DNA of 64,000 bases from a virus (Duplodnaviria > Caudoviricetes), in IMG/VR virus record IMGVR_UViG_3300031994_004484. The stretch is one strand, 5' to 3'. This document shows, one piece after another, positions 1-64,000 of the stretch (positions are counted from its first letter, which is position 1; each line of letters begins with the position of its first letter). The translations under genes and the position numbers were made by a program. The notes beneath the pieces are model-generated. The model was not told the DNA's origin. It was given only the letters and a program-made list of their open reading frames with translations, and did not search any database.

Positions 1-1551
1 AAACTTTTACAAAAAACACATTATTGGACTAATAATGTAAAAGAACTTTCCGAACATGATTTTGGTTGTGATGAGTTAAATAAACTTCGTGATGAAATAG
101 TATTTGAAAGTAGTCGCCCATTAACCGAAATGGAATTGAAGGAATATATGGATAATGTTAAAGGCAATCCCGGTTATATTGTTAAATTGGGTGACGGCAC
201 AAGGACAATAAAGGGACAAATACATCAATATTTTCAACAGGTTGTTTACGGAATAAATCAACCGGCGGCAGCGCGTGGTTTTCAATCTGCGTTTGTTAAT
301 TTCGCTTATTTCGACAAACCTTATTTTGAAGGTATGTATGGTGAATTTTCTTTTCCTGATGGAACGAAACCACAATGGAGTTCAATATCTTTCATACAGA
401 AAGAGTTTATGAAATGGTTTAACAAGGAAAGAACAAAATGTGTTTTGACGTTTCCAGTTGAAACAATGTCACTTCTTTATAAAGATGGTGAATATGTTGA
501 TAAAGAATATGCAGAATTTACAGCTGAAATGTTGTCAGAAGGCCATAGTTTTTTCATTTACACTAGTGATTCACCAGACACATTGAGTAGTTGTTGCCGT
601 TTATCAAATAAAATTCAAGAAAATACGTTCACTTTTACGAATGGTTTAACTGGCGAACAAACAGGTTCAAAATCTGTTATAACATTAAATTTCAATAGAA
701 TTCTTCAAAACTATGTTAATGAACAGTGTAATGGAAACAGAAATGCCTTCAAAGAAAATAAAGAAGAATTTATGAATGGTTTTAAAGAATATTTAAAACC
801 TATTTTGGAGAGGGTGTACAAATATCACACAGCGTATAACGATATTTTATGGGACTTGTATAAAGCTGAAATGCTACCTGTTTATTCTGCCGGTTTTATT
901 CATCTTAATAAACAATATTTAACTTTAGGTATAAATGGCTTGAATGAAGCGTGGATGTTTTTAGGTGGTACATGTAATTATAACCCAGATTATTTATACT
1001 TCACAACATCTATAACAGGCTTGATGAAGGAACAGAATGCTGAACATAGGACAAAAAAAGAAATGTTTAACACTGAGTTTGTACCCGCCGAAAGTCTTGG
1101 TATTAAAAATTACAAATGGGATAAATCCGAAGGATACTGGGTACCTGAAAATAGGAATTGTTATACCTCATATTTCTTTTTGCCAGATGATAAGGAAATA
1201 AGTGTTTTGGACAAAATGAAATTACACGGTAACGATAACGTTAAATCTCTTGACGGCGGTTCAGCTTGCCATTTACAGTTAAATGAGCATCTTAGCTATG
1301 AACAGTATCAATATCTTTTGAATTTTGCGGGTAAAGTTGGATGTAATTACTGGACTGTAAACGTGAAAAATAGTGAATGTAAAGATTGTGGATACATAAG
1401 TAAACATACAATCACAAAATGTCCTAAATGCGGAGGAGAAAATTTTGATTATTGGACGAGAATAATCGGGTATTTAAGAAAGGTAAGCGACTTCAATGAA
1501 GGGCGTCAAATAGAGGAAAGCAAAAGGTTTTATAGTGAAAAGATTGAGTAA
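1..1551 (+). CDS. nrdD: Anaerobic (class III) ribonucleoside-triphosphate reductase large subunit, 5'-truncated by the window
   Basis: Frame +1 is open from base 1 (KLLQKTHYW...). It has the SCCRL active-site motif, Zn motif CKDCG...CPKCG and C-terminal glycyl-radical motif YWTRIIGYLR, and nrdG lies downstream. Confidence 0.95.
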   Translation, partial: KLLQKTHYWTNNVKELSEHDFGCDELNKLRDEIVFESSRPLTEMELKEYMDNVKGNPGYIVKLGDGTRTIKGQIHQYFQQVVYGINQPAAARGFQSAFVNFAYFDKPYFEGMYGEFSFPDGTKPQWSSISFIQKEFMKWFNKERTKCVLTFPVETMSLLYKDGEYVDKEYAEFTAEMLSEGHSFFIYTSDSPDTLSSCCRLSNKIQENTFTFTNGLTGEQTGSKSVITLNFNRILQNYVNEQCNGNRNAFKENKEEFMNGFKEYLKPILERVYKYHTAYNDILWDLYKAEMLPVYSAGFIHLNKQYLTLGINGLNEAWMFLGGTCNYNPDYLYFTTSITGLMKEQNAEHRTKKEMFNTEFVPAESLGIKNYKWDKSEGYWVPENRNCYTSYFFLPDDKEISVLDKMKLHGNDNVKSLDGGSACHLQLNEHLSYEQYQYLLNFAGKVGCNYWTVNVKNSECKDCGYISKHTITKCPKCGGENFDYWTRIIGYLRKVSDFNEGRQIEESKRFYSEKIE

Positions 1552-1599
1552 TTGCTATTCGCAATTTACACACCGTTTATTCTTTTTTTAGTATTTAGT

Positions 1600-1607
1600 A
1601 TATTTAT
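1600..1607 (+). promoter_or_regulatory. ATATTTAT motif (putative phage late promoter) before the homing endonuclease
   Basis: The same 8-mer recurs in intergenic DNA upstream of structural genes. Confidence 0.4.
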
Positions 1608-1629
1608 TAGTAAACTAAATACAATTAAT

Positions 1630-2373
1630 ATGAAATGTGACAATATTGATATAGAAAAATTCCGTGATGAATACGAGAATAAATTGATGACATTGACAGA
1701 GATAGCTAAATCATATGGAGTGTCGTATTCAAGTATTAGAAGGTTTGCGTTAAGCAATGGAATAGAATTAAGAAAAAAGGGTGATAATGGTAAACCGAGG
1801 AAGGTAAGCCCTTCCCCTTTTAAGCAAGAAATAAGTGATGAAAGAATAAAAACATTAAAAAAACTTTTTGCTGAAAATATTCCAATAGCTAAAATAGCAA
1901 ATGAGTTGAATGTTGGGAGACGTGCTGTCGAAAGAAAGATATCTGAACTGAACTTAATGAGAAGTAAATCCCCGAATTCAAGAGAACAATATGACAAAAA
2001 AAATGATAAAGAAATAGTTGAAATGTATGAAGGAGGAATGTCTTCTGTTGAAATAGCAAAAGTTTTGAATGTAACCCATAAAACAGTACAGAATCATTTA
2101 AAACATTGTGGGATCAAATTAAGGACAATATCGGAAGCTCACTTTTTGAGTAATAAAAAAGGTTTTCCGAAAGAACTTTTATCGTTTGAAGAGCTTTATG
2201 ATATGTATGTCTTGAAAAGAATGTCCAAAAAGGCTATTGCAGAAACTTTGAATGTGAGTCCGAATGTGGTTAATAGATGTTTAAAAAACTTTGGTATAAA
2301 AATTAGGGGTGTTTCCGAGTGTAAGATAGGTCTTATGACAGGGGAAAAACATCCAAACTGGAAGGTGGGGTAA
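1630..2373 (+). CDS. N-terminal multi-HTH part of a frameshifted HNH homing endonuclease
   Basis: Four HTH-like repeats (LTEIAKSYGVS, IAKIANELNVG, SVEIAKVLNVT, KKAIAETLNVS). Ends KHPNWK(VG*), where WKGG is expected. ATG 1630 is preferred to TTG 1552. Confidence 0.75.
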   Translation: MKCDNIDIEKFRDEYENKLMTLTEIAKSYGVSYSSIRRFALSNGIELRKKGDNGKPRKVSPSPFKQEISDERIKTLKKLFAENIPIAKIANELNVGRRAVERKISELNLMRSKSPNSREQYDKKNDKEIVEMYEGGMSSVEIAKVLNVTHKTVQNHLKHCGIKLRTISEAHFLSNKKGFPKELLSFEELYDMYVLKRMSKKAIAETLNVSPNVVNRCLKNFGIKIRGVSECKIGLMTGEKHPNWKVG

Positions 2374-2387
2374 CTTCGTTATATATA

Positions 2388-2687
2388 ATGTTACGCGAAT
2401 ACTTCGGAAGAACTCAACAAAAAGTTGCAATTAAGCGGGATGGGTACAAATGTAGGATGTGTGGTTCTAAGAAGAACTTGCAAGTTCATCATATAAAACC
2501 TTTCAAAGGAATACTTGATACAATCATATCCGAACACCCAGAATTAAATGTTGAAGATAATAAAATGGCTATATATGATATAGCAAGAAATGACGAAAGA
2601 ATGAATGATTTAGATAATCTTATTACATATTGTAAAGATTGTCATTTATATAAAGTGCATAAATATAAAAAGAGAAATATTGAGTGA
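2388..2687 (+). CDS. HNH endonuclease domain (C-terminal part of the frameshifted gene; frame open from at least 2364)
   Basis: RDGYKCRMCG...LQVHHIKPF...NLITYCKDCH is a zinc-binding HNH motif. Confidence 0.85.
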   Translation: MLREYFGRTQQKVAIKRDGYKCRMCGSKKNLQVHHIKPFKGILDTIISEHPELNVEDNKMAIYDIARNDERMNDLDNLITYCKDCHLYKVHKYKKRNIE

Positions 2688-2690
2688 TTT

Positions 2691-3155
2691 ATGTTAAAAT
2701 ACGTTGATGAAAGCGTTGTTTTTGAGGAAATACCTGATATGGTCACGCTGACAATATCAATAAGCAATTGTCCTTATAAATGTAAGGGTTGTCATTCGGA
2801 TTATTTGCAGAAAGATATTGGTGAGGAACTTACATTTGATAAAATTGATTGGCTTATTGAAAAGAATAAAGGTGTAAATTGTTTTCTTTTTATGGGGGAT
2901 GCAGGTAAATTTGACGAGGTTTGTGATTTTTCTGAATACATAAGAAAAAAATATCCCGAATTAAAACAAGGCGTTTATACTGGCAATGTTGAAATTCCGA
3001 AGGGGTATGGGGAACACTTTGACTTCATTAAAACGGGTCCCTATATCGAAGAATTCGGGCCGTTAAACAAGAAAACGACAAACCAAAGGCTATATGAGGT
3101 AAAAGACGGAAAACTTAATGATGTTACATACAGATTTTGGAAAGAGATTCTATAA
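2691..3155 (+). CDS. nrdG: Anaerobic RNR activating protein (radical SAM)
   Basis: CPYKCKGC (CxxxCxxC), KTGPYIEE...TTNQRLY, and position next to nrdD. Confidence 0.93.
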   Translation: MLKYVDESVVFEEIPDMVTLTISISNCPYKCKGCHSDYLQKDIGEELTFDKIDWLIEKNKGVNCFLFMGDAGKFDEVCDFSEYIRKKYPELKQGVYTGNVEIPKGYGEHFDFIKTGPYIEEFGPLNKKTTNQRLYEVKDGKLNDVTYRFWKEIL

Positions 3156-3181
3156 TATTCTTTAGCTTGCAAAAACATTTT

Positions 3182-3221
3182 AAATGGTTTATATTATTAT
3201 TAATGATATAAACCATTTTTT
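3182..3221 (+). terminator. Long AT-rich hairpin / intrinsic terminator after nrdG
   Basis: AAATGGTTTATATTATTA-T-TAATGATATAAACCATTT followed by a T run. Confidence 0.7.
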
Positions 3222-3230
3222 ATATTATGA

Positions 3231-3238
3231 ATATTTAT
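3231..3238 (+). promoter_or_regulatory. ATATTTAT motif (putative late promoter) heading the baseplate operon
   Basis: Lies just after a terminator and 7 nt before ATG 3246; recurrent motif. Confidence 0.55.
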
Positions 3239-3245
3239 CGCATAT

Positions 3246-3632
3246 ATGCCTAAGATTCAAAAATATGGTATCAAGTTCCCGATAACGGTGATATCGGATG
3301 AGAGGAGTTTGTTTGACACCAACACATATCAGTCCGACAGTGTCAAATCAGAACTCCTGCATATTATTTTCACCCCAAAGGGTCAGAGGTTGAGAGACCC
3401 CGAGTTCGGCACAAACTTAATACAGTACATATTCAATCCTAACGACACGCAAACATGGGATGATGTTGTAACTGAAGTGAAAGACGCGACAACAAAATAT
3501 CTGAAAGACTGCAAAGTCAACAATATTCAAGTCATGGAGGGTGAAGACGGGAGCGAGCTTTATGTCGAGCTGACATATTCGGTTTGGAACGGCGGCAAGA
3601 TATCCACATACAAATCATTGACAAAGATTTAA
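3246..3632 (+). CDS. Baseplate wedge / sheath initiator, T4 gp25 (GPW) family
   Basis: GIKFP...TPKGQRLRDPEFGTNL signature, size 128 aa, and position before a gp6-like gene. Confidence 0.88.
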   Translation: MPKIQKYGIKFPITVISDERSLFDTNTYQSDSVKSELLHIIFTPKGQRLRDPEFGTNLIQYIFNPNDTQTWDDVVTEVKDATTKYLKDCKVNNIQVMEGEDGSELYVELTYSVWNGGKISTYKSLTKI

Positions 3633-3641
3633 CAGACAGAC

Positions 3642-5648
3642 ATGGCGGAGAATCAGATACAGTACACCAAAAGAAATTACGATGAGATAAGGAACGCCCT
3701 TATAGAGATCACAAAGCGTTATTACGGGGATATTTTCAACACGATAAATGACGCTTCGATAGGCCAATGGATAATGGACATCAACTCGGATATTTTCGAC
3801 ATATTGATGTACAACATTGACAGGGCTTATCAGGAAACGAGTATAGATTCCGCAAATAGCAGACAATCGCTTTTGAATATAGCAAAGAGCCTTGGGGTAA
3901 AAATACCGGGTCCAAAAAGCGCGTTAGTCGAGGTTGAGTTGTCATGTATACTGCCTCTCAATACAAGCGCTGTACCGGGTAGTTCGGACAATCTTGCCAT
4001 AGCTGACGAAAGTTATGCGCCATACATAAAGAGAGGCAGCCTGTTCACAGACGGAAGGAACACGTTTGAGTTGATGGAGGATGTGGATTTCAAAACACAG
4101 TTTGATTCAAACGGGATATCAAACAGGCAGATAATCCCGAGAAGGAATTCAAACGGAGAGATAACAGGGTATAGATACAAAAAACTCGCAATAGCTTCAG
4201 CGGGGCAAAGTAAAATATACAAGAGGTTCATAACAAACAGCGACATAGCTCCGTTTTTCAGTGTCACTTTGCAAGATGCCAACATATTGGGAGTTGAGAG
4301 TGTTATATTGAAACAAGGAAGGACATTGGGATTTAACCCCACTGTTGCTGAATTCTATGTTGACGAGGAAAGTTACGAAGACAAGGAAGGAAAGCCTACC
4401 CAACGTTTTTTTGAGGTTGATAACCTTATAGACCAATACAGATTCGGTTATGAAGAACAGGAAGTTGATTCATCGGATGGAAAATATACATATTACTCAC
4501 CCATTTGGGATGTAATAGACACGGTTGAAGTTGTGGGTGATGATGAAGAAACAAAACTCGAACCAATAAGAATGGCGGTAAGAGGCAAATGGAAAAGGTT
4601 GAAAAACAAATTTGTCACGGAATATACCGACAATGGGAACTTAAAACTCATATTCGGTTCCGGACTTAGGAACAAGTATGGCAATATACCTGAGATTGCG
4701 GAAGATTATACACAGTATCGCATGAGCCGAATGGAAGCCAACGACTATATGGGTGTTTTGCCTGAACCGAACACAACAATGTACATATTGTACAGGACAG
4801 GCGGTGGTGAAATGAGCAATATAGGCGCCAACACACTGACCAAGATATTGTCGCTTGCATATGCCATAGACGGAAACTGCAACGATCCAGAGGATACAAG
4901 GAAGAAATCGGATGTAAGGGCTTCTATTGCAGTGACGAACCCGTCACAGTCGTATGGTGGAAAGGACGCTCCAAGTAATGAGGAAATCCGTTTCATGACA
5001 AAATACATATCAGCGGCACAAAACAGATGTGTGACGATATCTGATTATTATGCGAGATTGATGGAAATTCCGGCCAAATATGGGCTTCCGTTCAGATGCG
5101 GTGTTGTAGAGGAAAACAACAAAATTGTCATATACACATTAGGTCTTGACCCTAATGGTTATCTTACAAGCGCATTGGCTGAAAGGGTTGCTGACAATAT
5201 GAAAGAATATTTGTCAATGTACAAAATGTTGACTGATTTTGTTGAAATACGCTCCGGCCGGATAATAAACATAGCTTTCGAGATTGATATATATGTTGAT
5301 AAGACATATGATAAGAGTGAGGTTTCAAAACGGATAATAGAAACCACAAGGGATTATATGGATATAAGGAGACACCAAATGGGTGAAGACATATTCATAG
5401 GTGATTTGGAAAAGGAAATATCGAAACTTGACGGAGTACAGAATTTGATTGATTTGAGATGCTACAACAAGGTTGGAGACGGTTACTCTGAAACACAGAT
5501 TTCCCAACAGATGGTTTCGAACGGTGACACTTTCACGGATGAGGTTGACTTGAGGGAGAGCGACAAGACACTGTTCTCCGAAGCAGGATGCATGTTTGAA
5601 ATAAAATACGCAAATGACATTCAAATCAATGTGCGTGAAAGAGAATAA
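3642..5648 (+). CDS. Baseplate wedge protein (T4 gp6 / baseplate J-like)
   Basis: N-terminal YTKRNYDEIRNAL...SLLNIAKSLG; YRTGGG...N; GGKD...AQNRCVTISDY. Confidence 0.88.
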   Translation: MAENQIQYTKRNYDEIRNALIEITKRYYGDIFNTINDASIGQWIMDINSDIFDILMYNIDRAYQETSIDSANSRQSLLNIAKSLGVKIPGPKSALVEVELSCILPLNTSAVPGSSDNLAIADESYAPYIKRGSLFTDGRNTFELMEDVDFKTQFDSNGISNRQIIPRRNSNGEITGYRYKKLAIASAGQSKIYKRFITNSDIAPFFSVTLQDANILGVESVILKQGRTLGFNPTVAEFYVDEESYEDKEGKPTQRFFEVDNLIDQYRFGYEEQEVDSSDGKYTYYSPIWDVIDTVEVVGDDEETKLEPIRMAVRGKWKRLKNKFVTEYTDNGNLKLIFGSGLRNKYGNIPEIAEDYTQYRMSRMEANDYMGVLPEPNTTMYILYRTGGGEMSNIGANTLTKILSLAYAIDGNCNDPEDTRKKSDVRASIAVTNPSQSYGGKDAPSNEEIRFMTKYISAAQNRCVTISDYYARLMEIPAKYGLPFRCGVVEENNKIVIYTLGLDPNGYLTSALAERVADNMKEYLSMYKMLTDFVEIRSGRIINIAFEIDIYVDKTYDKSEVSKRIIETTRDYMDIRRHQMGEDIFIGDLEKEISKLDGVQNLIDLRCYNKVGDGYSETQISQQMVSNGDTFTDEVDLRESDKTLFSEAGCMFEIKYANDIQINVRERE

Positions 5649-5670
5649 GCGAAAACTTTTCAATAAAGAC

Positions 5671-5700
5671 AAAAGCACCTTGATAATAAGGTGCTTTTTT
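5671..5700 (+). terminator. Intrinsic terminator
   Basis: AAAAGCACCTT-GATAAT-AAGGTGCTTTTTT. Confidence 0.8.
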
Positions 5701-5737
5701 ATTATATTTTATTGATTAACAATCAATTTAAAGAAAT

Positions 5738-5995
5738 ATGGGATGTAATTGTAAGAAAACGTCTGATGCTTCGGCCAAATATTCGGACGATGGAAAAACG
5801 CCGTTAAAGCGTTTAACCGGTTTTCCTTTGGTTTTGGGCTTCATAGGCAAGCTTTTCATATCAATTTTGGCGTTTGGGCTAATTATTGTTATATTGCCGT
5901 TCTTCCTGTTGTATGTGTTTTTCTGCATTATAACAGGAAAAGGTATAAGGATTAATTTGAATAAGCTGTTCAGAATCAATGCAAAACGAAAATAA
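5738..5995 (+). CDS. Small membrane protein with an MGCNCKK N-terminus
   Basis: Hydrophobic stretch of about 35 aa, basic ends; overlaps the start of the next gene. Confidence 0.7.
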   Translation: MGCNCKKTSDASAKYSDDGKTPLKRLTGFPLVLGFIGKLFISILAFGLIIVILPFFLLYVFFCIITGKGIRINLNKLFRINAKRK

Positions 5996-8900
5996 CTCAT
6001 ACAGAATAAGGACTGAAGTCGGAAATAACGCGCCGAACGTTTTGAACGTGAAGCTCAACCAATCGTTTGAGTTTCTCAACATATTGTCCTTGAAGATAGG
6101 ACAGGAAAACCTTTATAAGGTTCCGGCAGCACCGTACGGTGTTGTTTTGGGGCGTGTTTTAGCGAATCAGGCATACGGAATAGAAAACGCCAAAGTTTCC
6201 ATATTCATACCGAAAGACGAAACGGTATTCGAGGTCAAGGACGATATATTATATGCATATTCCTCAACAACATCATTGAATTATGACGGGGTGAGATACA
6301 ATCTATTACCATCATATGTTGATGAAGCGTGTCATCAAAATGTCGGAACAATGTTCGAGAAAGAATATGTTTTGGACAACAATGATGTAATCAGGATATT
6401 CGACAAATATTACACTTATACAACAAGAACAAACAGTTCGGGAGATTATTTCATTTATGGTGTACCTGTTGGTCAGCATACACTGCATGTTGATGTTGAC
6501 CTTTCCGATATAGGTAAACTTTCAGTTCGCCCGCATGATATGATAGGTCAAGGCTATAACATTGGTATGTTTGAAAGCCCGAACAAGTTCAAAGCGGACA
6601 AGAATCTGAACATGCTTCCTCAAATAAAGTCGCAGGACAAGCCGATACAGGTATATCCGTTTTGGGGTGACACTTCAGATGATGACACAAACGCTATGAT
6701 AACCCGTGCGGATATAGAAATAGATTATAAGTTTGAGCCTACTGCCGTCTTTATGGGCAGTATAATATCCGACAAGGGAAGCAATTCAATTTCCCACAAA
6801 TGTGTACCTGACATAAGGACAGGTAAAATGTCCGAACTTTCAACAGGGCAAGGAAAAATAGAAATGATAAGGAAAACCTTTGACGGTAGGGTCGAGGAGT
6901 TTTCAGTGAATGGAAATCAATTGATTGACAACAACGGGGTATGGTGTTATCAGATACCAATGAACCTTGATTACGTAGGAATGGATGAGTTTGGTAACAT
7001 TGTTCCAACAGACAACCCCGAGAAAGGGCTTCCGACAAGGGCGCGTGTCAGATTCAGGGTTTCAATGGACGAAGACCCGATGGATGACAGTGCAAGAAAA
7101 CGCGCCAAGTTCCTTATTCCAAACAACCCAAGATTGACTGATGATTATCCTGAATTCAAAAAGAGCCATGAGGCTGATTACAATTTCGGAACGTTCACAA
7201 AAGAAGAAAGTTACAGGGACTTGTTTTGGAACAATGTCTATACAGTAAAGAGCTACATACCAAGATTACAGAGAAGAGGAACAGCCAATACGAAGAAATT
7301 CACGGGCATTAAGATGGTCAACCATTCAGGTGACAACAATCCGATGCCGTATAACAACCTCTCCATAAAGATGAATTTCATGTACATCTTCCTGTGTTCT
7401 GTCATGACAGTTTTGATGAATTTCATATATGTGTTGAACAATGTGCTGAGTTTTATCGGTAGGGTTTTGATTAATGCGGGTATAGCGTTGGCTACTTTTA
7501 GTTCGGGAACAACGGGTATAAATTGTAATGAAGATGATGACAATGATGAAGAAAAACCCCAAAAACCCTTATTAAAAGCCGGCGTTGATTTGGTTGTTGC
7601 AGGTATGAAGTGTGTGATAAGGATAAATAATGATATATGCAGCGAAAATGCAACGCCTGATCAGTATATTATTTTGGGAAATGAAAAAATTATTAACAAA
7701 TGGCTTCAAAAGATTGGAAAAATATGTGTTAATGAAAAACACAAAAAGGTTTATGACAGAATAAAAAGTTCCTGTGCTTTTGAAAAAATTGAAATTGGCG
7801 ATGAAGGTGAGACAGTTGACGGTTGCGCCTATTATAATATTTTAGGCGGTGAAGATGGTGTAAATGCAAGCAAACCCGAGTTTGTTATGAATTGTGTGCA
7901 AAACACTTTGGCACAGGAGAATGAAGTCACCTCATTTAATTTTCATAACGATTGGATAAACGGTGTGTTGTATGCACCGTTGTGGTACAGGAAGATTAAA
8001 CCAAGAAGGAGGGTTAGAAACACAAACCTCTCAACCAACAAAGTTGATGATTGGTGTAATGGTGAGAGTCATGTTGATTCGGCATATACGGGAAAGAAAG
8101 TCAAGAGGGTTAAGTTATGTCAAACCTGCGCCCAACAAAGGAATTTCACCCCGAGTAATGCAAACAGACAAAAGATAAATCCGATAGATAAAGTTATAGC
8201 CGAAGGTTCGGCTCCAAAAGACGGTTACAAACTTGAACGTTCGTGTTACGGTTTCAAATGTCACAGAAAGGTCACTTCTCTTATACGGGTTGATGACGGA
8301 ATAATAATCAGGAGAGAGACCAAATACGGGGAATATGTTTATTATTATAAATCGTTGGAATATGGTGAAGACAAGTTCAAAAACATATTAAACCCTTCCA
8401 AAAACGGTGAAGTTAAGTTGCTGTTCGCTACTGATTTGGTTCTTTTGGGTAGTCTTAACGATTGTGACACAAATGGAACACCACAATTCTTCAGACACCT
8501 AAACGAAACAACTTATCAGATGCCGCCTGATTTATTGTCGCTGTCATGGAATACCATTGATAATAAAGTGACAACAAACGAAATTGAAAACAACAACGAT
8601 GAATATGAAGAAATAGACAGTGGTAGTGTTGAAACCGAATTCACGGGAGCTGACTACGGAAATGTTGGTTATGATCAGTGGCATCCGGAAGGAAAAAAAG
8701 AAAAGTATAACGATTATACATACAAAGGGAGTAATGAATATAACAACGGAGGTTTGTTTTATGATTTAACATGCAGCAATTCGTTTGTTTCCCCGAAGGG
8801 TTGCGTAAACATGTCGAGGATTTGTGAGTTCGGTGTTTCATTAGACCAATCGATGAATTTGATAGGAAACGACGGAACACTTCAACATATATCACCCGAT

Positions 8901-11900
8901 GGGTTTGTTTCATATGACGAACTGTACAATATGGACGCACGTTCAATGTTTTCCACCATGAACTGCAACAACCTAAGGGAAAGACTAAACCCAAAAACGG
9001 GATATAAGGTTTACGATTTCAATTACAACTACCCCGAGAATTTTGACGGTACTCTCAAAAACCTTATGAAAGACGTTCCCGTAAATATATCGTACAGCGG
9101 AAACAAAAACCTTGAAAGAAGCAGCGATTCATATCTGAAATTCAGATACGGATTTGATAAAAACAACTTTGTTGTCGCGTTTTATGATGACGAAGATTCT
9201 GTCATAAGAAATGGTCATACAAGCGCAGGAAAAGGTGGCTATACCCTTAAAAATGTCAGGCGTTTCCCAAGATATGAAAACTCATTCTATTTCTATTTCG
9301 GATTGAAGAGCGGAAGCACTGCAATAAATCGTTTCATGGAACAGTTTTATGCTGATTGCAGAAATGATGAAGAAGGTTCTAACGCAATCAAGATAGATTA
9401 CAGACCAAACGGTTGGTGCGAGGATGGTATTGAGAACACAAGGGACGGTTACATTTCATTTGATTTGACAAACGTTGAACACCCATGTGTGATAACTTTC
9501 AATGAATTAACGGAGGGTGAAACTTTTGACAGGACATACACCGATATATATAGTTACAAACTATATATCGGAGCCTATAATGATGATTTGGAAAACGATG
9601 GTTACGAACGGTTATATGTTGATGCTGCTACACAAACAAAACAAAAACCTGAAGATGAAGCGTTTTCTGAAGATTATATAGCCCCATCATTGCCTAATGG
9701 AAGATATATTATAACCATTACGGATGTTTCAGGTGAAGAATATCGTGAGAATGCTATGTTTTCAAGAAACAAAGTCCAATTCAATACAATGGTTACACAT
9801 TTTACTTTGTCGAACGGCGAATTGGAGAACAGGTTTCCTAACACAGACGAACATTCAACGTATTATTACACCGCTTCAGACACAACACCTTCGGATAACG
9901 TAGAGTTGGTCAGGGAGATAGGTGGTTATGTTGCTATTTCAGATATAAACGGTGAATACGGCAGCATGACGGACAATTTCATAATAAGGGTAAGTTCAGG
10001 CGTTGATTTGCCCGATTACTATGGTTCCGAATATAAGGTTATAAACGGAAATGTCTCATATGGCGGCATTAAATACATATCAAACAATAACGGGGAGTAT
10101 GTTTTCGGTTTGCCGAAAGCAAATGTACAATATACTATAACCGTAACGGAATATTGCCCGCTTACCGAAACCGAATCAAGAAATTCAGTTTCGACAAAGG
10201 TTACACCTGAAGAGCCAATTCCGTTCAAGATGTTTGTAAACGGTATTGACAATACAATACTTTCCAAATTCAGAACGGGTTATATAAAAGATTCTAACGG
10301 CGTAATCAAATCCCCATATTATGGTTACAACGAGAATACGGGTGTAAGCAAAAATGAAGTGATAGGTTGGCTTGATATCGGGAAAGTTGGTGTTTCAAAA
10401 TTATTGGAGTATCCGCCAATTGAAACACTGGGAACATATTCTGGTGCTGTAAGTAATGCTGTCGAAGCGCTGAAGCCACATGATTCGGATGTCTATTCTT
10501 TCACAGATGAATACTATTTTGACGAAAGTTATGTGGACATGGAAATAGAGGTTTATGATGAACTGCCAACACCACAAGAAACCGGTTATGCAAAATATGT
10601 AAAAGTAAAAACAAATGACGATTCGTTTGATGAGACAGCTTATATATGGCAATACAGTCAATACAGTAATAATTATCAGCCGAAGTTGGATGATAACGGA
10701 AATTATGTTAGCACGCTGACATTGCAAGAATATTATGAAAGCGGGTACAGCAATTGTGTTGATGTTATAGATGCTATTAATGTAGTGATACAAAAAAGGT
10801 TAGACCTTGTATCCTCAATGTTTGATGCTTTTTGTATGTATGAAGATACAGATGGCGGAAAACCCATTTCAATAACTTACCAAACAAACGCCATTCCGGT
10901 AAAAACCCTTGTTTATTATGTACCCGATATTATTTTCACAAACAATATAAGCAACAGGGTGGACGGTGTTGTTACAGATGGAATTGGCACTCCGACTTTA
11001 GTACCTTACGGTTCATATGTCATGTTGGATGCAAACAAAGAGGAAAATACAATACAATCATTCGGATTGCCTACAATATCCAAGAGTTCAGACAACACAA
11101 AGCCTGTTTTCACAAAAATGGTTGGAAATTTATATAAAAAACCTCCGTATTGTGCTATAAAAAATCAAATGGGCATGACAGTACCTTCTGAAACAGGAAC
11201 CGTTCCGTTCGGAACCAACAGTATTGCAGGTGCTATGAGCGAAACGGAAGGTGGTATGGATTCGATGTTCGGTTTCCATATTATAGACAAACGTCCCTTC
11301 ACCAAATTAAATGTATGGCTTCCCATAAAGAATTATCCGATACACTGGCCGGATATTGATGACACAAACCCAACACCAATAAACGGCTTAAGGAAGGGTT
11401 CGTATTTTGACATGGACGGTTGTGTTTCAGGCTATCTTTACAACTGCATTTCTACATCATCAAACAGAATCGCTGAATTTTCCAAACAAGATGCCGGTAA
11501 GAATGTTAATTTTTATACAATCACAACCAAGACGGATGACATAACAGGGGTTCAAATTCCTGATGAATATGCGGTCCCGACAAAACGTCTTATGTATGGC
11601 GATGTATATCCACAAGATTATGTGTATTCATACAATGATTTTATAAAGACGGAAAATCCGTTTGAAGGTTTTGATTCGGACAGTATTGACACAGGTGGAG
11701 TAAACACCACATATCGTTATATACCATTTGATTCTGAAACAACGTTTCTTACAGTGGAAGACTCTAAGGTTTTATACCAAAAGAATCTAAACTCTTCTTC
11801 AACGTTCGGTTTACCGGAAGACACATTGGTTTATAACGGGGCTACGATAAACCCTGTTTTTACCAATATGGACGCAAAAGCCCCTAATTATATGATTTGT

Positions 11901-12527
11901 TCGGTTAAAAATCCGATATATCAGAAGGTTTATGACAATTCACCGAATCTTATCGAGAATGGTGTGAACATGACGTATGGAAACAGGTTTCTTCTTCCTC
12001 AATATCCAATAATTCCTAGTGACGAATCTGTTACAAGTGTCTTTATTGTTGGCTTTGCAAACAACGGGGAATATCGGGCAATATCACCGACATATGAAGT
12101 ATCCAAGGTTTATGTTGAAGCATATTCAAATCCTGCTGTTAATGGGTTGACCGTGAACCTTGTATACAAGGCAGACGAAGAATTCCGCGATTATTATCTG
12201 AGATATTATCCGCATGAAATAATTGTTGAATTTAGGGAAGTAATGGGACAGTACACACAAGACATATATACCCCACAATGGGATTATGAAAACAATGATT
12301 ATATTTTCCCTGACCCGGAACTTATATATTCTGATATGAAAACGGTTAAATCGGGTACATTAGAAGGAAAATACAATGAATTGTATCAGGACCCCGTTGG
12401 AAACAGGCGTGAAACATACATTTTCGAAGGGATAGGTGAGGGTAGTTATATTGACATGAAAAGTGTTGTTGTGAAGATTAAGGATGTTACGGGCATAATA
12501 AGATTGACAAAACCGTTTGAGGCGTAA
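5979..12527 (+). CDS. Giant (2182 aa) virion structural protein, probably baseplate/tail
   Basis: Long ORF in the baseplate operon. N-terminal carboxypeptidase-regulatory/prealbumin-like motifs (GRVLAN...NAKVSIF; TNSSGDYFIYGVPVG), an internal hydrophobic segment, Cys-rich. Confidence 0.65.
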   Translation: MQNENNSYRIRTEVGNNAPNVLNVKLNQSFEFLNILSLKIGQENLYKVPAAPYGVVLGRVLANQAYGIENAKVSIFIPKDETVFEVKDDILYAYSSTTSLNYDGVRYNLLPSYVDEACHQNVGTMFEKEYVLDNNDVIRIFDKYYTYTTRTNSSGDYFIYGVPVGQHTLHVDVDLSDIGKLSVRPHDMIGQGYNIGMFESPNKFKADKNLNMLPQIKSQDKPIQVYPFWGDTSDDDTNAMITRADIEIDYKFEPTAVFMGSIISDKGSNSISHKCVPDIRTGKMSELSTGQGKIEMIRKTFDGRVEEFSVNGNQLIDNNGVWCYQIPMNLDYVGMDEFGNIVPTDNPEKGLPTRARVRFRVSMDEDPMDDSARKRAKFLIPNNPRLTDDYPEFKKSHEADYNFGTFTKEESYRDLFWNNVYTVKSYIPRLQRRGTANTKKFTGIKMVNHSGDNNPMPYNNLSIKMNFMYIFLCSVMTVLMNFIYVLNNVLSFIGRVLINAGIALATFSSGTTGINCNEDDDNDEEKPQKPLLKAGVDLVVAGMKCVIRINNDICSENATPDQYIILGNEKIINKWLQKIGKICVNEKHKKVYDRIKSSCAFEKIEIGDEGETVDGCAYYNILGGEDGVNASKPEFVMNCVQNTLAQENEVTSFNFHNDWINGVLYAPLWYRKIKPRRRVRNTNLSTNKVDDWCNGESHVDSAYTGKKVKRVKLCQTCAQQRNFTPSNANRQKINPIDKVIAEGSAPKDGYKLERSCYGFKCHRKVTSLIRVDDGIIIRRETKYGEYVYYYKSLEYGEDKFKNILNPSKNGEVKLLFATDLVLLGSLNDCDTNGTPQFFRHLNETTYQMPPDLLSLSWNTIDNKVTTNEIENNNDEYEEIDSGSVETEFTGADYGNVGYDQWHPEGKKEKYNDYTYKGSNEYNNGGLFYDLTCSNSFVSPKGCVNMSRICEFGVSLDQSMNLIGNDGTLQHISPDGFVSYDELYNMDARSMFSTMNCNNLRERLNPKTGYKVYDFNYNYPENFDGTLKNLMKDVPVNISYSGNKNLERSSDSYLKFRYGFDKNNFVVAFYDDEDSVIRNGHTSAGKGGYTLKNVRRFPRYENSFYFYFGLKSGSTAINRFMEQFYADCRNDEEGSNAIKIDYRPNGWCEDGIENTRDGYISFDLTNVEHPCVITFNELTEGETFDRTYTDIYSYKLYIGAYNDDLENDGYERLYVDAATQTKQKPEDEAFSEDYIAPSLPNGRYIITITDVSGEEYRENAMFSRNKVQFNTMVTHFTLSNGELENRFPNTDEHSTYYYTASDTTPSDNVELVREIGGYVAISDINGEYGSMTDNFIIRVSSGVDLPDYYGSEYKVINGNVSYGGIKYISNNNGEYVFGLPKANVQYTITVTEYCPLTETESRNSVSTKVTPEEPIPFKMFVNGIDNTILSKFRTGYIKDSNGVIKSPYYGYNENTGVSKNEVIGWLDIGKVGVSKLLEYPPIETLGTYSGAVSNAVEALKPHDSDVYSFTDEYYFDESYVDMEIEVYDELPTPQETGYAKYVKVKTNDDSFDETAYIWQYSQYSNNYQPKLDDNGNYVSTLTLQEYYESGYSNCVDVIDAINVVIQKRLDLVSSMFDAFCMYEDTDGGKPISITYQTNAIPVKTLVYYVPDIIFTNNISNRVDGVVTDGIGTPTLVPYGSYVMLDANKEENTIQSFGLPTISKSSDNTKPVFTKMVGNLYKKPPYCAIKNQMGMTVPSETGTVPFGTNSIAGAMSETEGGMDSMFGFHIIDKRPFTKLNVWLPIKNYPIHWPDIDDTNPTPINGLRKGSYFDMDGCVSGYLYNCISTSSNRIAEFSKQDAGKNVNFYTITTKTDDITGVQIPDEYAVPTKRLMYGDVYPQDYVYSYNDFIKTENPFEGFDSDSIDTGGVNTTYRYIPFDSETTFLTVEDSKVLYQKNLNSSSTFGLPEDTLVYNGATINPVFTNMDAKAPNYMICSVKNPIYQKVYDNSPNLIENGVNMTYGNRFLLPQYPIIPSDESVTSVFIVGFANNGEYRAISPTYEVSKVYVEAYSNPAVNGLTVNLVYKADEEFRDYYLRYYPHEIIVEFREVMGQYTQDIYTPQWDYENNDYIFPDPELIYSDMKTVKSGTLEGKYNELYQDPVGNRRETYIFEGIGEGSYIDMKSVVVKIKDVTGIIRLTKPFEA

Positions 12528-15500
12528 TGAAAGAGATACGTTTAACTTCGTCGGATTCAATATCTTCAATAAACGAAGAGCAGAGTGTCAGCATAGAATT
12601 AAGACAGACAAGCAAAAAGAACACGTTGACAGATATAAGTGCTGTTGTTGATGCATATGAAACTTATCAGCGTGAATCGTCGGCTTCTACAAAGTACAGG
12701 CTGACACTTACCATAAATCCGTTCTGTACAAACGTATTGTTTAATACCTGCACAGAAATAGTGGCAAATGACGGCGCTTATGAAACAACAACACAAGGAC
12801 AGCCTGAAATAATTGTTGTTACAGACAGGGAGCCTTCAAAATTACCTTCAAATGTTTTTGCTAAAAATGTATGTGGAAGATTAAACGGTTTAAAAAGGGC
12901 CTATATGGTTGACAACACGGAATATTCGAGTGAAAATATAGGTTTCACTTACTATCCCGGTTATGATATATTTGGCAACCACAGGCTAAGAAACTTGTCG
13001 TTCAGGTCGGTAATACCGATAACAGGAGGAACATCCAACCAAAAATACAACACAATAGAGGACACGATGCGAAACATTGACGGCACTCCGGTTAAATTCG
13101 TTCCTAGGATGGATTATGGAAACACAACCTTTATAAACAAACATCTTTATGATATTTCAAATATATTGTCAATGGAAAACGGTGAATCTGTATCAGCCAA
13201 CCTAACAAACCAAAATGGTTGGTATGGCTTCTACAATAATTCATCGATAACACCAAAGAAGATTGGCAACAAGGCAGTTGTTGAGAGAGACGACAACCAT
13301 GTTATAAACAACAAGGGAAATTGTGAGTTTGTTGATATGTATCCCGACAGGACGCTTTATTCCTTCAACCCGAAAACGAATCCACACAAAAGAAGAATGG
13401 AAAAGAATTGGGATATATGGCTGACATATCCGTATGAGAATTTCTATCATCATAATTTGGTCTCAAACATATATGCAAATGACGGAACTTCAGAAGCTGA
13501 CAAGAAAGCAAACGCGCTTCTTATAATGCATGCGAAAAGTCAGATAAACAGAAACGGAATGAAGGGAATTGAATTCAGGACGTTTTGTAAGCACAATTTG
13601 TCTCCGAACGATTATGTGCAAATATATTACTCACATGATAACGGTGTGCATTACACGGCATGTTCCGATTTTTATAGGGTTTCATACATCGGTGACATGA
13701 AAAACGAAAACAAAGGCTACTACTTCGCCACGATGGATTCAAACATTTTATCTGAGGTTTTTTCGGATAAAATCATACACTATTTTTACACGGAAACCCC
13801 TATTCCACCGGTTCATTACAGAATCGTAAACGGGGACATAGATGAAATTCCACAAAATAACGATAACACCGATTCGGATTACGAGCCGAACATTTGCAGG
13901 TATTTTTATGACACTGCAACCACGCTACCGAACGTGACATGGGATTCAGAGAATACTGTTGATGAGTTTCCGCATGATGTCCAAAACGGGCCTCAATACA
14001 TACGTAAGAGAATTCCGAATGCATATCAATATTTTAAGTATGAAAACGAAACGTACAATATATTGGATAATGATTTTAATTCTGGTAGTGAAAGCTTTGG
14101 AAATGGGAATACGTTTGACGACATCCCTGTGGGATACATAAGCGACTACATAAGGGTTCATCAGTATGAATACTATGAGGCCACTTACAAGTTTTATGAA
14201 CAGAAAGAGGGTAATGTCGATGAGATTGTGAATAAAGCTTTTAAGAATGACATATCACTTCGTTTTGCCAAGATTTCAAATGGTTTGAAGTGCGAATATT
14301 ATATAAGGAAGTTCAGAAAACTCCCCAATTTTACCTATAAAAAGGAGGAAATGGATGATTCTGTAATTAAGAACCATATAAAGTTTGACGAATATGTTGA
14401 GAAAAACGCGACAAAAGACGGAAAACTTCGCAATTTTTCATGTGAGGCGTATCCTTTGGCGTTTGCAAACACAATTTACGGTGATCCGATAACACAGTAC
14501 CAGTTTGTTGACACAATGGACATCTACGGGATAAAGGACAACCTGAACAGGCCCATAACCGAAATGTACGCCACGGTGGTAAAGAAGAATGTCGGTTATG
14601 ATGACTGGTACAACAAACATAAATATTCGGATTATACAACATCAGACGGAAAGCTCCATAGGATTGAATATTCACATTGTTTCGGTAAAGTAACAAGCGG
14701 TTTTGAATTTATGGCTGATGAAACCGACGATTCAAAAGACAGGGAAAGAAAAGCCTTCTTATCTGACTCATCCCTTATAACAAACATTCCGTCCTCATGG
14801 GAGGGTATAGAAGGCGAACCGCTTGAATGGTGGGGTGATATAAACATGAAGAATGGGATTACGGAAGGTGTGCTCGAAGATGATGTTGAATTTTTCGGTG
14901 ATGTTGTTGAATACAATCCGTTCACGGTTTCCGAAACAAGTCTATCAGACGTTCATTTAAGGTTCAATACAGCCCAAAGGGAAAACGGGAGCAAAGAAGA
15001 TTACACGTTCACGTATAAAGAGCTCATTGGTGATGATTACACCGGTCAATTTGAAACAGAGGAAAAGAAAGAAGGAAGGTCGATATTATGCCCTGAGGGA
15101 TATCACTACAAAGCACATTACAATATCCCATTAAGGTCTTTTGGCAACGACATAAGACAGTCATCTCACTATTCAATGGGTGTCATATCAGCCGAGCCTG
15201 TGCAGATGGACGGTATTTTCATTAAATTGAAAACAAACCAAAAATACAATTTCGGTTCAGGCAACAATATATTCATATGCAACGATGCCGAAGGGCTGTG
15301 GTACAACAGTTCGATTGTTTCGTGTGAAGACAGTACAACATTCATAATAAATCCTATATCAAAGGATGTGGTGAAATACGAGGGTAAACCTTATTTGGAT
15401 TGGATAGAGACCTGTGAATTGATAAACGGTGGCAAACTAAGAATAAGGGTTGTGAATGAAAGCATACCTGACTATGCAAGAAACATTGGTACAAATCTTT

Positions 15501-15742
15501 TTTTGTGGAGGGATATAGTCTCTGCTTCGGAAAGTGAAAATGATGTTTTGTCAGCTTATCCTTTTGCAAATGGGGCGTTGTATATTGACAAATCAATAAA
15601 CTTCTTCCTGAAAAGACAAGACCCTGAAGGTTTGGGTAATTTGTATTACATGGGAGAAGATGGGAAGTTCCCTGACGTTGAAGGCAAAACTTTAGTTGAA
15701 TCTAATTATGAATATATCCCAGAAACAGATTTCATATGTTAA
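12527..15742 (+). CDS. Large putative baseplate/tail structural protein (1071 aa)
   Basis: TAATG stop/start coupling and operon context; carries inserted P-x-Y-I modules. Confidence 0.6.
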   Translation: MKEIRLTSSDSISSINEEQSVSIELRQTSKKNTLTDISAVVDAYETYQRESSASTKYRLTLTINPFCTNVLFNTCTEIVANDGAYETTTQGQPEIIVVTDREPSKLPSNVFAKNVCGRLNGLKRAYMVDNTEYSSENIGFTYYPGYDIFGNHRLRNLSFRSVIPITGGTSNQKYNTIEDTMRNIDGTPVKFVPRMDYGNTTFINKHLYDISNILSMENGESVSANLTNQNGWYGFYNNSSITPKKIGNKAVVERDDNHVINNKGNCEFVDMYPDRTLYSFNPKTNPHKRRMEKNWDIWLTYPYENFYHHNLVSNIYANDGTSEADKKANALLIMHAKSQINRNGMKGIEFRTFCKHNLSPNDYVQIYYSHDNGVHYTACSDFYRVSYIGDMKNENKGYYFATMDSNILSEVFSDKIIHYFYTETPIPPVHYRIVNGDIDEIPQNNDNTDSDYEPNICRYFYDTATTLPNVTWDSENTVDEFPHDVQNGPQYIRKRIPNAYQYFKYENETYNILDNDFNSGSESFGNGNTFDDIPVGYISDYIRVHQYEYYEATYKFYEQKEGNVDEIVNKAFKNDISLRFAKISNGLKCEYYIRKFRKLPNFTYKKEEMDDSVIKNHIKFDEYVEKNATKDGKLRNFSCEAYPLAFANTIYGDPITQYQFVDTMDIYGIKDNLNRPITEMYATVVKKNVGYDDWYNKHKYSDYTTSDGKLHRIEYSHCFGKVTSGFEFMADETDDSKDRERKAFLSDSSLITNIPSSWEGIEGEPLEWWGDINMKNGITEGVLEDDVEFFGDVVEYNPFTVSETSLSDVHLRFNTAQRENGSKEDYTFTYKELIGDDYTGQFETEEKKEGRSILCPEGYHYKAHYNIPLRSFGNDIRQSSHYSMGVISAEPVQMDGIFIKLKTNQKYNFGSGNNIFICNDAEGLWYNSSIVSCEDSTTFIINPISKDVVKYEGKPYLDWIETCELINGGKLRIRVVNESIPDYARNIGTNLFLWRDIVSASESENDVLSAYPFANGALYIDKSINFFLKRQDPEGLGNLYYMGEDGKFPDVEGKTLVESNYEYIPETDFIC

Positions 15743-17646
15743 AATACAGGATAAACACCAACATACAGTCAGCAAACGTTACGGAAGTCCCGCTGTTAAG
15801 ACGGGAGATTTCCGGCATTGGTGATGATGACAGGTTTGTTTCCGTCACCTGTTATTATGATGGTGACCTGAACATAAGAAAAGACAGTGTCATATATCTG
15901 AGGGAATATTACAATACACAACCATTCAGTGATAAAGAAGGGGAGATAAAACTTCTTGAGTTGAAACCGGAGATAACAGAGGCAAATATAGAATACCGTT
16001 ACTTTGTGTTTAACATGGGCAAATACTTCAACTTGTCCATATCGGCCATAGAAGCTTTCGATGAGGATAATTTGGTTAGGTTGCGTTTTATTTTTGAAAC
16101 GCCGCATTATTTCAGAGAAATCGATGATGAAATCGGTTTCTATATTGATTTTTATGACAGTGAAGGGAACATGTATGAGAAATATTTCGACGGATGTGAG
16201 ATAGAGGACGAATATTCTTTGATATGGTCATACGACAGTACAAGCTCGTTTATGGATTTGTTCATGTGTACCGTATTCAATAAAGACACGTATACTTTTG
16301 TCGGATATGAAGGAAACGAAAACTCTGTTTTAGTTGATGAAATACCCTCGATCGCTTGTTTTACAGACGAAGTCTATCTAAAAAAGAAAGTTACCTCCGA
16401 TTGTGATGACACTTATGAATATTATGAAAAGGAGTGCAACAACGGAGACATATCTTCTTTAATAACATTCAGGGAACAGTTTCTTACTGATTATGATGTG
16501 TATATGGAAACGGGTGACATACGAATTACGTTACCACTTTCGCAAATGCATGACACTTTGTTGTTAAACGAGGATATTGTCATGAACAAATATGTTCAAG
16601 ATGAAATCCTTTTATCGACAAACACTTCGCCTGAAATGGAAAAATATGTATATCACCCTGTTTTTATCAAAAAAGCTAAAAATTTTGAAACCGAGGACAT
16701 TTACAAAATAAAATTCAACCTTCATTTCAGACAGCACAGAGGCGACGATTGGAAAGCTGAAGACAACACGTTTTGGAATGGTGTTGACAATGAGACAAAG
16801 GAATTGGAGAAAAGGCTTGACGCCGCGTATGGAAAGAAATTTTTCACATATTATGACAAAAGCAAACAATCAGACTTATTGTCATATCTCGGGTTCACAA
16901 ACAATGATGTAAAATTCCAAAAGAACAAGTTGAAAAAATCCTTTTTGAGACTGATGTGGTATGATTCAGACATTTCCACCCGCCAAAATCTGCTTTATTA
17001 CGCAAACGTATATCTTGACGGAGGTAAATTGTTTCTGAAATATATGAACAACAGTTCAACTGAAGGTTATGTTCTTCCAAATATGGAAAAAAAGGTTGTT
17101 TTCACAGGCGCAAGGGTAAATATGGAATACGCCCCGGAAGGTTTTGTCAATATGACCGATGACGAAATAGAGGAACACAGGCTTTCCTCACAGGTTTCAA
17201 TAACAAACATATATGATTCAGAATCATCAAGCGAAGGGTACAATCTATATCTTTGGGCTGATAGTGAGAAAAGGGAAATGCCTGACGACATATATCTTAA
17301 AATAGAATTCAATCATGCCGGTTATGGCAGGACAATACCTTTTTTCATGCCGTATTTTGACTACGAGAAAGAAGGTAAATATGGAATAAAGACGTTTGAG
17401 GAGATAATGTATGATTGGAGGGTCGGAAACGGTTACGGAATAAGGAAATTCAACAAATACAGCTATATACACTTCAAATGCCATTATGACAAGGAAAATG
17501 ACAGAAGGGTTTATTATTTGGACCCCGAAACATATGGGGATTGGGCTTTTTATGGAAACAAGACCAACGATGACTCTTCCCCGAACGAATTGGAAATAAA
17601 CCTCTACGAAGGCAAAGTAACATTTCTAAACGAAAACGACGAATGA
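15736..17646 (+). CDS. Putative structural protein (636 aa)
   Basis: Overlaps both neighbours; operon context. Confidence 0.6.
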   Translation: MLKYRINTNIQSANVTEVPLLRREISGIGDDDRFVSVTCYYDGDLNIRKDSVIYLREYYNTQPFSDKEGEIKLLELKPEITEANIEYRYFVFNMGKYFNLSISAIEAFDEDNLVRLRFIFETPHYFREIDDEIGFYIDFYDSEGNMYEKYFDGCEIEDEYSLIWSYDSTSSFMDLFMCTVFNKDTYTFVGYEGNENSVLVDEIPSIACFTDEVYLKKKVTSDCDDTYEYYEKECNNGDISSLITFREQFLTDYDVYMETGDIRITLPLSQMHDTLLLNEDIVMNKYVQDEILLSTNTSPEMEKYVYHPVFIKKAKNFETEDIYKIKFNLHFRQHRGDDWKAEDNTFWNGVDNETKELEKRLDAAYGKKFFTYYDKSKQSDLLSYLGFTNNDVKFQKNKLKKSFLRLMWYDSDISTRQNLLYYANVYLDGGKLFLKYMNNSSTEGYVLPNMEKKVVFTGARVNMEYAPEGFVNMTDDEIEEHRLSSQVSITNIYDSESSSEGYNLYLWADSEKREMPDDIYLKIEFNHAGYGRTIPFFMPYFDYEKEGKYGIKTFEEIMYDWRVGNGYGIRKFNKYSYIHFKCHYDKENDRRVYYLDPETYGDWAFYGNKTNDDSSPNELEINLYEGKVTFLNENDE

Positions 17647-20093
17647 GACAATACAGGTTTGAAACAAGTATGGAGGATATGACATCAAGGGTACCAGGCA
17701 TGTTTGCCTACCTTGAGTTCAATGAGGATTGGACAACAACGTTGCATCCGGCCACGGATTCATATGTAGGGTCTTGGGGTAAGGTTGTTGAGAATATAAC
17801 CCTTCCGTGTGGCACAAGCCTATGTTCTTATGCCCAATTGAATAACGAACCGGAAAATCATATATGGACAGAAGACGAGACTTATTCATATGATTCGGAT
17901 ATGGATATGAATTATTCGGTTTATTCAAGTGAATATGCAAGAAAGGTTGAATATTATTGGTATTCCGAAATTGAATGTGATGACAGCGAAAGTTATGTGG
18001 AATCGGAAGAATTGCCAAAAGACGTGACCGAAGAATCGCCGCAATACATAAAAGTCTTGCAAAAAAACAGCGACGGAGAATATATTGTTGATTGTCAAGG
18101 AAACAAATTAGGATTTTGTTATGAGAAAATAACAGAATATTCTTACTACAAGAAAGAGTGCATGCTTGTTGAAGGGGAGACATACACGTATAAAACGCTT
18201 ACCGATTATTATTACCGTTTCAAAGACAAGTTCGGTGATGATGATTCGTTTATAAGTTTTATGGACCGTGGTTTCGGAAAAATAGATGTTGACAAAAATT
18301 TATTGAACCTTGGCGACAACGAAGAGTACCCAAACGTTCCTGATTATATATACCTGTCAAATATACCGGCTCTGATTGAGAAATACAAAGGTTACAAAAG
18401 AATATGTGAATTTTACGAGTCACATTATATTGTTTTCGGGGAGTTTGACGAAAATCTTGACAGAAAATGCAAGTCGTATAACGCAATGGGCGGCGACAGG
18501 TTTTTGGATTATCTTCTCAGGATGTCCGATAAAGCAAACGCAGTTGCCTCAGAATACCTGTGTTATGCAGAAAACCGCTCCCATGATTTGAATATATCTT
18601 TGAACATACCACTCTTCCAATCAAAAAACGACCTCGGTTATCTTTCGTGTTACATGAATGAATTCGTACCGGGAGAACATTATCAGCACGGGGAATTGCT
18701 TACTTACAACGGAAGGACGTACATATGCCTGCTAAACAGATTTCTTCCTGACGGGAACAATTACCCATATGTTTTGTGCGGGAAAACCCTGTATAAAATG
18801 GTCTTCAATAAATATGAAAAGGTAGATGCCAATGAGTTAACATTGTCGTATCTACCTTCAGCATTGTATAACGGAATGTCATGCGTTCTTTACAACGGGG
18901 AATATTACATATGGAATCAAACCGCATATGAAAAAATAGACGTTACAACATATTGTACCGGTTTTTGGGATGATGATAAGGAACAGAATGAATTTGACAG
19001 GCAACACTTTGTCCTATTGTCTGAATATGTTGCCAATGAGCCCGAATCTTTGGGAATACCATTGAAAGATTTATTGTCTGACTCAGACAAATGGTATTCG
19101 GATGAGAACTTCAATGGTAGCAGCTTCCGTATATACATTGCTTTACCGTACCTTCCACATTCGTACATTTATCCAAATATAAAATGTGGGGAAACGTTTA
19201 TGGTATGGGATGAAGACTTATCAATGTATGTTGTTGATCCGGATTCTTCGTCAAAGTACGCCATAATCGGAACAGCGGACAGTCAACTCAGGAATCTTAG
19301 GGGTTATTCACAATATATGAATGGAAACGATTATATAGAGGACCCGCCTGCAACAGAAGATTGGTTGTATTATTATAAAGTGGGTAATTTCAATGCCAGT
19401 GGAAGCATATTGTGGGATAGTATAGGAAATATAAGACGTTTCACGGATTCAATGATTTCTGTTGGTGATTATGTTAACGATCTTATGGCATATGGAACAG
19501 TCCTTACATCAATATCTTGTGATACTGATGAAAAAACACTTACATTCACATACGTTGTCAATGGGCACTTGAAAGCAAGGCTTGCTGAAGTTGATGTTGA
19601 CAATGACGGAAACGAAATATTCCGATATGACAAGTTTGAGTATGATGACGAAGATAGCCACGGAATTGTCTATACAGAAAAACATCCATATAACGACCCT
19701 GATATAGACGAACTTGTTTCTAATGGCGATTTCAATGCTTTTGTTGAAGGAAGAAAAGAAGATATAGGTAATTATATGAAAAAATACGGTTACAAGAAGT
19801 TTGTATTCTCAACTGAAGCTGTTTTATCATCTGTGAATATCGGAAATTACACCTATGATGTTCCTAGTATTGTTTCCGAATTTTCCGAAACAGTTGAAAA
19901 CGAGCTTGATTACACATATCAGCCATTATTTAAGAAGGATTATTTTGCAGGGTATGCATACGAACCAAACGTGGACGCTTCTATTGACATTCAGAGGGGT
20001 AACGCGGCTTCTTATGAGCGTCACATTCGTTTAAGCGAATCAAAAACGGTTGAAGATATTTCATCTTCAGGTTTCTATGCGTTTTCAGAATAG
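17643..20093 (+). CDS. Putative structural protein (816 aa) with a small carbohydrate-binding-like module
   Basis: ATGA overlap; FVPGEHYQHGELLTYNGRTYICL resembles CBM5/12-type modules. Confidence 0.6.
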   Translation: MRQYRFETSMEDMTSRVPGMFAYLEFNEDWTTTLHPATDSYVGSWGKVVENITLPCGTSLCSYAQLNNEPENHIWTEDETYSYDSDMDMNYSVYSSEYARKVEYYWYSEIECDDSESYVESEELPKDVTEESPQYIKVLQKNSDGEYIVDCQGNKLGFCYEKITEYSYYKKECMLVEGETYTYKTLTDYYYRFKDKFGDDDSFISFMDRGFGKIDVDKNLLNLGDNEEYPNVPDYIYLSNIPALIEKYKGYKRICEFYESHYIVFGEFDENLDRKCKSYNAMGGDRFLDYLLRMSDKANAVASEYLCYAENRSHDLNISLNIPLFQSKNDLGYLSCYMNEFVPGEHYQHGELLTYNGRTYICLLNRFLPDGNNYPYVLCGKTLYKMVFNKYEKVDANELTLSYLPSALYNGMSCVLYNGEYYIWNQTAYEKIDVTTYCTGFWDDDKEQNEFDRQHFVLLSEYVANEPESLGIPLKDLLSDSDKWYSDENFNGSSFRIYIALPYLPHSYIYPNIKCGETFMVWDEDLSMYVVDPDSSSKYAIIGTADSQLRNLRGYSQYMNGNDYIEDPPATEDWLYYYKVGNFNASGSILWDSIGNIRRFTDSMISVGDYVNDLMAYGTVLTSISCDTDEKTLTFTYVVNGHLKARLAEVDVDNDGNEIFRYDKFEYDDEDSHGIVYTEKHPYNDPDIDELVSNGDFNAFVEGRKEDIGNYMKKYGYKKFVFSTEAVLSSVNIGNYTYDVPSIVSEFSETVENELDYTYQPLFKKDYFAGYAYEPNVDASIDIQRGNAASYERHIRLSESKTVEDISSSGFYAFSE

Positions 20094-20124
20094 CCACTTC
20101 TTGCTTCGGAAACCTGAAAAACAT

Positions 20125-20132
20125 ATATTTAT
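20125..20132 (+). promoter_or_regulatory. ATATTTAT motif (putative late promoter)
   Basis: In the only sizeable intergenic gap of this part of the operon; recurrent motif. Confidence 0.5.
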
Positions 20133-20170
20133 CTATTAACTGCTAAATATATTTTTAATTTTGGGAACTG

Positions 20171-21085
20171 ATGGCAAATAATACATATGGAATAGTGAGA
20201 CCCGCGTTGGTTGACTCTTCTGATGTCGAGATTTTCTACTGTTACAGACCGACAAGAAACAGTGAGGACGGGAGTTTCAGGAAATGGAGGAAATTGGAAG
20301 ACGTGAATACCGTTTTCTCAAACGGGGAAATGGAAATTCCCGACGGTTCAGACACACGTTTACCCGGTATGTACAATTTAAATCTTCCTGTTTCAATCTT
20401 TGGACGGAAGGGTTATTACACGTTATATATACGCCCGAAGGAATTCACATGTACTATAAAGGATGTGGGTTCTCTTGTGACATATCCTGAAATAAAGGGT
20501 ATTGTTGTTGATTTGAATGAAATATCGGAAAACAGAAGCCTTTTTGCTAACGATAATTTGGTTGGATACAGAATCGAATATTACAGCTTTCAGGAGGATG
20601 GGTTGAAACGTCAGCAATATTACAGATTGGTTACAAGCAACGGATTATGCGAACCGGTTTCACAGAACATTACCACAGCGAACACTTCATCCAACGGATA
20701 TAGGTTTAACACGGGAGGTACATTGTCTTTCATAACAGTAACACCTTCGACAAGTCCGTCTTTCAAACCAAACGCAACTCCTTACATAGGTGTTCCTAAT
20801 CAAAAGATTTCCATTATCAACACGAAATTCGACCCTGTGGCCATAGAGATTGATATGGTTGACAACGATTTCGACACGTTGAGTTACGGTATATACGGTG
20901 AAACCGTCAGGAATCTTGACAACGGAAGAGTGACTATATACAATGTTGATTCCGAACCGTTCAAACAGTTCGAATTCTCCACAATAAAAGACAACTACAC
21001 AAACAGAAGCATAGCCGAGCTCAAACAGGATGTGAGCGATAATTTGGATATGAGTTTGGATATAAACGAATTAAAAAACAGTTAA
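20171..21085 (+). CDS. Putative structural (baseplate) protein, 304 aa
   Basis: Clean beta-rich ORF in operon context. Confidence 0.6.
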   Translation: MANNTYGIVRPALVDSSDVEIFYCYRPTRNSEDGSFRKWRKLEDVNTVFSNGEMEIPDGSDTRLPGMYNLNLPVSIFGRKGYYTLYIRPKEFTCTIKDVGSLVTYPEIKGIVVDLNEISENRSLFANDNLVGYRIEYYSFQEDGLKRQQYYRLVTSNGLCEPVSQNITTANTSSNGYRFNTGGTLSFITVTPSTSPSFKPNATPYIGVPNQKISIINTKFDPVAIEIDMVDNDFDTLSYGIYGETVRNLDNGRVTIYNVDSEPFKQFEFSTIKDNYTNRSIAELKQDVSDNLDMSLDINELKNS

Positions 21086-21091
21086 TATCCT

Positions 21092-24000
21092 ATGGGCCGG
21101 TACAGCAAGTCATATAGTAATTTCATTCTAAGGAAAAAACATCAGAATGTAAACGAAGGTTTTTTGTTCGAACGCGATTGGGTGACAATCGGAAACGTGC
21201 ATCGTTTGGAACCGGGTAAAAAACCCTATTTTGGTGATGCCGGTTTTATTTTCACCGACAACAGTATTCCGTTTTTCAAAAAGAAACATGATTATGGGAA
21301 ATGGGTGGCACACTTTGTCTACGACGATGTTAAGGATGCAAGCAATCAAATCAACGAGGTCATCCTTAATATGGATAGCGACGATTTGCGTTCGTATGCA
21401 TATTACGGTTCAATGTCGGATTTAGTGAGAACATGTATTGAGGATATTGTAGCATACTTTCCCGGTTTATTGAGATTGAAGGACACCACTCTACAGATAA
21501 GTGATATAGACGGTTCGTTGGTTGACACGGGTTTTTATGAGATTGAGAACAACTTTGCTTTGGATTTACATACAGCGACTTCTTCACTTGTTGATTTTGA
21601 TAATATACTGAAATACTTAACCGCAAGCTATAACAGTTATGAGGTGACGTCATTCGACCCCAATGAAAATGTGACCGTTTCTTCTCCTGTTGTCAGTTAT
21701 GAAGTGATTAGTCTTATAGAAGAGATATTGAAAACCACAAAATATCATGACGAAGGCTATGATTTTCTCTATTATAAAGGAGTCTTGTATAAATGGAATA
21801 ATCCCGCACAAGAATTTGAGGAGGTCAAATACTCGAATGATTGTACAAATTATTTTGTTAAGTGTGACGAATATATCAGATACGGAGACGAATATTACGA
21901 ATGGAGCGACGAATACGGTCACTATGTTCCGCTGACGAATGTTTATGAATTATGCGATGATGACAATCAGAACCTGTTTAAGATAACGATAGGAACAGAG
22001 GATGAAAATCATTACACAATACGAATGTATGTTGTTAACGGTGCAGAGGTATATTGTTTTGACGATGCACAGTCAACTGCCTCGTTTTTAACAATCCAAC
22101 CGAACAAGAACGTCATAGAAAATTATTTCAAATCTCTTACCGGTTTTGAAAGAAAACTTTTAACGAGGAAAAGCAAACCACTGTACACAAACACCTTTAA
22201 AGTTCCATACAAACTTCCGAGTGAGGCATATGCAATGGTTGATAGAATTTTCACATGGCCTTCGTTGGGTTATTGTATAGATGTTGTATCACCTTCATTT
22301 GTTTCATTTGTTAATTCACTAATGGATGCAGGGGAACTTTATGATGAACTGTATTCGGATTGTATATGGAGATGCATGACCCACGAGTCTATAAAGAATT
22401 TCGATTGGACATACAGGAGGGTATATAGTAACACTGACGAACAGGATAACATAGACGGCGGAAACCGGATGATGGAATTCCTTCATTTTTATGGAAGGGT
22501 ATATGATGAAGCAAAAATGTATATAGAAGGCATAAAGTCAACAAACAATGTTTCGTATGACGGAATGCTTAATGTTCCAGACGCTGAACTTTCTGACAAA
22601 AATACCGTTCACGGATGGGACGTTGTTTCAACAGTATGGGAACCTTACTATTACACCGAAATAGAGCTTGAAGATATTCCGGATGATGTTGAGGTTATTC
22701 CATTCCCATATTTGCCCGTTGATGCGAATAGCGAAAGTCCTGAATATATTTCAGTTAGATGTTATGAAGAAGATGATGACATTCTCTATTATCACCGTGA
22801 GTATAATGATCCTTCATTATTGTTCCTTACCGACGAATTTCTTAACAATGAGGATTATATAATAGGGAAGTACGATTCATGGATAACGCACAATCATAAT
22901 ATGGGTTATTGGAATATAGGTTGTGAGATACCTGAAGACGCAGAAGATCCCCCTGTCCCAATGGCTTCGGTTCCGCCTACAGCGACAGAGAACGATCCTG
23001 AGTACATAGAGGTTGACGGTTCGTATTACAGGAAAGGTTATCTTGTATACAATGAATTGTCAGGTGACCCTATGTATGGTCTAACCGCATATTGGAATGA
23101 GTCGAATACTCTTGATGCACTTCCGCAACTAATAACCAGTTATAGCCCGCAATATATCAGGCTATACAAAAACGGTTTTTACAGATATTACACCCTTTCA
23201 GACAACGGATTTAACAATAAGTTCTATACACACAGCCTTTGGTTTGATGCAAGAAATACAAACGCAACAACACCTGTAACAACCGATATAGAATTCCAAA
23301 GAAGACTATTTCTTTCAAACAATAGGATATTCAAGACAAAGGGAACAAGGGCCGCTATAGATATGGTCATGGGTATGTTTGGTTTAGGTAGTGATGGTGA
23401 AACTCCGGATTATACGATAACAGAACATTACAGGATAACACATCCGAAGAAAGGTGACGATATATTCTATTTTTACGAAGAAGTGTTATCAACACCACAA
23501 ACAGCGGTCTTAGTCCCGTCACTTGAAGAAGCTATTGCTGATATAGGGGAAGATTCTCCAAACTACATAAGGGTTGTAAACAACGGAGTAACACATTTAT
23601 ACCAAAAAAACAGTGAGTATACCTATGACGAAATGATTGTTGAATTGTCAAGACACAAACTGTCAGAAAGATTATACAATGATGAATATTCAGGAGTCCC
23701 TTTGAATAGTACAATTATAGGTAATGACAAGTACATAATACCATACCAAACAAACAGGAAGGTTTATGACGGATACTTGTATTACCAACAAAAAGGTGGG
23801 TGGGGAAAATGGTCTGACGACATGTCATTCACATATGACTATTCTGAAACAATACCATATCTTCATATGATGCCGAACATAGGCTCGCTTTTATCTGTTG
23901 TATCATTGGATTTGAGAAAGGACGATGTATATTATGTCTTTGATATAACAGATTATGTTGATTACGATGAGGATGTTCCGTATGATATGTCACATTTTTT

Positions 24001-25384
24001 TAAAATATCAGACATATACAATCCACAGTTCTTGGGTTCTTGGAAAAACATCCCTATGGAAGGAAGCATAGAATATGACACCGGTTATGACGAGAACGGA
24101 GTTACACATGACGACTATCTTCATGCAAAATACCTCAATTCCATAATACCGACAATATTATACAATAACCCGCACACAGGTAACGGTGAATATGACGGAG
24201 GCGAGAATTTCTTCTTATACATGCAACAACCGTACAAGTATGAGTTCGAAACTTATAATTTTGACGACGAGAAATATGTGGAAATCTCAAAGCAACTTTC
24301 ATTTTCGCTTGAAAGGATATCCTCGTTGGAATACGCTGATAAAGTTTACAATAATTTGGACACATATCATTATGAGATAGAAAATGATGTACTTGTCAGA
24401 AAAGACGAACCGGCGGAAACCGAAGACTATTACCTTAATGACAAATTCATCATATTAAGGAATGAGAATAACAACATTTTCCATAACAAATTTATGAAGG
24501 ATGTTGTTTTGAAATACGTCTTGCAGGTAATACCGTCAACAACAATATTGGTTTTGGAAAATTTCAACACAATACCGGATTCTGAAGTGATAAAACACCA
24601 TATACGCACTGTTCCGTGGATGGCTGATTACGGAACAACAAGTGGTGATGGAGATTATGTTGAAACAACATATGCCACAATCAGGGCAACCGAAAAAGAG
24701 GGATATCACTTTGTGGAGTGGATTAAGGAAGAAGGACAAGGAACAGTGTCAACAGACCCAGTGACAAGAGTTAGAGTCTGTGGCCCTCAGGCATATATTG
24801 CCGTTTTCCAAAAGGATTGCACAATAGAAGCATCATGCGAGACAGTGTGCAACATGTCAATATCATGTGAATCGGAAGAACCTTGTTCGGTTACATTGCT
24901 TTGTGAAACCGATGAACAGAAATGTGACATTTCAATAGACAATTGTGAAACCGTTCCTTCTCAAGACATGGCTGTTGTTGAGTTCAGGTTGAAGGTGAAC
25001 GGAGCTTCAAGTGCTGAAGAAGCAGCCGAAGTTTTGCATGACGTATGCATCTTTGACAATACGTGTGATGGTTATGATATGGCAATGAGCAATTCAAACC
25101 ATCAAATTTTGTTTGACCCGTCAACAAAGGAATGTGCTGTTACACTGTTCCCAACAACAGAGGACAATATATTAATTTCTTCACCTTATCTTACAGTGCC
25201 AAGAAAGAAAAGTTATAATGTCGGAGAGATAGTTTCGTTCTGTTGGGCAACTGTAAACAACACTAATTTCAGTGGATGGTCTGTTGAGAGTCAGGGCACA
25301 ACACAAACATACTCTTCAGGCTCCATAACAGTTAATATGCAGACCGGCACGACAAAAATAACAGCCATATTCAACAAAATGTAA
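21092..25384 (+). CDS. Large baseplate/tail protein (possible gp7/gpI-like wedge) with C-terminal InlB-B/Flg_new-like repeats
   Basis: IFKTKGTRAAIDMVMGMFG resembles the KGT motif of gpI/gp7-like wedge proteins; ATEKEGYHFVEW repeat; four tandem C-x5/6-C-E units. Confidence 0.6.
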   Translation: MGRYSKSYSNFILRKKHQNVNEGFLFERDWVTIGNVHRLEPGKKPYFGDAGFIFTDNSIPFFKKKHDYGKWVAHFVYDDVKDASNQINEVILNMDSDDLRSYAYYGSMSDLVRTCIEDIVAYFPGLLRLKDTTLQISDIDGSLVDTGFYEIENNFALDLHTATSSLVDFDNILKYLTASYNSYEVTSFDPNENVTVSSPVVSYEVISLIEEILKTTKYHDEGYDFLYYKGVLYKWNNPAQEFEEVKYSNDCTNYFVKCDEYIRYGDEYYEWSDEYGHYVPLTNVYELCDDDNQNLFKITIGTEDENHYTIRMYVVNGAEVYCFDDAQSTASFLTIQPNKNVIENYFKSLTGFERKLLTRKSKPLYTNTFKVPYKLPSEAYAMVDRIFTWPSLGYCIDVVSPSFVSFVNSLMDAGELYDELYSDCIWRCMTHESIKNFDWTYRRVYSNTDEQDNIDGGNRMMEFLHFYGRVYDEAKMYIEGIKSTNNVSYDGMLNVPDAELSDKNTVHGWDVVSTVWEPYYYTEIELEDIPDDVEVIPFPYLPVDANSESPEYISVRCYEEDDDILYYHREYNDPSLLFLTDEFLNNEDYIIGKYDSWITHNHNMGYWNIGCEIPEDAEDPPVPMASVPPTATENDPEYIEVDGSYYRKGYLVYNELSGDPMYGLTAYWNESNTLDALPQLITSYSPQYIRLYKNGFYRYYTLSDNGFNNKFYTHSLWFDARNTNATTPVTTDIEFQRRLFLSNNRIFKTKGTRAAIDMVMGMFGLGSDGETPDYTITEHYRITHPKKGDDIFYFYEEVLSTPQTAVLVPSLEEAIADIGEDSPNYIRVVNNGVTHLYQKNSEYTYDEMIVELSRHKLSERLYNDEYSGVPLNSTIIGNDKYIIPYQTNRKVYDGYLYYQQKGGWGKWSDDMSFTYDYSETIPYLHMMPNIGSLLSVVSLDLRKDDVYYVFDITDYVDYDEDVPYDMSHFFKISDIYNPQFLGSWKNIPMEGSIEYDTGYDENGVTHDDYLHAKYLNSIIPTILYNNPHTGNGEYDGGENFFLYMQQPYKYEFETYNFDDEKYVEISKQLSFSLERISSLEYADKVYNNLDTYHYEIENDVLVRKDEPAETEDYYLNDKFIILRNENNNIFHNKFMKDVVLKYVLQVIPSTTILVLENFNTIPDSEVIKHHIRTVPWMADYGTTSGDGDYVETTYATIRATEKEGYHFVEWIKEEGQGTVSTDPVTRVRVCGPQAYIAVFQKDCTIEASCETVCNMSISCESEEPCSVTLLCETDEQKCDISIDNCETVPSQDMAVVEFRLKVNGASSAEEAAEVLHDVCIFDNTCDGYDMAMSNSNHQILFDPSTKECAVTLFPTTEDNILISSPYLTVPRKKSYNVGEIVSFCWATVNNTNFSGWSVESQGTTQTYSSGSITVNMQTGTTKITAIFNKM
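24818..24952 (+). repeat. Four tandem protein-level C-x5/6-C-E repeats
   Basis: CTIEASCE, CNMSISCE, CSVTLLCE, CDISIDNCE. Confidence 0.8.
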
Positions 25385-25386
25385 AG

Positions 25387-28300
25387 ATGTCTAATTGTAT
25401 AGATAAATTGATTTGTGACAATTCAACTGGTTGTGATATCATAATAACCGACATCAATGGTAATCCAATTGATGCACGGTATCTCAACAGTGGTGACAAT
25501 ATATACATCTCCTTTACAAGGAGGGAAGGGTATATTTTCCATGGTTTTACATTTCAGCCGTATGAAGGGGAAGCAATTCCCGTTGAGGCCGTTGAAATGT
25601 CTGATGGGAGATATAGGACAACGGCACGATGTGACGGGACATATATAGCCAATTTTGAGGTTGAAACATACAATGTTTATGTCAATCCAAGGCCTGATGA
25701 CGGTTATCATGGAAAAACATATGGCACCGGTGTTTATGAATACGGTACATTGATAACAATATCTGCTGAGGAATACGCAGGATATCATTTTGTCGGTTGG
25801 TATATAAACAACCAACAGATATCTGACGAAAGCCAATATGAATATCTTGTCAAGGGTGAAGTTTACATTATAGGAAAATTCGATGCCGACAACTATAGTA
25901 TAGTAGCAAAACCGAATGACAGGACTTTGGGTCAAACAACAGGTTCGGGTATATATGGGTACAATTCAACAGCAACAATTGAAGCAATACCTTTTGAGGG
26001 TTCCCATTTCATAGAATGGGATAATGGATGGACCGATGCGCAAAAAGAGACGCTTGTTGTTCAAAACGCTATATATGTTGCCAAGTTTGCCAAATACAGA
26101 TGTTCGGTAAAAGTTAATGTGGTTTGTGATACGGGCACAAATTCAATAGAAGTTGTTACGGGTGATGAAACAGAATATGAAGAGACTGAAATCAACAATT
26201 TGCCAAAATCATCAGCGCAAGAAGTTGAGGTGAACGAAGAGCCAAAAGCACAACAGGCTCCGATACCGGTTCCAACTGTAAAATGTGGCATAATACTTGG
26301 TGAAGGCAGTTATGAATATGGGAGCACCGTGACCCTTACAGCATTTCCCGAAGAAGGTTATGTGTTCACTTCTTGGGATGACGGAATAAGCGAGCCAATA
26401 ACTGATTCCAACTATTCTTTCACAATAACCGAAGACATTGTTCTTACCGCTGTTTTCAGCACAAGAATGTGCAACCTAAAACTAAATGTTTCCCCAAAAA
26501 ATTCGGGCTTTATAAGCCTATCTGCTTCAAACGGAACATTCAACGGAGGATTGTTCCCATATGGCACTAAAATTCATGTTGAAGCCGTTCCGATTGGGAT
26601 TAATAAGTTTGAAAATTGGTCTGATGGTGATTTGTCAGCAAGCAAAACATTTGTAATGACAAATGATATAACTTCGGCGGCGTTTTTCGTAAAGAAAACA
26701 CCTAAGTACAAGCTAAAGATTAATTTTGACAGTATGGGTGGTTATGCCAAAATACTCAAAGGTATGACAGATGTAACCATGGCTTATAAGAATTATGTTT
26801 TTGCTAACGTTGAGGAAGGCACCGTTCTTACTGTGCAGGTAATAGCCAAAAGCAAACACAGAATTTCAGGGTGGGATGACGATATGGAAGAAACATCACC
26901 AATAAGGACTTTTGGAATGTGGGGCGATATCGAAAGAAGTGTTTATTTTGAGGAAATAATAACGCATGAGATATGTTTGAATGGTTCTGAATTATTTGAT
27001 TTCGAAAATGGAAACATACTTGTTACGTACGGCAATCAAAGTATAACCCTCACCAACAAATACCAAACTTCGTTTTTCGATGTTCCTGAAGGGGAGGAAT
27101 TGAGACTCGAATACATTCCAACAAACGAGGAATACGAGAAGATGTCGTGGTCAGACATCCAAATGGGAGATATGGAATATGAGATTGAGGGTAATGTAAT
27201 GATAGTGCGTGTGACAGAAGACGGCTCAGTAACACCGGCAACAATCCAAAACAGGGCAAAGATAGCGGTAAGAAACAACCCTTCGGATGTATTGAACGGA
27301 AAAATAGAATTTACTATAACACAGGACAACGGAGAAACCGAAACAATAACCCCGAGAGACGATACAAGGACAAGCCAATTGCTTGAAATCGAAGCAGAAA
27401 ATAACGGATATACAGTTTCAGTGACAACGCCTGAAATACCTGGGTACCATTTCAAGGGGATATTCAGTACAAACGGAAGCAATTCAAACGGTTCTGATGA
27501 AATACAGGGAGAATTGAATGGCAACACAACATATACATGCGTATATGATGAAGACGGTTGTTCGGCTTCGCTTGTTTTTGACATACAGGATTGTGCAACC
27601 GCGTCAGTTTCAGGCACAACAACAAAAGTTGATTCGTCTGTAGCAATAGCCCCGAAATCACAAATGTCTGTTGTTGGTGACACGGGATATTTTGTCACTG
27701 ATGTAATAGACAGACAGTCAGGAAATTCTGTTGGTGAAGGCGATTTTTATTATATTCCATACCCATTTACCGATAGCAACGGAATAGCGAGATATTACCG
27801 TAGCATTGATTTATCAAGAATACCGGAAGGTTCTACTATAGAAACCATATATGATGCAAAATATGTTTTAGGTCCAAACAGCCCGCAATACGTTAGATTG
27901 GTAAACCCGGGTTTGAAAGCAAGGTATGCGCAACTAAAATCAGTTAATGTTTCATTGCCCTCCATATATGACGCAACAAGAAACGACCTTTCCCAAAGCC
28001 AATTTTATGAAACTGTTTTATACGATGGCGGAAACATATGGGAAATACTTATAAATCCAACAAAGACAAGCCCGAATTTCATAATGGACAAGACGACGGG
28101 TTCTGCATTTGCGAAAATAAACAAAACCCTGTCATATACAGTGAATTGTGGTGAAGAATATCAGGTTTGTATAACGCAGACAAATTACACATATCCTGAT
28201 TTTGTGTGGTATCCCATATTCGCCATACCACCATATGTGCAAGAATACTCAATTTTGAGAGACAACCGTAATTATCTTAATATGGTGTATTTCACATACA

Positions 28301-28410
28301 ACAACCCGCCCGATGTTGCATCCGGAAACGGGTATCAATATGCACAGGCGGTAATAAACATGCAAAACGTAAGCCTTAAAATTATAAACATAAGAAATAA
28401 CGCACGATAA
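25387..28410 (+). CDS. Fibre/adhesin-like protein with multiple InlB-B/Flg_new-like repeats
   Basis: Repeats of G-x-G-x-Y-x-YG...A-x-P-x-x-GY-x-F-x-x-W...A-x-F. Confidence 0.75.
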   Translation: MSNCIDKLICDNSTGCDIIITDINGNPIDARYLNSGDNIYISFTRREGYIFHGFTFQPYEGEAIPVEAVEMSDGRYRTTARCDGTYIANFEVETYNVYVNPRPDDGYHGKTYGTGVYEYGTLITISAEEYAGYHFVGWYINNQQISDESQYEYLVKGEVYIIGKFDADNYSIVAKPNDRTLGQTTGSGIYGYNSTATIEAIPFEGSHFIEWDNGWTDAQKETLVVQNAIYVAKFAKYRCSVKVNVVCDTGTNSIEVVTGDETEYEETEINNLPKSSAQEVEVNEEPKAQQAPIPVPTVKCGIILGEGSYEYGSTVTLTAFPEEGYVFTSWDDGISEPITDSNYSFTITEDIVLTAVFSTRMCNLKLNVSPKNSGFISLSASNGTFNGGLFPYGTKIHVEAVPIGINKFENWSDGDLSASKTFVMTNDITSAAFFVKKTPKYKLKINFDSMGGYAKILKGMTDVTMAYKNYVFANVEEGTVLTVQVIAKSKHRISGWDDDMEETSPIRTFGMWGDIERSVYFEEIITHEICLNGSELFDFENGNILVTYGNQSITLTNKYQTSFFDVPEGEELRLEYIPTNEEYEKMSWSDIQMGDMEYEIEGNVMIVRVTEDGSVTPATIQNRAKIAVRNNPSDVLNGKIEFTITQDNGETETITPRDDTRTSQLLEIEAENNGYTVSVTTPEIPGYHFKGIFSTNGSNSNGSDEIQGELNGNTTYTCVYDEDGCSASLVFDIQDCATASVSGTTTKVDSSVAIAPKSQMSVVGDTGYFVTDVIDRQSGNSVGEGDFYYIPYPFTDSNGIARYYRSIDLSRIPEGSTIETIYDAKYVLGPNSPQYVRLVNPGLKARYAQLKSVNVSLPSIYDATRNDLSQSQFYETVLYDGGNIWEILINPTKTSPNFIMDKTTGSAFAKINKTLSYTVNCGEEYQVCITQTNYTYPDFVWYPIFAIPPYVQEYSILRDNRNYLNMVYFTYNNPPDVASGNGYQYAQAVINMQNVSLKIINIRNNAR

Positions 28411-28414
28411 TACA

Positions 28415-30919
28415 ATGGATTGCAGTTGGATTAAAATATATGATGCAGCCATAGGCGGAAACGAACTTGACCCTAATTCATTGACGCCCGGCCAGAACAA
28501 AATCTTTATAGACATAAGCGAGATGCCATCCGAATACGAGTTTCTCGGATGGAAGGATATATCCGGTAATGCAATAGGTGATGATGTGATATCACTTGTA
28601 AGCGGCGGCAGATATGCAACAACATCGCAATGCGGAAGCAATTTTGTCGCTTCGGTTAGAATGAAGGAGGAATCAGTATGTTCTCTTGTTGCGATACCGT
28701 TTGACTCTAAAATGGGTGACGTTACACCAACAGGAATCCAATACGGGTGCAACAAAACCGTCGAAATATCGGCAAGACCTAAATGTTGTTATGAGTTTGA
28801 TTCATGGAACGATTCCGAAGGTCCCGATGTTTTTAGTCCGGATAGGACTGTGACAATTTTGAGCGGTTCGGCAAGATATGTGGCATATTTTGATCCGATA
28901 AGATACAGCATACAGGTTTTTGCAAATAATGACACATGGGGCCGCGTAAACGGTCCTCAAAATGATGTTATATGTGAGGAAAACTTTATTATAGAAGCCA
29001 TACCGGAAGAGGGGTATGCTTTTGTCAAATGGGACGATGATAATACTAATGCAAGAAGAGAGATAACATTTGAATGTGATGGCAAAAGAGTTTATACGGC
29101 CACATTTGCCTCAGATAATGAATATGTTATAACTTATAATGCTAACTACGGAGCAAATCCGCAAACAATCGAACAAGGCTATTTCCAAGTAGGTGCACCT
29201 GTTAAGTTTATGAGTGGGTTTGAAAGGGAAAATTATGTGTTTCTCGGCTGGGGAAAGGAAAGTGATAGTGCGGAACCGGACCCTTCAATTATTCCCGGTG
29301 AAACAGGTACATATGATTGGGAAGAAAGTATAACATTATATGCCGTATGGAGGGAGAAGGACGAACATAAATTTATATATATATACGGTGGCGAAGAACA
29401 CCCATCTTCTAATGGTTATATGGAAGGTGCTGTTGTTGTATTAGACGAAGACCCATATCACGGCGAACTTGAGTATATTTTCCTTGGATGGCGTATGACA
29501 GAGGAGGAAAACGAAGTACCTTCCGAAGACGTTCCAATAATTGGCGCCGGAGGAAGATATACAATGGGCCGGCGCGACACATATGCATATGCGGTTTTGG
29601 CTGAAGACGACGGTAAAGTTTACAATACGCTCACCTATGTTTTCGGAGATGGTTTCGACAATCAGGTGATAGGCGGAATAGTTAATGGTGATTCCGTTAT
29701 ACTGCAAGATCCGATTGTTTTAGGCGTGGATTTTAACCGTGTTCATAAAAATTTTACAACATGGTATATTACTAACAGTTCATTGCCACATGACCCAGAC
29801 TCCCAACTTATTATAACCCAAGATACTGTTTTGACGGCTCAAACAGTAACACAAGAAACTTATGAAATTGAATTTTTAGAGAAATGTGATGATGAATCGC
29901 AAGGGCAAAGCCCCGCTTCAATTATCGGGTATCCTGATGAGATAGTAACTTTGCCCGACATGGCTTCATATATTTGCGGCGAAAACATTTTCAAAGGATG
30001 GTCCAAAGATGATGACGCAACATTTGCGACATACGGTCCCGGTACAAGTATAGCTATTCCCGGAGATATGACCCTTTATGGTATATGGGAAAAACCTTCC
30101 GAATTCAGTGTCTATTACATTGACAATTATAATTGTGGGATAACTGATACCAACACATATTCTGATGGTGACACTGTGATTGTAAAACCGTGCAATTGCA
30201 TGACGCAAGACGGATGTCATTGTACCGGATGGGTTGACGGGGACGGAAACGAATATGAAGGAAATGACACGTTCCAAATACATCACAATACAGTTCTTAA
30301 TGCCGTTTTTGACTGTTGCCTTGTCAGGTTCAGGACAATGGGTAGCGTTACAATAACAATAGACGGAACCGCCATAACAGACAATACCAAATTGAATATA
30401 GACGACAACACCGAGTTTGATGTTGAGGTTGGTGATAATCAGGTTTTCCTTGGTTGGTATGACGCAACCGACAGCGGTTATATATATCCGTGTGAAGAAC
30501 CGTCCGATTACAAATATGTTGTGGTTCCATACACATTAAGGCCTTCTTCAAGTGACATTACCACACTATCAAATGAGAGTTTCATACAGACAATAGAAGA
30601 CAACACACAAAAACTGAATTCATTTATAATGAATTCACAAACAGGCGAAATAAGACAGCGCGTTGGGGTTTGTAGCGGTTCTGAGGAATACAGCCTATCA
30701 TGCGGTTCAACAGTATTTGCCATCGCGATGCCATATGAATATACACAAACTGACGGAAACGACGGTAATACGTATGTGAAATACGATAGCAGGCCATATT
30801 CGGATTTTTACTCATACCTGAATTCAAATCCGACTTATGATAGTCTTCCGGCATTTGTTGAGGTTGTTATCGGCGGAATATCATGCTTTTACGTGGTTCA
30901 TATAGGAGGTATGTTATAG
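28415..30919 (+). CDS. Fibre/adhesin-like protein with Listeria-Bacteroides (Flg_new) repeats
   Basis: YVITYNAN...FLGW...TLYAVW and related repeats; N-terminal domain paralogous to those of 25387 and 55924. Confidence 0.75.
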   Translation: MDCSWIKIYDAAIGGNELDPNSLTPGQNKIFIDISEMPSEYEFLGWKDISGNAIGDDVISLVSGGRYATTSQCGSNFVASVRMKEESVCSLVAIPFDSKMGDVTPTGIQYGCNKTVEISARPKCCYEFDSWNDSEGPDVFSPDRTVTILSGSARYVAYFDPIRYSIQVFANNDTWGRVNGPQNDVICEENFIIEAIPEEGYAFVKWDDDNTNARREITFECDGKRVYTATFASDNEYVITYNANYGANPQTIEQGYFQVGAPVKFMSGFERENYVFLGWGKESDSAEPDPSIIPGETGTYDWEESITLYAVWREKDEHKFIYIYGGEEHPSSNGYMEGAVVVLDEDPYHGELEYIFLGWRMTEEENEVPSEDVPIIGAGGRYTMGRRDTYAYAVLAEDDGKVYNTLTYVFGDGFDNQVIGGIVNGDSVILQDPIVLGVDFNRVHKNFTTWYITNSSLPHDPDSQLIITQDTVLTAQTVTQETYEIEFLEKCDDESQGQSPASIIGYPDEIVTLPDMASYICGENIFKGWSKDDDATFATYGPGTSIAIPGDMTLYGIWEKPSEFSVYYIDNYNCGITDTNTYSDGDTVIVKPCNCMTQDGCHCTGWVDGDGNEYEGNDTFQIHHNTVLNAVFDCCLVRFRTMGSVTITIDGTAITDNTKLNIDDNTEFDVEVGDNQVFLGWYDATDSGYIYPCEEPSDYKYVVVPYTLRPSSSDITTLSNESFIQTIEDNTQKLNSFIMNSQTGEIRQRVGVCSGSEEYSLSCGSTVFAIAMPYEYTQTDGNDGNTYVKYDSRPYSDFYSYLNSNPTYDSLPAFVEVVIGGISCFYVVHIGGML

Positions 30920-31884
30920 TGGGACATAAGATAGGTTATATAATAGAAAGTGACGATGAAGTCAGGATGGAATACATAAGGGAGGAATACGAACCGTATT
31001 TCCAACCTGAATGGGTTAACGGTGTAAACAGTTTCAACAACACAGACGATGTTGACCCTAATAATGTAGACAGTCCTGACCTGATAAGGGTTTCTGAAGA
31101 TTCAGGATATGGATATTACTCAAAAACCCTCATAGTTCCGTGGAAGACAACGAATTTCAGGATATTGGTTGTAATAGACGGTGTTGAAGGCAACAACTCA
31201 TTCGTATATAGCGGATACAATACTTTCATAAAAACAAGAAGGGAAACCTCGAAGATATACTCCACAATAAAAGACAATAGGGACCATTCAAACCGAAGCG
31301 GCGCTATAACAATAACGCATTCTTCCGATGTGAATTCTACGGCCACACTGAAAATCCTCCAAGATGAATGTGATATAAGAATAGGTATGCTGTCATGTGT
31401 TGTAAACGACGGGGAAGAAATACCCATACCGCCGAATTTGTTTGAATATGAATTCGACACTCTGACCGAGATTTCCGACTGTAAAAAAGAGTCTATAAAA
31501 ATAAAGGTATTGGCGACAGGTGTTACGAATAGATTCTACATTAAAAGTATAAAGGAATATGTGGCCGTCGGCGAGATAGATAACACATACAAGTACATTG
31601 ACGGAAAGTTCTATAAAAGTTTCTTGAAATGGTCTAACGGCAATTATGTTACATATCGTGCAGAAGCTCTTGTTATAGACAACATAGGTTATCAACCAAA
31701 GAAATATGACAACGCATTCGCCATAAAAATAGGGACCGACAGCACAATCACCATAACAAACTATGGGCGCGTTTTTATGGAGCCGAACGCCACATACATA
31801 ATAACGTTGGCAAATTATGATGATATAGATGTCACTTGTGAGATAAGGTTGGTCTATAAAGAAAAACCGCTCAACTTGTTATAA
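30919..31884 (+). CDS. Putative structural protein (Ig/BACON-like segment)
   Basis: Likely GTG start overlapping the upstream TAG; NRDHSNRSGAITITH...LKILQ resembles BACON-type strands. Confidence 0.55.
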   Translation: MGHKIGYIIESDDEVRMEYIREEYEPYFQPEWVNGVNSFNNTDDVDPNNVDSPDLIRVSEDSGYGYYSKTLIVPWKTTNFRILVVIDGVEGNNSFVYSGYNTFIKTRRETSKIYSTIKDNRDHSNRSGAITITHSSDVNSTATLKILQDECDIRIGMLSCVVNDGEEIPIPPNLFEYEFDTLTEISDCKKESIKIKVLATGVTNRFYIKSIKEYVAVGEIDNTYKYIDGKFYKSFLKWSNGNYVTYRAEALVIDNIGYQPKKYDNAFAIKIGTDSTITITNYGRVFMEPNATYIITLANYDDIDVTCEIRLVYKEKPLNLL

Positions 31885-32706
31885 GTTGAGCAGCCTTTCA
31901 GTGTCATTTTTAACATCATCATAATCCTCTATTGAGAATTTTAGCATTCTGTAGTCGTTGTCCACTTCCTTAAATTCGTAGGTCATGTCTTCCATGTTCC
32001 ATACAACAATTCCGTGTCCACTTATGTTTTCTCCCGAATCCTTTTGGAAAACAGAACCTGAATATACAATCGGCACCCCGTTTTTCCGTATCTCCTGAAA
32101 ACGATGGATGTGGCCTGCCATTACGCAGTCGCATTCTTTGAAGTTGTCCGTGTCAATTCCGGCTTCAGAATATCTCCCCAAATCTATTACCGAACCAACA
32201 ATGTCACCGTGATACAATCCAACTATCCGATTGTCAGGATATGTCTCTTTCAATCCGTCAAGGTTCGGGTTTTTGAAGTCCTCGAACATGGAGAAAAGCG
32301 CAAAGATGACATTATCGTCAATTACATAACCGCTTTTGTAACCCAATTCCTTATCGATGTATTTTATTTTCGAATAGGCGTTCTTGATTGTGAAAGTCGG
32401 GCTTATAGAATCCAACCTGCTGCGGTTGTTCTGTAGCATGTCATGATTACCGGCCACAATATAGGTCACAGCTATCTGATTGAGATAGTTTAACAGGTAA
32501 TGAAACACGTCTTTGGCCTCGTTGGTTGTCCGTATCTTGTTTTGGAATATATCCCCGACCAAGACAATGCGAACCTCCTCTTTTTTATAAGGTTTGACTT
32601 CCTGTATTATTGTTTTTATCAGGTTTTTAATTTTTTCTTCCGTGTGTTCTTCGGCAGGCTTGTTCGGTATATGCAAATCAGCCAAATGTATAATTCTCTT
32701 TATCAT
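31879..32706 (-). CDS. Metallophosphoesterase, SbcD/Mre11/T4 gp47-like nuclease
   Basis: HLADLH, VGDIF, AGNHD, YHG, AGHIH, YSGS motifs. Start moved to ATG 32706, downstream of the promoter. Confidence 0.88.
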   Translation of the reverse strand: MIKRIIHLADLHIPNKPAEEHTEEKIKNLIKTIIQEVKPYKKEEVRIVLVGDIFQNKIRTTNEAKDVFHYLLNYLNQIAVTYIVAGNHDMLQNNRSRLDSISPTFTIKNAYSKIKYIDKELGYKSGYVIDDNVIFALFSMFEDFKNPNLDGLKETYPDNRIVGLYHGDIVGSVIDLGRYSEAGIDTDNFKECDCVMAGHIHRFQEIRKNGVPIVYSGSVFQKDSGENISGHGIVVWNMEDMTYEFKEVDNDYRMLKFSIEDYDDVKNDTERLLNL

Positions 32707-32720
32707 TTTTTTGTTTTTCT

Positions 32721-32733
32721 CAAATATACTACA
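32721..32733 (-). promoter_or_regulatory. TGTAGTATATTTG promoter (Bacteroidota -7 box TAnnTTTG with extension)
   Basis: Reverse complement CAAATATACTACA, 14 nt before the SbcD-like start; one of five identical copies. Confidence 0.7.
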
Positions 32734-32789
32734 ATTTTGGAAACAAAAGAAGAAAAAACTATATTTTCTTAAGAAAAAAAACATTACAA

Positions 32790-33611
32790 ATGCCAAAAAA
32801 GAAAGAAGTGAAAGAAACACAAATTGTAATGCCTAAGGTGGTTATGGGCCTTGATGTGAGCACGTCAACAATAGGCATAAGTATTGTGCTTGTTGATGAG
32901 AACGGCGATATAAAACCTGTTGAAGTGACGCATCTTCGCCTGAAGATACCGTCAAAGATAACAGGTGCAGCCTCACTGTTCATGAAGAACGAGATGTTTT
33001 TGGATAAACTAAGGGAATATAGCCAAAAATATGTCATAGATACGGTTGTCATAGAGGAGCCGCTTGTTTCTTCAAACAATGCAAATACGGTAAGCACACT
33101 CCTTAAATTTAACGGTATTGTTTCATGGTCTGTCTATCAGATTTTGGGTGTTGTTCCCGAATACATATCAAGTTATGACGCAAGGAAATACGGCATGCCT
33201 AAGCTGATGGCGATAAGGGCTTACAACAAGAAAGGTGATGAGCTCCCATACAAAAAAGTGAAAAGTGCAATAAAGAAGAATGAGTTGGTTCTTTTCGGCG
33301 AATATAGTTTTGATGCCGCGAAGAAATTCATAATATGGAATTATATTTCAGAACTTTTCCCCGATATAGAATGGGTTGAGGACAAGAAGGGTGAACTGAA
33401 AAAAGAGAATTTCGACGCAAGCGACAGCCTCATATGCATAATGGGTTATTTGAACAGGCTGAAGTACGGTGAAACGGAGCCCGAAATTGTCTATTCCGAG
33501 GAAAAAACATTCAAAACGCCCGACGGGGATTTCAAAGGTTTCGAATACACTGTTGGATTTTGCGGAAAAACATTCAGCAAAAAGATAATCTTTTTCGAAG
33601 AGGAAAAATAG
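32790..33611 (+). CDS. RuvC-like Holliday junction resolvase
   Basis: MGLDVSTSTIGISIV, VVIEEP and FDASDS acidic catalytic motifs. Confidence 0.8.
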   Translation: MPKKKEVKETQIVMPKVVMGLDVSTSTIGISIVLVDENGDIKPVEVTHLRLKIPSKITGAASLFMKNEMFLDKLREYSQKYVIDTVVIEEPLVSSNNANTVSTLLKFNGIVSWSVYQILGVVPEYISSYDARKYGMPKLMAIRAYNKKGDELPYKKVKSAIKKNELVLFGEYSFDAAKKFIIWNYISELFPDIEWVEDKKGELKKENFDASDSLICIMGYLNRLKYGETEPEIVYSEEKTFKTPDGDFKGFEYTVGFCGKTFSKKIIFFEEEK

Positions 33612-33636
33612 TTTTTGGCGAAAACCAATCTCCTTT

Positions 33637-33649
33637 TGTAGTATATTTG
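33637..33649 (+). promoter_or_regulatory. TGTAGTATATTTG promoter
   Basis: Exact copy ending 4 nt before the primase ATG. Confidence 0.7.
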
Positions 33650-33653
33650 AAAC

Positions 33654-34709
33654 ATGGATATACAAGAGGAGATTAAAAGTTTATGCGAACAGATACTTGG
33701 CGAACCGAGAAGGGATTTTCCCGGTAGCGGAGGGTGGTTTGAATACAACTGCCCTTCTTGCGCTGACGAGAATTTCGGTACGCCTGATGAAAAGTACAAT
33801 TTGGCCGTAAACTACGAGATAGGTTCCGAAAACGGAATGTTCATGCATTGTTGGAAATGCGGTTTTGCGGGCCCATTGTCAAGACTTTTCAAGGTATATG
33901 GTACTGCCGATCAATATTCCAAATACAAGAAATTAATAGCGGATTTCAAGGAATCGCACCTATATGAGATACAAAGCGGCTCCATAACTGTTAACGAAGA
34001 TTTTTATGAGAAGAAGGAGGTTAAGTTGCCGAACGGGATTTCAGATGTTTTCGACGGCAGCGAAAGCGCTAACATGGCCTTGGACTACCTCCATAAAAGA
34101 GGTGTTGACGATTACCTTATAAGAAAACACAATATAATGTATGTTGGGAACATCTTCGGTAATCCGTACAGAAATATGGTTGTGATTCCGTCATACGATA
34201 CCTTTGGGGAGCTTAATTATTTTTCCGGTAGGGATTTCACAGGAAAGACGGAATACAACAAGAAAAACTACGACACACCCAAGACCGAGATAGTATTCAA
34301 CGAATATCTTATAAATTGGTATGAACCAGTAACATTGGTCGAAGGCCCGTTTGACCATATTGTCACACCGAATTCAATACCGCTTTTGGGAAAACACATA
34401 AGTCCGGAATATCTCGCATACAGAACCATAACCGAAAAAGCGAAGCACACGGTTAACATAATGTTGGATTCTGACGCAATAGAAAACGCATATTCAAACT
34501 ATATCACATTGAATAACAGTTCGTTGATGGGTAGAGTAAGATTGGTCAGATGCCCTGACGGTTATGATCCTTCAGACGTGTATAGGGTATATGGAAAAAA
34601 AGGTATGCTTAATCTACTGTCAACAGCTTCAAAGATGAGCGACTATTCTATAGCAGTTCTTTCTTCAAAAACAAAAACAAAGAAATATGGCAAAAGAGCG
34701 TACAATTAA
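33654..34709 (+). CDS. DNA primase (DnaG-type: Zn finger plus TOPRIM)
   Basis: CPSC...HCWKCG; YLHKRG; VEGPFD; LDSDA; DPSD. Confidence 0.9.
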   Translation: MDIQEEIKSLCEQILGEPRRDFPGSGGWFEYNCPSCADENFGTPDEKYNLAVNYEIGSENGMFMHCWKCGFAGPLSRLFKVYGTADQYSKYKKLIADFKESHLYEIQSGSITVNEDFYEKKEVKLPNGISDVFDGSESANMALDYLHKRGVDDYLIRKHNIMYVGNIFGNPYRNMVVIPSYDTFGELNYFSGRDFTGKTEYNKKNYDTPKTEIVFNEYLINWYEPVTLVEGPFDHIVTPNSIPLLGKHISPEYLAYRTITEKAKHTVNIMLDSDAIENAYSNYITLNNSSLMGRVRLVRCPDGYDPSDVYRVYGKKGMLNLLSTASKMSDYSIAVLSSKTKTKKYGKRAYN

Positions 34710-35061
34710 TATACCGCAACAATTATACCGTGATGTGGACGAGTTTTGCTCGTTATCGAAGAAGAAACCCGAAGAATACATCATTTTATGCATAAGGAAA
34801 CAGCTTGCGGTTGACAAGTATGGGGATTTGAATGAGAAAGTAAATAAAGAACCCCCAAAAACAGAAATAAAAAAAACAGAATCAATTGAAACACCAAAAC
34901 CGGTTGTATTGGAAAAGAAAGTTGAAGAACGAAAGAAAGATGTTCCCGAAAAAACAGAAGAAGTGACGCTTGAACAGAAAAAGGTTGAAATAACCGAGCC
35001 TAATATTTCAGAAACGGAGGAAACTCCTATAAAAAGACACAGGACAATTAAAACGAAATGA
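34687..35061 (+). CDS. Hypothetical protein with a possible ribbon-helix-helix N-terminus and K/E-rich tail
   Basis: RTINIPQQLYRDVDEFC...EEYIILCIRKQL pattern. Confidence 0.5.
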   Translation: MAKERTINIPQQLYRDVDEFCSLSKKKPEEYIILCIRKQLAVDKYGDLNEKVNKEPPKTEIKKTESIETPKPVVLEKKVEERKKDVPEKTEEVTLEQKKVEITEPNISETEETPIKRHRTIKTK

Positions 35062-35070
35062 TAAAACAAT

Positions 35071-37494
35071 ATGGTAGAGAATGTTAAATCAACAGACAAG
35101 CTCGTATTTGAGCTAACAATGCCCCAGATAGACAGGAACGAGGAAAAGATTAACGCATTGCGTTCCGAAATATCGGAGAAATACGGTGTGCCGTTGAAAA
35201 ACATAACGATAAATTTCAAGCCGTTAATGTTTGACAAAGGCGGAAAACGTGTTTCTTTGGCTTCAGACATAATAGACAACATACAAGACACACAATTCTT
35301 TTTGGCTTTATGTAACGACTACATGGAAGCCAAAGGCATAAAGGATGTTGACTTTGAGGAAATCAAGAAGATAAATGAACAGGTCGAGCAATACGTCGAT
35401 TTTTCCCAATACTCGAAAAGAAAACGTTATAAGTTCAAATATGTCAAGTGGTCCAATTATCTTTCATACGGACCTGATAATTATTTTGATTTCACGAAAC
35501 TGCACGGTTTGGTGTTGTTGAACAGCCATCCCGGAAACCAAGGCGGCAAGACAACTTTTGCCATAAGTCTTTTGAGATTCGCATTGTTTGGTAAATCACC
35601 GAAAACCCCGAGTTTGAACGATGTTTTCAACATTTATCTTCCCGAGACGACTGAAGTTGTTGTTGAGGCATGTCTTGAGATAGATGGTTCTGACTATGTT
35701 ATAAAGAGAACGGTGACAAGACCGGCTCTGAAAAAGAGGACGGAGAAGAGCAAGCCTAAACAGAGTGTTGAATACTACAAGGTTGTAGGCGATGGGGAAT
35801 ATGAAACCATTGAGAATTTCGAAGGTGAGAACACACAACAGACAAACAACATAATAAGGGAAACTATAGGAAATCCTGATGATTTCGACCTTGTTATATC
35901 AGCGACAAAGAAGACTGTTGACGAATTATTTGAAAAGGGAAAGACTGAACAGGGAAGGCTTTTCTCAAGATGGCTCGGTCTTGTCAGTATCGAACAGAAG
36001 GAGGAGATTGCCAAAGATTTATGGAAGAAAAACATAAACCCTTCATTGCAATCTAACAAATACAACCGAGCAACACTTGAGCTTGAAATAGCGGACTATG
36101 AGACATGCAACAATGAGAACGAAGAGGCGATAAACGAAGGAAACGAAAAGCTGAATTCAATAAACGAGGAGATACTTGGTCTAAACGATAAGAAAATCAA
36201 AACACTAAAGAACAGAAAGGAAATAAAAGATGAACTTTGCAGGTTGGATGTCGCCACTATCGAGAACTCCATTGGGTCGAAAAACAACGACCTTTCAATA
36301 AAACGCTCACAATTCAAGGCTAAAAAGGAGGAATACGCAAAGGTTAAAGACGCTGTGTTTGACGAGTCGCTTTATAAAGAGAAGCTTGCTTTGATTGAAA
36401 GCAAGACGGCGGAAAAACACGACCTTGAAGTCAAAAACGCAGAATTACGTACTAAAATCGGCACTATAAGGGAGGAGATAAATCGTATAAAATCACTTAT
36501 AGAAAAAGGGGTTTGTCCTAACTGCAATCAAAAGATTGACGTTTCACAACAGAACGGTACCATAGAAAGCCTTGAACTTGAAATAAACAGACTTACAACA
36601 AACGGAGTTTCAAACAAGAAGAAGATAGAAGCCTATGTTTCTGAGATAACCGGGATAAAGGATGAACTTGCATTATTGGAAGGTGAACGCGAAAAAGTTA
36701 ATGAGCTTAACAGACTAAAGCCTACGCTCACCGCCATAAAAGCCAACATAGATACAATTAAGCTTGAAATAGAAAAGCTTGAAACACAGAAAAGAGAAAT
36801 AGAGACGAACAGGGACAATATCGCCTACAACAATGAAATAGACAACAAAGTCCGTATTTTGGATGTCTCGATATCTGAAAAGACAAAACAGAAAGACCAA
36901 CAGATAAGGGATATAGAAACATGCAAGAACAATATTGTGTACAACAACAAGGCCGTGAATGAACGCAAGGCCATGATAGAAACCCTGAAATCAGAGGAAA
37001 AGATCATACGCAATTGGGCTTTGTATCAGGAACTTGTTGGAAAGAACGGTGTCAGCAAGATAGTCTTGAGAAGGGCGCTTCCGATTATAAACAACGAGGT
37101 CAAGAGAATCCTTGACGGAATATGTGATTTTGACATAGTTCTTGAGATAAACGACAAAAACGAGGTTGAGATAAACATGGTTGCGGACAATGTGAAGAAA
37201 GCCATTGAAGTAGGTGGTTCTGGGTTTGAAACCACGTTTGCTGCGATGGCTGTGAGAAGCGCGTTGGCCACAATATCATCAATGTCAAGCAGCAACATGC
37301 TTGTTCTTGACGAGTGTACGTCAACAATAAATCCCGAAAACTACGATGTTCTCAAGGAATTGTATTTGCGCATATTGCAAAACTATGATTTCATTTTGGA
37401 CATATCGCACATAAGCGAACTTGATGAAATGCATGATTCGGTTGTGACGATTGTCAAGGAAGGTCATATTTCAAAAGTCGAATTTGGAAAATAG
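35071..37494 (+). CDS. SbcC/Rad50/T4 gp46-like ATPase with an N-terminal extension
   Basis: NYLSYG, Walker A GNQGGKTT, coiled coils around the CPNC zinc hook, SGFE signature, LVLDE Walker B, ISH. Confidence 0.9.
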   Translation: MVENVKSTDKLVFELTMPQIDRNEEKINALRSEISEKYGVPLKNITINFKPLMFDKGGKRVSLASDIIDNIQDTQFFLALCNDYMEAKGIKDVDFEEIKKINEQVEQYVDFSQYSKRKRYKFKYVKWSNYLSYGPDNYFDFTKLHGLVLLNSHPGNQGGKTTFAISLLRFALFGKSPKTPSLNDVFNIYLPETTEVVVEACLEIDGSDYVIKRTVTRPALKKRTEKSKPKQSVEYYKVVGDGEYETIENFEGENTQQTNNIIRETIGNPDDFDLVISATKKTVDELFEKGKTEQGRLFSRWLGLVSIEQKEEIAKDLWKKNINPSLQSNKYNRATLELEIADYETCNNENEEAINEGNEKLNSINEEILGLNDKKIKTLKNRKEIKDELCRLDVATIENSIGSKNNDLSIKRSQFKAKKEEYAKVKDAVFDESLYKEKLALIESKTAEKHDLEVKNAELRTKIGTIREEINRIKSLIEKGVCPNCNQKIDVSQQNGTIESLELEINRLTTNGVSNKKKIEAYVSEITGIKDELALLEGEREKVNELNRLKPTLTAIKANIDTIKLEIEKLETQKREIETNRDNIAYNNEIDNKVRILDVSISEKTKQKDQQIRDIETCKNNIVYNNKAVNERKAMIETLKSEEKIIRNWALYQELVGKNGVSKIVLRRALPIINNEVKRILDGICDFDIVLEINDKNEVEINMVADNVKKAIEVGGSGFETTFAAMAVRSALATISSMSSSNMLVLDECTSTINPENYDVLKELYLRILQNYDFILDISHISELDEMHDSVVTIVKEGHISKVEFGK

Positions 37495-37550
37495 AAAAAA
37501 AATGAAAAAAGAGATATTTAGGAAAATAATAGTTATGTTTTCATTAAAAA

Positions 37551-38255
37551 GTGTACAACAACGAACTGAATTTTTCAGACAACCTTGAACCTTATTTCAA
37601 AAGTATCAACAAATCGAAAGGTCTTCCTCGTGAGAAGGAGGCTGAATTAGGAAAAAGAATAAAAAATGGGGACGAATCCGCAGTCATGGAACTTGTCGAG
37701 GCCAACCTACAGTTTGTGGTAAGAACAGCCAAGCAGTATATCGGATGTGGGGTTCCGTTGGAGGATTTGATTTCAGAAGGCAATCTCGGCCTTGTCAGAG
37801 CCGCAGAGAAATTCGATTTTTCCAAAGGAAAAAAGTTCATAACATATGCCGTATGGTGGATAAGGTCGTTTATACAGGACGCTATAAAGTTTTACAGGGG
37901 AAACCCTAACGAGGGGTCTATTGAAGATTATGTCAGGATTGGAGAGAACGGCGAAAGGGATTATGATGAAAGTGCCGAGATAGTCAACAACGAATATGAG
38001 GAGAAATTGGCTGATTTGCAAAGCCGCAACGTTGTAATAGATGACCTTATGGCTTGTTTGCAGGAACGTGAAAGCAAAATACTCTCACTATATTTCGGTT
38101 TACACGGAGAGCCACAAATGAACCTGAAAGAAATAAGCAAGGAAATGGGTTTATCGTCAGAACGTGTTAGACAGATTGTGAACGACTCTTTATTAAGAAT
38201 GAAAGCCACGGCATTGACAAGCAAACATTTCGAAGAATATAAGAATGTTAACTAA
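37551..38255 (+). CDS. Phage-encoded sigma-70 family factor (regions 1.2, 2 and 4)
   Basis: LVEANLQFVV, DLISEGNLGLVRAAEKFD...FITYAVWWIR, LKEISKEMGLSSERVRQI. Confidence 0.92.
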   Translation: MYNNELNFSDNLEPYFKSINKSKGLPREKEAELGKRIKNGDESAVMELVEANLQFVVRTAKQYIGCGVPLEDLISEGNLGLVRAAEKFDFSKGKKFITYAVWWIRSFIQDAIKFYRGNPNEGSIEDYVRIGENGERDYDESAEIVNNEYEEKLADLQSRNVVIDDLMACLQERESKILSLYFGLHGEPQMNLKEISKEMGLSSERVRQIVNDSLLRMKATALTSKHFEEYKNVN

Positions 38256-38310
38256 CAGACTATTTATCTTTTATAGAGGAAAAGAAAAATAAAGAAAAAA
38301 ATTATATAAA

Positions 38311-38640
38311 ATGGCAAAAACAGAAAAAAAGAATACATCAAAAAAATCAACTCCGAAGAAAACAACAAAGAAATCTATAGTTACAGATGAAACTCTTAAT
38401 GTGGTGGAAGTCGTTGTTGAAGAGAAGGTTGATGAACCTGTAGTGGAGGCTGTGGCTGAAACGATTGAAGAGCCCGTGGCAGAACCCGAAACCGAAGAAG
38501 TTGTTGCTGTTGAGGAGAAAAAGGGAGAAAAAGCTATTGAGCCCGAAACCAAAAAGGAAGAGAAAAAAACTGTCAAGAAGCAGCTCACAACCACTGACGT
38601 ATATGGATACAACCATATGGGCATAATTTACGAGTGGTAA
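38311..38640 (+). CDS. Hypothetical K/E/V-rich low-complexity protein
   Basis: A-rich start region, upstream CTATTTAT, aromatic C-terminal tail. Confidence 0.6.
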   Translation: MAKTEKKNTSKKSTPKKTTKKSIVTDETLNVVEVVVEEKVDEPVVEAVAETIEEPVAEPETEEVVAVEEKKGEKAIEPETKKEEKKTVKKQLTTTDVYGYNHMGIIYEW

Positions 38641-38661
38641 AATAACACGAAATACAGAACA

Positions 38662-39195
38662 ATGGTTATGGAGAAAGATTTCCTGAGAGACGGCATAAAT
38701 AAAATGCGTAAGATGATATGTGAGCACGAGGAGTTCAACAACAAAACGCAACTAAACGAGGATTACGAAACCCAAGATACAGGCGAGAATAGCCTGACAG
38801 ATGCTGTTCCATATACAACAAACGATGAGATGTTCAACTCAATAATTGAAGTTTGTAAAGAAAGGTTTGGGGCTAATTTCACCAAAATAAAACACCCAAT
38901 GCTTTATTTTCCTGAAAATGGTGTGGTAGAGCTTACCGGCATATCAGATTCGTTGGAAGGAAATAAATTCAGGTACACATATGGAGGTACTGATGCCGGT
39001 TGTTATGTATGGGGTGACCCTCTTAAAATTACGGATGACAGTCTTAAGGTTTTGTATAATATTAACGGAGTGTATAAAAATTGGGTTGATAAGGATTTGG
39101 GTAACAAAGGCGGCGACATAAAACCAATGTCCTTAAGAGACGAAGGTGTTTTGGGTGGAGACAACGGTTTGGTTCCCGGTGACGATTTGGATTAA
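38662..39195 (+). CDS. Hypothetical (probable virion) protein
   Basis: Clean ORF; INKMRKMI...LNE motif. Confidence 0.55.
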   Translation: MVMEKDFLRDGINKMRKMICEHEEFNNKTQLNEDYETQDTGENSLTDAVPYTTNDEMFNSIIEVCKERFGANFTKIKHPMLYFPENGVVELTGISDSLEGNKFRYTYGGTDAGCYVWGDPLKITDDSLKVLYNINGVYKNWVDKDLGNKGGDIKPMSLRDEGVLGGDNGLVPGDDLD

Positions 39196-39222
39196 AGCCC
39201 AAATACACAATAACTTATATTC

Positions 39223-39258
39223 GCGGTTGGCAAAATACTACCAACCGCTTCTTTTTTT
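39223..39258 (+). terminator. Intrinsic terminator
   Basis: GCGGTTGG-N10-CCAACCGC followed by TTCTTTTTTT. Confidence 0.75.
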
Positions 39259-39263
39259 GTAAG

Positions 39264-39271
39264 ATATTTAT
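39264..39271 (+). promoter_or_regulatory. ATATTTAT motif (putative late promoter)
   Basis: Immediately after a terminator, 7 nt before ATG 39279. Confidence 0.55.
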
Positions 39272-39278
39272 AAGAAAA

Positions 39279-39500
39279 ATGAAGAAAATGATTGATAAGA
39301 ACGAAGTAAGGAAGCTGCTGCGTGAGGAATTGAACAAGGGTGAAGTACGTTCCATGATAAGGAGTGAGATGGAGGATTATCTCAAAAACGCGGCGTTCAA
39401 AAAGGCAGTTAAAAACATAACAGCCGATGTATTGGAGGAATTCCTTGACTCTATGTGGAGAAGGAAGTCGTTTTGGAAAGGGACTATAAAAAGAAATTAG
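39279..39500 (+). CDS. Small hypothetical (probable virion) protein
   Basis: EVRKLLREEL / EVRSMIRSEM helical repeat. Confidence 0.55.
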   Translation: MKKMIDKNEVRKLLREELNKGEVRSMIRSEMEDYLKNAAFKKAVKNITADVLEEFLDSMWRRKSFWKGTIKRN

Positions 39501-39504
39501 GATT

Positions 39505-40272
39505 ATGGCAAGGACAATTATAATAAGTGAAAGTGTGGCCAAAACTATAGAGGAGAAGGCGGCTGTTAAACCGGACACATTCTATGAAAATGTCCTGTAT
39601 TTCCTGCACCAACTATTAGACGATCCGATTAATGCGAAAATCCCGACATGCGTTAAGATGTTAGGGATTTCAAAACCACGGTTCATACGTATGTTAGAAA
39701 AACGGGGAATCCTTGAAAAAAGCACAAAGATAAACGACAGGGACAATGACGGTAACCCAAAGACAGCTACAATGTCCGTGAAATATAAAGTCTTGGATAA
39801 AGTTCCTGACGAATTGGAATATAAGGTACCGAAAACCGACTTTTATCGAAAAGTAGAAAAACTATATTACTCGATTTTCCAAAAGAATGTTCCGGAAAAG
39901 AAAAAAGAAGCTCAAGAAGCTGAACATGAAATAGAAGAGTCAACTGCTTGTGCGGGGGATGGCGCTGGACAGTATAGCATGCCTCTTTTCAAAACAATTG
40001 TTAGTAGAAAAATGGAGGAAAATATAAACATAAGTTCGCAATACAGGGATTTGGGTGGTGGTTTTGATGTCACAATGGAGGATGGAAGAAACGAGAAAAG
40101 TCTTGTGACAATACAGAACAAGAAAACCGGAGTGCTTTATCACATATGTTTTGACGGGGCTAACTTCGACATTTGCAGGGATTTGCAGGACGGAGAACCG
40201 TGTTCCCATGTGAGTTATGTGTTTGATAATCTCCTGAAGGCTTTTGATAATAATGGATTCGTAAATATTTAA
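39505..40272 (+). CDS. Hypothetical (probable virion) protein
   Basis: MARTIIISES start; IEE/MEE motifs. Confidence 0.55.
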   Translation: MARTIIISESVAKTIEEKAAVKPDTFYENVLYFLHQLLDDPINAKIPTCVKMLGISKPRFIRMLEKRGILEKSTKINDRDNDGNPKTATMSVKYKVLDKVPDELEYKVPKTDFYRKVEKLYYSIFQKNVPEKKKEAQEAEHEIEESTACAGDGAGQYSMPLFKTIVSRKMEENINISSQYRDLGGGFDVTMEDGRNEKSLVTIQNKKTGVLYHICFDGANFDICRDLQDGEPCSHVSYVFDNLLKAFDNNGFVNI

Positions 40273-40273
40273 T

Positions 40274-40462
40274 ATGAGGGATATTTATAATAGGCTGACA
40301 GACAGTTCTTATGTTTTGGATGAGATGAGTGAAATACAGGACGAAATTGAAAAGGAACAGTCAAAAAGCGACGAAGAGTACGACAGGGAAAAGGTATTTA
40401 AGTTATTGTACAGACAATTCTTGACAGGATTGAAGATAAACACAGGAATAAAGATATTTTAG
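40274..40462 (+). CDS. Small hypothetical protein
   Basis: Fills the gap with tight spacing on both sides. Confidence 0.55.
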   Translation: MRDIYNRLTDSSYVLDEMSEIQDEIEKEQSKSDEEYDREKVFKLLYRQFLTGLKINTGIKIF

Positions 40463-40478
40463 AAAAAAAAATACAACA

Positions 40479-41741
40479 ATGTTGAAAGAAGGCAAATATA
40501 CACTCAGCGAATTGAGAGCCGCCATTCAGGAAAGCGAACAGAAAAACGAGTTCAAGCCGAAACTCGGTAAAGGTGTCGAGAGTGGCGACAAGAAGAACAA
40601 CAAAAAGGCTGTGAAAGACATCGCCGACGAAACGGGTAAATATAACCCGGAAAAAATGGAGCATGAAACTATACTTCCTGACAACAGGGGCAAAACTCCT
40701 ATGGATGTTAATTTCGAAACACCACCTTCAGAGCCTTGGTACGAACGTGTGAAATCACAGGCCAAAGGTTATCCGTCTTCAGATAATGAAAAAACTACAG
40801 ATGCGGGAAAGAACGGTGGTCTTGAATTCGACGGAAACAAGAGGTTCTATGATTCCCGTGTTGATATAAACAAAAGAATTGGTGATGCTGAAGAAGCTGA
40901 AGCGAAATCAGGCTTAAGTTGGAGAACAAAAGAAAAAAGCAAGTATATAAAACCTAAAATGGCAAAATACATTAAAGAGCAAACCGATTTTGATTTCGAG
41001 GATGACAATATGACAACTTCCGATATTGTTGCGAAGGATTTCATAACATGGGCTACAAGCGACGCCGATAAAGCGCCATATCCCATAAACGCCATGCAGT
41101 TGGTTTATGATGCATATGTCAACAACGATGATGATGCTCTTGAAGAGGTTGCCACGGCGTATTTTGAATCAAAATATACTGATATGGCCCAATGGGACAC
41201 TGTTTTTGACGGGGTTTCAAAAGCTGTGAATGCCTTTGGCTATTACAACCTTTCAAATGAAGTACCGGAAGACACTTGGGATGAAGAGATGCCAAATGAA
41301 ATTGGTTTTGAAGGTAAAATAGAAGGTACTGAAGAAGAGGATGACGAACCCGAACCTCTTGACGAATGTGATGGTAAAAATGAAATCTGTGAGAACAGAA
41401 AAATGAAACGCCTTCATTTCAAGAACACTGTTTTCCTCAATGAGAGTCAGATTCTTAAAAAGGTGCCAGAAGAATTCAAGACGGACGGAAACAGGTTCTT
41501 TGTAAAAGACGCAAGCGGTACAGAATATATTATAGAGTGTTCTGTTGACAAACAGTTTGATTTTCCGAGACTGAAAGTTGTGAATAAGCTCAATGAAGCG
41601 AAAGTGAATTATGAGTTCAAGAGGATGAAAGAACTGTTTGGTTATGAGAGTTCAAATTATTTTACAAAGACTGACAAAGCGTCCGAGAGTGTTGGAAAGC
41701 TCCACGAGGACTTGGAGAAGATGCGAAAACTGAAAGATTAA
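40479..41741 (+). CDS. Hypothetical (probable internal head) protein
   Basis: Charged; many (I/L)-x-E motifs; ends LEKMRKL. Confidence 0.55.
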   Translation: MLKEGKYTLSELRAAIQESEQKNEFKPKLGKGVESGDKKNNKKAVKDIADETGKYNPEKMEHETILPDNRGKTPMDVNFETPPSEPWYERVKSQAKGYPSSDNEKTTDAGKNGGLEFDGNKRFYDSRVDINKRIGDAEEAEAKSGLSWRTKEKSKYIKPKMAKYIKEQTDFDFEDDNMTTSDIVAKDFITWATSDADKAPYPINAMQLVYDAYVNNDDDALEEVATAYFESKYTDMAQWDTVFDGVSKAVNAFGYYNLSNEVPEDTWDEEMPNEIGFEGKIEGTEEEDDEPEPLDECDGKNEICENRKMKRLHFKNTVFLNESQILKKVPEEFKTDGNRFFVKDASGTEYIIECSVDKQFDFPRLKVVNKLNEAKVNYEFKRMKELFGYESSNYFTKTDKASESVGKLHEDLEKMRKLKD

Positions 41742-41790
41742 TTTTTTAGATAAAAAAACAAAATAAAGACATTTTCCATAAAAGCCCGAA

Positions 41791-42573
41791 ATGGAATACA
41801 TTGAAGAAAACGAAGTTACTGAAACAATTGATACACCGCAGAACGAACAACAGGTGCAGCCAATAACGAAAAACGAGACAAACTTCAACCTTCTTGAAAG
41901 AATGGTAAGGCTTGTGGTCAGGTACGGTGTCTGGAATATCATAAAAGCCATAATGCTTCTCATAGCCTTCATCATGGTCATGTGGACGGCTACCCACATG
42001 GACACCATATTCGAGAAGGTTATAATGAAACAGGAGACAAAGGAAGTCTTATATCACGAAAGCGTCATGAAACACAGAACGGAGATAAAACCAAAGATAG
42101 ACCTGATTCTGAAGAACACTCTTGACGAGATGGACGCTGACAGGGTTTTCGTGATAGAGATGCACAACGGGACGAACAGCCTTTCTGGCCTTCCTTTTGT
42201 GTATTGTGAGATGACCTACGAGACTTGCAAAAAGGGTATCATGCGCGTCGATGACGAATACGGTTCTGTCGTTCTTTCTAGATACGCTCTACCGTATTAC
42301 ATGTCAGAGAACAGTGTGTATTGCGGTACTGTTGACGAACTTGAAGAGATAGACCCGAAGCTTGCACACCGGATGCGCGACAACGGTACATATTACATTT
42401 GTGTTGCGAACATGTACAGCTTGAACGAATATATAGGGTATGTTGGAATAGGGTACGCCGAGGGAAGTCAGCCTGCTGACAAGGAAAAACTTAAAGACGC
42501 GGTGTTCAAGATGTCACAGAGAGTGTCAACCCTTTTGGAACCAAGTCAAATCCCAAATATCTATGAAGAATAA
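41791..42573 (+). CDS. Putative holin, T4 T-like (one TM plus GAF-like domain)
   Basis: Single TM, then ADRVFVIEMHNG...MTYE and IGYVGIGY, a GAF-like pattern. Confidence 0.5.
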   Translation: MEYIEENEVTETIDTPQNEQQVQPITKNETNFNLLERMVRLVVRYGVWNIIKAIMLLIAFIMVMWTATHMDTIFEKVIMKQETKEVLYHESVMKHRTEIKPKIDLILKNTLDEMDADRVFVIEMHNGTNSLSGLPFVYCEMTYETCKKGIMRVDDEYGSVVLSRYALPYYMSENSVYCGTVDELEEIDPKLAHRMRDNGTYYICVANMYSLNEYIGYVGIGYAEGSQPADKEKLKDAVFKMSQRVSTLLEPSQIPNIYEE

Positions 42574-42850
42574 TGGCAACATCGTCAAAATCGTGCTTGA
42601 GGTACTGCAATGGCTGCTCATAGCTTCCGTGTTTGCAATGTACCTCATCGTGTATTCACGCGTCACAGAACATCTCCATATGGAAAAGGATGCCATACTA
42701 TACGAACAGATAGACAACAGCAAGCAAATTGAGCGACTAAACGGAGAGAAAATGGCACTAATAGATTCCATATCAAGCATGTCCAAGGACACAGTCTATA
42801 TTATTAGATACAAGACCATTGTCGAAACAAAACAAACCACGATAGAATAA
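42563..42850 (+). CDS. Membrane-anchored coiled-coil protein (possible spanin-like)
   Basis: N-terminal TM, short coiled coil, DTVY motif; overlaps the holin-like gene. Confidence 0.4.
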   Translation: MKNNGNIVKIVLEVLQWLLIASVFAMYLIVYSRVTEHLHMEKDAILYEQIDNSKQIERLNGEKMALIDSISSMSKDTVYIIRYKTIVETKQTTIE

Positions 42851-42871
42851 ATACTATTTTTTTTTAAACAT

Positions 42872-42910
42872 AAAAGCAGGTCGTACATTTGTTTCTGCCT
42901 GCTTTTTTTT
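42872..42910 (+). terminator. Intrinsic terminator
   Basis: AAAAGCAGG...CCTGCTTTTTTTT. Confidence 0.7.
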
Positions 42911-42941
42911 ATATATTTGTATAAGAAAAAATAAATGATAT

Positions 42942-43121
42942 ATGTTAAAGTTTGTTTTAATATTCCTTACGGTGTTGTCTTCGCTGAACATTTTAAGGGA
43001 AATCCTAAACATAGTGAAAGTTTTCAGGAGAGGTGAGGAATACAAGAGGCCGTGGTACATGACGTTGCTTTCAATGTTCTCCATATCGTTTTTAATAACT
43101 GTAATGATAATCGGTATATAA
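42942..43121 (+). CDS. Small two-TM membrane protein (59 aa, below the ORF-track cutoff)
   Basis: Hand translation MLKFVLIFLTVLSSLNILREILNIVKVFRRGEEYKRPWYMTLLSMFSISFLITVMIIGI*. TATATTTG at 42912 upstream; TAATG coupling to the next gene. Confidence 0.7.
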   Translation: MLKFVLIFLTVLSSLNILREILNIVKVFRRGEEYKRPWYMTLLSMFSISFLITVMIIGI

Positions 43122-43717
43122 TGGCAGCGGACGAATTTCAGGACAGGATGATGAAGTACATAAAGTACGGACTCACTATAAAGACAACAACAGCCGACGG
43201 GAAGGAATACAATTTGGTGGGAATAAACTACAAACCGTCGTGGGATGTGGTTGAGCCATCCAAAGACAGCGGTGTTTTCTGTATACCGGATAGAAATGGT
43301 GTCGGTATATGTAACTATTTCACCGAAACCAAGAACGGGGTCGGATGCATATTCGATTCCATAGAGGAGACCATACGCTATAACGAGGACGTGGAAAAGA
43401 AGGTGAATTTGCTTCGTTTGAAAATAGGTGAATTGCAGGAATTGTTCGCCAATGAAAGTTATGAAGACCTTACAATGTTGAGGTTTGTAATAGACAAGGA
43501 AAAACCTAAGAAACAGAAAAGCAAGAAGCAACAGCCTGAGAAAAAGGTTGAGGAACACAATACGGAACCTGAATCCGTAAAAGTGGAAGAACCAATAGCC
43601 TCAAATGATGATGAAGTTGTTGTTAACATGGAAGATACGCATGTTGTTACAGGAAATAATAAGGAGGAAGCCAACGAGATTGACACAAAGATAGCGAGGG
43701 CCCTCGGAAAAATATAG
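43121..43717 (+). CDS. Hypothetical protein
   Basis: Start moved to ATG 43121 (TAATG overlap); coiled coil and acidic tail. Confidence 0.65.
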   Translation: MAADEFQDRMMKYIKYGLTIKTTTADGKEYNLVGINYKPSWDVVEPSKDSGVFCIPDRNGVGICNYFTETKNGVGCIFDSIEETIRYNEDVEKKVNLLRLKIGELQELFANESYEDLTMLRFVIDKEKPKKQKSKKQQPEKKVEEHNTEPESVKVEEPIASNDDEVVVNMEDTHVVTGNNKEEANEIDTKIARALGKI

Positions 43718-43724
43718 TTTTGCT

Positions 43725-44147
43725 ATGGTTTTTGCAATAATTTTCGCGTACATTTTCTACGCTTACGGTCTTACCACCATAATGGTATACGGAAGAGGCC
43801 CGTTCGGTATATGTGACAAGATAAGGGCAACCGCAATGAGGATTTCTGACGGATTAGGTGAATTGTTTTCATGTCCGATGTGTTTTTCAACATGGGTTGG
43901 CCTTGTAACGTCGTTCATAGACATTGTTTTTATAAAAAACACCGCCTTTACACCGTTCAGCATAATATTGGGTTCCGTTGGAGGCTTTTGGGCTTCATTG
44001 TTCATTATTCTGCTTGACGGATTCTTCACATCCGGTGTTGTATGGCTGCTGCACGAGTTTGAAGAGGCAATGGAACGGCATGATGTGATATACAGTGACG
44101 AATTGATGGAGGAACCAAAAGATGAGTCGAAAGTTGATAGAAACTGA
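43725..44147 (+). CDS. DUF1360-like membrane protein
   Basis: GELFSCPMCFSTWVG motif between TM segments. Confidence 0.65.
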   Translation: MVFAIIFAYIFYAYGLTTIMVYGRGPFGICDKIRATAMRISDGLGELFSCPMCFSTWVGLVTSFIDIVFIKNTAFTPFSIILGSVGGFWASLFIILLDGFFTSGVVWLLHEFEEAMERHDVIYSDELMEEPKDESKVDRN

Positions 44148-44349
44148 GCTGGAGAAAAGCCGCAATGAATCGGAAATGAATTCCGCATTAACCGAAATCA
44201 CAAAAAAAAGGATGGCTGACAACTTTCGCGAAATCCCATATGCAATTCTTGCATCAAAGCCAAAAAAATACAGGAAACCGTTAAAGATGAGATTGAAGGA
44301 AAGGTTTTATGATTTCACGGAAAGAATAAGGATAGTTTTCGGTTTTTAG
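44122..44349 (+). CDS. Hypothetical protein
   Basis: Tight operon packing. Confidence 0.55.
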   Translation: MSRKLIETELEKSRNESEMNSALTEITKKRMADNFREIPYAILASKPKKYRKPLKMRLKERFYDFTERIRIVFGF

Positions 44350-44352
44350 GAT

Positions 44353-44622
44353 ATGGTATTGAACGACATTTATATTATAGCGGAATCAATTGACAATGCC
44401 TTGTCAAAGACAAACCGTCCGCAAGAGCGTGATGACGGTAGGCATACTGTTACAATTTCTTTGGGGGTTACTCCGTATGAGGTACAAATGATAGACAGGG
44501 AGCTTTATTACAGGACAAACGGGAGCATGGAAGGTCATACACCAAGCGATGAAGTTTCAATAGAGCTTTACGGCATGAAGTTTGAACTTGTTCCTACCGA
44601 TATAGAGGAGGAGGTTCAATAA
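44353..44622 (+). CDS. Hypothetical protein
   Basis: Tight operon packing. Confidence 0.55.
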   Translation: MVLNDIYIIAESIDNALSKTNRPQERDDGRHTVTISLGVTPYEVQMIDRELYYRTNGSMEGHTPSDEVSIELYGMKFELVPTDIEEEVQ

Positions 44623-45613
44623 CATTCTCCTCAGACCAACCGGTTTTATTCATTATTTTTTCAACAAACTCGTCGGCATGTCGTTCAGCAACGCTGCCCG
44701 TGAACAGAACCCATTCCTCTTCGGACAGGACACGTTCCAATATATTATAAAGTCGAACCGACTCCTCGTCGTTTTTTGTTATAATGAAGTTGAAATCATT
44801 ATAATTTTCTAATATCAGATAGCAACCGAAGACATATATGCGGCAGAACCCATATTCTTTGGTTTTTTGTTTTATTATGTTTTTGATTATCCATTTTGCG
44901 TCCTTTCTTTGGTCTTGCCCGAAAACAAAGAATTTTTCCTCTATATACCAATCCTCTTTAGCTATGATAAGCCAACCGGGGTTACTTGTCTCAACGGAAA
45001 CGGCAATGCCCATGTCGTCACGGAAATCCCTGATGTTGCTTTCCCGTTCAGGGTCTATTTTCTTCTTGAGGATAATCTCATACTGTACAGGATTCAATTT
45101 TTTCCATCTTCCACGGCGTTCATAACATACAGGGCATATGACCTCCTCATGGTTTTTCTTTACCATTTCGTCCATAGCCTCCAATCCCGAGTTTTTCCAC
45201 CAAAAGCGGTTTATGGTTTTGCCCTGCTTCTTGTTTCTTGTGAAGAATAGTATATAATACCCCAATTCATCGCCTTTGCGAAGGCGATGGCGTATTCTCG
45301 GGCTCCTGTGATGCTTCACATAGTATCTGTGTTGGGCGCGTTTTCTCTTTAGGGTTTGTTGTCTTTTTTTCTCCTTGTCAGTCTTTTTTATGTACTTCTT
45401 GACCCAAACATGTGCCGTTACCTTTCTCCTTTCCTTTGACCGCTGTATTCGTCTTAGAAAGACTTCCCTTTCGCGCTTCGCCTTCTTTTCGGCAGCACGT
45501 TTTTCTTTCTCGGCCTCTCTCTCAGCTTTTTTTCTTTCGGCTATTATTATTTTATCTTTGGCAATCCTGCGCTCCAACCATTCCGAACGGTCTTTGTTTG
45601 ATACTGATGGCAT
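44594..45613 (-). CDS. Hypothetical protein with an extremely basic N-terminal third
   Basis: 339-aa ORF; R/K-rich first ~110 aa followed by a globular-looking region. Confidence 0.65.
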   Translation of the reverse strand: MPSVSNKDRSEWLERRIAKDKIIIAERKKAEREAEKEKRAAEKKAKREREVFLRRIQRSKERRKVTAHVWVKKYIKKTDKEKKRQQTLKRKRAQHRYYVKHHRSPRIRHRLRKGDELGYYILFFTRNKKQGKTINRFWWKNSGLEAMDEMVKKNHEEVICPVCYERRGRWKKLNPVQYEIILKKKIDPERESNIRDFRDDMGIAVSVETSNPGWLIIAKEDWYIEEKFFVFGQDQRKDAKWIIKNIIKQKTKEYGFCRIYVFGCYLILENYNDFNFIITKNDEESVRLYNILERVLSEEEWVLFTGSVAERHADEFVEKIMNKTGWSEENVIEPPPLYR

Positions 45614-45635
45614 AAATGGAAAACATATTATATAA

Positions 45636-45648
45636 TGTAGTATATTTG
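45636..45648 (+). promoter_or_regulatory. TGTAGTATATTTG promoter
   Basis: Exact copy upstream of 45689. Confidence 0.7.
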
Positions 45649-45688
45649 GACTATCAAAACAATATTATTTTATATTAAACACTTAATT

Positions 45689-46153
45689 ATGGCAAAGTTA
45701 GAGAAAGCTTCAGATGACATTATTGAATTTATTGAAAACATTGTGATGGACCACGGAATCGACCATTTTGCAGAATTCAGGTTCTTTGAACTGCCAAAGC
45801 AGAAGGAGGCGATAAAGGTTGCAAGGGCTAACGCCACGTCAGAGTATTTCGCCAAGACAAGCGACATGTGCACGGTCTTTGTGAACCCAAAGATTTGGGA
45901 CAGGCTTGATGATGAGCAGAAAACGCTTTTGGTTGAGAATGCGCTGTGCGGAATTTACTATGACAATGACAAGGGGCGCCTTGTTGTGGGACAGCCTAAT
46001 CTTATGATAGCTTCCGATTGTTATGCCAAATTCGGGGTAAAGCTTGTCGATGCAGCCGAAATAGCAATGCATGCATTGGAACAGATAAAGGAGGAGGAAA
46101 GAAAGGAGAAGGAAGAGGCAAGAGCCAAGAAAAAAGGCAACGCGCAGAATTAG
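45689..46153 (+). CDS. Putative phage metallopeptidase-fold protein with a degenerate active site
   Basis: VNPKIWDRLDDEQKTLLVENALCGI matches the family pattern W-x-x-L...L-x-x-HEL-x-H but lacks both His. Confidence 0.55.
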   Translation: MAKLEKASDDIIEFIENIVMDHGIDHFAEFRFFELPKQKEAIKVARANATSEYFAKTSDMCTVFVNPKIWDRLDDEQKTLLVENALCGIYYDNDKGRLVVGQPNLMIASDCYAKFGVKLVDAAEIAMHALEQIKEEERKEKEEARAKKKGNAQN

Positions 46154-46293
46154 CGTGTTGCCCTTCTGATGATACGACGGCTCCGTCTTTGGGAGCTTCT
46201 GTTGACAACCCTTGTCGGAGTCTGTGTCGTTTTGACAACCTTCACACCTCCGTTATTGGTTGTCACATTCTTTTTACCGCAATTGCATCCCAT
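46150..46293 (-). CDS. Micro-protein (47 aa) with an MGCNCGKK start and Arg-rich tail
   Basis: Hand translation MGCNCGKKNVTTNNGGVKVVKTTQTPTRVVNRSSQRRSRRIIRRATR*; its stop overlaps the convergent gene's stop. Confidence 0.7.
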   Translation of the reverse strand: MGCNCGKKNVTTNNGGVKVVKTTQTPTRVVNRSSQRRSRRIIRRATR

Positions 46294-46304
46294 AGTGTTC
46301 TATT

Positions 46305-46394
46305 TTAATTTTTGTTATTATCTTCGTTTTTGTTTTCACCCTCTTTTGGCGTAGGCTGTTTTACAACCACTTTCTTTTTGCAACCGCATCCCAT
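46305..46394 (-). CDS. Micro-protein (29 aa) with an MGCGCKK start
   Basis: Hand translation MGCGCKKKVVVKQPTPKEGENKNEDNNKN*; begins 3 nt after the upstream stop. Confidence 0.65.
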   Translation of the reverse strand: MGCGCKKKVVVKQPTPKEGENKNEDNNKN

Positions 46395-46397
46395 AGT

Positions 46398-46802
46398 TTA
46401 CCTCCTTATCTTATAGTTTGACACTTTATCGAAAGTTGATAGGAACATGTTTTTGGACATGTCGCCCTTGAAATCGTCTATTAAGGAAACAATATTCGAC
46501 AGTTTAGGATTTTCTTCGCATTGTTTCCTGAAGTCGTCCATCATTTCCGACACGGTGTTACATAATTCACCAAGGTCATCGGTCTCTTTTATGGATTGGT
46601 CGAACGAGAAATCGGTAAATTTCGGTTTTCCATAATAACCGAAAAACTGTTCGGCGAAATCGTCGGCAAAGGATAATATGGTATCGCGGATTGTGTCGCA
46701 TAACTCATGTGCGTGGTTCTTTTCGGTGGTGTAATGCACCATCTTTGTAACATCCGCATACATGTAAAGTTTCATTATGATATCACAGGCTTCCTGTTCC
46801 AT
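46398..46802 (-). CDS. Ferritin/Dps-like four-helix protein (DUF5856-like)
   Basis: H-Y-T...AHELCD...DDFAEQFFGYYG pattern; 134 aa, helical. Confidence 0.6.
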   Translation of the reverse strand: MEQEACDIIMKLYMYADVTKMVHYTTEKNHAHELCDTIRDTILSFADDFAEQFFGYYGKPKFTDFSFDQSIKETDDLGELCNTVSEMMDDFRKQCEENPKLSNIVSLIDDFKGDMSKNMFLSTFDKVSNYKIRR

Positions 46803-46822
46803 TGTAAAATGCTATTTTCTAA

Positions 46823-46830
46823 ATAAATAT
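46823..46830 (-). promoter_or_regulatory. ATATTTAT motif driving the ferritin-like / micro-ORF unit
   Basis: ATAAATAT on the + strand, 20 nt before the minus-strand ATG. Confidence 0.5.
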
Positions 46831-46879
46831 TGCCTTTTTAAGTTTTTTTAATATATCTTCAGAAACAAATATATTTTAT

Positions 46880-46892
46880 TGTAGTATATTTG
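46880..46892 (+). promoter_or_regulatory. TGTAGTATATTTG promoter
   Basis: Exact copy upstream of the nucleotidase. Confidence 0.7.
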
Positions 46893-46939
46893 TGTGGAGT
46901 AATATGTTAAAATATATGCAAAACAAAAAGGAAAAACAA

Positions 46940-47518
46940 ATGAAGTTCCTTGTTGATATTGATGATGTGTTGAGGGATTTGTTAATCAACATGGTCAGGA
47001 TATACAATAGGGAATTTGATGAAAAAATGACATATGATGATGTTTCGGATTACGATGTCAGGAAATCATTCCCGAAGGTTGTTGAAAAATACGGAGACGT
47101 AGGAAGATGGTTCTTTTCGGAACACGGCCACGAACTTTTCATTGGGAGCAATCCGATAGAAGGTTCGATTGAAGCAATTGAAAAGTTATCAGAGTACGGT
47201 ACCATACACATAGTTACCAAGCAGAGTTCAATGGATAACAAGATTGATGCATTGAAGTGGCTTGAAGCTAATAATATAAGGTATGACAGCATTTCTTTTG
47301 TCAAGGACAAGTCAATTGTTTGTTGCGATTTCTTCATTGACGATTTCCATGACAATTTTATCGGTTGCGGCTGCGAAGGTTCGACAGGTGTATTGATTGA
47401 CGCCCCATACAACAGGTTGGTCGGTTTGGAGGAACTTAAAAAGAAAACGGGTTTTGAAAAAATTGTAAGATATAAGAGTATTAAAGATTTTGCAAACGAT
47501 ATAGAAAAATTTTTATAA
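46940..47518 (+). CDS. 5'(3')-deoxyribonucleotidase (NT5C, HAD family)
   Basis: LVDIDDVL, IVT, K-x-x-WL and FIDD motifs; start moved to ATG 46940. Confidence 0.85.
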   Translation: MKFLVDIDDVLRDLLINMVRIYNREFDEKMTYDDVSDYDVRKSFPKVVEKYGDVGRWFFSEHGHELFIGSNPIEGSIEAIEKLSEYGTIHIVTKQSSMDNKIDALKWLEANNIRYDSISFVKDKSIVCCDFFIDDFHDNFIGCGCEGSTGVLIDAPYNRLVGLEELKKKTGFEKIVRYKSIKDFANDIEKFL

Positions 47519-47520
47519 TA

Positions 47521-49596
47521 ATGATAAACAACATTTTCAATTATGAGGGGTTGGAGGAGAAAAAGAACCGACTCCATGAGGCTGAAACGATATTAAAAAC
47601 GGAGTTTGTAGGGATTGACGATGTGATTGACGGGACAATATCAAATGTGCGTCCGTGGTATCTATACCCTGAATTGCAGGACAAGCCGCTTGTCATAACC
47701 CTTGTCGGAATGAGCGGGACGGGAAAGACGTCGCTTGTCAAAAGATTGTGTGAAATTCTTGACCTTGAGAAGGACATGGGCTATTTCAATTTCGGCGAAA
47801 TCAACGAGCAGAGTGCATGGGAGATAGAGGATACCATAGACGAGACGTTGAACAACGGCAGAAGGTCTAAGGTTTTTGTATATGACGAGTTCCAATATGC
47901 CGCAACGCTTGACGAGGACGGTTCGGAGAAGGAGAACAAGGGTGGCATGAAGACCTTTTGGGAGCTGATGGACACAGGACTTATAAACCGGAGGTTTCAA
48001 ATATATGAGATAACGAGGATAAGGAGGGCTTTATCCTATGCCTTGAAGATAGACAACAAATGCCATATGATAATAAGGAATGGCGTTTGGGAGAACTGCA
48101 ACGAATGCCTTTCATTTTTCAATGAATACGACAAGATGCAATTCTCTTCCATATTCAATGTCGATATTGATGAAGTGGAAGATGATGAAGTAAAGGAAAA
48201 ATATATAACATATCAGGTAAAATCCGATATGTTCCTGACACAGGGTACGCTTGATGATTTATACAGGTCGTATTCCAAAATAAACGGGGACATAGACATA
48301 ATTGATTTCAGGGACATGCTGGTGAAGATGGACTTCAATGGGCTATGTTCATTTCTTGAGGAGTTGTATGAGAAAGGAATGAAAGGTTATTCAATGGATT
48401 TCAGCAAGTCAATTGTTTTTGTCCTGATGAACCTTGACGAGGCATATCAGATAAGTTTCGATGTTAATCCCGACATGTTGCCGGATCAGTTTTACAAGAT
48501 AACAAAGAAGCTAACAGTTGTTGACATAAAGCAAGGGCTTAAGAGAAGATTCCGTAACGAGCAGATAGCACGTTTGGGTAACATCTTTATGATATATCCC
48601 GCGTTCTCAAGCGAGACCTTCATGAAGATAATCGTGATGTTCTGCCAAAGATATGCCGAAAGCGTCAAGGAGAAGTTCGGCATAGCCATATATTTCGACG
48701 AGACTGTATTAGAGCTTATATATAAGGACGCGGTTTTCCCGACACACGGAACAAGACCGATTATTTCATCAATACACGAAATTGTCAAGACAAAACTACC
48801 AATAGTTGTAGATGAGCTTTCAAGGAATGGGATAGACAAAGTTGACAATATGGTATATTCCTATGACGGCAAGGACATACACGTCAAGTCTTTCTTTGAG
48901 GACAAAGAGGTTGGCGAATCTGTCATTGAACAACCTTTAAGAGTTGAGAACCACAGGAATGTCAGTGACACAAAGAAGAGGATTGCCATAGCCGTACATG
49001 AAAGCGGGCATTTTGTGATGTACACGAAACTATATGACAAGATACCAGAAAAGGTCTGCGTCGGAACCGTAAACAGGGAAACGGGCGGATTCATGCTGAA
49101 AGACGCAGATGATTTGGATAAACTATATAGCAAGGAAGAATGCATGGCCGAAATAAAGATAAGCCTTGCAGGGTATGTTGCAGAGAAGATGGTCTTCGGA
49201 GATGTAAAAAGAACAAACGGGGCTTCAGAGGATTTGGCCAACGCAACGGTCATAGCCTCACAGATGGTAAGGAAATTCGGTTTCGGTTCAAGACCTGAAG
49301 TAACAACGTATCTTAATAACGGAACCGAAACAGGCGGAGGCAACTATCTGAATGAGGACACTAAGGAAAGGGTGAATTCGGAAGTTAAAAGGATAATATC
49401 TTCATGCATAATGGAGATTGAATCAACATTTGTTAATAATGAATGGAAAAAAATGCTGAAGGATTCGGCGTCATACCTTCTTGAAAACCCGTCAATTCCT
49501 AAGGAAAAGATGCAGGAACTGTATGATGAAGTGTCAAGCAACCTTAAAAAGGAAAATGACGAAAAAATATATTTGGAACTTTTTAACAAATTTTAA
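47521..49596 (+). CDS. AAA+ ATPase (ClpA/B D2-like) fused to an FtsH-type M41 zinc peptidase
   Basis: GMSGTGKT, FVYDEFQ, FRNEQIARLG, PTHGTRPI; then AVHESGH, LAGYVAEKMVFG, GASEDL. No TM. Confidence 0.8.
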   Translation: MINNIFNYEGLEEKKNRLHEAETILKTEFVGIDDVIDGTISNVRPWYLYPELQDKPLVITLVGMSGTGKTSLVKRLCEILDLEKDMGYFNFGEINEQSAWEIEDTIDETLNNGRRSKVFVYDEFQYAATLDEDGSEKENKGGMKTFWELMDTGLINRRFQIYEITRIRRALSYALKIDNKCHMIIRNGVWENCNECLSFFNEYDKMQFSSIFNVDIDEVEDDEVKEKYITYQVKSDMFLTQGTLDDLYRSYSKINGDIDIIDFRDMLVKMDFNGLCSFLEELYEKGMKGYSMDFSKSIVFVLMNLDEAYQISFDVNPDMLPDQFYKITKKLTVVDIKQGLKRRFRNEQIARLGNIFMIYPAFSSETFMKIIVMFCQRYAESVKEKFGIAIYFDETVLELIYKDAVFPTHGTRPIISSIHEIVKTKLPIVVDELSRNGIDKVDNMVYSYDGKDIHVKSFFEDKEVGESVIEQPLRVENHRNVSDTKKRIAIAVHESGHFVMYTKLYDKIPEKVCVGTVNRETGGFMLKDADDLDKLYSKEECMAEIKISLAGYVAEKMVFGDVKRTNGASEDLANATVIASQMVRKFGFGSRPEVTTYLNNGTETGGGNYLNEDTKERVNSEVKRIISSCIMEIESTFVNNEWKKMLKDSASYLLENPSIPKEKMQELYDEVSSNLKKENDEKIYLELFNKF

Positions 49597-49650
49597 TAAA
49601 AAAAACTTTTGTAAATAAAAGAATGTTTTTTATATTTGTCGTGTTGCCAA

Positions 49651-49700
49651 TGTCAGTACTGACAAAATGTCAGGTTATTGTTATTGGCACACGGTTTGCA
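49651..49700 (+). promoter_or_regulatory. sigma54-type -24/-12 promoter with upstream TGTCA/TGACA palindromes
   Basis: TGGCAC-ACGGT-TTGCA at 49685-49700 (GG-N10-GC); TGTCAGTACTGACA at 49651-49664; CTGACA-AAA-TGTCAG at 49659-49673. Confidence 0.65.
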
Positions 49701-49748
49701 TTATAAGGATGGAAAAAAAATAAACAATAAAATAAGTGAAAAAATATT

Positions 49749-51653
49749 ATGAGTAAAAGAGCAATTGGAATTGATTTGGGTTCTACAGCATCGGAATGTG
49801 CTGTTATCGAACAGGGCAAGCCTGTTGTTGTTTTTAACGAAGAGGGTTCGAACATGACGCCTTCTGTAGTCTCGTTTGTCAACGATGAGAGAAAGGTCGG
49901 AGGCCCGGCAAAAAGAAAGATGATAGTCAACCCAAAGGAAACCGTAAACCTTATAAAGCGTTTCATGGGCGCCACATATGAGGAATCAAAAGAGGCGATG
50001 ACGCATGTCCTGTATGATGTTGTCGAAAAAAATGGACAGCCAAGGGTCAAGGTTGGGGATAGGTTTTATTCCCCTGAAGAGATTTCGGCTATGATTATCG
50101 GTTCGCTGAAGAAAAACGCGGAATCCTATCTCGGTGATGAGGTTACCGAAGCGGTTATAACCGTTCCCGCATTCTTTTCGGACAGTGCACGTGCAGCGAC
50201 AAAGAAAGCGGGTGAAATGGCGGGTCTTAACGTTTTGAGGGTCATCGCAGAACCCACCGCGGCAATACTTTCTTCAAATATTGATATGGAGAAAGGCGGC
50301 AAGTATATGGTTGTTGACTTCGGCGGTTCCACTCTTGATGATTCTGTGGCGGACATTTCAGACGGTGTGGTTGAGATTTTAAGCACCAACGGTGATGTGT
50401 ATCTTGGAGGTAGCGACCTTGACAAAGCCATAGCGGAGCATATTATCAAGACGTACAAAGAAGATAGCGGTATTGACATCAAGGATGACGCCCAGGCTAT
50501 GTCACGTGTTATGGATGCCGCAGAAAAGGCTAAAATAGACTTGAGTTCGTCTTCAATGGCCGATATCAATATTCCGTATATCACAGTGAAGGATAATCAG
50601 CCACAGCATCTTATAATGCAACTTTCCAGAAGCAAGTTTGAGCAAATTATAACCCCGTTTGTTGACAAGCTAATCAAGTGTGCTAAAAAGGCTATTGAAC
50701 TTGCCAATATTGAGAAAAAAGACCTCAACGGAATTCTTTTGGTTGGCGGTTCATGTAGGATTCCTCTTGTTCAGGAACGTTTGACAAAGGAATTTGGTAT
50801 CGAACTGATAAAATCGAGCAACCTCGACCTTGCCGTTGCCGAAGGCGCCGCTATTCAGGCAAACATATTGGTGGGAGGTGAAAATGCAAAGGACATTCTT
50901 CTGCTTGACTGTACACCTATGAATTATTCAATTGAGACTGAGGGTGGTATAGCAACCACTCTTATTGAGGCCAATACAACAATACCTTGTGAGAAAAGAC
51001 AGGTTTTCAGTACGGCTGTCGATAATCAACCTGCTGTGAACATTCATGTTCTTAATGGTTTGAGACCTATGGCAAAGGATAACAAGTCCATTGGTATGTT
51101 CACACTTGACGGAATCATGCCGGCACGCAGGGGAGTTCCTCAGATTGAGGTTACGTTCTCATTGTCTGCTGACTCAATCCTGACGGTAACGGCGAAAGAC
51201 CTTGCTACAAACAAGGAACAGCATATAACCATCGAGAACAACAACAAGATTTCAGACGAGGAGGTTGAACGCTACAAAGCCGAAGCTAAGGAGCATGAAG
51301 AGGAAGACAGGAAGTTCAAGGAGGAAGCAGAAAAAGCCAACCGTTGCGAAGGCTTGATTTATCAGACCGAACAACAGCTTGAAACATTCAAGGACAACGA
51401 GAAATTCACTGAGGACGACAAGAAATTCTTTACCGACAAGGTTGAGGAACTGAAGAAACTTAAGGAAAATTCAGATTACTCCAAACTTGATGAAATCGAA
51501 AAGGAGATGCAGACAAAATGGTTCGAGTTGAGCAGCAAACTGTATCAGCAGCCTAACGGTGAGGCCTCCCCTGATATGGTAAACGAGATGTTCAAAAACG
51601 GAACAGTTGAACATCAACCTACCGAGAGCGATTTGGAGAATCAGGAAGCATAA
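49749..51653 (+). CDS. dnaK: Hsp70 chaperone DnaK
   Basis: GIDLG, TPSVV, AVITVPAFF, EPTAA, LLVGG, DILLLD, ARRGVPQIEVTF. Confidence 0.97.
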   Translation: MSKRAIGIDLGSTASECAVIEQGKPVVVFNEEGSNMTPSVVSFVNDERKVGGPAKRKMIVNPKETVNLIKRFMGATYEESKEAMTHVLYDVVEKNGQPRVKVGDRFYSPEEISAMIIGSLKKNAESYLGDEVTEAVITVPAFFSDSARAATKKAGEMAGLNVLRVIAEPTAAILSSNIDMEKGGKYMVVDFGGSTLDDSVADISDGVVEILSTNGDVYLGGSDLDKAIAEHIIKTYKEDSGIDIKDDAQAMSRVMDAAEKAKIDLSSSSMADINIPYITVKDNQPQHLIMQLSRSKFEQIITPFVDKLIKCAKKAIELANIEKKDLNGILLVGGSCRIPLVQERLTKEFGIELIKSSNLDLAVAEGAAIQANILVGGENAKDILLLDCTPMNYSIETEGGIATTLIEANTTIPCEKRQVFSTAVDNQPAVNIHVLNGLRPMAKDNKSIGMFTLDGIMPARRGVPQIEVTFSLSADSILTVTAKDLATNKEQHITIENNNKISDEEVERYKAEAKEHEEEDRKFKEEAEKANRCEGLIYQTEQQLETFKDNEKFTEDDKKFFTDKVEELKKLKENSDYSKLDEIEKEMQTKWFELSSKLYQQPNGEASPDMVNEMFKNGTVEHQPTESDLENQEA

Positions 51654-51667
51654 TCAGAAATTTGTTT

Positions 51668-51710
51668 ATGGTGCGGTGGAAACAAAACCGCCGTACCATT
51701 TTAATTTTTT
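51668..51710 (+). terminator. Hairpin/terminator between dnaK and dnaJ
   Basis: ATGGTGCGGTGG-N8-CCGCCGTACCAT (two G-U pairs) then a T-rich tract. Confidence 0.65.
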
Positions 51711-51716
51711 TGTCAA

Positions 51717-52859
51717 ATGGCATCAGGAAAAGATTATTACAAAATTTTAGGACTTTCGGAAGAAGACAAGAAACTTCAAGGTGAAGAGTTCAGCAAAAAG
51801 CTTAAAGGTAATTACAGGAAAATGGCGAAGGATTACCATCCTGATCGTTATGCCAACAAATCCGAAGAAGAACGCAAAGAGGCCGAGGAGAAATTCAAGG
51901 AGATAACCGAAGCCTATGATGTTTTATCCGATAATAACAAAAGGACACAATATGACCGTTTCGGAACCACAGAGGCGTTTGATTTCAACGGTTTCAGTGG
52001 CACGGGCATGCCGGATATCGATGAGATACTCAATCGTTTCCGTGGTGGTTTTGGCTCATTCAACCCTTTCGGAGACATTGGCATGGGATTCGGAATGCAT
52101 CGCAGGGGAAATATGGTTGAAAAGCCCGAACCTGTAAAAGTTAGGGTTCACTTGACTATTGAAGACCTTTATAAAGGAGGTGTGAAGAGAATCAAATATA
52201 AGAGATTCAAACCATGCAAGGATTGTAATGCTTCAGGAACAACAAAATACGGAAAAACTGAAACATGTCCTGTGTGTGGCGGAAGCGGTGTGTGTGTTCA
52301 AACAGAAAGAAACGGATGGGCTACGGTACAAAGGACAAGCGTTTGCCAAAAATGTCATGGCTCAGGAAAAATTATAACAAATCCATGCAATACCTGCGGA
52401 GGTACCGGAAGGGTTGTTGAAACTGAGGAGTATGACTTGCAGATACCGTATGGTGCAGTTGACGGTTCAATGTTCTTGGTTCCTGAAATGGGTAATTACG
52501 CCGAAAGAAACAAGAATGTTGTCGGGGACCTTTTGGTTATTATTGCAATTGACGATAATGGAAAGTACAGGACAACAAACGGATACGACCTTTATACAAC
52601 AATAGACGTCCCGATATTAGAATGCATAACAGGTGGCAAATCAGAAATTGAATTTATAGACAAAACCAAATTTTCGATAAAGATACCGAGGTTTACACGG
52701 GACGGGGCTATATTACAGTTGCAAGGTTACGGGCTCCCAAGTGAAAACGGAAGAGGAAGGTTACTTGTTGAAGTTAGGCAAAAATACCCCGACAACATAG
52801 ATTCAAACGAAGAGAAACTTTTGAAAAAACTGAAACAATCCAAAAACTTTGCATCATGA
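51717..52859 (+). CDS. dnaJ: Co-chaperone DnaJ (class A)
   Basis: KDYYKILG, HPD, G/F-rich region, four CxxCxxxG repeats. Confidence 0.96.
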   Translation: MASGKDYYKILGLSEEDKKLQGEEFSKKLKGNYRKMAKDYHPDRYANKSEEERKEAEEKFKEITEAYDVLSDNNKRTQYDRFGTTEAFDFNGFSGTGMPDIDEILNRFRGGFGSFNPFGDIGMGFGMHRRGNMVEKPEPVKVRVHLTIEDLYKGGVKRIKYKRFKPCKDCNASGTTKYGKTETCPVCGGSGVCVQTERNGWATVQRTSVCQKCHGSGKIITNPCNTCGGTGRVVETEEYDLQIPYGAVDGSMFLVPEMGNYAERNKNVVGDLLVIIAIDDNGKYRTTNGYDLYTTIDVPILECITGGKSEIEFIDKTKFSIKIPRFTRDGAILQLQGYGLPSENGRGRLLVEVRQKYPDNIDSNEEKLLKKLKQSKNFAS

Positions 52860-53305
52860 GGCACAGCGCAGGAATTATTCCATACAGAATGAACAACGGA
52901 AAGTATGAATTCTTTGTCGGTCACCCAGGCGGGCCACATTGGTCAGAAAGAACCTATTGGGCCATGCTGAAAGGCAGGATTGAGGAAGGGGAAGATGAAA
53001 TGACTGCGGCCTTAAGAGAGTTTCAAGAAGAATCAGGTGTTGCAATTCCAGAAAATCTTAAGGGTAAAATATTCAAGCTCGGAACCGTCATTCAGAACCC
53101 AAATAAATTGGTCACCGCGTTTGGGGTTGAGTTTCCCGATATTTATCCTGAAAGATGCCGCTCGAACATGGCCGACCATTGCGACTGGCCGGAGATAGAC
53201 AACTATGCTTGGATTGACTATGACTCAATATTAAAATACACACACCCGACAAACATCGTCTTCTTCGAGACAATAGTTAAAATGTGTCAGCCGAAAGAAT
53301 ATTAA
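52856..53305 (+). CDS. NUDIX hydrolase
   Basis: Nudix box GRIEEGEDEMTAALREFQEESG; HPGGP motif. Confidence 0.9.
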   Translation: MRHSAGIIPYRMNNGKYEFFVGHPGGPHWSERTYWAMLKGRIEEGEDEMTAALREFQEESGVAIPENLKGKIFKLGTVIQNPNKLVTAFGVEFPDIYPERCRSNMADHCDWPEIDNYAWIDYDSILKYTHPTNIVFFETIVKMCQPKEY

Positions 53306-53386
53306 GAATTTTTAACGTTTTGTAGGAAACAGTCTATTGGAAATAAACATATATTTGTGTAGTTAATTCACGATAAGAGATTTTTA

Positions 53387-53932
53387 ATGGCAAAAAACAA
53401 CAGAAACAACAGGAAGCCTTTGGTTGAGGGTCCGAGAAAAAACGAAGAGATTGTCGGGTATTATAATGTAAGGGTTATATATTCCAACGATGAAGGGAAA
53501 ACCGAGAACATCATATGTCCGTTAAAGAACGCTTTGAAGATGGCTTATGATTCGGAATTGGATTTGATTGAGATAAGCCCTAATGCCGACCCTCCTGTGG
53601 TAAAGATAGGTGATTATTCAAAGTACATGTATGAACTGAAGAAAAAGGAAAAACTCAAGAAACAGAACAAGACCGAGTTGAAAGAAATGCCTTTGTCGGT
53701 GAACATATCCAAACACGATATGGAGACCAAGGCAAAGAAAGTGAGGGAGTTTATCGAAAAGGGAGACAAGGTGAAGGTCACGCTGACCATGAGAAAGAGA
53801 GAACTTTTAAGGCGCGAGGAGAACAAGAGGTCTCTTTTGGATTTCATTTTGATGCTTGAGGATGTTTCGGTTCCTGAATCAATGCCGAAGGATGAAGGTA
53901 ACAAATGTGTTGTAATACTGAAGAAAAAATAA
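53387..53932 (+). CDS. infC: Translation initiation factor IF-3
   Basis: NEEI...VRVI, LDLIEISPNADPPVVKIGDYSKYMYE, FIEKGDKVKVTL. Confidence 0.93.
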   Translation: MAKNNRNNRKPLVEGPRKNEEIVGYYNVRVIYSNDEGKTENIICPLKNALKMAYDSELDLIEISPNADPPVVKIGDYSKYMYELKKKEKLKKQNKTELKEMPLSVNISKHDMETKAKKVREFIEKGDKVKVTLTMRKRELLRREENKRSLLDFILMLEDVSVPESMPKDEGNKCVVILKKK

Positions 53933-53935
53933 CCT

Positions 53936-54838
53936 ATGTTTATAGTAAACTGTAAGAAAAAGACGGCATCGGTCGAAGACAACGGTGTAACAGGACGCTA
54001 TTTTGCGGAAATAAGAAAAATAGAACAGCTTAACGACGAACAGCAGAAGGAACTCTTGAAAATCGTAAAATTCGGCTCGGAGGAAGAATCGAACGCTGCA
54101 AGAGAGAAACTGATAGGGTGCAACCAAAGGTTTGTCGCATCAGTTGCAAAACATCTCACAAATGGTGACAACTTCAACGATTTGGTAAGTGAAGGTAATT
54201 TAGGTCTGAACAAAGCCATAGACAAGTTTGACCTGTCTTTCAAACAGCATTTTATAACATATGCCACTTTTTGGATAAACAAGTGCATGGTGGACTATAT
54301 GACAAACGTGGAGAGAATGATAGTCCCGAAGAATGCGACAAGGGTCAACACATATGTTGCTTCAGCCGCAAACGACTTCTTCCTTGAGAACGGAAGGAAT
54401 CCAAGCGTTGACGAATTGAAAAACAGACTTAACGATATGGGTGTTCCGATTTCTAATATCGAGGATATCGTTGGTATTACAATGGTATCTCTCAATGAGA
54501 TAGACCCTGACGGAGAGATTGACGACGACACAAACTATACGTCATATACGGATTACATAGATTTCCAAAAAACCACATCCTCAAACAACATAGAGGAGGA
54601 GATAGACCTTGAGGACGTAAGGAATTTGGCTGAAATGATGGTTTCATGTCTTGATAGCAGACAGCAGGAAATTGTGCGCAGGTATTACGGAATAGGAAGA
54701 TGCGAGGAACCAACAGAGGTGATAGCCAGGAGTTTCGGAGTTCCGACAACGGTTATTTCCAAGGAGATATACAGCGCTATGAACAAGATTAGAAAAACAT
54801 TCAAAATAACAAAAAAGAGGAAAAATGGCAAAAATTAA
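53936..54838 (+). CDS. Second phage sigma-70 family factor (RpoD/RpoS-like)
   Basis: AREKLIGCNQRFVASVAK, DLVSEGNLGLNKAIDKFD...FITYATFWI, GRNPSVDEL. Confidence 0.9.
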   Translation: MFIVNCKKKTASVEDNGVTGRYFAEIRKIEQLNDEQQKELLKIVKFGSEEESNAAREKLIGCNQRFVASVAKHLTNGDNFNDLVSEGNLGLNKAIDKFDLSFKQHFITYATFWINKCMVDYMTNVERMIVPKNATRVNTYVASAANDFFLENGRNPSVDELKNRLNDMGVPISNIEDIVGITMVSLNEIDPDGEIDDDTNYTSYTDYIDFQKTTSSNNIEEEIDLEDVRNLAEMMVSCLDSRQQEIVRRYYGIGRCEEPTEVIARSFGVPTTVISKEIYSAMNKIRKTFKITKKRKNGKN

Positions 54839-55340
54839 GATTGAATTCACCGAAGACATTATCAAATTGGTCAAAAACCTTCGTTTCGGCCCCATTGAAA
54901 CCAAATATTATGTGACACCTTCACATGACGATGTGGTTGTCGAGAATGTGGGAAGCGGACGTTTTAACGTAATAAGTGTAAGCGATGAAGGTTTGGCTAA
55001 GGAAATCGCCCCAATCAGGGTTACAAATATTCAGGATTTGGGGGACAACCTTTACGGAATCGACAACTACAACCTTTGGGGCGGAACCTATATCTATGAG
55101 GATATGGCGTACATTCTCGGCAAAATGGACAAGGTTGTGAAAGGAACCGAAGAGGACCCGGACGGTCCTAAATTTGAGGAGGAAACAGCAAAATATCTTG
55201 AAGAACTCGCCTCGTTCATTATCGAAAACCTTTCAAACATTGAGGAGATTCTCCATCAGTTCTGCACAGAAGGTATACACACGGGTGTAACATACGTATG
55301 CAAGCCTAACGAACACATTTGGATCAAGGAGGAAAAATAA
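54825..55340 (+). CDS. Hypothetical protein
   Basis: Overlaps the sigma gene; followed by a terminator. Confidence 0.6.
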   Translation: MAKIKIEFTEDIIKLVKNLRFGPIETKYYVTPSHDDVVVENVGSGRFNVISVSDEGLAKEIAPIRVTNIQDLGDNLYGIDNYNLWGGTYIYEDMAYILGKMDKVVKGTEEDPDGPKFEEETAKYLEELASFIIENLSNIEEILHQFCTEGIHTGVTYVCKPNEHIWIKEEK

Positions 55341-55364
55341 CTTTAGAAAAAAAGCGAAAAAATT

Positions 55365-55393
55365 AACGCGGTCTTGATTGACCGCGTTTTTTT
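55365..55393. terminator. Terminator between convergent genes
   Basis: AACGCGGTC-TTGATT-GACCGCGTT with a T run after and an A-rich stretch before. Confidence 0.75.
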
Positions 55394-55790
55394 ATATGCC
55401 GCTGTTATGTATGAAGTCAATTGCCGTGTTAAGTTCCTTTGTTGTAATCGGGTCTTCACCCTCCAGTTGGTCTTGGAACATATGTCGTGCAGAATCATGG
55501 TCAACACCCGGATGCAACCTATATGCTATCTGTGATTTCTTTATAATCGGGTTCTTGTCAAGAATGGTGTTAAGTTGACCAAGGGCACTTCTCTTTTTTC
55601 CGCTGTCCTTTTCTTTGTCATTGTTTTTTTTATCATCTTTTTTATTGCCACCCTCAAAGACCCCCTCATCTACACCCTCAAAGACTCCCTCATTGTACAT
55701 TCTCTTGAGTTCCTCACGGATTATTTCCTTAACAGTCTGACGCTCAACTTCCTCGTGGACACATTCCTTTATCAATTGTCTTATATCCAT
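55392..55790 (-). CDS. Hypothetical (probable virion) protein
   Basis: IRQLIKECV / IIREEL motifs; EGVFEG duplication; ATATTTAT upstream on the minus strand (55824-55831). Confidence 0.6.
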   Translation of the reverse strand: MDIRQLIKECVHEEVERQTVKEIIREELKRMYNEGVFEGVDEGVFEGGNKKDDKKNNDKEKDSGKKRSALGQLNTILDKNPIIKKSQIAYRLHPGVDHDSARHMFQDQLEGEDPITTKELNTAIDFIHNSGI

Positions 55791-55838
55791 AATAAAATAT
55801 TTTTTTTTTCTTATATATCAATAATAAATATGCTCTTT

Positions 55839-55851
55839 TGTAGTATATTTG
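55839..55851 (+). promoter_or_regulatory. TGTAGTATATTTG promoter
   Basis: Fifth exact copy; an ATATTTAT motif follows at 55897-55904. Confidence 0.6.
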
Positions 55852-55923
55852 TCAAAACAGGGAAAAGGTTTGTTTGAAAAATTTTCCTCTCTGATAATAT
55901 TTATGTTTATCTGAATTTGACTA

Positions 55924-56730
55924 ATGGCCTGCAATTATTTAGAGATATACAAAGGTAACACAAGGATAACAAGCACGACGGATTTGATTCCGGGCGAAAC
56001 GCTTACCGTTGTCGTCAGGGAGGACTTGTACCCCGGGCATACCTTTGCCGCATGGGTGGACAGGGCCGGAAACGTTCTTGACCCATATCCTCAAGGCGGA
56101 TATACCGAAGACGGTTACCCGTATTTCCTTTTCACAGTTACATGCGACAGTTACTTCAACGCACTTTTCAAACCCGATGTCGTTCAGGAGGTGCTTATAC
56201 AAACAATTGTAAATGACGAGGATTTGGGTTCGGCAAGCGGAGGTGGTACATTTAATACAGGTGACCTTGTTACATTGACGGCCACACCCGTTGACACATG
56301 TACGGCGAGATTTGTTGAATGGAGGAAGAAAACGACGGGGGAGGTGGTTTCGATAAACGAGCAGTTCACGGTTGTCGCTACGGAGAGCAGGATATACGAG
56401 GCTGTGTTTGAACTGATTGAATACAAAATCAACCTCACAATAAACAACAGGTTCTACGGAACGGTCTCACAAAGCGGAAATGGAACATACCATTTCGGAG
56501 ACACGGTGACGTTTATTGCTGAACCGAATGAAAACTGCACATTTTTGGGATGGTATGAGAACAACGAACTGATAAGCGAGAATGAGGTCTATTTATATAC
56601 TATAGACAAGATTGGGGACGAATGTGTGGAGGAAAGGAATATTGTCGCAAGGTTTAAGACAAACCTTTATGAAATAGATGTCTTTTTTGATGAATTTGAA
56701 ATAAACGCAAACGGTATTTTTATAATATAA
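55924..56730 (+). CDS. Fibre-like protein with InlB-B/Flg_new-like repeats, ending in an incomplete repeat
   Basis: GSASGGGTF...VTLTATP...FVEW; GTYHFGDTVTFIAEP...FLGW; ends YEIDVFFDEFEINANGIFII*. Confidence 0.8.
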   Translation: MACNYLEIYKGNTRITSTTDLIPGETLTVVVREDLYPGHTFAAWVDRAGNVLDPYPQGGYTEDGYPYFLFTVTCDSYFNALFKPDVVQEVLIQTIVNDEDLGSASGGGTFNTGDLVTLTATPVDTCTARFVEWRKKTTGEVVSINEQFTVVATESRIYEAVFELIEYKINLTINNRFYGTVSQSGNGTYHFGDTVTFIAEPNENCTFLGWYENNELISENEVYLYTIDKIGDECVEERNIVARFKTNLYEIDVFFDEFEINANGIFII

Positions 56731-56756
56731 GAAAAAAAAAAATATAATAATTAATT

Positions 56757-57536
56757 ATGTCATACATTAGTTCAAGTAGTCCAACATTTCAAGCTCAGAA
56801 GCCTGAAGGTAATTACACCATATCCAATATAAGTGCTAAACCTTGTTATGGCATTTTTTTGAAATGTACTAAAACAACAGGAAATGGGACCGCTTCAGGA
56901 TGGGAGTCAGGCTTATTAGAAGCGGCTTCTGGAGCAACAACATATGATGGTATAAACCAAGGATTGTATTCTTCCGTTAATATTAAATCCTTTTTATTAA
57001 ATTCTACAACCGACCCTGTAAAATATTGGATTTATAGTGTCCCTTTGAGATATATAATTACTTATCATCAAAACAATGATGGAACGGGTAATACTAAAAC
57101 GGTTTTTACAGATGACCCAAATGCGGGCACGTTATGCAACTGTTCTTCAACAACACCTTCGGCAGGACATCCATGTTATATTCCTGAAGCATGCGATATT
57201 TGCTCAAGAAGGCTCTCTTATCAAACAGGTGGAGGGTCTACAATATATTATGAAACCGATATTTACACTTATACAGGGCAGAAATTAGGTTGGACAATTC
57301 CTTCTGGTACATTTACAGGATGGACAACTACACAAGGAGGAACAACTCCCGATATAACAATACAAGAAATCGCTCAATCAACTCTGTATGAACAATTAAT
57401 TTACGGATTATGCGATGTAACAACAGAGCGTCATTTATATCCGGTAATTACACCTGAAGCACAATATAATATAAATGTTTATTTTGATACTAATGAAATA
57501 AAGAATATATCAGTTTCTGACATTTCTCAAGTTTAA
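56757..57536 (+). CDS. Fibre module: half repeat, Flg_new-like repeat, half repeat (AT-rich cassette)
   Basis: Strong A-rich start region; YIITYHQN...FTGW...LYPV; ends YNINVYFDTNEIKNISVSDISQV*. Confidence 0.75.
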   Translation: MSYISSSSPTFQAQKPEGNYTISNISAKPCYGIFLKCTKTTGNGTASGWESGLLEAASGATTYDGINQGLYSSVNIKSFLLNSTTDPVKYWIYSVPLRYIITYHQNNDGTGNTKTVFTDDPNAGTLCNCSSTTPSAGHPCYIPEACDICSRRLSYQTGGGSTIYYETDIYTYTGQKLGWTIPSGTFTGWTTTQGGTTPDITIQEIAQSTLYEQLIYGLCDVTTERHLYPVITPEAQYNINVYFDTNEIKNISVSDISQV

Positions 57537-57562
57537 TAGATTATTATAGAGTACACTAACTT

Positions 57563-57588
57563 AAAGCCGTCTTCGGGCGGCTTTTTTT
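57563..57588 (+). terminator. Intrinsic terminator with a cUUCGg loop
   Basis: AAAGCCGTC-TTCG-GGCGGCTTTTTTT. Confidence 0.85.
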
Positions 57589-57596
57589 GTGCCTCG

Positions 57597-57604
57597 ATAT
57601 TTAT
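57597..57604 (+). promoter_or_regulatory. ATATTTAT motif upstream of the giant terminal ORF
   Basis: Same terminator-then-motif layout as at 3231 and 39264. Confidence 0.5.
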
Positions 57605-57680
57605 AAAAAAGTCTGCACAAACAGTAAAACAATAAGGTTTTTGCAGGTTTGTTATATAATTTTGGAAAATTTAGAACAGG

Positions 57681-60600
57681 GTGTCAAATTTTAATTCGCA
57701 CGAGAGTTTTGATTTTAACGATACGACGCAAAGAACCGCAAGTGTCGAGAACCAACCCCACTACGGGGTTGAGAAGGTGACCCACCAATCAGAGAGCGGA
57801 AGTGAAGTGACAATCACAGGCGGGGACAGCATAAACGGTATATTAAACAATGATTTGTCGAGGGCCACGGAAAACAATCCCGTTACATTTCCCGCAACAC
57901 CAGCAAGCAGCAGTCCTTTAAGTGACTATTACGTTCATGGAAGGCAGATAAAATACAGAGTCACAACCAATGTATCTCCGGGTACAATTTTAGGCAGTGT
58001 TTCTGTAGATAATGAAACAAAAAACAATCAGAATACGGACATCGTTGAAGGAAGCACACACAGTGTTGTTGCAACACCAAATTCTCCGTGTACTTTCCAA
58101 AATTGGACCGGTGATTATGATGAATTTTCGGTTCCAACAGATACAGGTAACAGTAAGACAATACCGAATACATTGGACGATGATATGACGGTAACGGCGA
58201 ATTTCAACTGTGTTGTCAACGTCGAAGACCCAACAGGTGCTGTGATACAAAACCCGACGTCTTGTTCGTGGTCCAAAATTCAAAACATGTATGTGAATGA
58301 AAACGGAAATTGCTGTAATTTGGTTAAATATACTTTAGGGCCGCAGGAGATTTTATTGGCGCAGAACAATTGCAACAAATCATTCCTGAATGTGTATTCG
58401 GCATATTACAAACCAATTCCTCAACCAAAATGTTATTCATATGTATATCATGCAAGAGGTTGGGCCGGTGATGTAGGTTCTTCACATCCTTCGGCTTGTT
58501 ATGTTGCACCTCAATTTGGTTTGAACACCACAGACAGTCAGACTGGTTTGCCTGTCGGTAATTACGCCATGATGATACCAACAAGTAACAGCGGTAGAAA
58601 ACCCTGTGATCCGGTACAGGATGAAACCCTTTGCAATGACCCATGTTATATAGTGAATACAATACCGACGATAAGTTCAAATGTAGGTTATAGCAAACCA
58701 ATCGATGTTTATAGGTATTACACAAGATGCACCGAAAATAATGTAACATATTCTTGTCTTAGTGACAACAACCATCCCGAATGGGAAAATGATGGAAGGC
58801 CTGATGTTGAAATCTTTTTGGGAACGGCAAGTTCAACAAACGTATTCTCATGGGGAAATTACGCCATTTCCGAAAATAGTACGAACAGCATAGGTAAATG
58901 GATGGTTAGTAACTCTGCAATTGCCGATTTTCCGAGAAGTACGTGGCTTGTTATATGCCCGCAATCAGGTGGCTATCATTTTGACCCTTCACGCTTTGAC
59001 ATAAGTGATGTTGACACAATAACTTATCAAAGCCAAACTATAACAAACGTAAATGAGTTGCTTGACACAACTAAGAGCGGTTTATCGTCAAATCAGGCTG
59101 TTTGGTTCGAGCTTGAAGTTAAGGAAATACCAATAACTTCAGTTCCGGCGAATTCTGATTTCCTGCAAACATACTATGACAATTCGGACGATATAGTATG
59201 GGGAGACCAAAATGACGGAACACTAATAACACAGATAAACGGAAACTATATAAGCAGGGATTGGCCAAACACAATACGTATTTGTCTTTCAAACGGAAAT
59301 TCAACGTATTACAACAAAATAGTATATAGGGACATGTTGTTCCGCAAGAATTGTAATGGAGGGACAATAGGCCCAAATGGGATTGAAGAAATTCAAAACA
59401 TGACATCAACAAACACATTTTTCTTCCAAGACGGAGAATGTGGAAGCTTCAATGGTTGGGCAAACGGCAATGGAACTATCATTGAGAGTGATAATATTCT
59501 TAATTTGTCAGTTCCGTCATCTTGCTGCAACACCTACCATCCTGAAGTGGAATCCTGTTCCGACAAGTATTATCCGTATGGCTTCAGGATTGTAAACGGT
59601 GGTACTGTGAAATATTACAGATGTGCCATTCTTCCTTATTGTGACAACTCAACAGGAAACTTTTTAACACCACCGAACGGTAGCACTATAATAACGAGTC
59701 TTGATATTAATACAATAATAACGGAAGGTTTAGTACAGAATGGTAATATTGTTGGTTTGGACAATGTGTTTTTTGCATTGACCCCAAACAGAACACTATA
59801 TTTCAACGGTTTGATGTTACTTAAATTTGACAACACCCAAAATTGGGAATACTATACAACAGACGGGGATTCAAGGGAACTTACCACAACTTCAACCGCT
59901 TCAGGAATACCACTAAGCGAAACCGGAAAACTTACAAACGAAACAAACAATTCAACCCATTATTATCGTATTGCTTACATGGAGATAGAGGACACCATAG
60001 GACAAGATTCATACATATCGAATTACGCAGCAATAGATGATGCATTCCTTTCAGGGGAAATATTCCTGTATGCCGATGACAGTGATTATGATGAGGAGAT
60101 GTACAACGGTTTGAAGGTCAAATATGGGGTTGTGTACAAAAACAATTGTGGTATAAATAAAAGTGCCGTTTTGTTGTCATGTTTTGACGGTGTAGATGGT
60201 GATGAACTCACGTTGAAAATGTCTCTTGAAAGCAGATACATCGACTATGGTGTTACAAGAGATGTGGAAACCGATGCTACAAACACACTGTACAGATATG
60301 TTAAAAGGTATGAGCCTCTTGTTGATTCCCCTAACAATTACGATTATGGTGAAAAAAGCAATATGGTGAGTTGGTCTGATATTGGTGACGGCAGGGTCAA
60401 TGATTATACCATATTTGGTTTACGTTCGTTTGTAGAAAGAAACCCATTACCATTTGGGAGCCAATACATTTACAAATACAACCTTTTTGATGGTTATGAT
60501 TTTGGGTTCGAACAAGAGAAACGGGTTTTTGTTTCAGAAAAAATATGGGAAAAACAAACAACACAAGATCCGGATATTCCGTGGCAATACGTTAAAGTGA

Positions 60601-63600
60601 ACAACACCACATCGTGTACGGATGGTAATAATACTTACTATAATTACGACCAAAACGATGGTGACAATTCAAATGCACGTTCTTGTAATATGCAGGAAGG
60701 CCTGTTCCTTTTAGCCCACGATAATAATAGCGAATCAATTGTTTTACTTACAAACAGTAATCTCAGTTATTACACTAATCCTTCTTATTATACTTTTCCC
60801 ACAGATATTGACTATGTTTGTTCTAACGCTCCGACAACAAGTTATTGTGAGGGGCCACAATTAGCCGGGTATAATTATGTTCTTGAAGACGGTGGAATAG
60901 GAACGAGGTTTGAGATAGACTCAACCCAAACTTATGAGCTTGGTCACTACTGTTATGGTACAGATAGTAATTCATTCACATACGGACGTTGGTGGCCGTT
61001 AAATTATGACGAAATCATAGACGAGTGTTCTTTTTATAATTTAGATACATACCATCTGATAAACAGCAATCAAACTTCATATACAGGAACGAGAAAATAT
61101 ATTCTTATAAAAAATATAAATGGTCTTGATCAGGCCAGTTATTATGATTTTGTTAATAATCTTTGGGTTGATTATGACGCTTTCCCGTGCCTTATAGATT
61201 GTACTGCCATGGGGGTGAATGATGAATTGATTATTCTGAGAGAGATTGATGATTTAGGAGAATGTACCGCTGATGAGTCGTATTATGTAATAATAAACGA
61301 AGGTTATACTGATATAAACAGAGAGAAACACGATACAATATGCCATGTGGCAAACTATTTTTATGCAAACAAAAAATATGTAACACAGTCTGGTTTTGAA
61401 GACATAATGAATGATAGTGACATTACACTTTGTTTAAGGGTGGCATATGTCACAAGCGAAACAAAGGGAATATTGGTTTACGTTGACGGACAATATGTAA
61501 GCAATGTTTATGAGGGAGATGCCAACGGTGATGTTGCAGAAGCAACAATTTCGGGCGGCTATTTCAATAGCGGAACCATTGATAGTTATTCATTTTTCAA
61601 GGGTTCTGACTGCATAACGAACGGAGGCACATACAATTCTCCATATACATTATTCACTGCCGATGAACTTATAGATGCATGGGAACGTGAAATAAGGTTT
61701 GTGAAAATCGGCGAAAATATACCGTATGATGTCAAACCCTTTAATTCCAATACACCACCATATGTAAAAAACAGTGTTTATCGTTTGAATGTGGATAAGA
61801 TTAGTGAAACATCTAGTAGTAGTTTTTATACCGAAGCCCATAATTTTTGGAATACTTCCACACACTCATATAATGCCAAGGAAAGTGGTTCTGAAATAGA
61901 ACTTTCTTTTGAAAACGGTGATATCATGATTCCTGTAAGGTGGAATAATAGCAATATAGTCAGTATTAAAGAATATTACTGTTCAAAAGATGGTTTTGAC
62001 GGAAATGGTTTGTATATTGGCATACCCGAATTACAGAGTGGTACCACCTATTATAAACCGCAATGTTATACATTAAGTGGAGCTCAGGAAAGCGGTTCTT
62101 GGAAAGGTGTTTTCAGAAATCTGTCATGTGATTGCTGCTCAAATTTGGTACACACAGGGTATGGTTTCATGCCAATGGAAACATCAACTTCCGGAACCTA
62201 TGACTATTGTGCATATAAAAGGGAAATATCATACAACCAAGAGTTAGGTATATACGAAATAACCAAGTACGGTTATTATGCAAACGATATTTTCATTGAA
62301 GTCCCGGAAAATGGTATTAAATGGTTAAGGCTTAGTGACGACGGTGTACATGTTTCAATCGTAAACAACATAATTGACGGCATATCCGTGGAAAAGTTGA
62401 ACACAGGCATGTATGAACTTACACCACCGTTGGAAAAGGTTGGAAATGTATTGCAAAAAGATTATTACGATTACATTCTTTTCAATGGAACACCATCAAG
62501 TGCCTCATCTGATGTTTCCACAACATCGCAGTTGGAAACACACAGGGACACAAATCACACTTTGTTCATACATACAACTACAAATGTCCACGCCCCAATA
62601 ACAAATCTACCAAACCAACAGGGTGCCGCAAGAACATATCCTTCCGGGAAATATTGGGAACTCATATCCAACTATTATTACGAAACATCTGTTAATGGGA
62701 GCCAAAATCCGTATAGATTCCAATTTTTAGGGTGGTTGGTTGAGGACAAACCCGTATACAAATATTATTGCGACTCAAATTGCAATGGTATAACGGGTCG
62801 TGTGAAATTTCCGATAAGAAATTCTTTCGAAGAAAATAGCGACAATTCATTGACGTATGAGTCAATATACTCAATATATCCTGATGTTTCATATCCGTTC
62901 AACTTAGTAAATACAAATGTTGAATCTTACAGGGTGGTGAGAAATGTTGTCGAGTTGGACGAGTGTTTGAAATCGGCAGTTTTATTCAAGGTGGATAGTT
63001 ATGATGCCAATGATATTACCGGTATGGATGGGAATACATACTATAATGGATATTTTTATGAGCCAAATCCAAGTTTATTGACAACAGCAATAAAAAACAT
63101 GTATCCGTACATAGAGACAGATGATATTGTAATGGATTACATGGGAAAACAGTATAACGCCAATTCAACTTATTCAAACACAGGTGTGCGTTCCATAATA
63201 TTCACGCAGGATGATGTGAAAAGGGTTTTCAATAGAGACGTTGAATATGCAATGATAGCCGACTATGTCTTGTATGATGAGTATCCATCAGAATCTATTG
63301 ATGTTTATACAATAGACGACCTAAAAAATGCCATTTCAAATAAAGCGGAATACATAAATGTCCAGGCAAACATTATTTACCGCTATATGAAGTACGAAAG
63401 CGGGCATTATTATCAATACAATAAAATAACTATTAATGGTACTCAATATAACGGAGGAGACGTATTCAAACGCGAGATTGGCTACAGGTTTTTCCCGAGG
63501 GACGAAAAGGTGCGTGTAATGGGATGCCAAACTGCCACCGCCATATATGCACATAATTTCTTTCTCACTTTTTGCTCAAGCGCATATGGTTTCGGTTGCG

Positions 63601-64000
63601 GAGTGACAACTGACGGAATGTCAGGAATGCAGTTCTCATATGATGACTCATTATTATACGGATTGGCTTCAGGTTTAAACGATCCGGAGGTCTTCTATAT
63701 AGACCACAGGCATTTCACAGGCTCACACAGATTATCATATACCTTGATTGATACAATCGAAAACGAAAATGGTGATATAATAGAAGCCGGAGATAGTTTC
63801 AATTCAAATTGCCAAAATATGAATGGGTATAATGTCGGGAAGTGTAGTAGAGAAACATTCACGGGTGAACATGTCGAGATGGATATAGATAAGATAAACG
63901 ATATAAAAACCTTTGTTGACGGCATTCTTCCCTATTGCAACCAAAGTCTGACAATGAGCGGATCGTGTGAGAGTTTAATAGTCACAAACAATCAGGAAAG
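57681..64000 (+). CDS. Giant (>2100 aa) Cys/Tyr/Asn-rich fibre/adhesin-like protein, 3'-truncated by the window
   Basis: Hand-translated from GTG 57681 to about 60960 and at the last line with no stop. An internal stop would have produced a long ORF-track entry, and there is none. Contains the repeat VVATPNSPCTFQNW...TVTANF. Confidence 0.85.
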   Translation, partial: MSNFNSHESFDFNDTTQRTASVENQPHYGVEKVTHQSESGSEVTITGGDSINGILNNDLSRATENNPVTFPATPASSSPLSDYYVHGRQIKYRVTTNVSPGTILGSVSVDNETKNNQNTDIVEGSTHSVVATPNSPCTFQNWTGDYDEFSVPTDTGNSKTIPNTLDDDMTVTANFNCVVNVEDPTGAVIQNPTSCSWSKIQNMYVNENGNCCNLVKYTLGPQEILLAQNNCNKSFLNVYSAYYKPIPQPKCYSYVYHARGWAGDVGSSHPSACYVAPQFGLNTTDSQTGLPVGNYAMMIPTSNSGRKPCDPVQDETLCNDPCYIVNTIPTISSNVGYSKPIDVYRYYTRCTENNVTYSCLSDNNHPEWENDGRPDVEIFLGTASSTNVFSWGNYAISENSTNSIGKWMVSNSAIADFPRSTWLVICPQSGGYHFDPSRFDISDVDTITYQSQTITNVNELLDTTKSGLSSNQAVWFELEVKEIPITSVPANSDFLQTYYDNSDDIVWGDQNDGTLITQINGNYISRDWPNTIRICLSNGNSTYYNKIVYRDMLFRKNCNGGTIGPNGIEEIQNMTSTNTFFFQDGECGSFNGWANGNGTIIESDNILNLSVPSSCCNTYHPEVESCSDKYYPYGFRIVNGGTVKYYRCAILPYCDNSTGNFLTPPNGSTIITSLDINTIITEGLVQNGNIVGLDNVFFALTPNRTLYFNGLMLLKFDNTQNWEYYTTDGDSRELTTTSTASGIPLSETGKLTNETNNSTHYYRIAYMEIEDTIGQDSYISNYAAIDDAFLSGEIFLYADDSDYDEEMYNGLKVKYGVVYKNNCGINKSAVLLSCFDGVDGDELTLKMSLESRYIDYGVTRDVETDATNTLYRYVKRYEPLVDSPNNYDYGEKSNMVSWSDIGDGRVNDYTIFGLRSFVERNPLPFGSQYIYKYNLFDGYDFGFEQEKRVFVSEKIWEKQTTQDPDIPWQYVKVNNTTSCTDGNNTYYNYDQNDGDNSNARSCNMQEGLFLLAHDNNSESIVLLTNSNLSYYTNPSYYTFPTDIDYVCSNAPTTSYCEGPQLAGYNYVLEDGGIGTRFEIDSTQTYELGHYCYGTDSNSFTYGRWWPLNYDEIIDECSFYNLDTYHLINSNQTSYTGTRKYILIKNINGLDQASYYDFVNNLWVDYDAFPCLIDCTAMGVNDELIILREIDDLGECTADESYYVIINEGYTDINREKHDTICHVANYFYANKKYVTQSGFEDIMNDSDITLCLRVAYVTSETKGILVYVDGQYVSNVYEGDANGDVAEATISGGYFNSGTIDSYSFFKGSDCITNGGTYNSPYTLFTADELIDAWEREIRFVKIGENIPYDVKPFNSNTPPYVKNSVYRLNVDKISETSSSSFYTEAHNFWNTSTHSYNAKESGSEIELSFENGDIMIPVRWNNSNIVSIKEYYCSKDGFDGNGLYIGIPELQSGTTYYKPQCYTLSGAQESGSWKGVFRNLSCDCCSNLVHTGYGFMPMETSTSGTYDYCAYKREISYNQELGIYEITKYGYYANDIFIEVPENGIKWLRLSDDGVHVSIVNNIIDGISVEKLNTGMYELTPPLEKVGNVLQKDYYDYILFNGTPSSASSDVSTTSQLETHRDTNHTLFIHTTTNVHAPITNLPNQQGAARTYPSGKYWELISNYYYETSVNGSQNPYRFQFLGWLVEDKPVYKYYCDSNCNGITGRVKFPIRNSFEENSDNSLTYESIYSIYPDVSYPFNLVNTNVESYRVVRNVVELDECLKSAVLFKVDSYDANDITGMDGNTYYNGYFYEPNPSLLTTAIKNMYPYIETDDIVMDYMGKQYNANSTYSNTGVRSIIFTQDDVKRVFNRDVEYAMIADYVLYDEYPSESIDVYTIDDLKNAISNKAEYINVQANIIYRYMKYESGHYYQYNKITINGTQYNGGDVFKREIGYRFFPRDEKVRVMGCQTATAIYAHNFFLTFCSSAYGFGCGVTTDGMSGMQFSYDDSLLYGLASGLNDPEVFYIDHRHFTGSHRLSYTLIDTIENENGDIIEAGDSFNSNCQNMNGYNVGKCSRETFTGEHVEMDIDKINDIKTFVDGILPYCNQSLTMSGSCESLIVTNNQE

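What the first reader, a model, noticed from the sequence alone, without database searches (positions are those of the whole stretch)
55924..57980. Three fibre genes split at the same point inside one repeat domain; the middle gene sits in a 965-bp cassette whose removal restores one reading frame
Seen: gene A (55924) ends YEIDVFFDEFEINANG|IFII* and gene B (56757) ends YNINVYFDTNEIKNIS|VSDISQV*, both looking like the first strands of a new repeat. Gene B starts MSYISSSSPTF...TISNISAKPCYGI...YDGI...KYWIYSVPLRYIIT, and gene C (57681) starts (M/V)SNFNSHESF...TASVENQPHYGV...INGI...DYYVHGRQIKYRVT. These two starts align by eye and look like the missing remainder of that repeat. All breaks fall at E-I-x4|(V/M/I). 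Deleting 965 bp between the in-frame AAC codons at 56710 and 57675 fuses A to C (...EINAN-RVSNFNSH...). Single 60-nt lines I counted gave 31/60 GC in A, 15/60 in B and 32/60 at the start of C, so B looks foreign. B's end echoes its own start (ATGTCATACATTAGTTCAAGT vs GTTTCTGACATTTCTCAAGT). B has its own start region and terminator; C has its own ATATTTAT motif and A at -3/-6/-12/-13. Inference, in order of preference: (1) separately made subunits chain by beta-strand complementation (A+C, A+B+C or A+Bn+C), giving a plug-in fibre of tunable length; (2) the cassette is excised or swapped at DNA level to vary the receptor-binding fibre; (3) RNA- or ribosome-level joining (last sense codons ATA and GTT vs downstream starts ATG and GTG, both followed by TCA), which the terminator and promoter disfavour.
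Basis: partly seen in the sequence, partly recalled or inferred. Interest (0 to 1): 0.85.

Follow-up and report, generated by a model that had tools for sequence, protein, structure and literature searches.

The report
Swappable three-gene fibre locus, shared tail
Three neighbouring fibre-like genes of a giant rumen phage are separate genes: the middle one is swapped whole between strains, and the first two end in the same short conserved peptide, which probably holds the parts together but whose binding partner is unproven.

Summary
The sequence facts hold: gene A (55924-56730), gene B (56757-57536) and gene C (57681 onwards, 2488 aa). A and B end in the same roughly 20-residue motif, x-I-x-V-[FY]-F-D-x-x-E-I-x4-I.

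- **The motif is real.** It occurs only at these two C-termini in the 136-kb genome. It survives in B alleles that are only 31-42% identical, with different codons. AlphaFold2 leaves it unstructured after A's three B-repeat domains.
- **Four other assemblies of close relatives keep the A-B-C layout.** In three of them C starts with ATG where the window has GTG.
- **B is replaced whole.** Flanks are about 95% identical; similarity stops at B's start and resumes at B's terminator. Three alleles exist.
- **The locus is a mosaic.** A's tail and C's first 177 residues come in two matching types; C's body comes in two types, in all four combinations.
- **Not supported:** B and C N-termini do not align significantly. 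Tail plus next N-terminus does not score as a B-repeat. The 965-bp deletion that restores the frame is arithmetic only. B's GC is not an outlier. No read joint skips B.

Best reading: separately made subunits of a mosaic host-recognition locus, with the tail as an attachment peptide. The scan's only other note on this feature is the same stretch read in an overlapping window, not other DNA.

The parts
55893..55904 (+). GATAATATTTAT motif 20 nt before A's ATG; candidate phage promoter element
   Evidence: ATATTTAT recurs shortly upstream of many starts in the window. The 12-mer alone is not above chance. Promoter function is inferred.
55924..56730 (+). Gene A, 268 aa: three InlB-B-repeat-type domains (residues 1-84, 89-164, 167-246) plus a tail. 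It is a paralogue of the N-terminal 210 residues of the 834-aa protein at 28415-30919.
   Evidence: Pfam Flg_new_2, E 1.2e-16. AlphaFold2 pLDDT 84.8 with three domains. BLASTP to the 834-aa protein E 1.8e-8 and to the G001 848-aa protein E 2.8e-12. 89-94% identical in four relatives.
56662..56727 (+). A tail, residues 247-268 (NLYEIDVFFDEFEINANGIFII): conserved C-terminal peptide with no predicted structure in the monomer model
   Evidence: pLDDT 57 falling to 42 and no secondary structure. Motif shared with B. It switches haplotype independently of A's body: L002 vs L010 differ at 5/246 body and 7/22 tail positions, p 5.7e-6.
56731..56756 (+). A-B spacer of 26 nt with an A-run. Its length differs between relatives (26, 23, 9, 16 nt), and a stop lies in B's frame three codons before the ATG.
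56757..57536 (+). Gene B, 259 aa: the exchangeable allele. It has a variable N-terminal region (residues 5-97), a core that looks like a Listeria-Bacteroides repeat by eye (RYIITYH ... F.GW ... LYPV, residues 98-232) and a tail.
   Evidence: No Pfam or PHROG hit. Its only relatives among 1.84 billion representatives are stand-alone proteins of 259-289 aa. DNA similarity to relatives is lost between 56733/56769 and 57562. Invariant columns cluster at residues 1-4, 98-119, 186-191, 227-230 and 243-248.
57465..57533 (+). B tail, residues 237-259 (YNINVYFDTNEIKNISVSDISQV): the same motif as A's tail
   Evidence: Conserved in alleles of 42% and 31% identity. Codons differ: A-tail vs B-tail DNA identity is 0.72, 0.56 and 0.51 in three genomes.
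57563..57591 (+). Intrinsic terminator after B. It is also the point where similarity to all relatives resumes.
57597..57680 (+). Conserved B-C intergenic region, with ATATTTAT at 57597 and a TTTG ... TAATTTTG stretch; candidate promoter of C
   Evidence: Conserved in all relatives. Motif recurrence. Promoter function is inferred.
57681..58211 (+). Gene C, N-terminal module (residues 1-177). GTG start here, ATG in L010, L011 and L012. Residues 1-88 have an unknown fold and contain an invariant block, F10-N24. Residues 89-177 form one B-repeat.
   Evidence: Pfam Flg_new_2 25.9 bits on residues 117-176. Two types exist, about 56% identical, and they segregate with A's tail type.
58212..64000 (+). 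Gene C body. It runs past the window end; the whole protein is 2488 aa. Two types, about 38% identical, recombine freely with the N-terminal module.

Best explanation
A, B and C are three separately translated proteins of a mosaic, fibre-like host-recognition locus. It lies in an accessory region of a roughly 370-kb jumbo phage from ruminant gut.

**Shown**
- The three-gene layout, with C's own start, terminator and conserved upstream region, is kept in every relative found.
- The locus is built of exchangeable blocks: A body | A tail + B + terminator/promoter + C residues 1-177 | C body. B's ORF is additionally replaced on its own.
- A and B share a C-terminal peptide of about 20 residues. 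Selection keeps it at the peptide level, and it is not part of A's folded domains.

**Inferred**
- A is an adaptor. Its three B-repeat domains copy the N-terminal module of an 834-aa protein in the baseplate/fibre gene cluster.
- The tails of A and B are attachment peptides that dock, probably by beta-strand addition, onto a conserved acceptor in the same block. The most likely acceptor is C's N-terminal 88 residues.
- This would make a junction in which A links the complex to the virion, C is the long variable arm and B is a small branch. B would be held by its conserved C-terminus and would expose its variable N-terminal region.
- Host range would then vary by homologous recombination at the conserved block boundaries.
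For: **Separate genes**
- The same A(268)-B(259/276/289)-C(2490-2511) layout is found in L002, L010, L011 and L012.
- C has ATG in three of these assemblies, with stops just upstream.
- No fused form was found by phmmer of B over 1.84 billion representatives, or by searches with C residues 1-180 and with A against longer proteins.

**Exchange**
- blastn breakpoints lie at 56733/56769, 57562 and 58211.
- All four combinations of C N-terminal type and C body type exist.
- A's tail haplotype {window, L002} vs {L010, L011} matches the intergenic and C N-terminal types.

**Tail**
- It is specific to these two C-termini.
- hhalign E 0.0032.
- It is kept in B alleles of 31-42% identity with different codons.
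- It is unstructured in a confident model of A.

**Polarity and fibre context**
- B's invariant residues lie in the core and tail, while its N-terminal region varies.
- C is the reverse: a semi-conserved N-terminus and a variable body.
- A resembles the N-termini of the 834-aa and 848-aa proteins. These lie in a run of large ORFs that begins about 330 nt downstream of a baseplate-wedge gene.
Against:
- The AlphaFold2 model of B failed, pLDDT 27.
- Virion location is inferred from paralogy only. The locus sits among non-structural genes (sigma factor, IF3, methyltransferases), and the 372.8-kb relative G001 lacks it at the syntenic place.
- The co-segregation of A's tail with C's N-terminus rests on four genomes. 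It could be simple linkage across 1 kb.
- A disordered tail in a monomer model is also what a functionless remnant would give.
Confidence: 0.55

Rival explanations
1. Head-to-tail chain by domain completion. The tail of A is the first beta-hairpin of a repeat whose remainder is B's N-terminus, and B's tail completes C's N-terminus in the same way. This gives A-B-C, A-C or A-Bn-C chains.
For: - By eye, the tails resemble the first two strands of a Listeria-Bacteroides/B repeat. In the paralogous 834-aa protein a full Flg_new repeat begins just after the A-like module ends (residues 237-310, profile 1-64).
- The tail is free in the model of A.
- B and C both start MS-x-[IF], and each has about 90 residues before its first clear repeat strand.
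Against: - Chimeras score about 0 bits against the repeat HMM.
- There is no Pfam or profile similarity in either N-terminus.
- At about 90 residues, these N-terminal regions are longer than a whole repeat (about 73 positions), not a repeat lacking 20 residues.
- B's N-terminal region, the supposed acceptor of A's conserved tail, is B's most variable part.
- No genome with tandem B copies or without B was found.
Confidence: 0.17
2. The tail is a small self-association element. It would work like the beta-hairpin foldon of T4 fibritin (from my own knowledge), bundling copies of A, of B, or of A with B, with no acceptor domain in C.
For: - It is a short C-terminal peptide with a strand-turn-strand pattern, shared by two otherwise unrelated proteins.
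- It is conserved at the peptide level and invisible to a monomer model.
Against: - There is no sequence similarity to any solved structure.
- This reading does not explain why A's tail type follows the type of C's N-terminus.
- It is untested.
Confidence: 0.13
3. The tail has no function of its own. It is a leftover of a truncated repeat, or the footprint of a recombination event that placed B behind A and duplicated A's end.
For: - A imperfect 38-nt direct repeat (74% identity) brackets B's body in the window.
- An earlier first-reader note in this scan (e1-5824162) reports another block in this genome bracketed by a direct repeat that gives two proteins the same end. I did not check that note.
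Against: - In L010 and L011 the two tail-coding stretches are only 56% and 51% identical in DNA, yet they keep the motif.
- B alleles of 31-42% identity keep F243, D244, E247 and I248 invariant.
- This is the pattern of selection on the peptide, not of a recent duplication.
Confidence: 0.1
4. Programmed joining: site-specific excision or inversion of B, or joining of A, B and C at RNA or ribosome level.
For: - The A-to-C frame offset is +2 in all four haplotypes although the partial offsets differ. With two or three independent haplotypes this is about p 0.1.
Against: - No joint skips B in four runs, one of them an RNA library.
- There are no flanking recombination repeats beyond AT-rich chance matches, and I saw no recombinase nearby.
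- Stops lie immediately upstream of B's and C's starts, spacer lengths vary, and C has its own ATG in relatives.
Confidence: 0.02

Closest known systems
Multi-protein and branched phage tail fibres: T4 long tail fibre gp34-gp37 (own knowledge); LtfA/LtfB of T5-like phage DT57C (PMC4728585); hyperbranched fibres of jumbo phage phiKp24 (PMC9700779)
   Same: Adjacent genes make separate fibre parts that are joined through conserved terminal segments. The receptor-facing parts are variable and are exchanged by recombination.
   Different: There is no sequence relation. In those systems the docking segment is usually N-terminal. Here the conserved peptide is C-terminal on two of the three proteins, and B's variable end is N-terminal. 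Assembly and virion location are not shown here.
InlB B-repeat / Listeria-Bacteroides repeat proteins (Pfam Flg_new_2 PF18998 and Flg_new PF09479; fold described in PMC8900821)
   Same: A has three such domains and C at least one. The fold resembles a beta-grasp whose strand beta2 forms a sticky, protein-binding edge (PMC8900821). That makes beta-addition by a hairpin plausible.
   Different: Those are mostly bacterial surface proteins with whole repeats. A free terminal half-repeat-like peptide shared by two proteins has not, to my knowledge, been described for them.
Donor-strand complementation and strand exchange in chaperone-usher pili and Bacteroidota type V pili (own knowledge)
   Same: This is the mechanism that the rival chain model would resemble: a terminal strand of one subunit completes the fold of the next.
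   Different: There is no homology. No incomplete acceptor fold was detected, and the chimeras do not score as a repeat.
Programmed fibre-switching systems: Mu G-segment or P1 C-segment inversion, and diversity-generating retroelements (own knowledge)
   Same: The outcome is the same: alternative receptor-binding parts at one locus.
   Different: I saw no invertase, inverted crossover sites, reverse transcriptase or template repeat. The variation here is between strains, not within one genome.

Membership tests
InlB B-repeat-containing proteins (Pfam PF18998 Flg_new_2) | At least one domain that matches the family model above its gathering score | tested here: met
   A scores 60.9 bits against a cut-off of 23.6, in two stretches, and AlphaFold2 gives three domains. 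C residues 117-176 score 25.9 bits in the 180-aa piece but 22.7 bits in the 1000-aa piece, which is borderline. B has no hit.
Split-domain or donor-strand complementing subunits | The acceptor subunit has an incomplete domain that the donor peptide completes | tested here: inconclusive
   Chimeras of tail plus next N-terminus score about 0 bits against a local B-repeat HMM. Pfam and hhalign find nothing in B residues 1-100 or C residues 1-95. The fold of these regions could not be predicted: the model of B had pLDDT 27.
Split-domain or donor-strand complementing subunits | Physical contact of the donor peptide with the acceptor | not testable with these tools
Mosaic (recombining) phage receptor-binding loci | Near-identical flanks around sharply bounded divergent alleles, with block combinations that are phylogenetically incongruent | tested here: met
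   Flanks are about 95% identical, B alleles 31-42% identical, and C bodies about 38% identical. Breakpoints lie at 56733/56769, 57562 and 58211 plus one just upstream of A's tail, and all four C combinations exist.
Mosaic (recombining) phage receptor-binding loci | The proteins are virion fibre or receptor-binding components | not testable with these tools
   The only support is paralogy of A with the N-terminus of an 834-aa protein in a run of large ORFs downstream of a baseplate-wedge gene. There are no PHROG hits.
Site-specific invertible or excisable fibre cassettes | A recombinase gene and crossover repeats flanking the cassette; alternative junctions in reads | tested here: not met
   There are no significant flanking repeats, I saw no recombinase among the neighbours, and no joint skips B.

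The most novel reading that the evidence does not exclude
The shared C-terminal peptide of A and B is half of a beta-domain that folds only when it is inserted into a partner subunit (C's N-terminal region, or B's). That would make a plug-in fibre junction in which whole receptor-binding subunits such as B can be exchanged between strains because the connector peptide is kept constant.
Probability: 0.2. Interest if true: 0.8.

Novelty: new variant of a known kind. Interest (0 to 1): 0.45.

Why it matters
If the tail is a portable connector, it defines a minimal rule for attaching new receptor-binding modules to a giant phage of rumen Bacteroidota-type hosts. The host assignment is inferred only from promoter-like motifs. 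That would explain how such phages vary host range by swapping whole small genes, and it would give a handle for predicting which proteins belong to one fibre complex from sequence alone. If it is not a connector, the locus is still a clean natural example of block-wise recombination with mapped breakpoints.

Tried and rejected
- **AlphaFold2 of B** with four sequences failed, pLDDT 26.6. The ESM Atlas gave no lead for B.
- **Fold searches with the model of A.** Against PDB, Foldseek gave only generic matches to strings of beta-domains. The viral library gave uncultured-phage 'bacterial repeat domain' proteins. PDB by sequence gave nothing.
- **Family and locus searches.**
  - PHROGs gave nothing for A, B or C.
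  - Viral-contig scans with A, B and C's N-terminus found nothing.
  - The phage GenBank collection gave no DNA match.
  - The metagenome scan with the A family found only bacterial B-repeat proteins.
  - The search for longer A relatives returned generic bacterial repeat proteins and no A-C fusion.
- **'Domain cap' idea rejected.** I tested whether the extra strands simply belong to A's third domain. AlphaFold2 leaves residues 247-268 unpacked, and the 1430-aa paralogue-cluster protein ends exactly at a repeat end with no tail.
- **T9SS sorting-domain idea rejected** for the tail: it is too short and there is no signal peptide (sequence; own knowledge).
- **Reads.** RNA-library contigs identical to pieces of A, B and C exist in one sheep-gut metatranscriptome, but DNA carry-over cannot be excluded. 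Gaps in contig cover, including over the terminator, mean nothing.
- **15-nt AT-rich inverted repeat** exactly flanking B (56743-56757 / 57534-57548). The spacer sequences of relatives printed show no obvious counterpart, so I treated it as chance.
- **B-C N-terminal alignment at a shift of -2** (CYGIF vs HYGVE) stands out by about 2.6 sd over 13 shifts (my own estimate from the scores printed). This is marginal and I did not count it.


Full report
**Setting.** The window is bases 30419-94418 of a 135.9-kb viral contig that CheckV rates 37% complete, so the genome is roughly 370 kb. Public runs that hold the stretch are sheep, bovine and goat gut metagenomes. Upstream lie an AAA-M41 protease, DnaK, DnaJ, NUDIX, IF3, a sigma factor, a 171-aa ORF and a 132-aa ORF on the minus strand. 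Downstream of C lie a 302-aa ORF, two further ORFs with no family match, and a D12 methyltransferase. A complete 372.8-kb relative, G001, whose sigma factor is 50% identical, keeps this synteny but has other genes where A-B-C sit. It has no match to B or C. A-B-C is therefore an accessory block of one lineage.

**The three genes.**
- **A (55924-56730, 268 aa)** matches Pfam Flg_new_2, the divergent InlB B-repeat, at E 1.2e-16.
  - With a 44-sequence alignment, AlphaFold2 gives a confident model (pLDDT 84.8). It has three beta-domains, at residues 1-84, 89-164 and 167-246.
  - The last 22 residues have no secondary structure, and pLDDT falls from 57 to 42.
  - A is a paralogue of the N-terminal 210 residues of an 834-aa protein at 28415-30919 (E 1.8e-8) and of its 848-aa counterpart in G001 (E 2.8e-12).
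  - The 834-aa protein belongs to a run of large ORFs that begins about 330 nt downstream of a baseplate-wedge gene at 3642-5645. In it, a complete Flg_new repeat starts just after the A-like module ends (residues 237-310).
- **B (56757-57536, 259 aa)** has no Pfam or PHROG match.
- **C** starts at GTG 57681 and is 2488 aa long in the full contig. It has one B-repeat at residues 89-177.

**Relatives.**
- phmmer of B against 1.84 billion representative proteins finds only three true relatives. All are stand-alone: 259 aa (97% identical), 276 aa (42%) and 289 aa (31%) by the alignment.
- Their contigs (L002, L010, L011, L012) all show A (268 aa), B (259, 276 or 289 aa) and C (2490-2511 aa) in the same flanks. 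A fifth, short contig without DNA shows the same order.
- In L010, L011 and L012, C begins with ATG exactly where the window has GTG, and TGA lies three codons upstream.
- The A-to-B spacers are 26, 23, 9 and 16 nt. The B-to-C spacers are 144, 141, 137 and 154 nt, so the frame offsets between neighbours differ between genomes.
- These facts settle that A, B and C are three genes. They remove any need for recoding or splicing.

**Mosaic structure.**
- blastn of the window against the relatives shows about 95% identity through the flanks and A.
- Against L010, L011 and L012, similarity ends at 56733-56769, which is A's stop to the 13th base of B. It resumes at 57562/57563, the first base of the terminator stem. 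B's ORF is therefore replaced as a unit, and three alleles are known.
- Against L002, identity is 93% up to 58211 (C residue 177). After that, C drops to about 38% amino-acid identity.
- C's N-terminal module has two types: {window, L002} and {L010, L011}. C's body has two types: {window, L011} and {L002, L010}. All four combinations therefore exist.
- Inside A there is a further breakpoint just before the tail. L002 and L010 are identical over most of A (5 differences in 246 residues) but differ at 7 of the last 22 residues (Fisher p 5.7e-6).
- In the tail-coding stretch the haplotypes group as {window, L002} vs {L010, L011}, the same partition as the B-C intergenic region and C's N-terminal module.
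- The blocks are therefore: A body | A tail, B, terminator-promoter and C residues 1-177 | C body. B is additionally exchangeable on its own.

**The shared tail.**
- A ends NLYEIDVFFDEFEINANGIFII. B ends QYNINVYFDTNEIKNISVSDISQV. The other B alleles end TINIFFDSAEINSSSISIVSQA and YSVSVFFDSTEIVGSGITVQ.
- The core [FY][FY]D..E[ILV] occurs three times in all ORFs of 60 aa or more in the 135.9-kb genome. Two of these are the ends of A and B. It occurs once, internally, in the 372.8-kb G001.
- Profile comparison of the B family with the A family gives the two tails as the single best match (E 0.0032).
- At DNA level, the tail-coding stretches of A and B are 72% identical in the window but only 56% and 51% identical in L010 and L011. 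The motif is therefore kept by selection on the peptide, not by DNA homology or a recent duplication.
- Across B alleles the invariant residues cluster at 1-4, 98-119, 186-191, 227-230 and 243-248. The N-terminal region, residues 5-97, is the least conserved.

**What is not supported.**
- B's and C's N-termini are not significantly alike by BLASTP, by hhalign or by a shuffle test (p 0.33). They share only MS-x-[IF].
- I built a 73-position HMM from 23 B-repeats of this phage and G001. True repeats score 40-80 bits. Chimeras of a tail with the next protein's N-terminus score about 0 bits.
- The N-terminal regions before the first clear repeat strand are about 90 residues long. That is longer than a whole repeat, not a repeat missing 20 residues.
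- B's GC (35.3%) is within the genome's ORF range of 39.4 +/- 3.6%.
- Four runs, one of them a metatranscriptome library, show no joint that skips B. The only joints are a 1.6-kb insertion at 55340/55388.
- There are no meaningful repeats flanking B, and I saw no recombinase nearby.

**Interpretation.**
- The pattern of conservation is informative. A is conserved throughout. C is conserved at its N-terminus and variable beyond. B is variable at its N-terminus and conserved at its core and C-terminal tail.
- A's tail is unstructured on its own and is inherited with B and C's N-terminus rather than with A's body.
- The simplest reading is a junction of three separately made proteins, with the two tails as attachment peptides.
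  - A would tie the complex to the virion, because its domains copy the N-terminal module of a protein in the baseplate/fibre cluster.
  - C would be the long variable arm.
  - B would be a small branch that exposes its variable end.
- The B-repeat fold has a sticky edge strand, beta2, used for protein contacts (PMC8900821). Docking by beta-strand addition is therefore plausible.
It remains an inference, because no binding test could be run.
- Option 2 is right in the sense of recombinational allele exchange between strains. Option 3 is rejected.

**Verdict.** This is a real, well-bounded feature: a mosaic three-gene fibre-like locus with a whole-gene allele (B) and a conserved C-terminal peptide shared by two otherwise unrelated proteins. 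Its kind is known; the connector peptide and its possible mode of docking are new but unproven.

Noticed in passing
window 55340-55388; L002:7033-8622; L010:7048-8636: Relatives L002 and L010, and contigs of runs X5 and X7, carry a 1.6-kb insertion exactly at the bidirectional terminator 55365-55388. It holds a D12 methyltransferase and an HNH endonuclease. The window and L011/L012 lack it: a presence/absence polymorphism of a likely mobile cassette.
   Followed up: partly
window 56242-56376 (A residues about 107-151): Within A, the second B-repeat of L011 is only 62-76% identical in DNA to the other three genomes, while the neighbouring stretches are 87-98% identical. This is a small replaced patch inside a conserved gene.
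   Followed up: no
window 55649-55693 (minus-strand 132-aa ORF): There are three copies of a 21-nt unit, starting 12 nt apart, that encode EGVFEGVDEGVFEG. This stretch is also the least conserved part of that gene between relatives.
   Followed up: no
window 56731-56745: The A-run after A's stop codon differs in length between relatives (A11, A8, A7, or absent). It lies after the stop, so it has no coding effect.
   Followed up: yes
window 55924-57681 and the same span in L002, L010, L011: C is in frame +2 relative to A in all four haplotypes, although the A-to-B and B-to-C offsets differ (2+0, 2+0, 0+2, 1+1). With two or three independent haplotypes this is about p 0.1, so probably chance.
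   Followed up: partly
window 3642-31884: A baseplate-wedge gene (phrog_6/219) is followed by a run of very large ORFs (2182, 1071, 636, 816, 304, 1430, 1007, 834 and 333 aa). Three of them carry B-repeats, and none has a PHROG match. The order 304-1430-1007-834-333 is matched in G001 by 304-1258-874-848-327.
   Followed up: partly
window, 13 sites including 1600, 3231, 20125, 39264, 40281, 55897, 57597 (+) and 55831, 46830 (-): ATATTTAT lies 15-85 nt upstream of many start codons in intergenic DNA, which suggests a phage promoter element. A and C have one; B does not.
   Followed up: partly
L009:1888-5664 (G001 1258-aa protein): This protein ends with a B-repeat followed by a cysteine-rich 30-residue extension (CLIDVKCDTTCGVILRCD...). 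It is another case of extra strands after the last repeat, with a different sequence. Its window counterpart (1430 aa) has no such extension.
   Followed up: no
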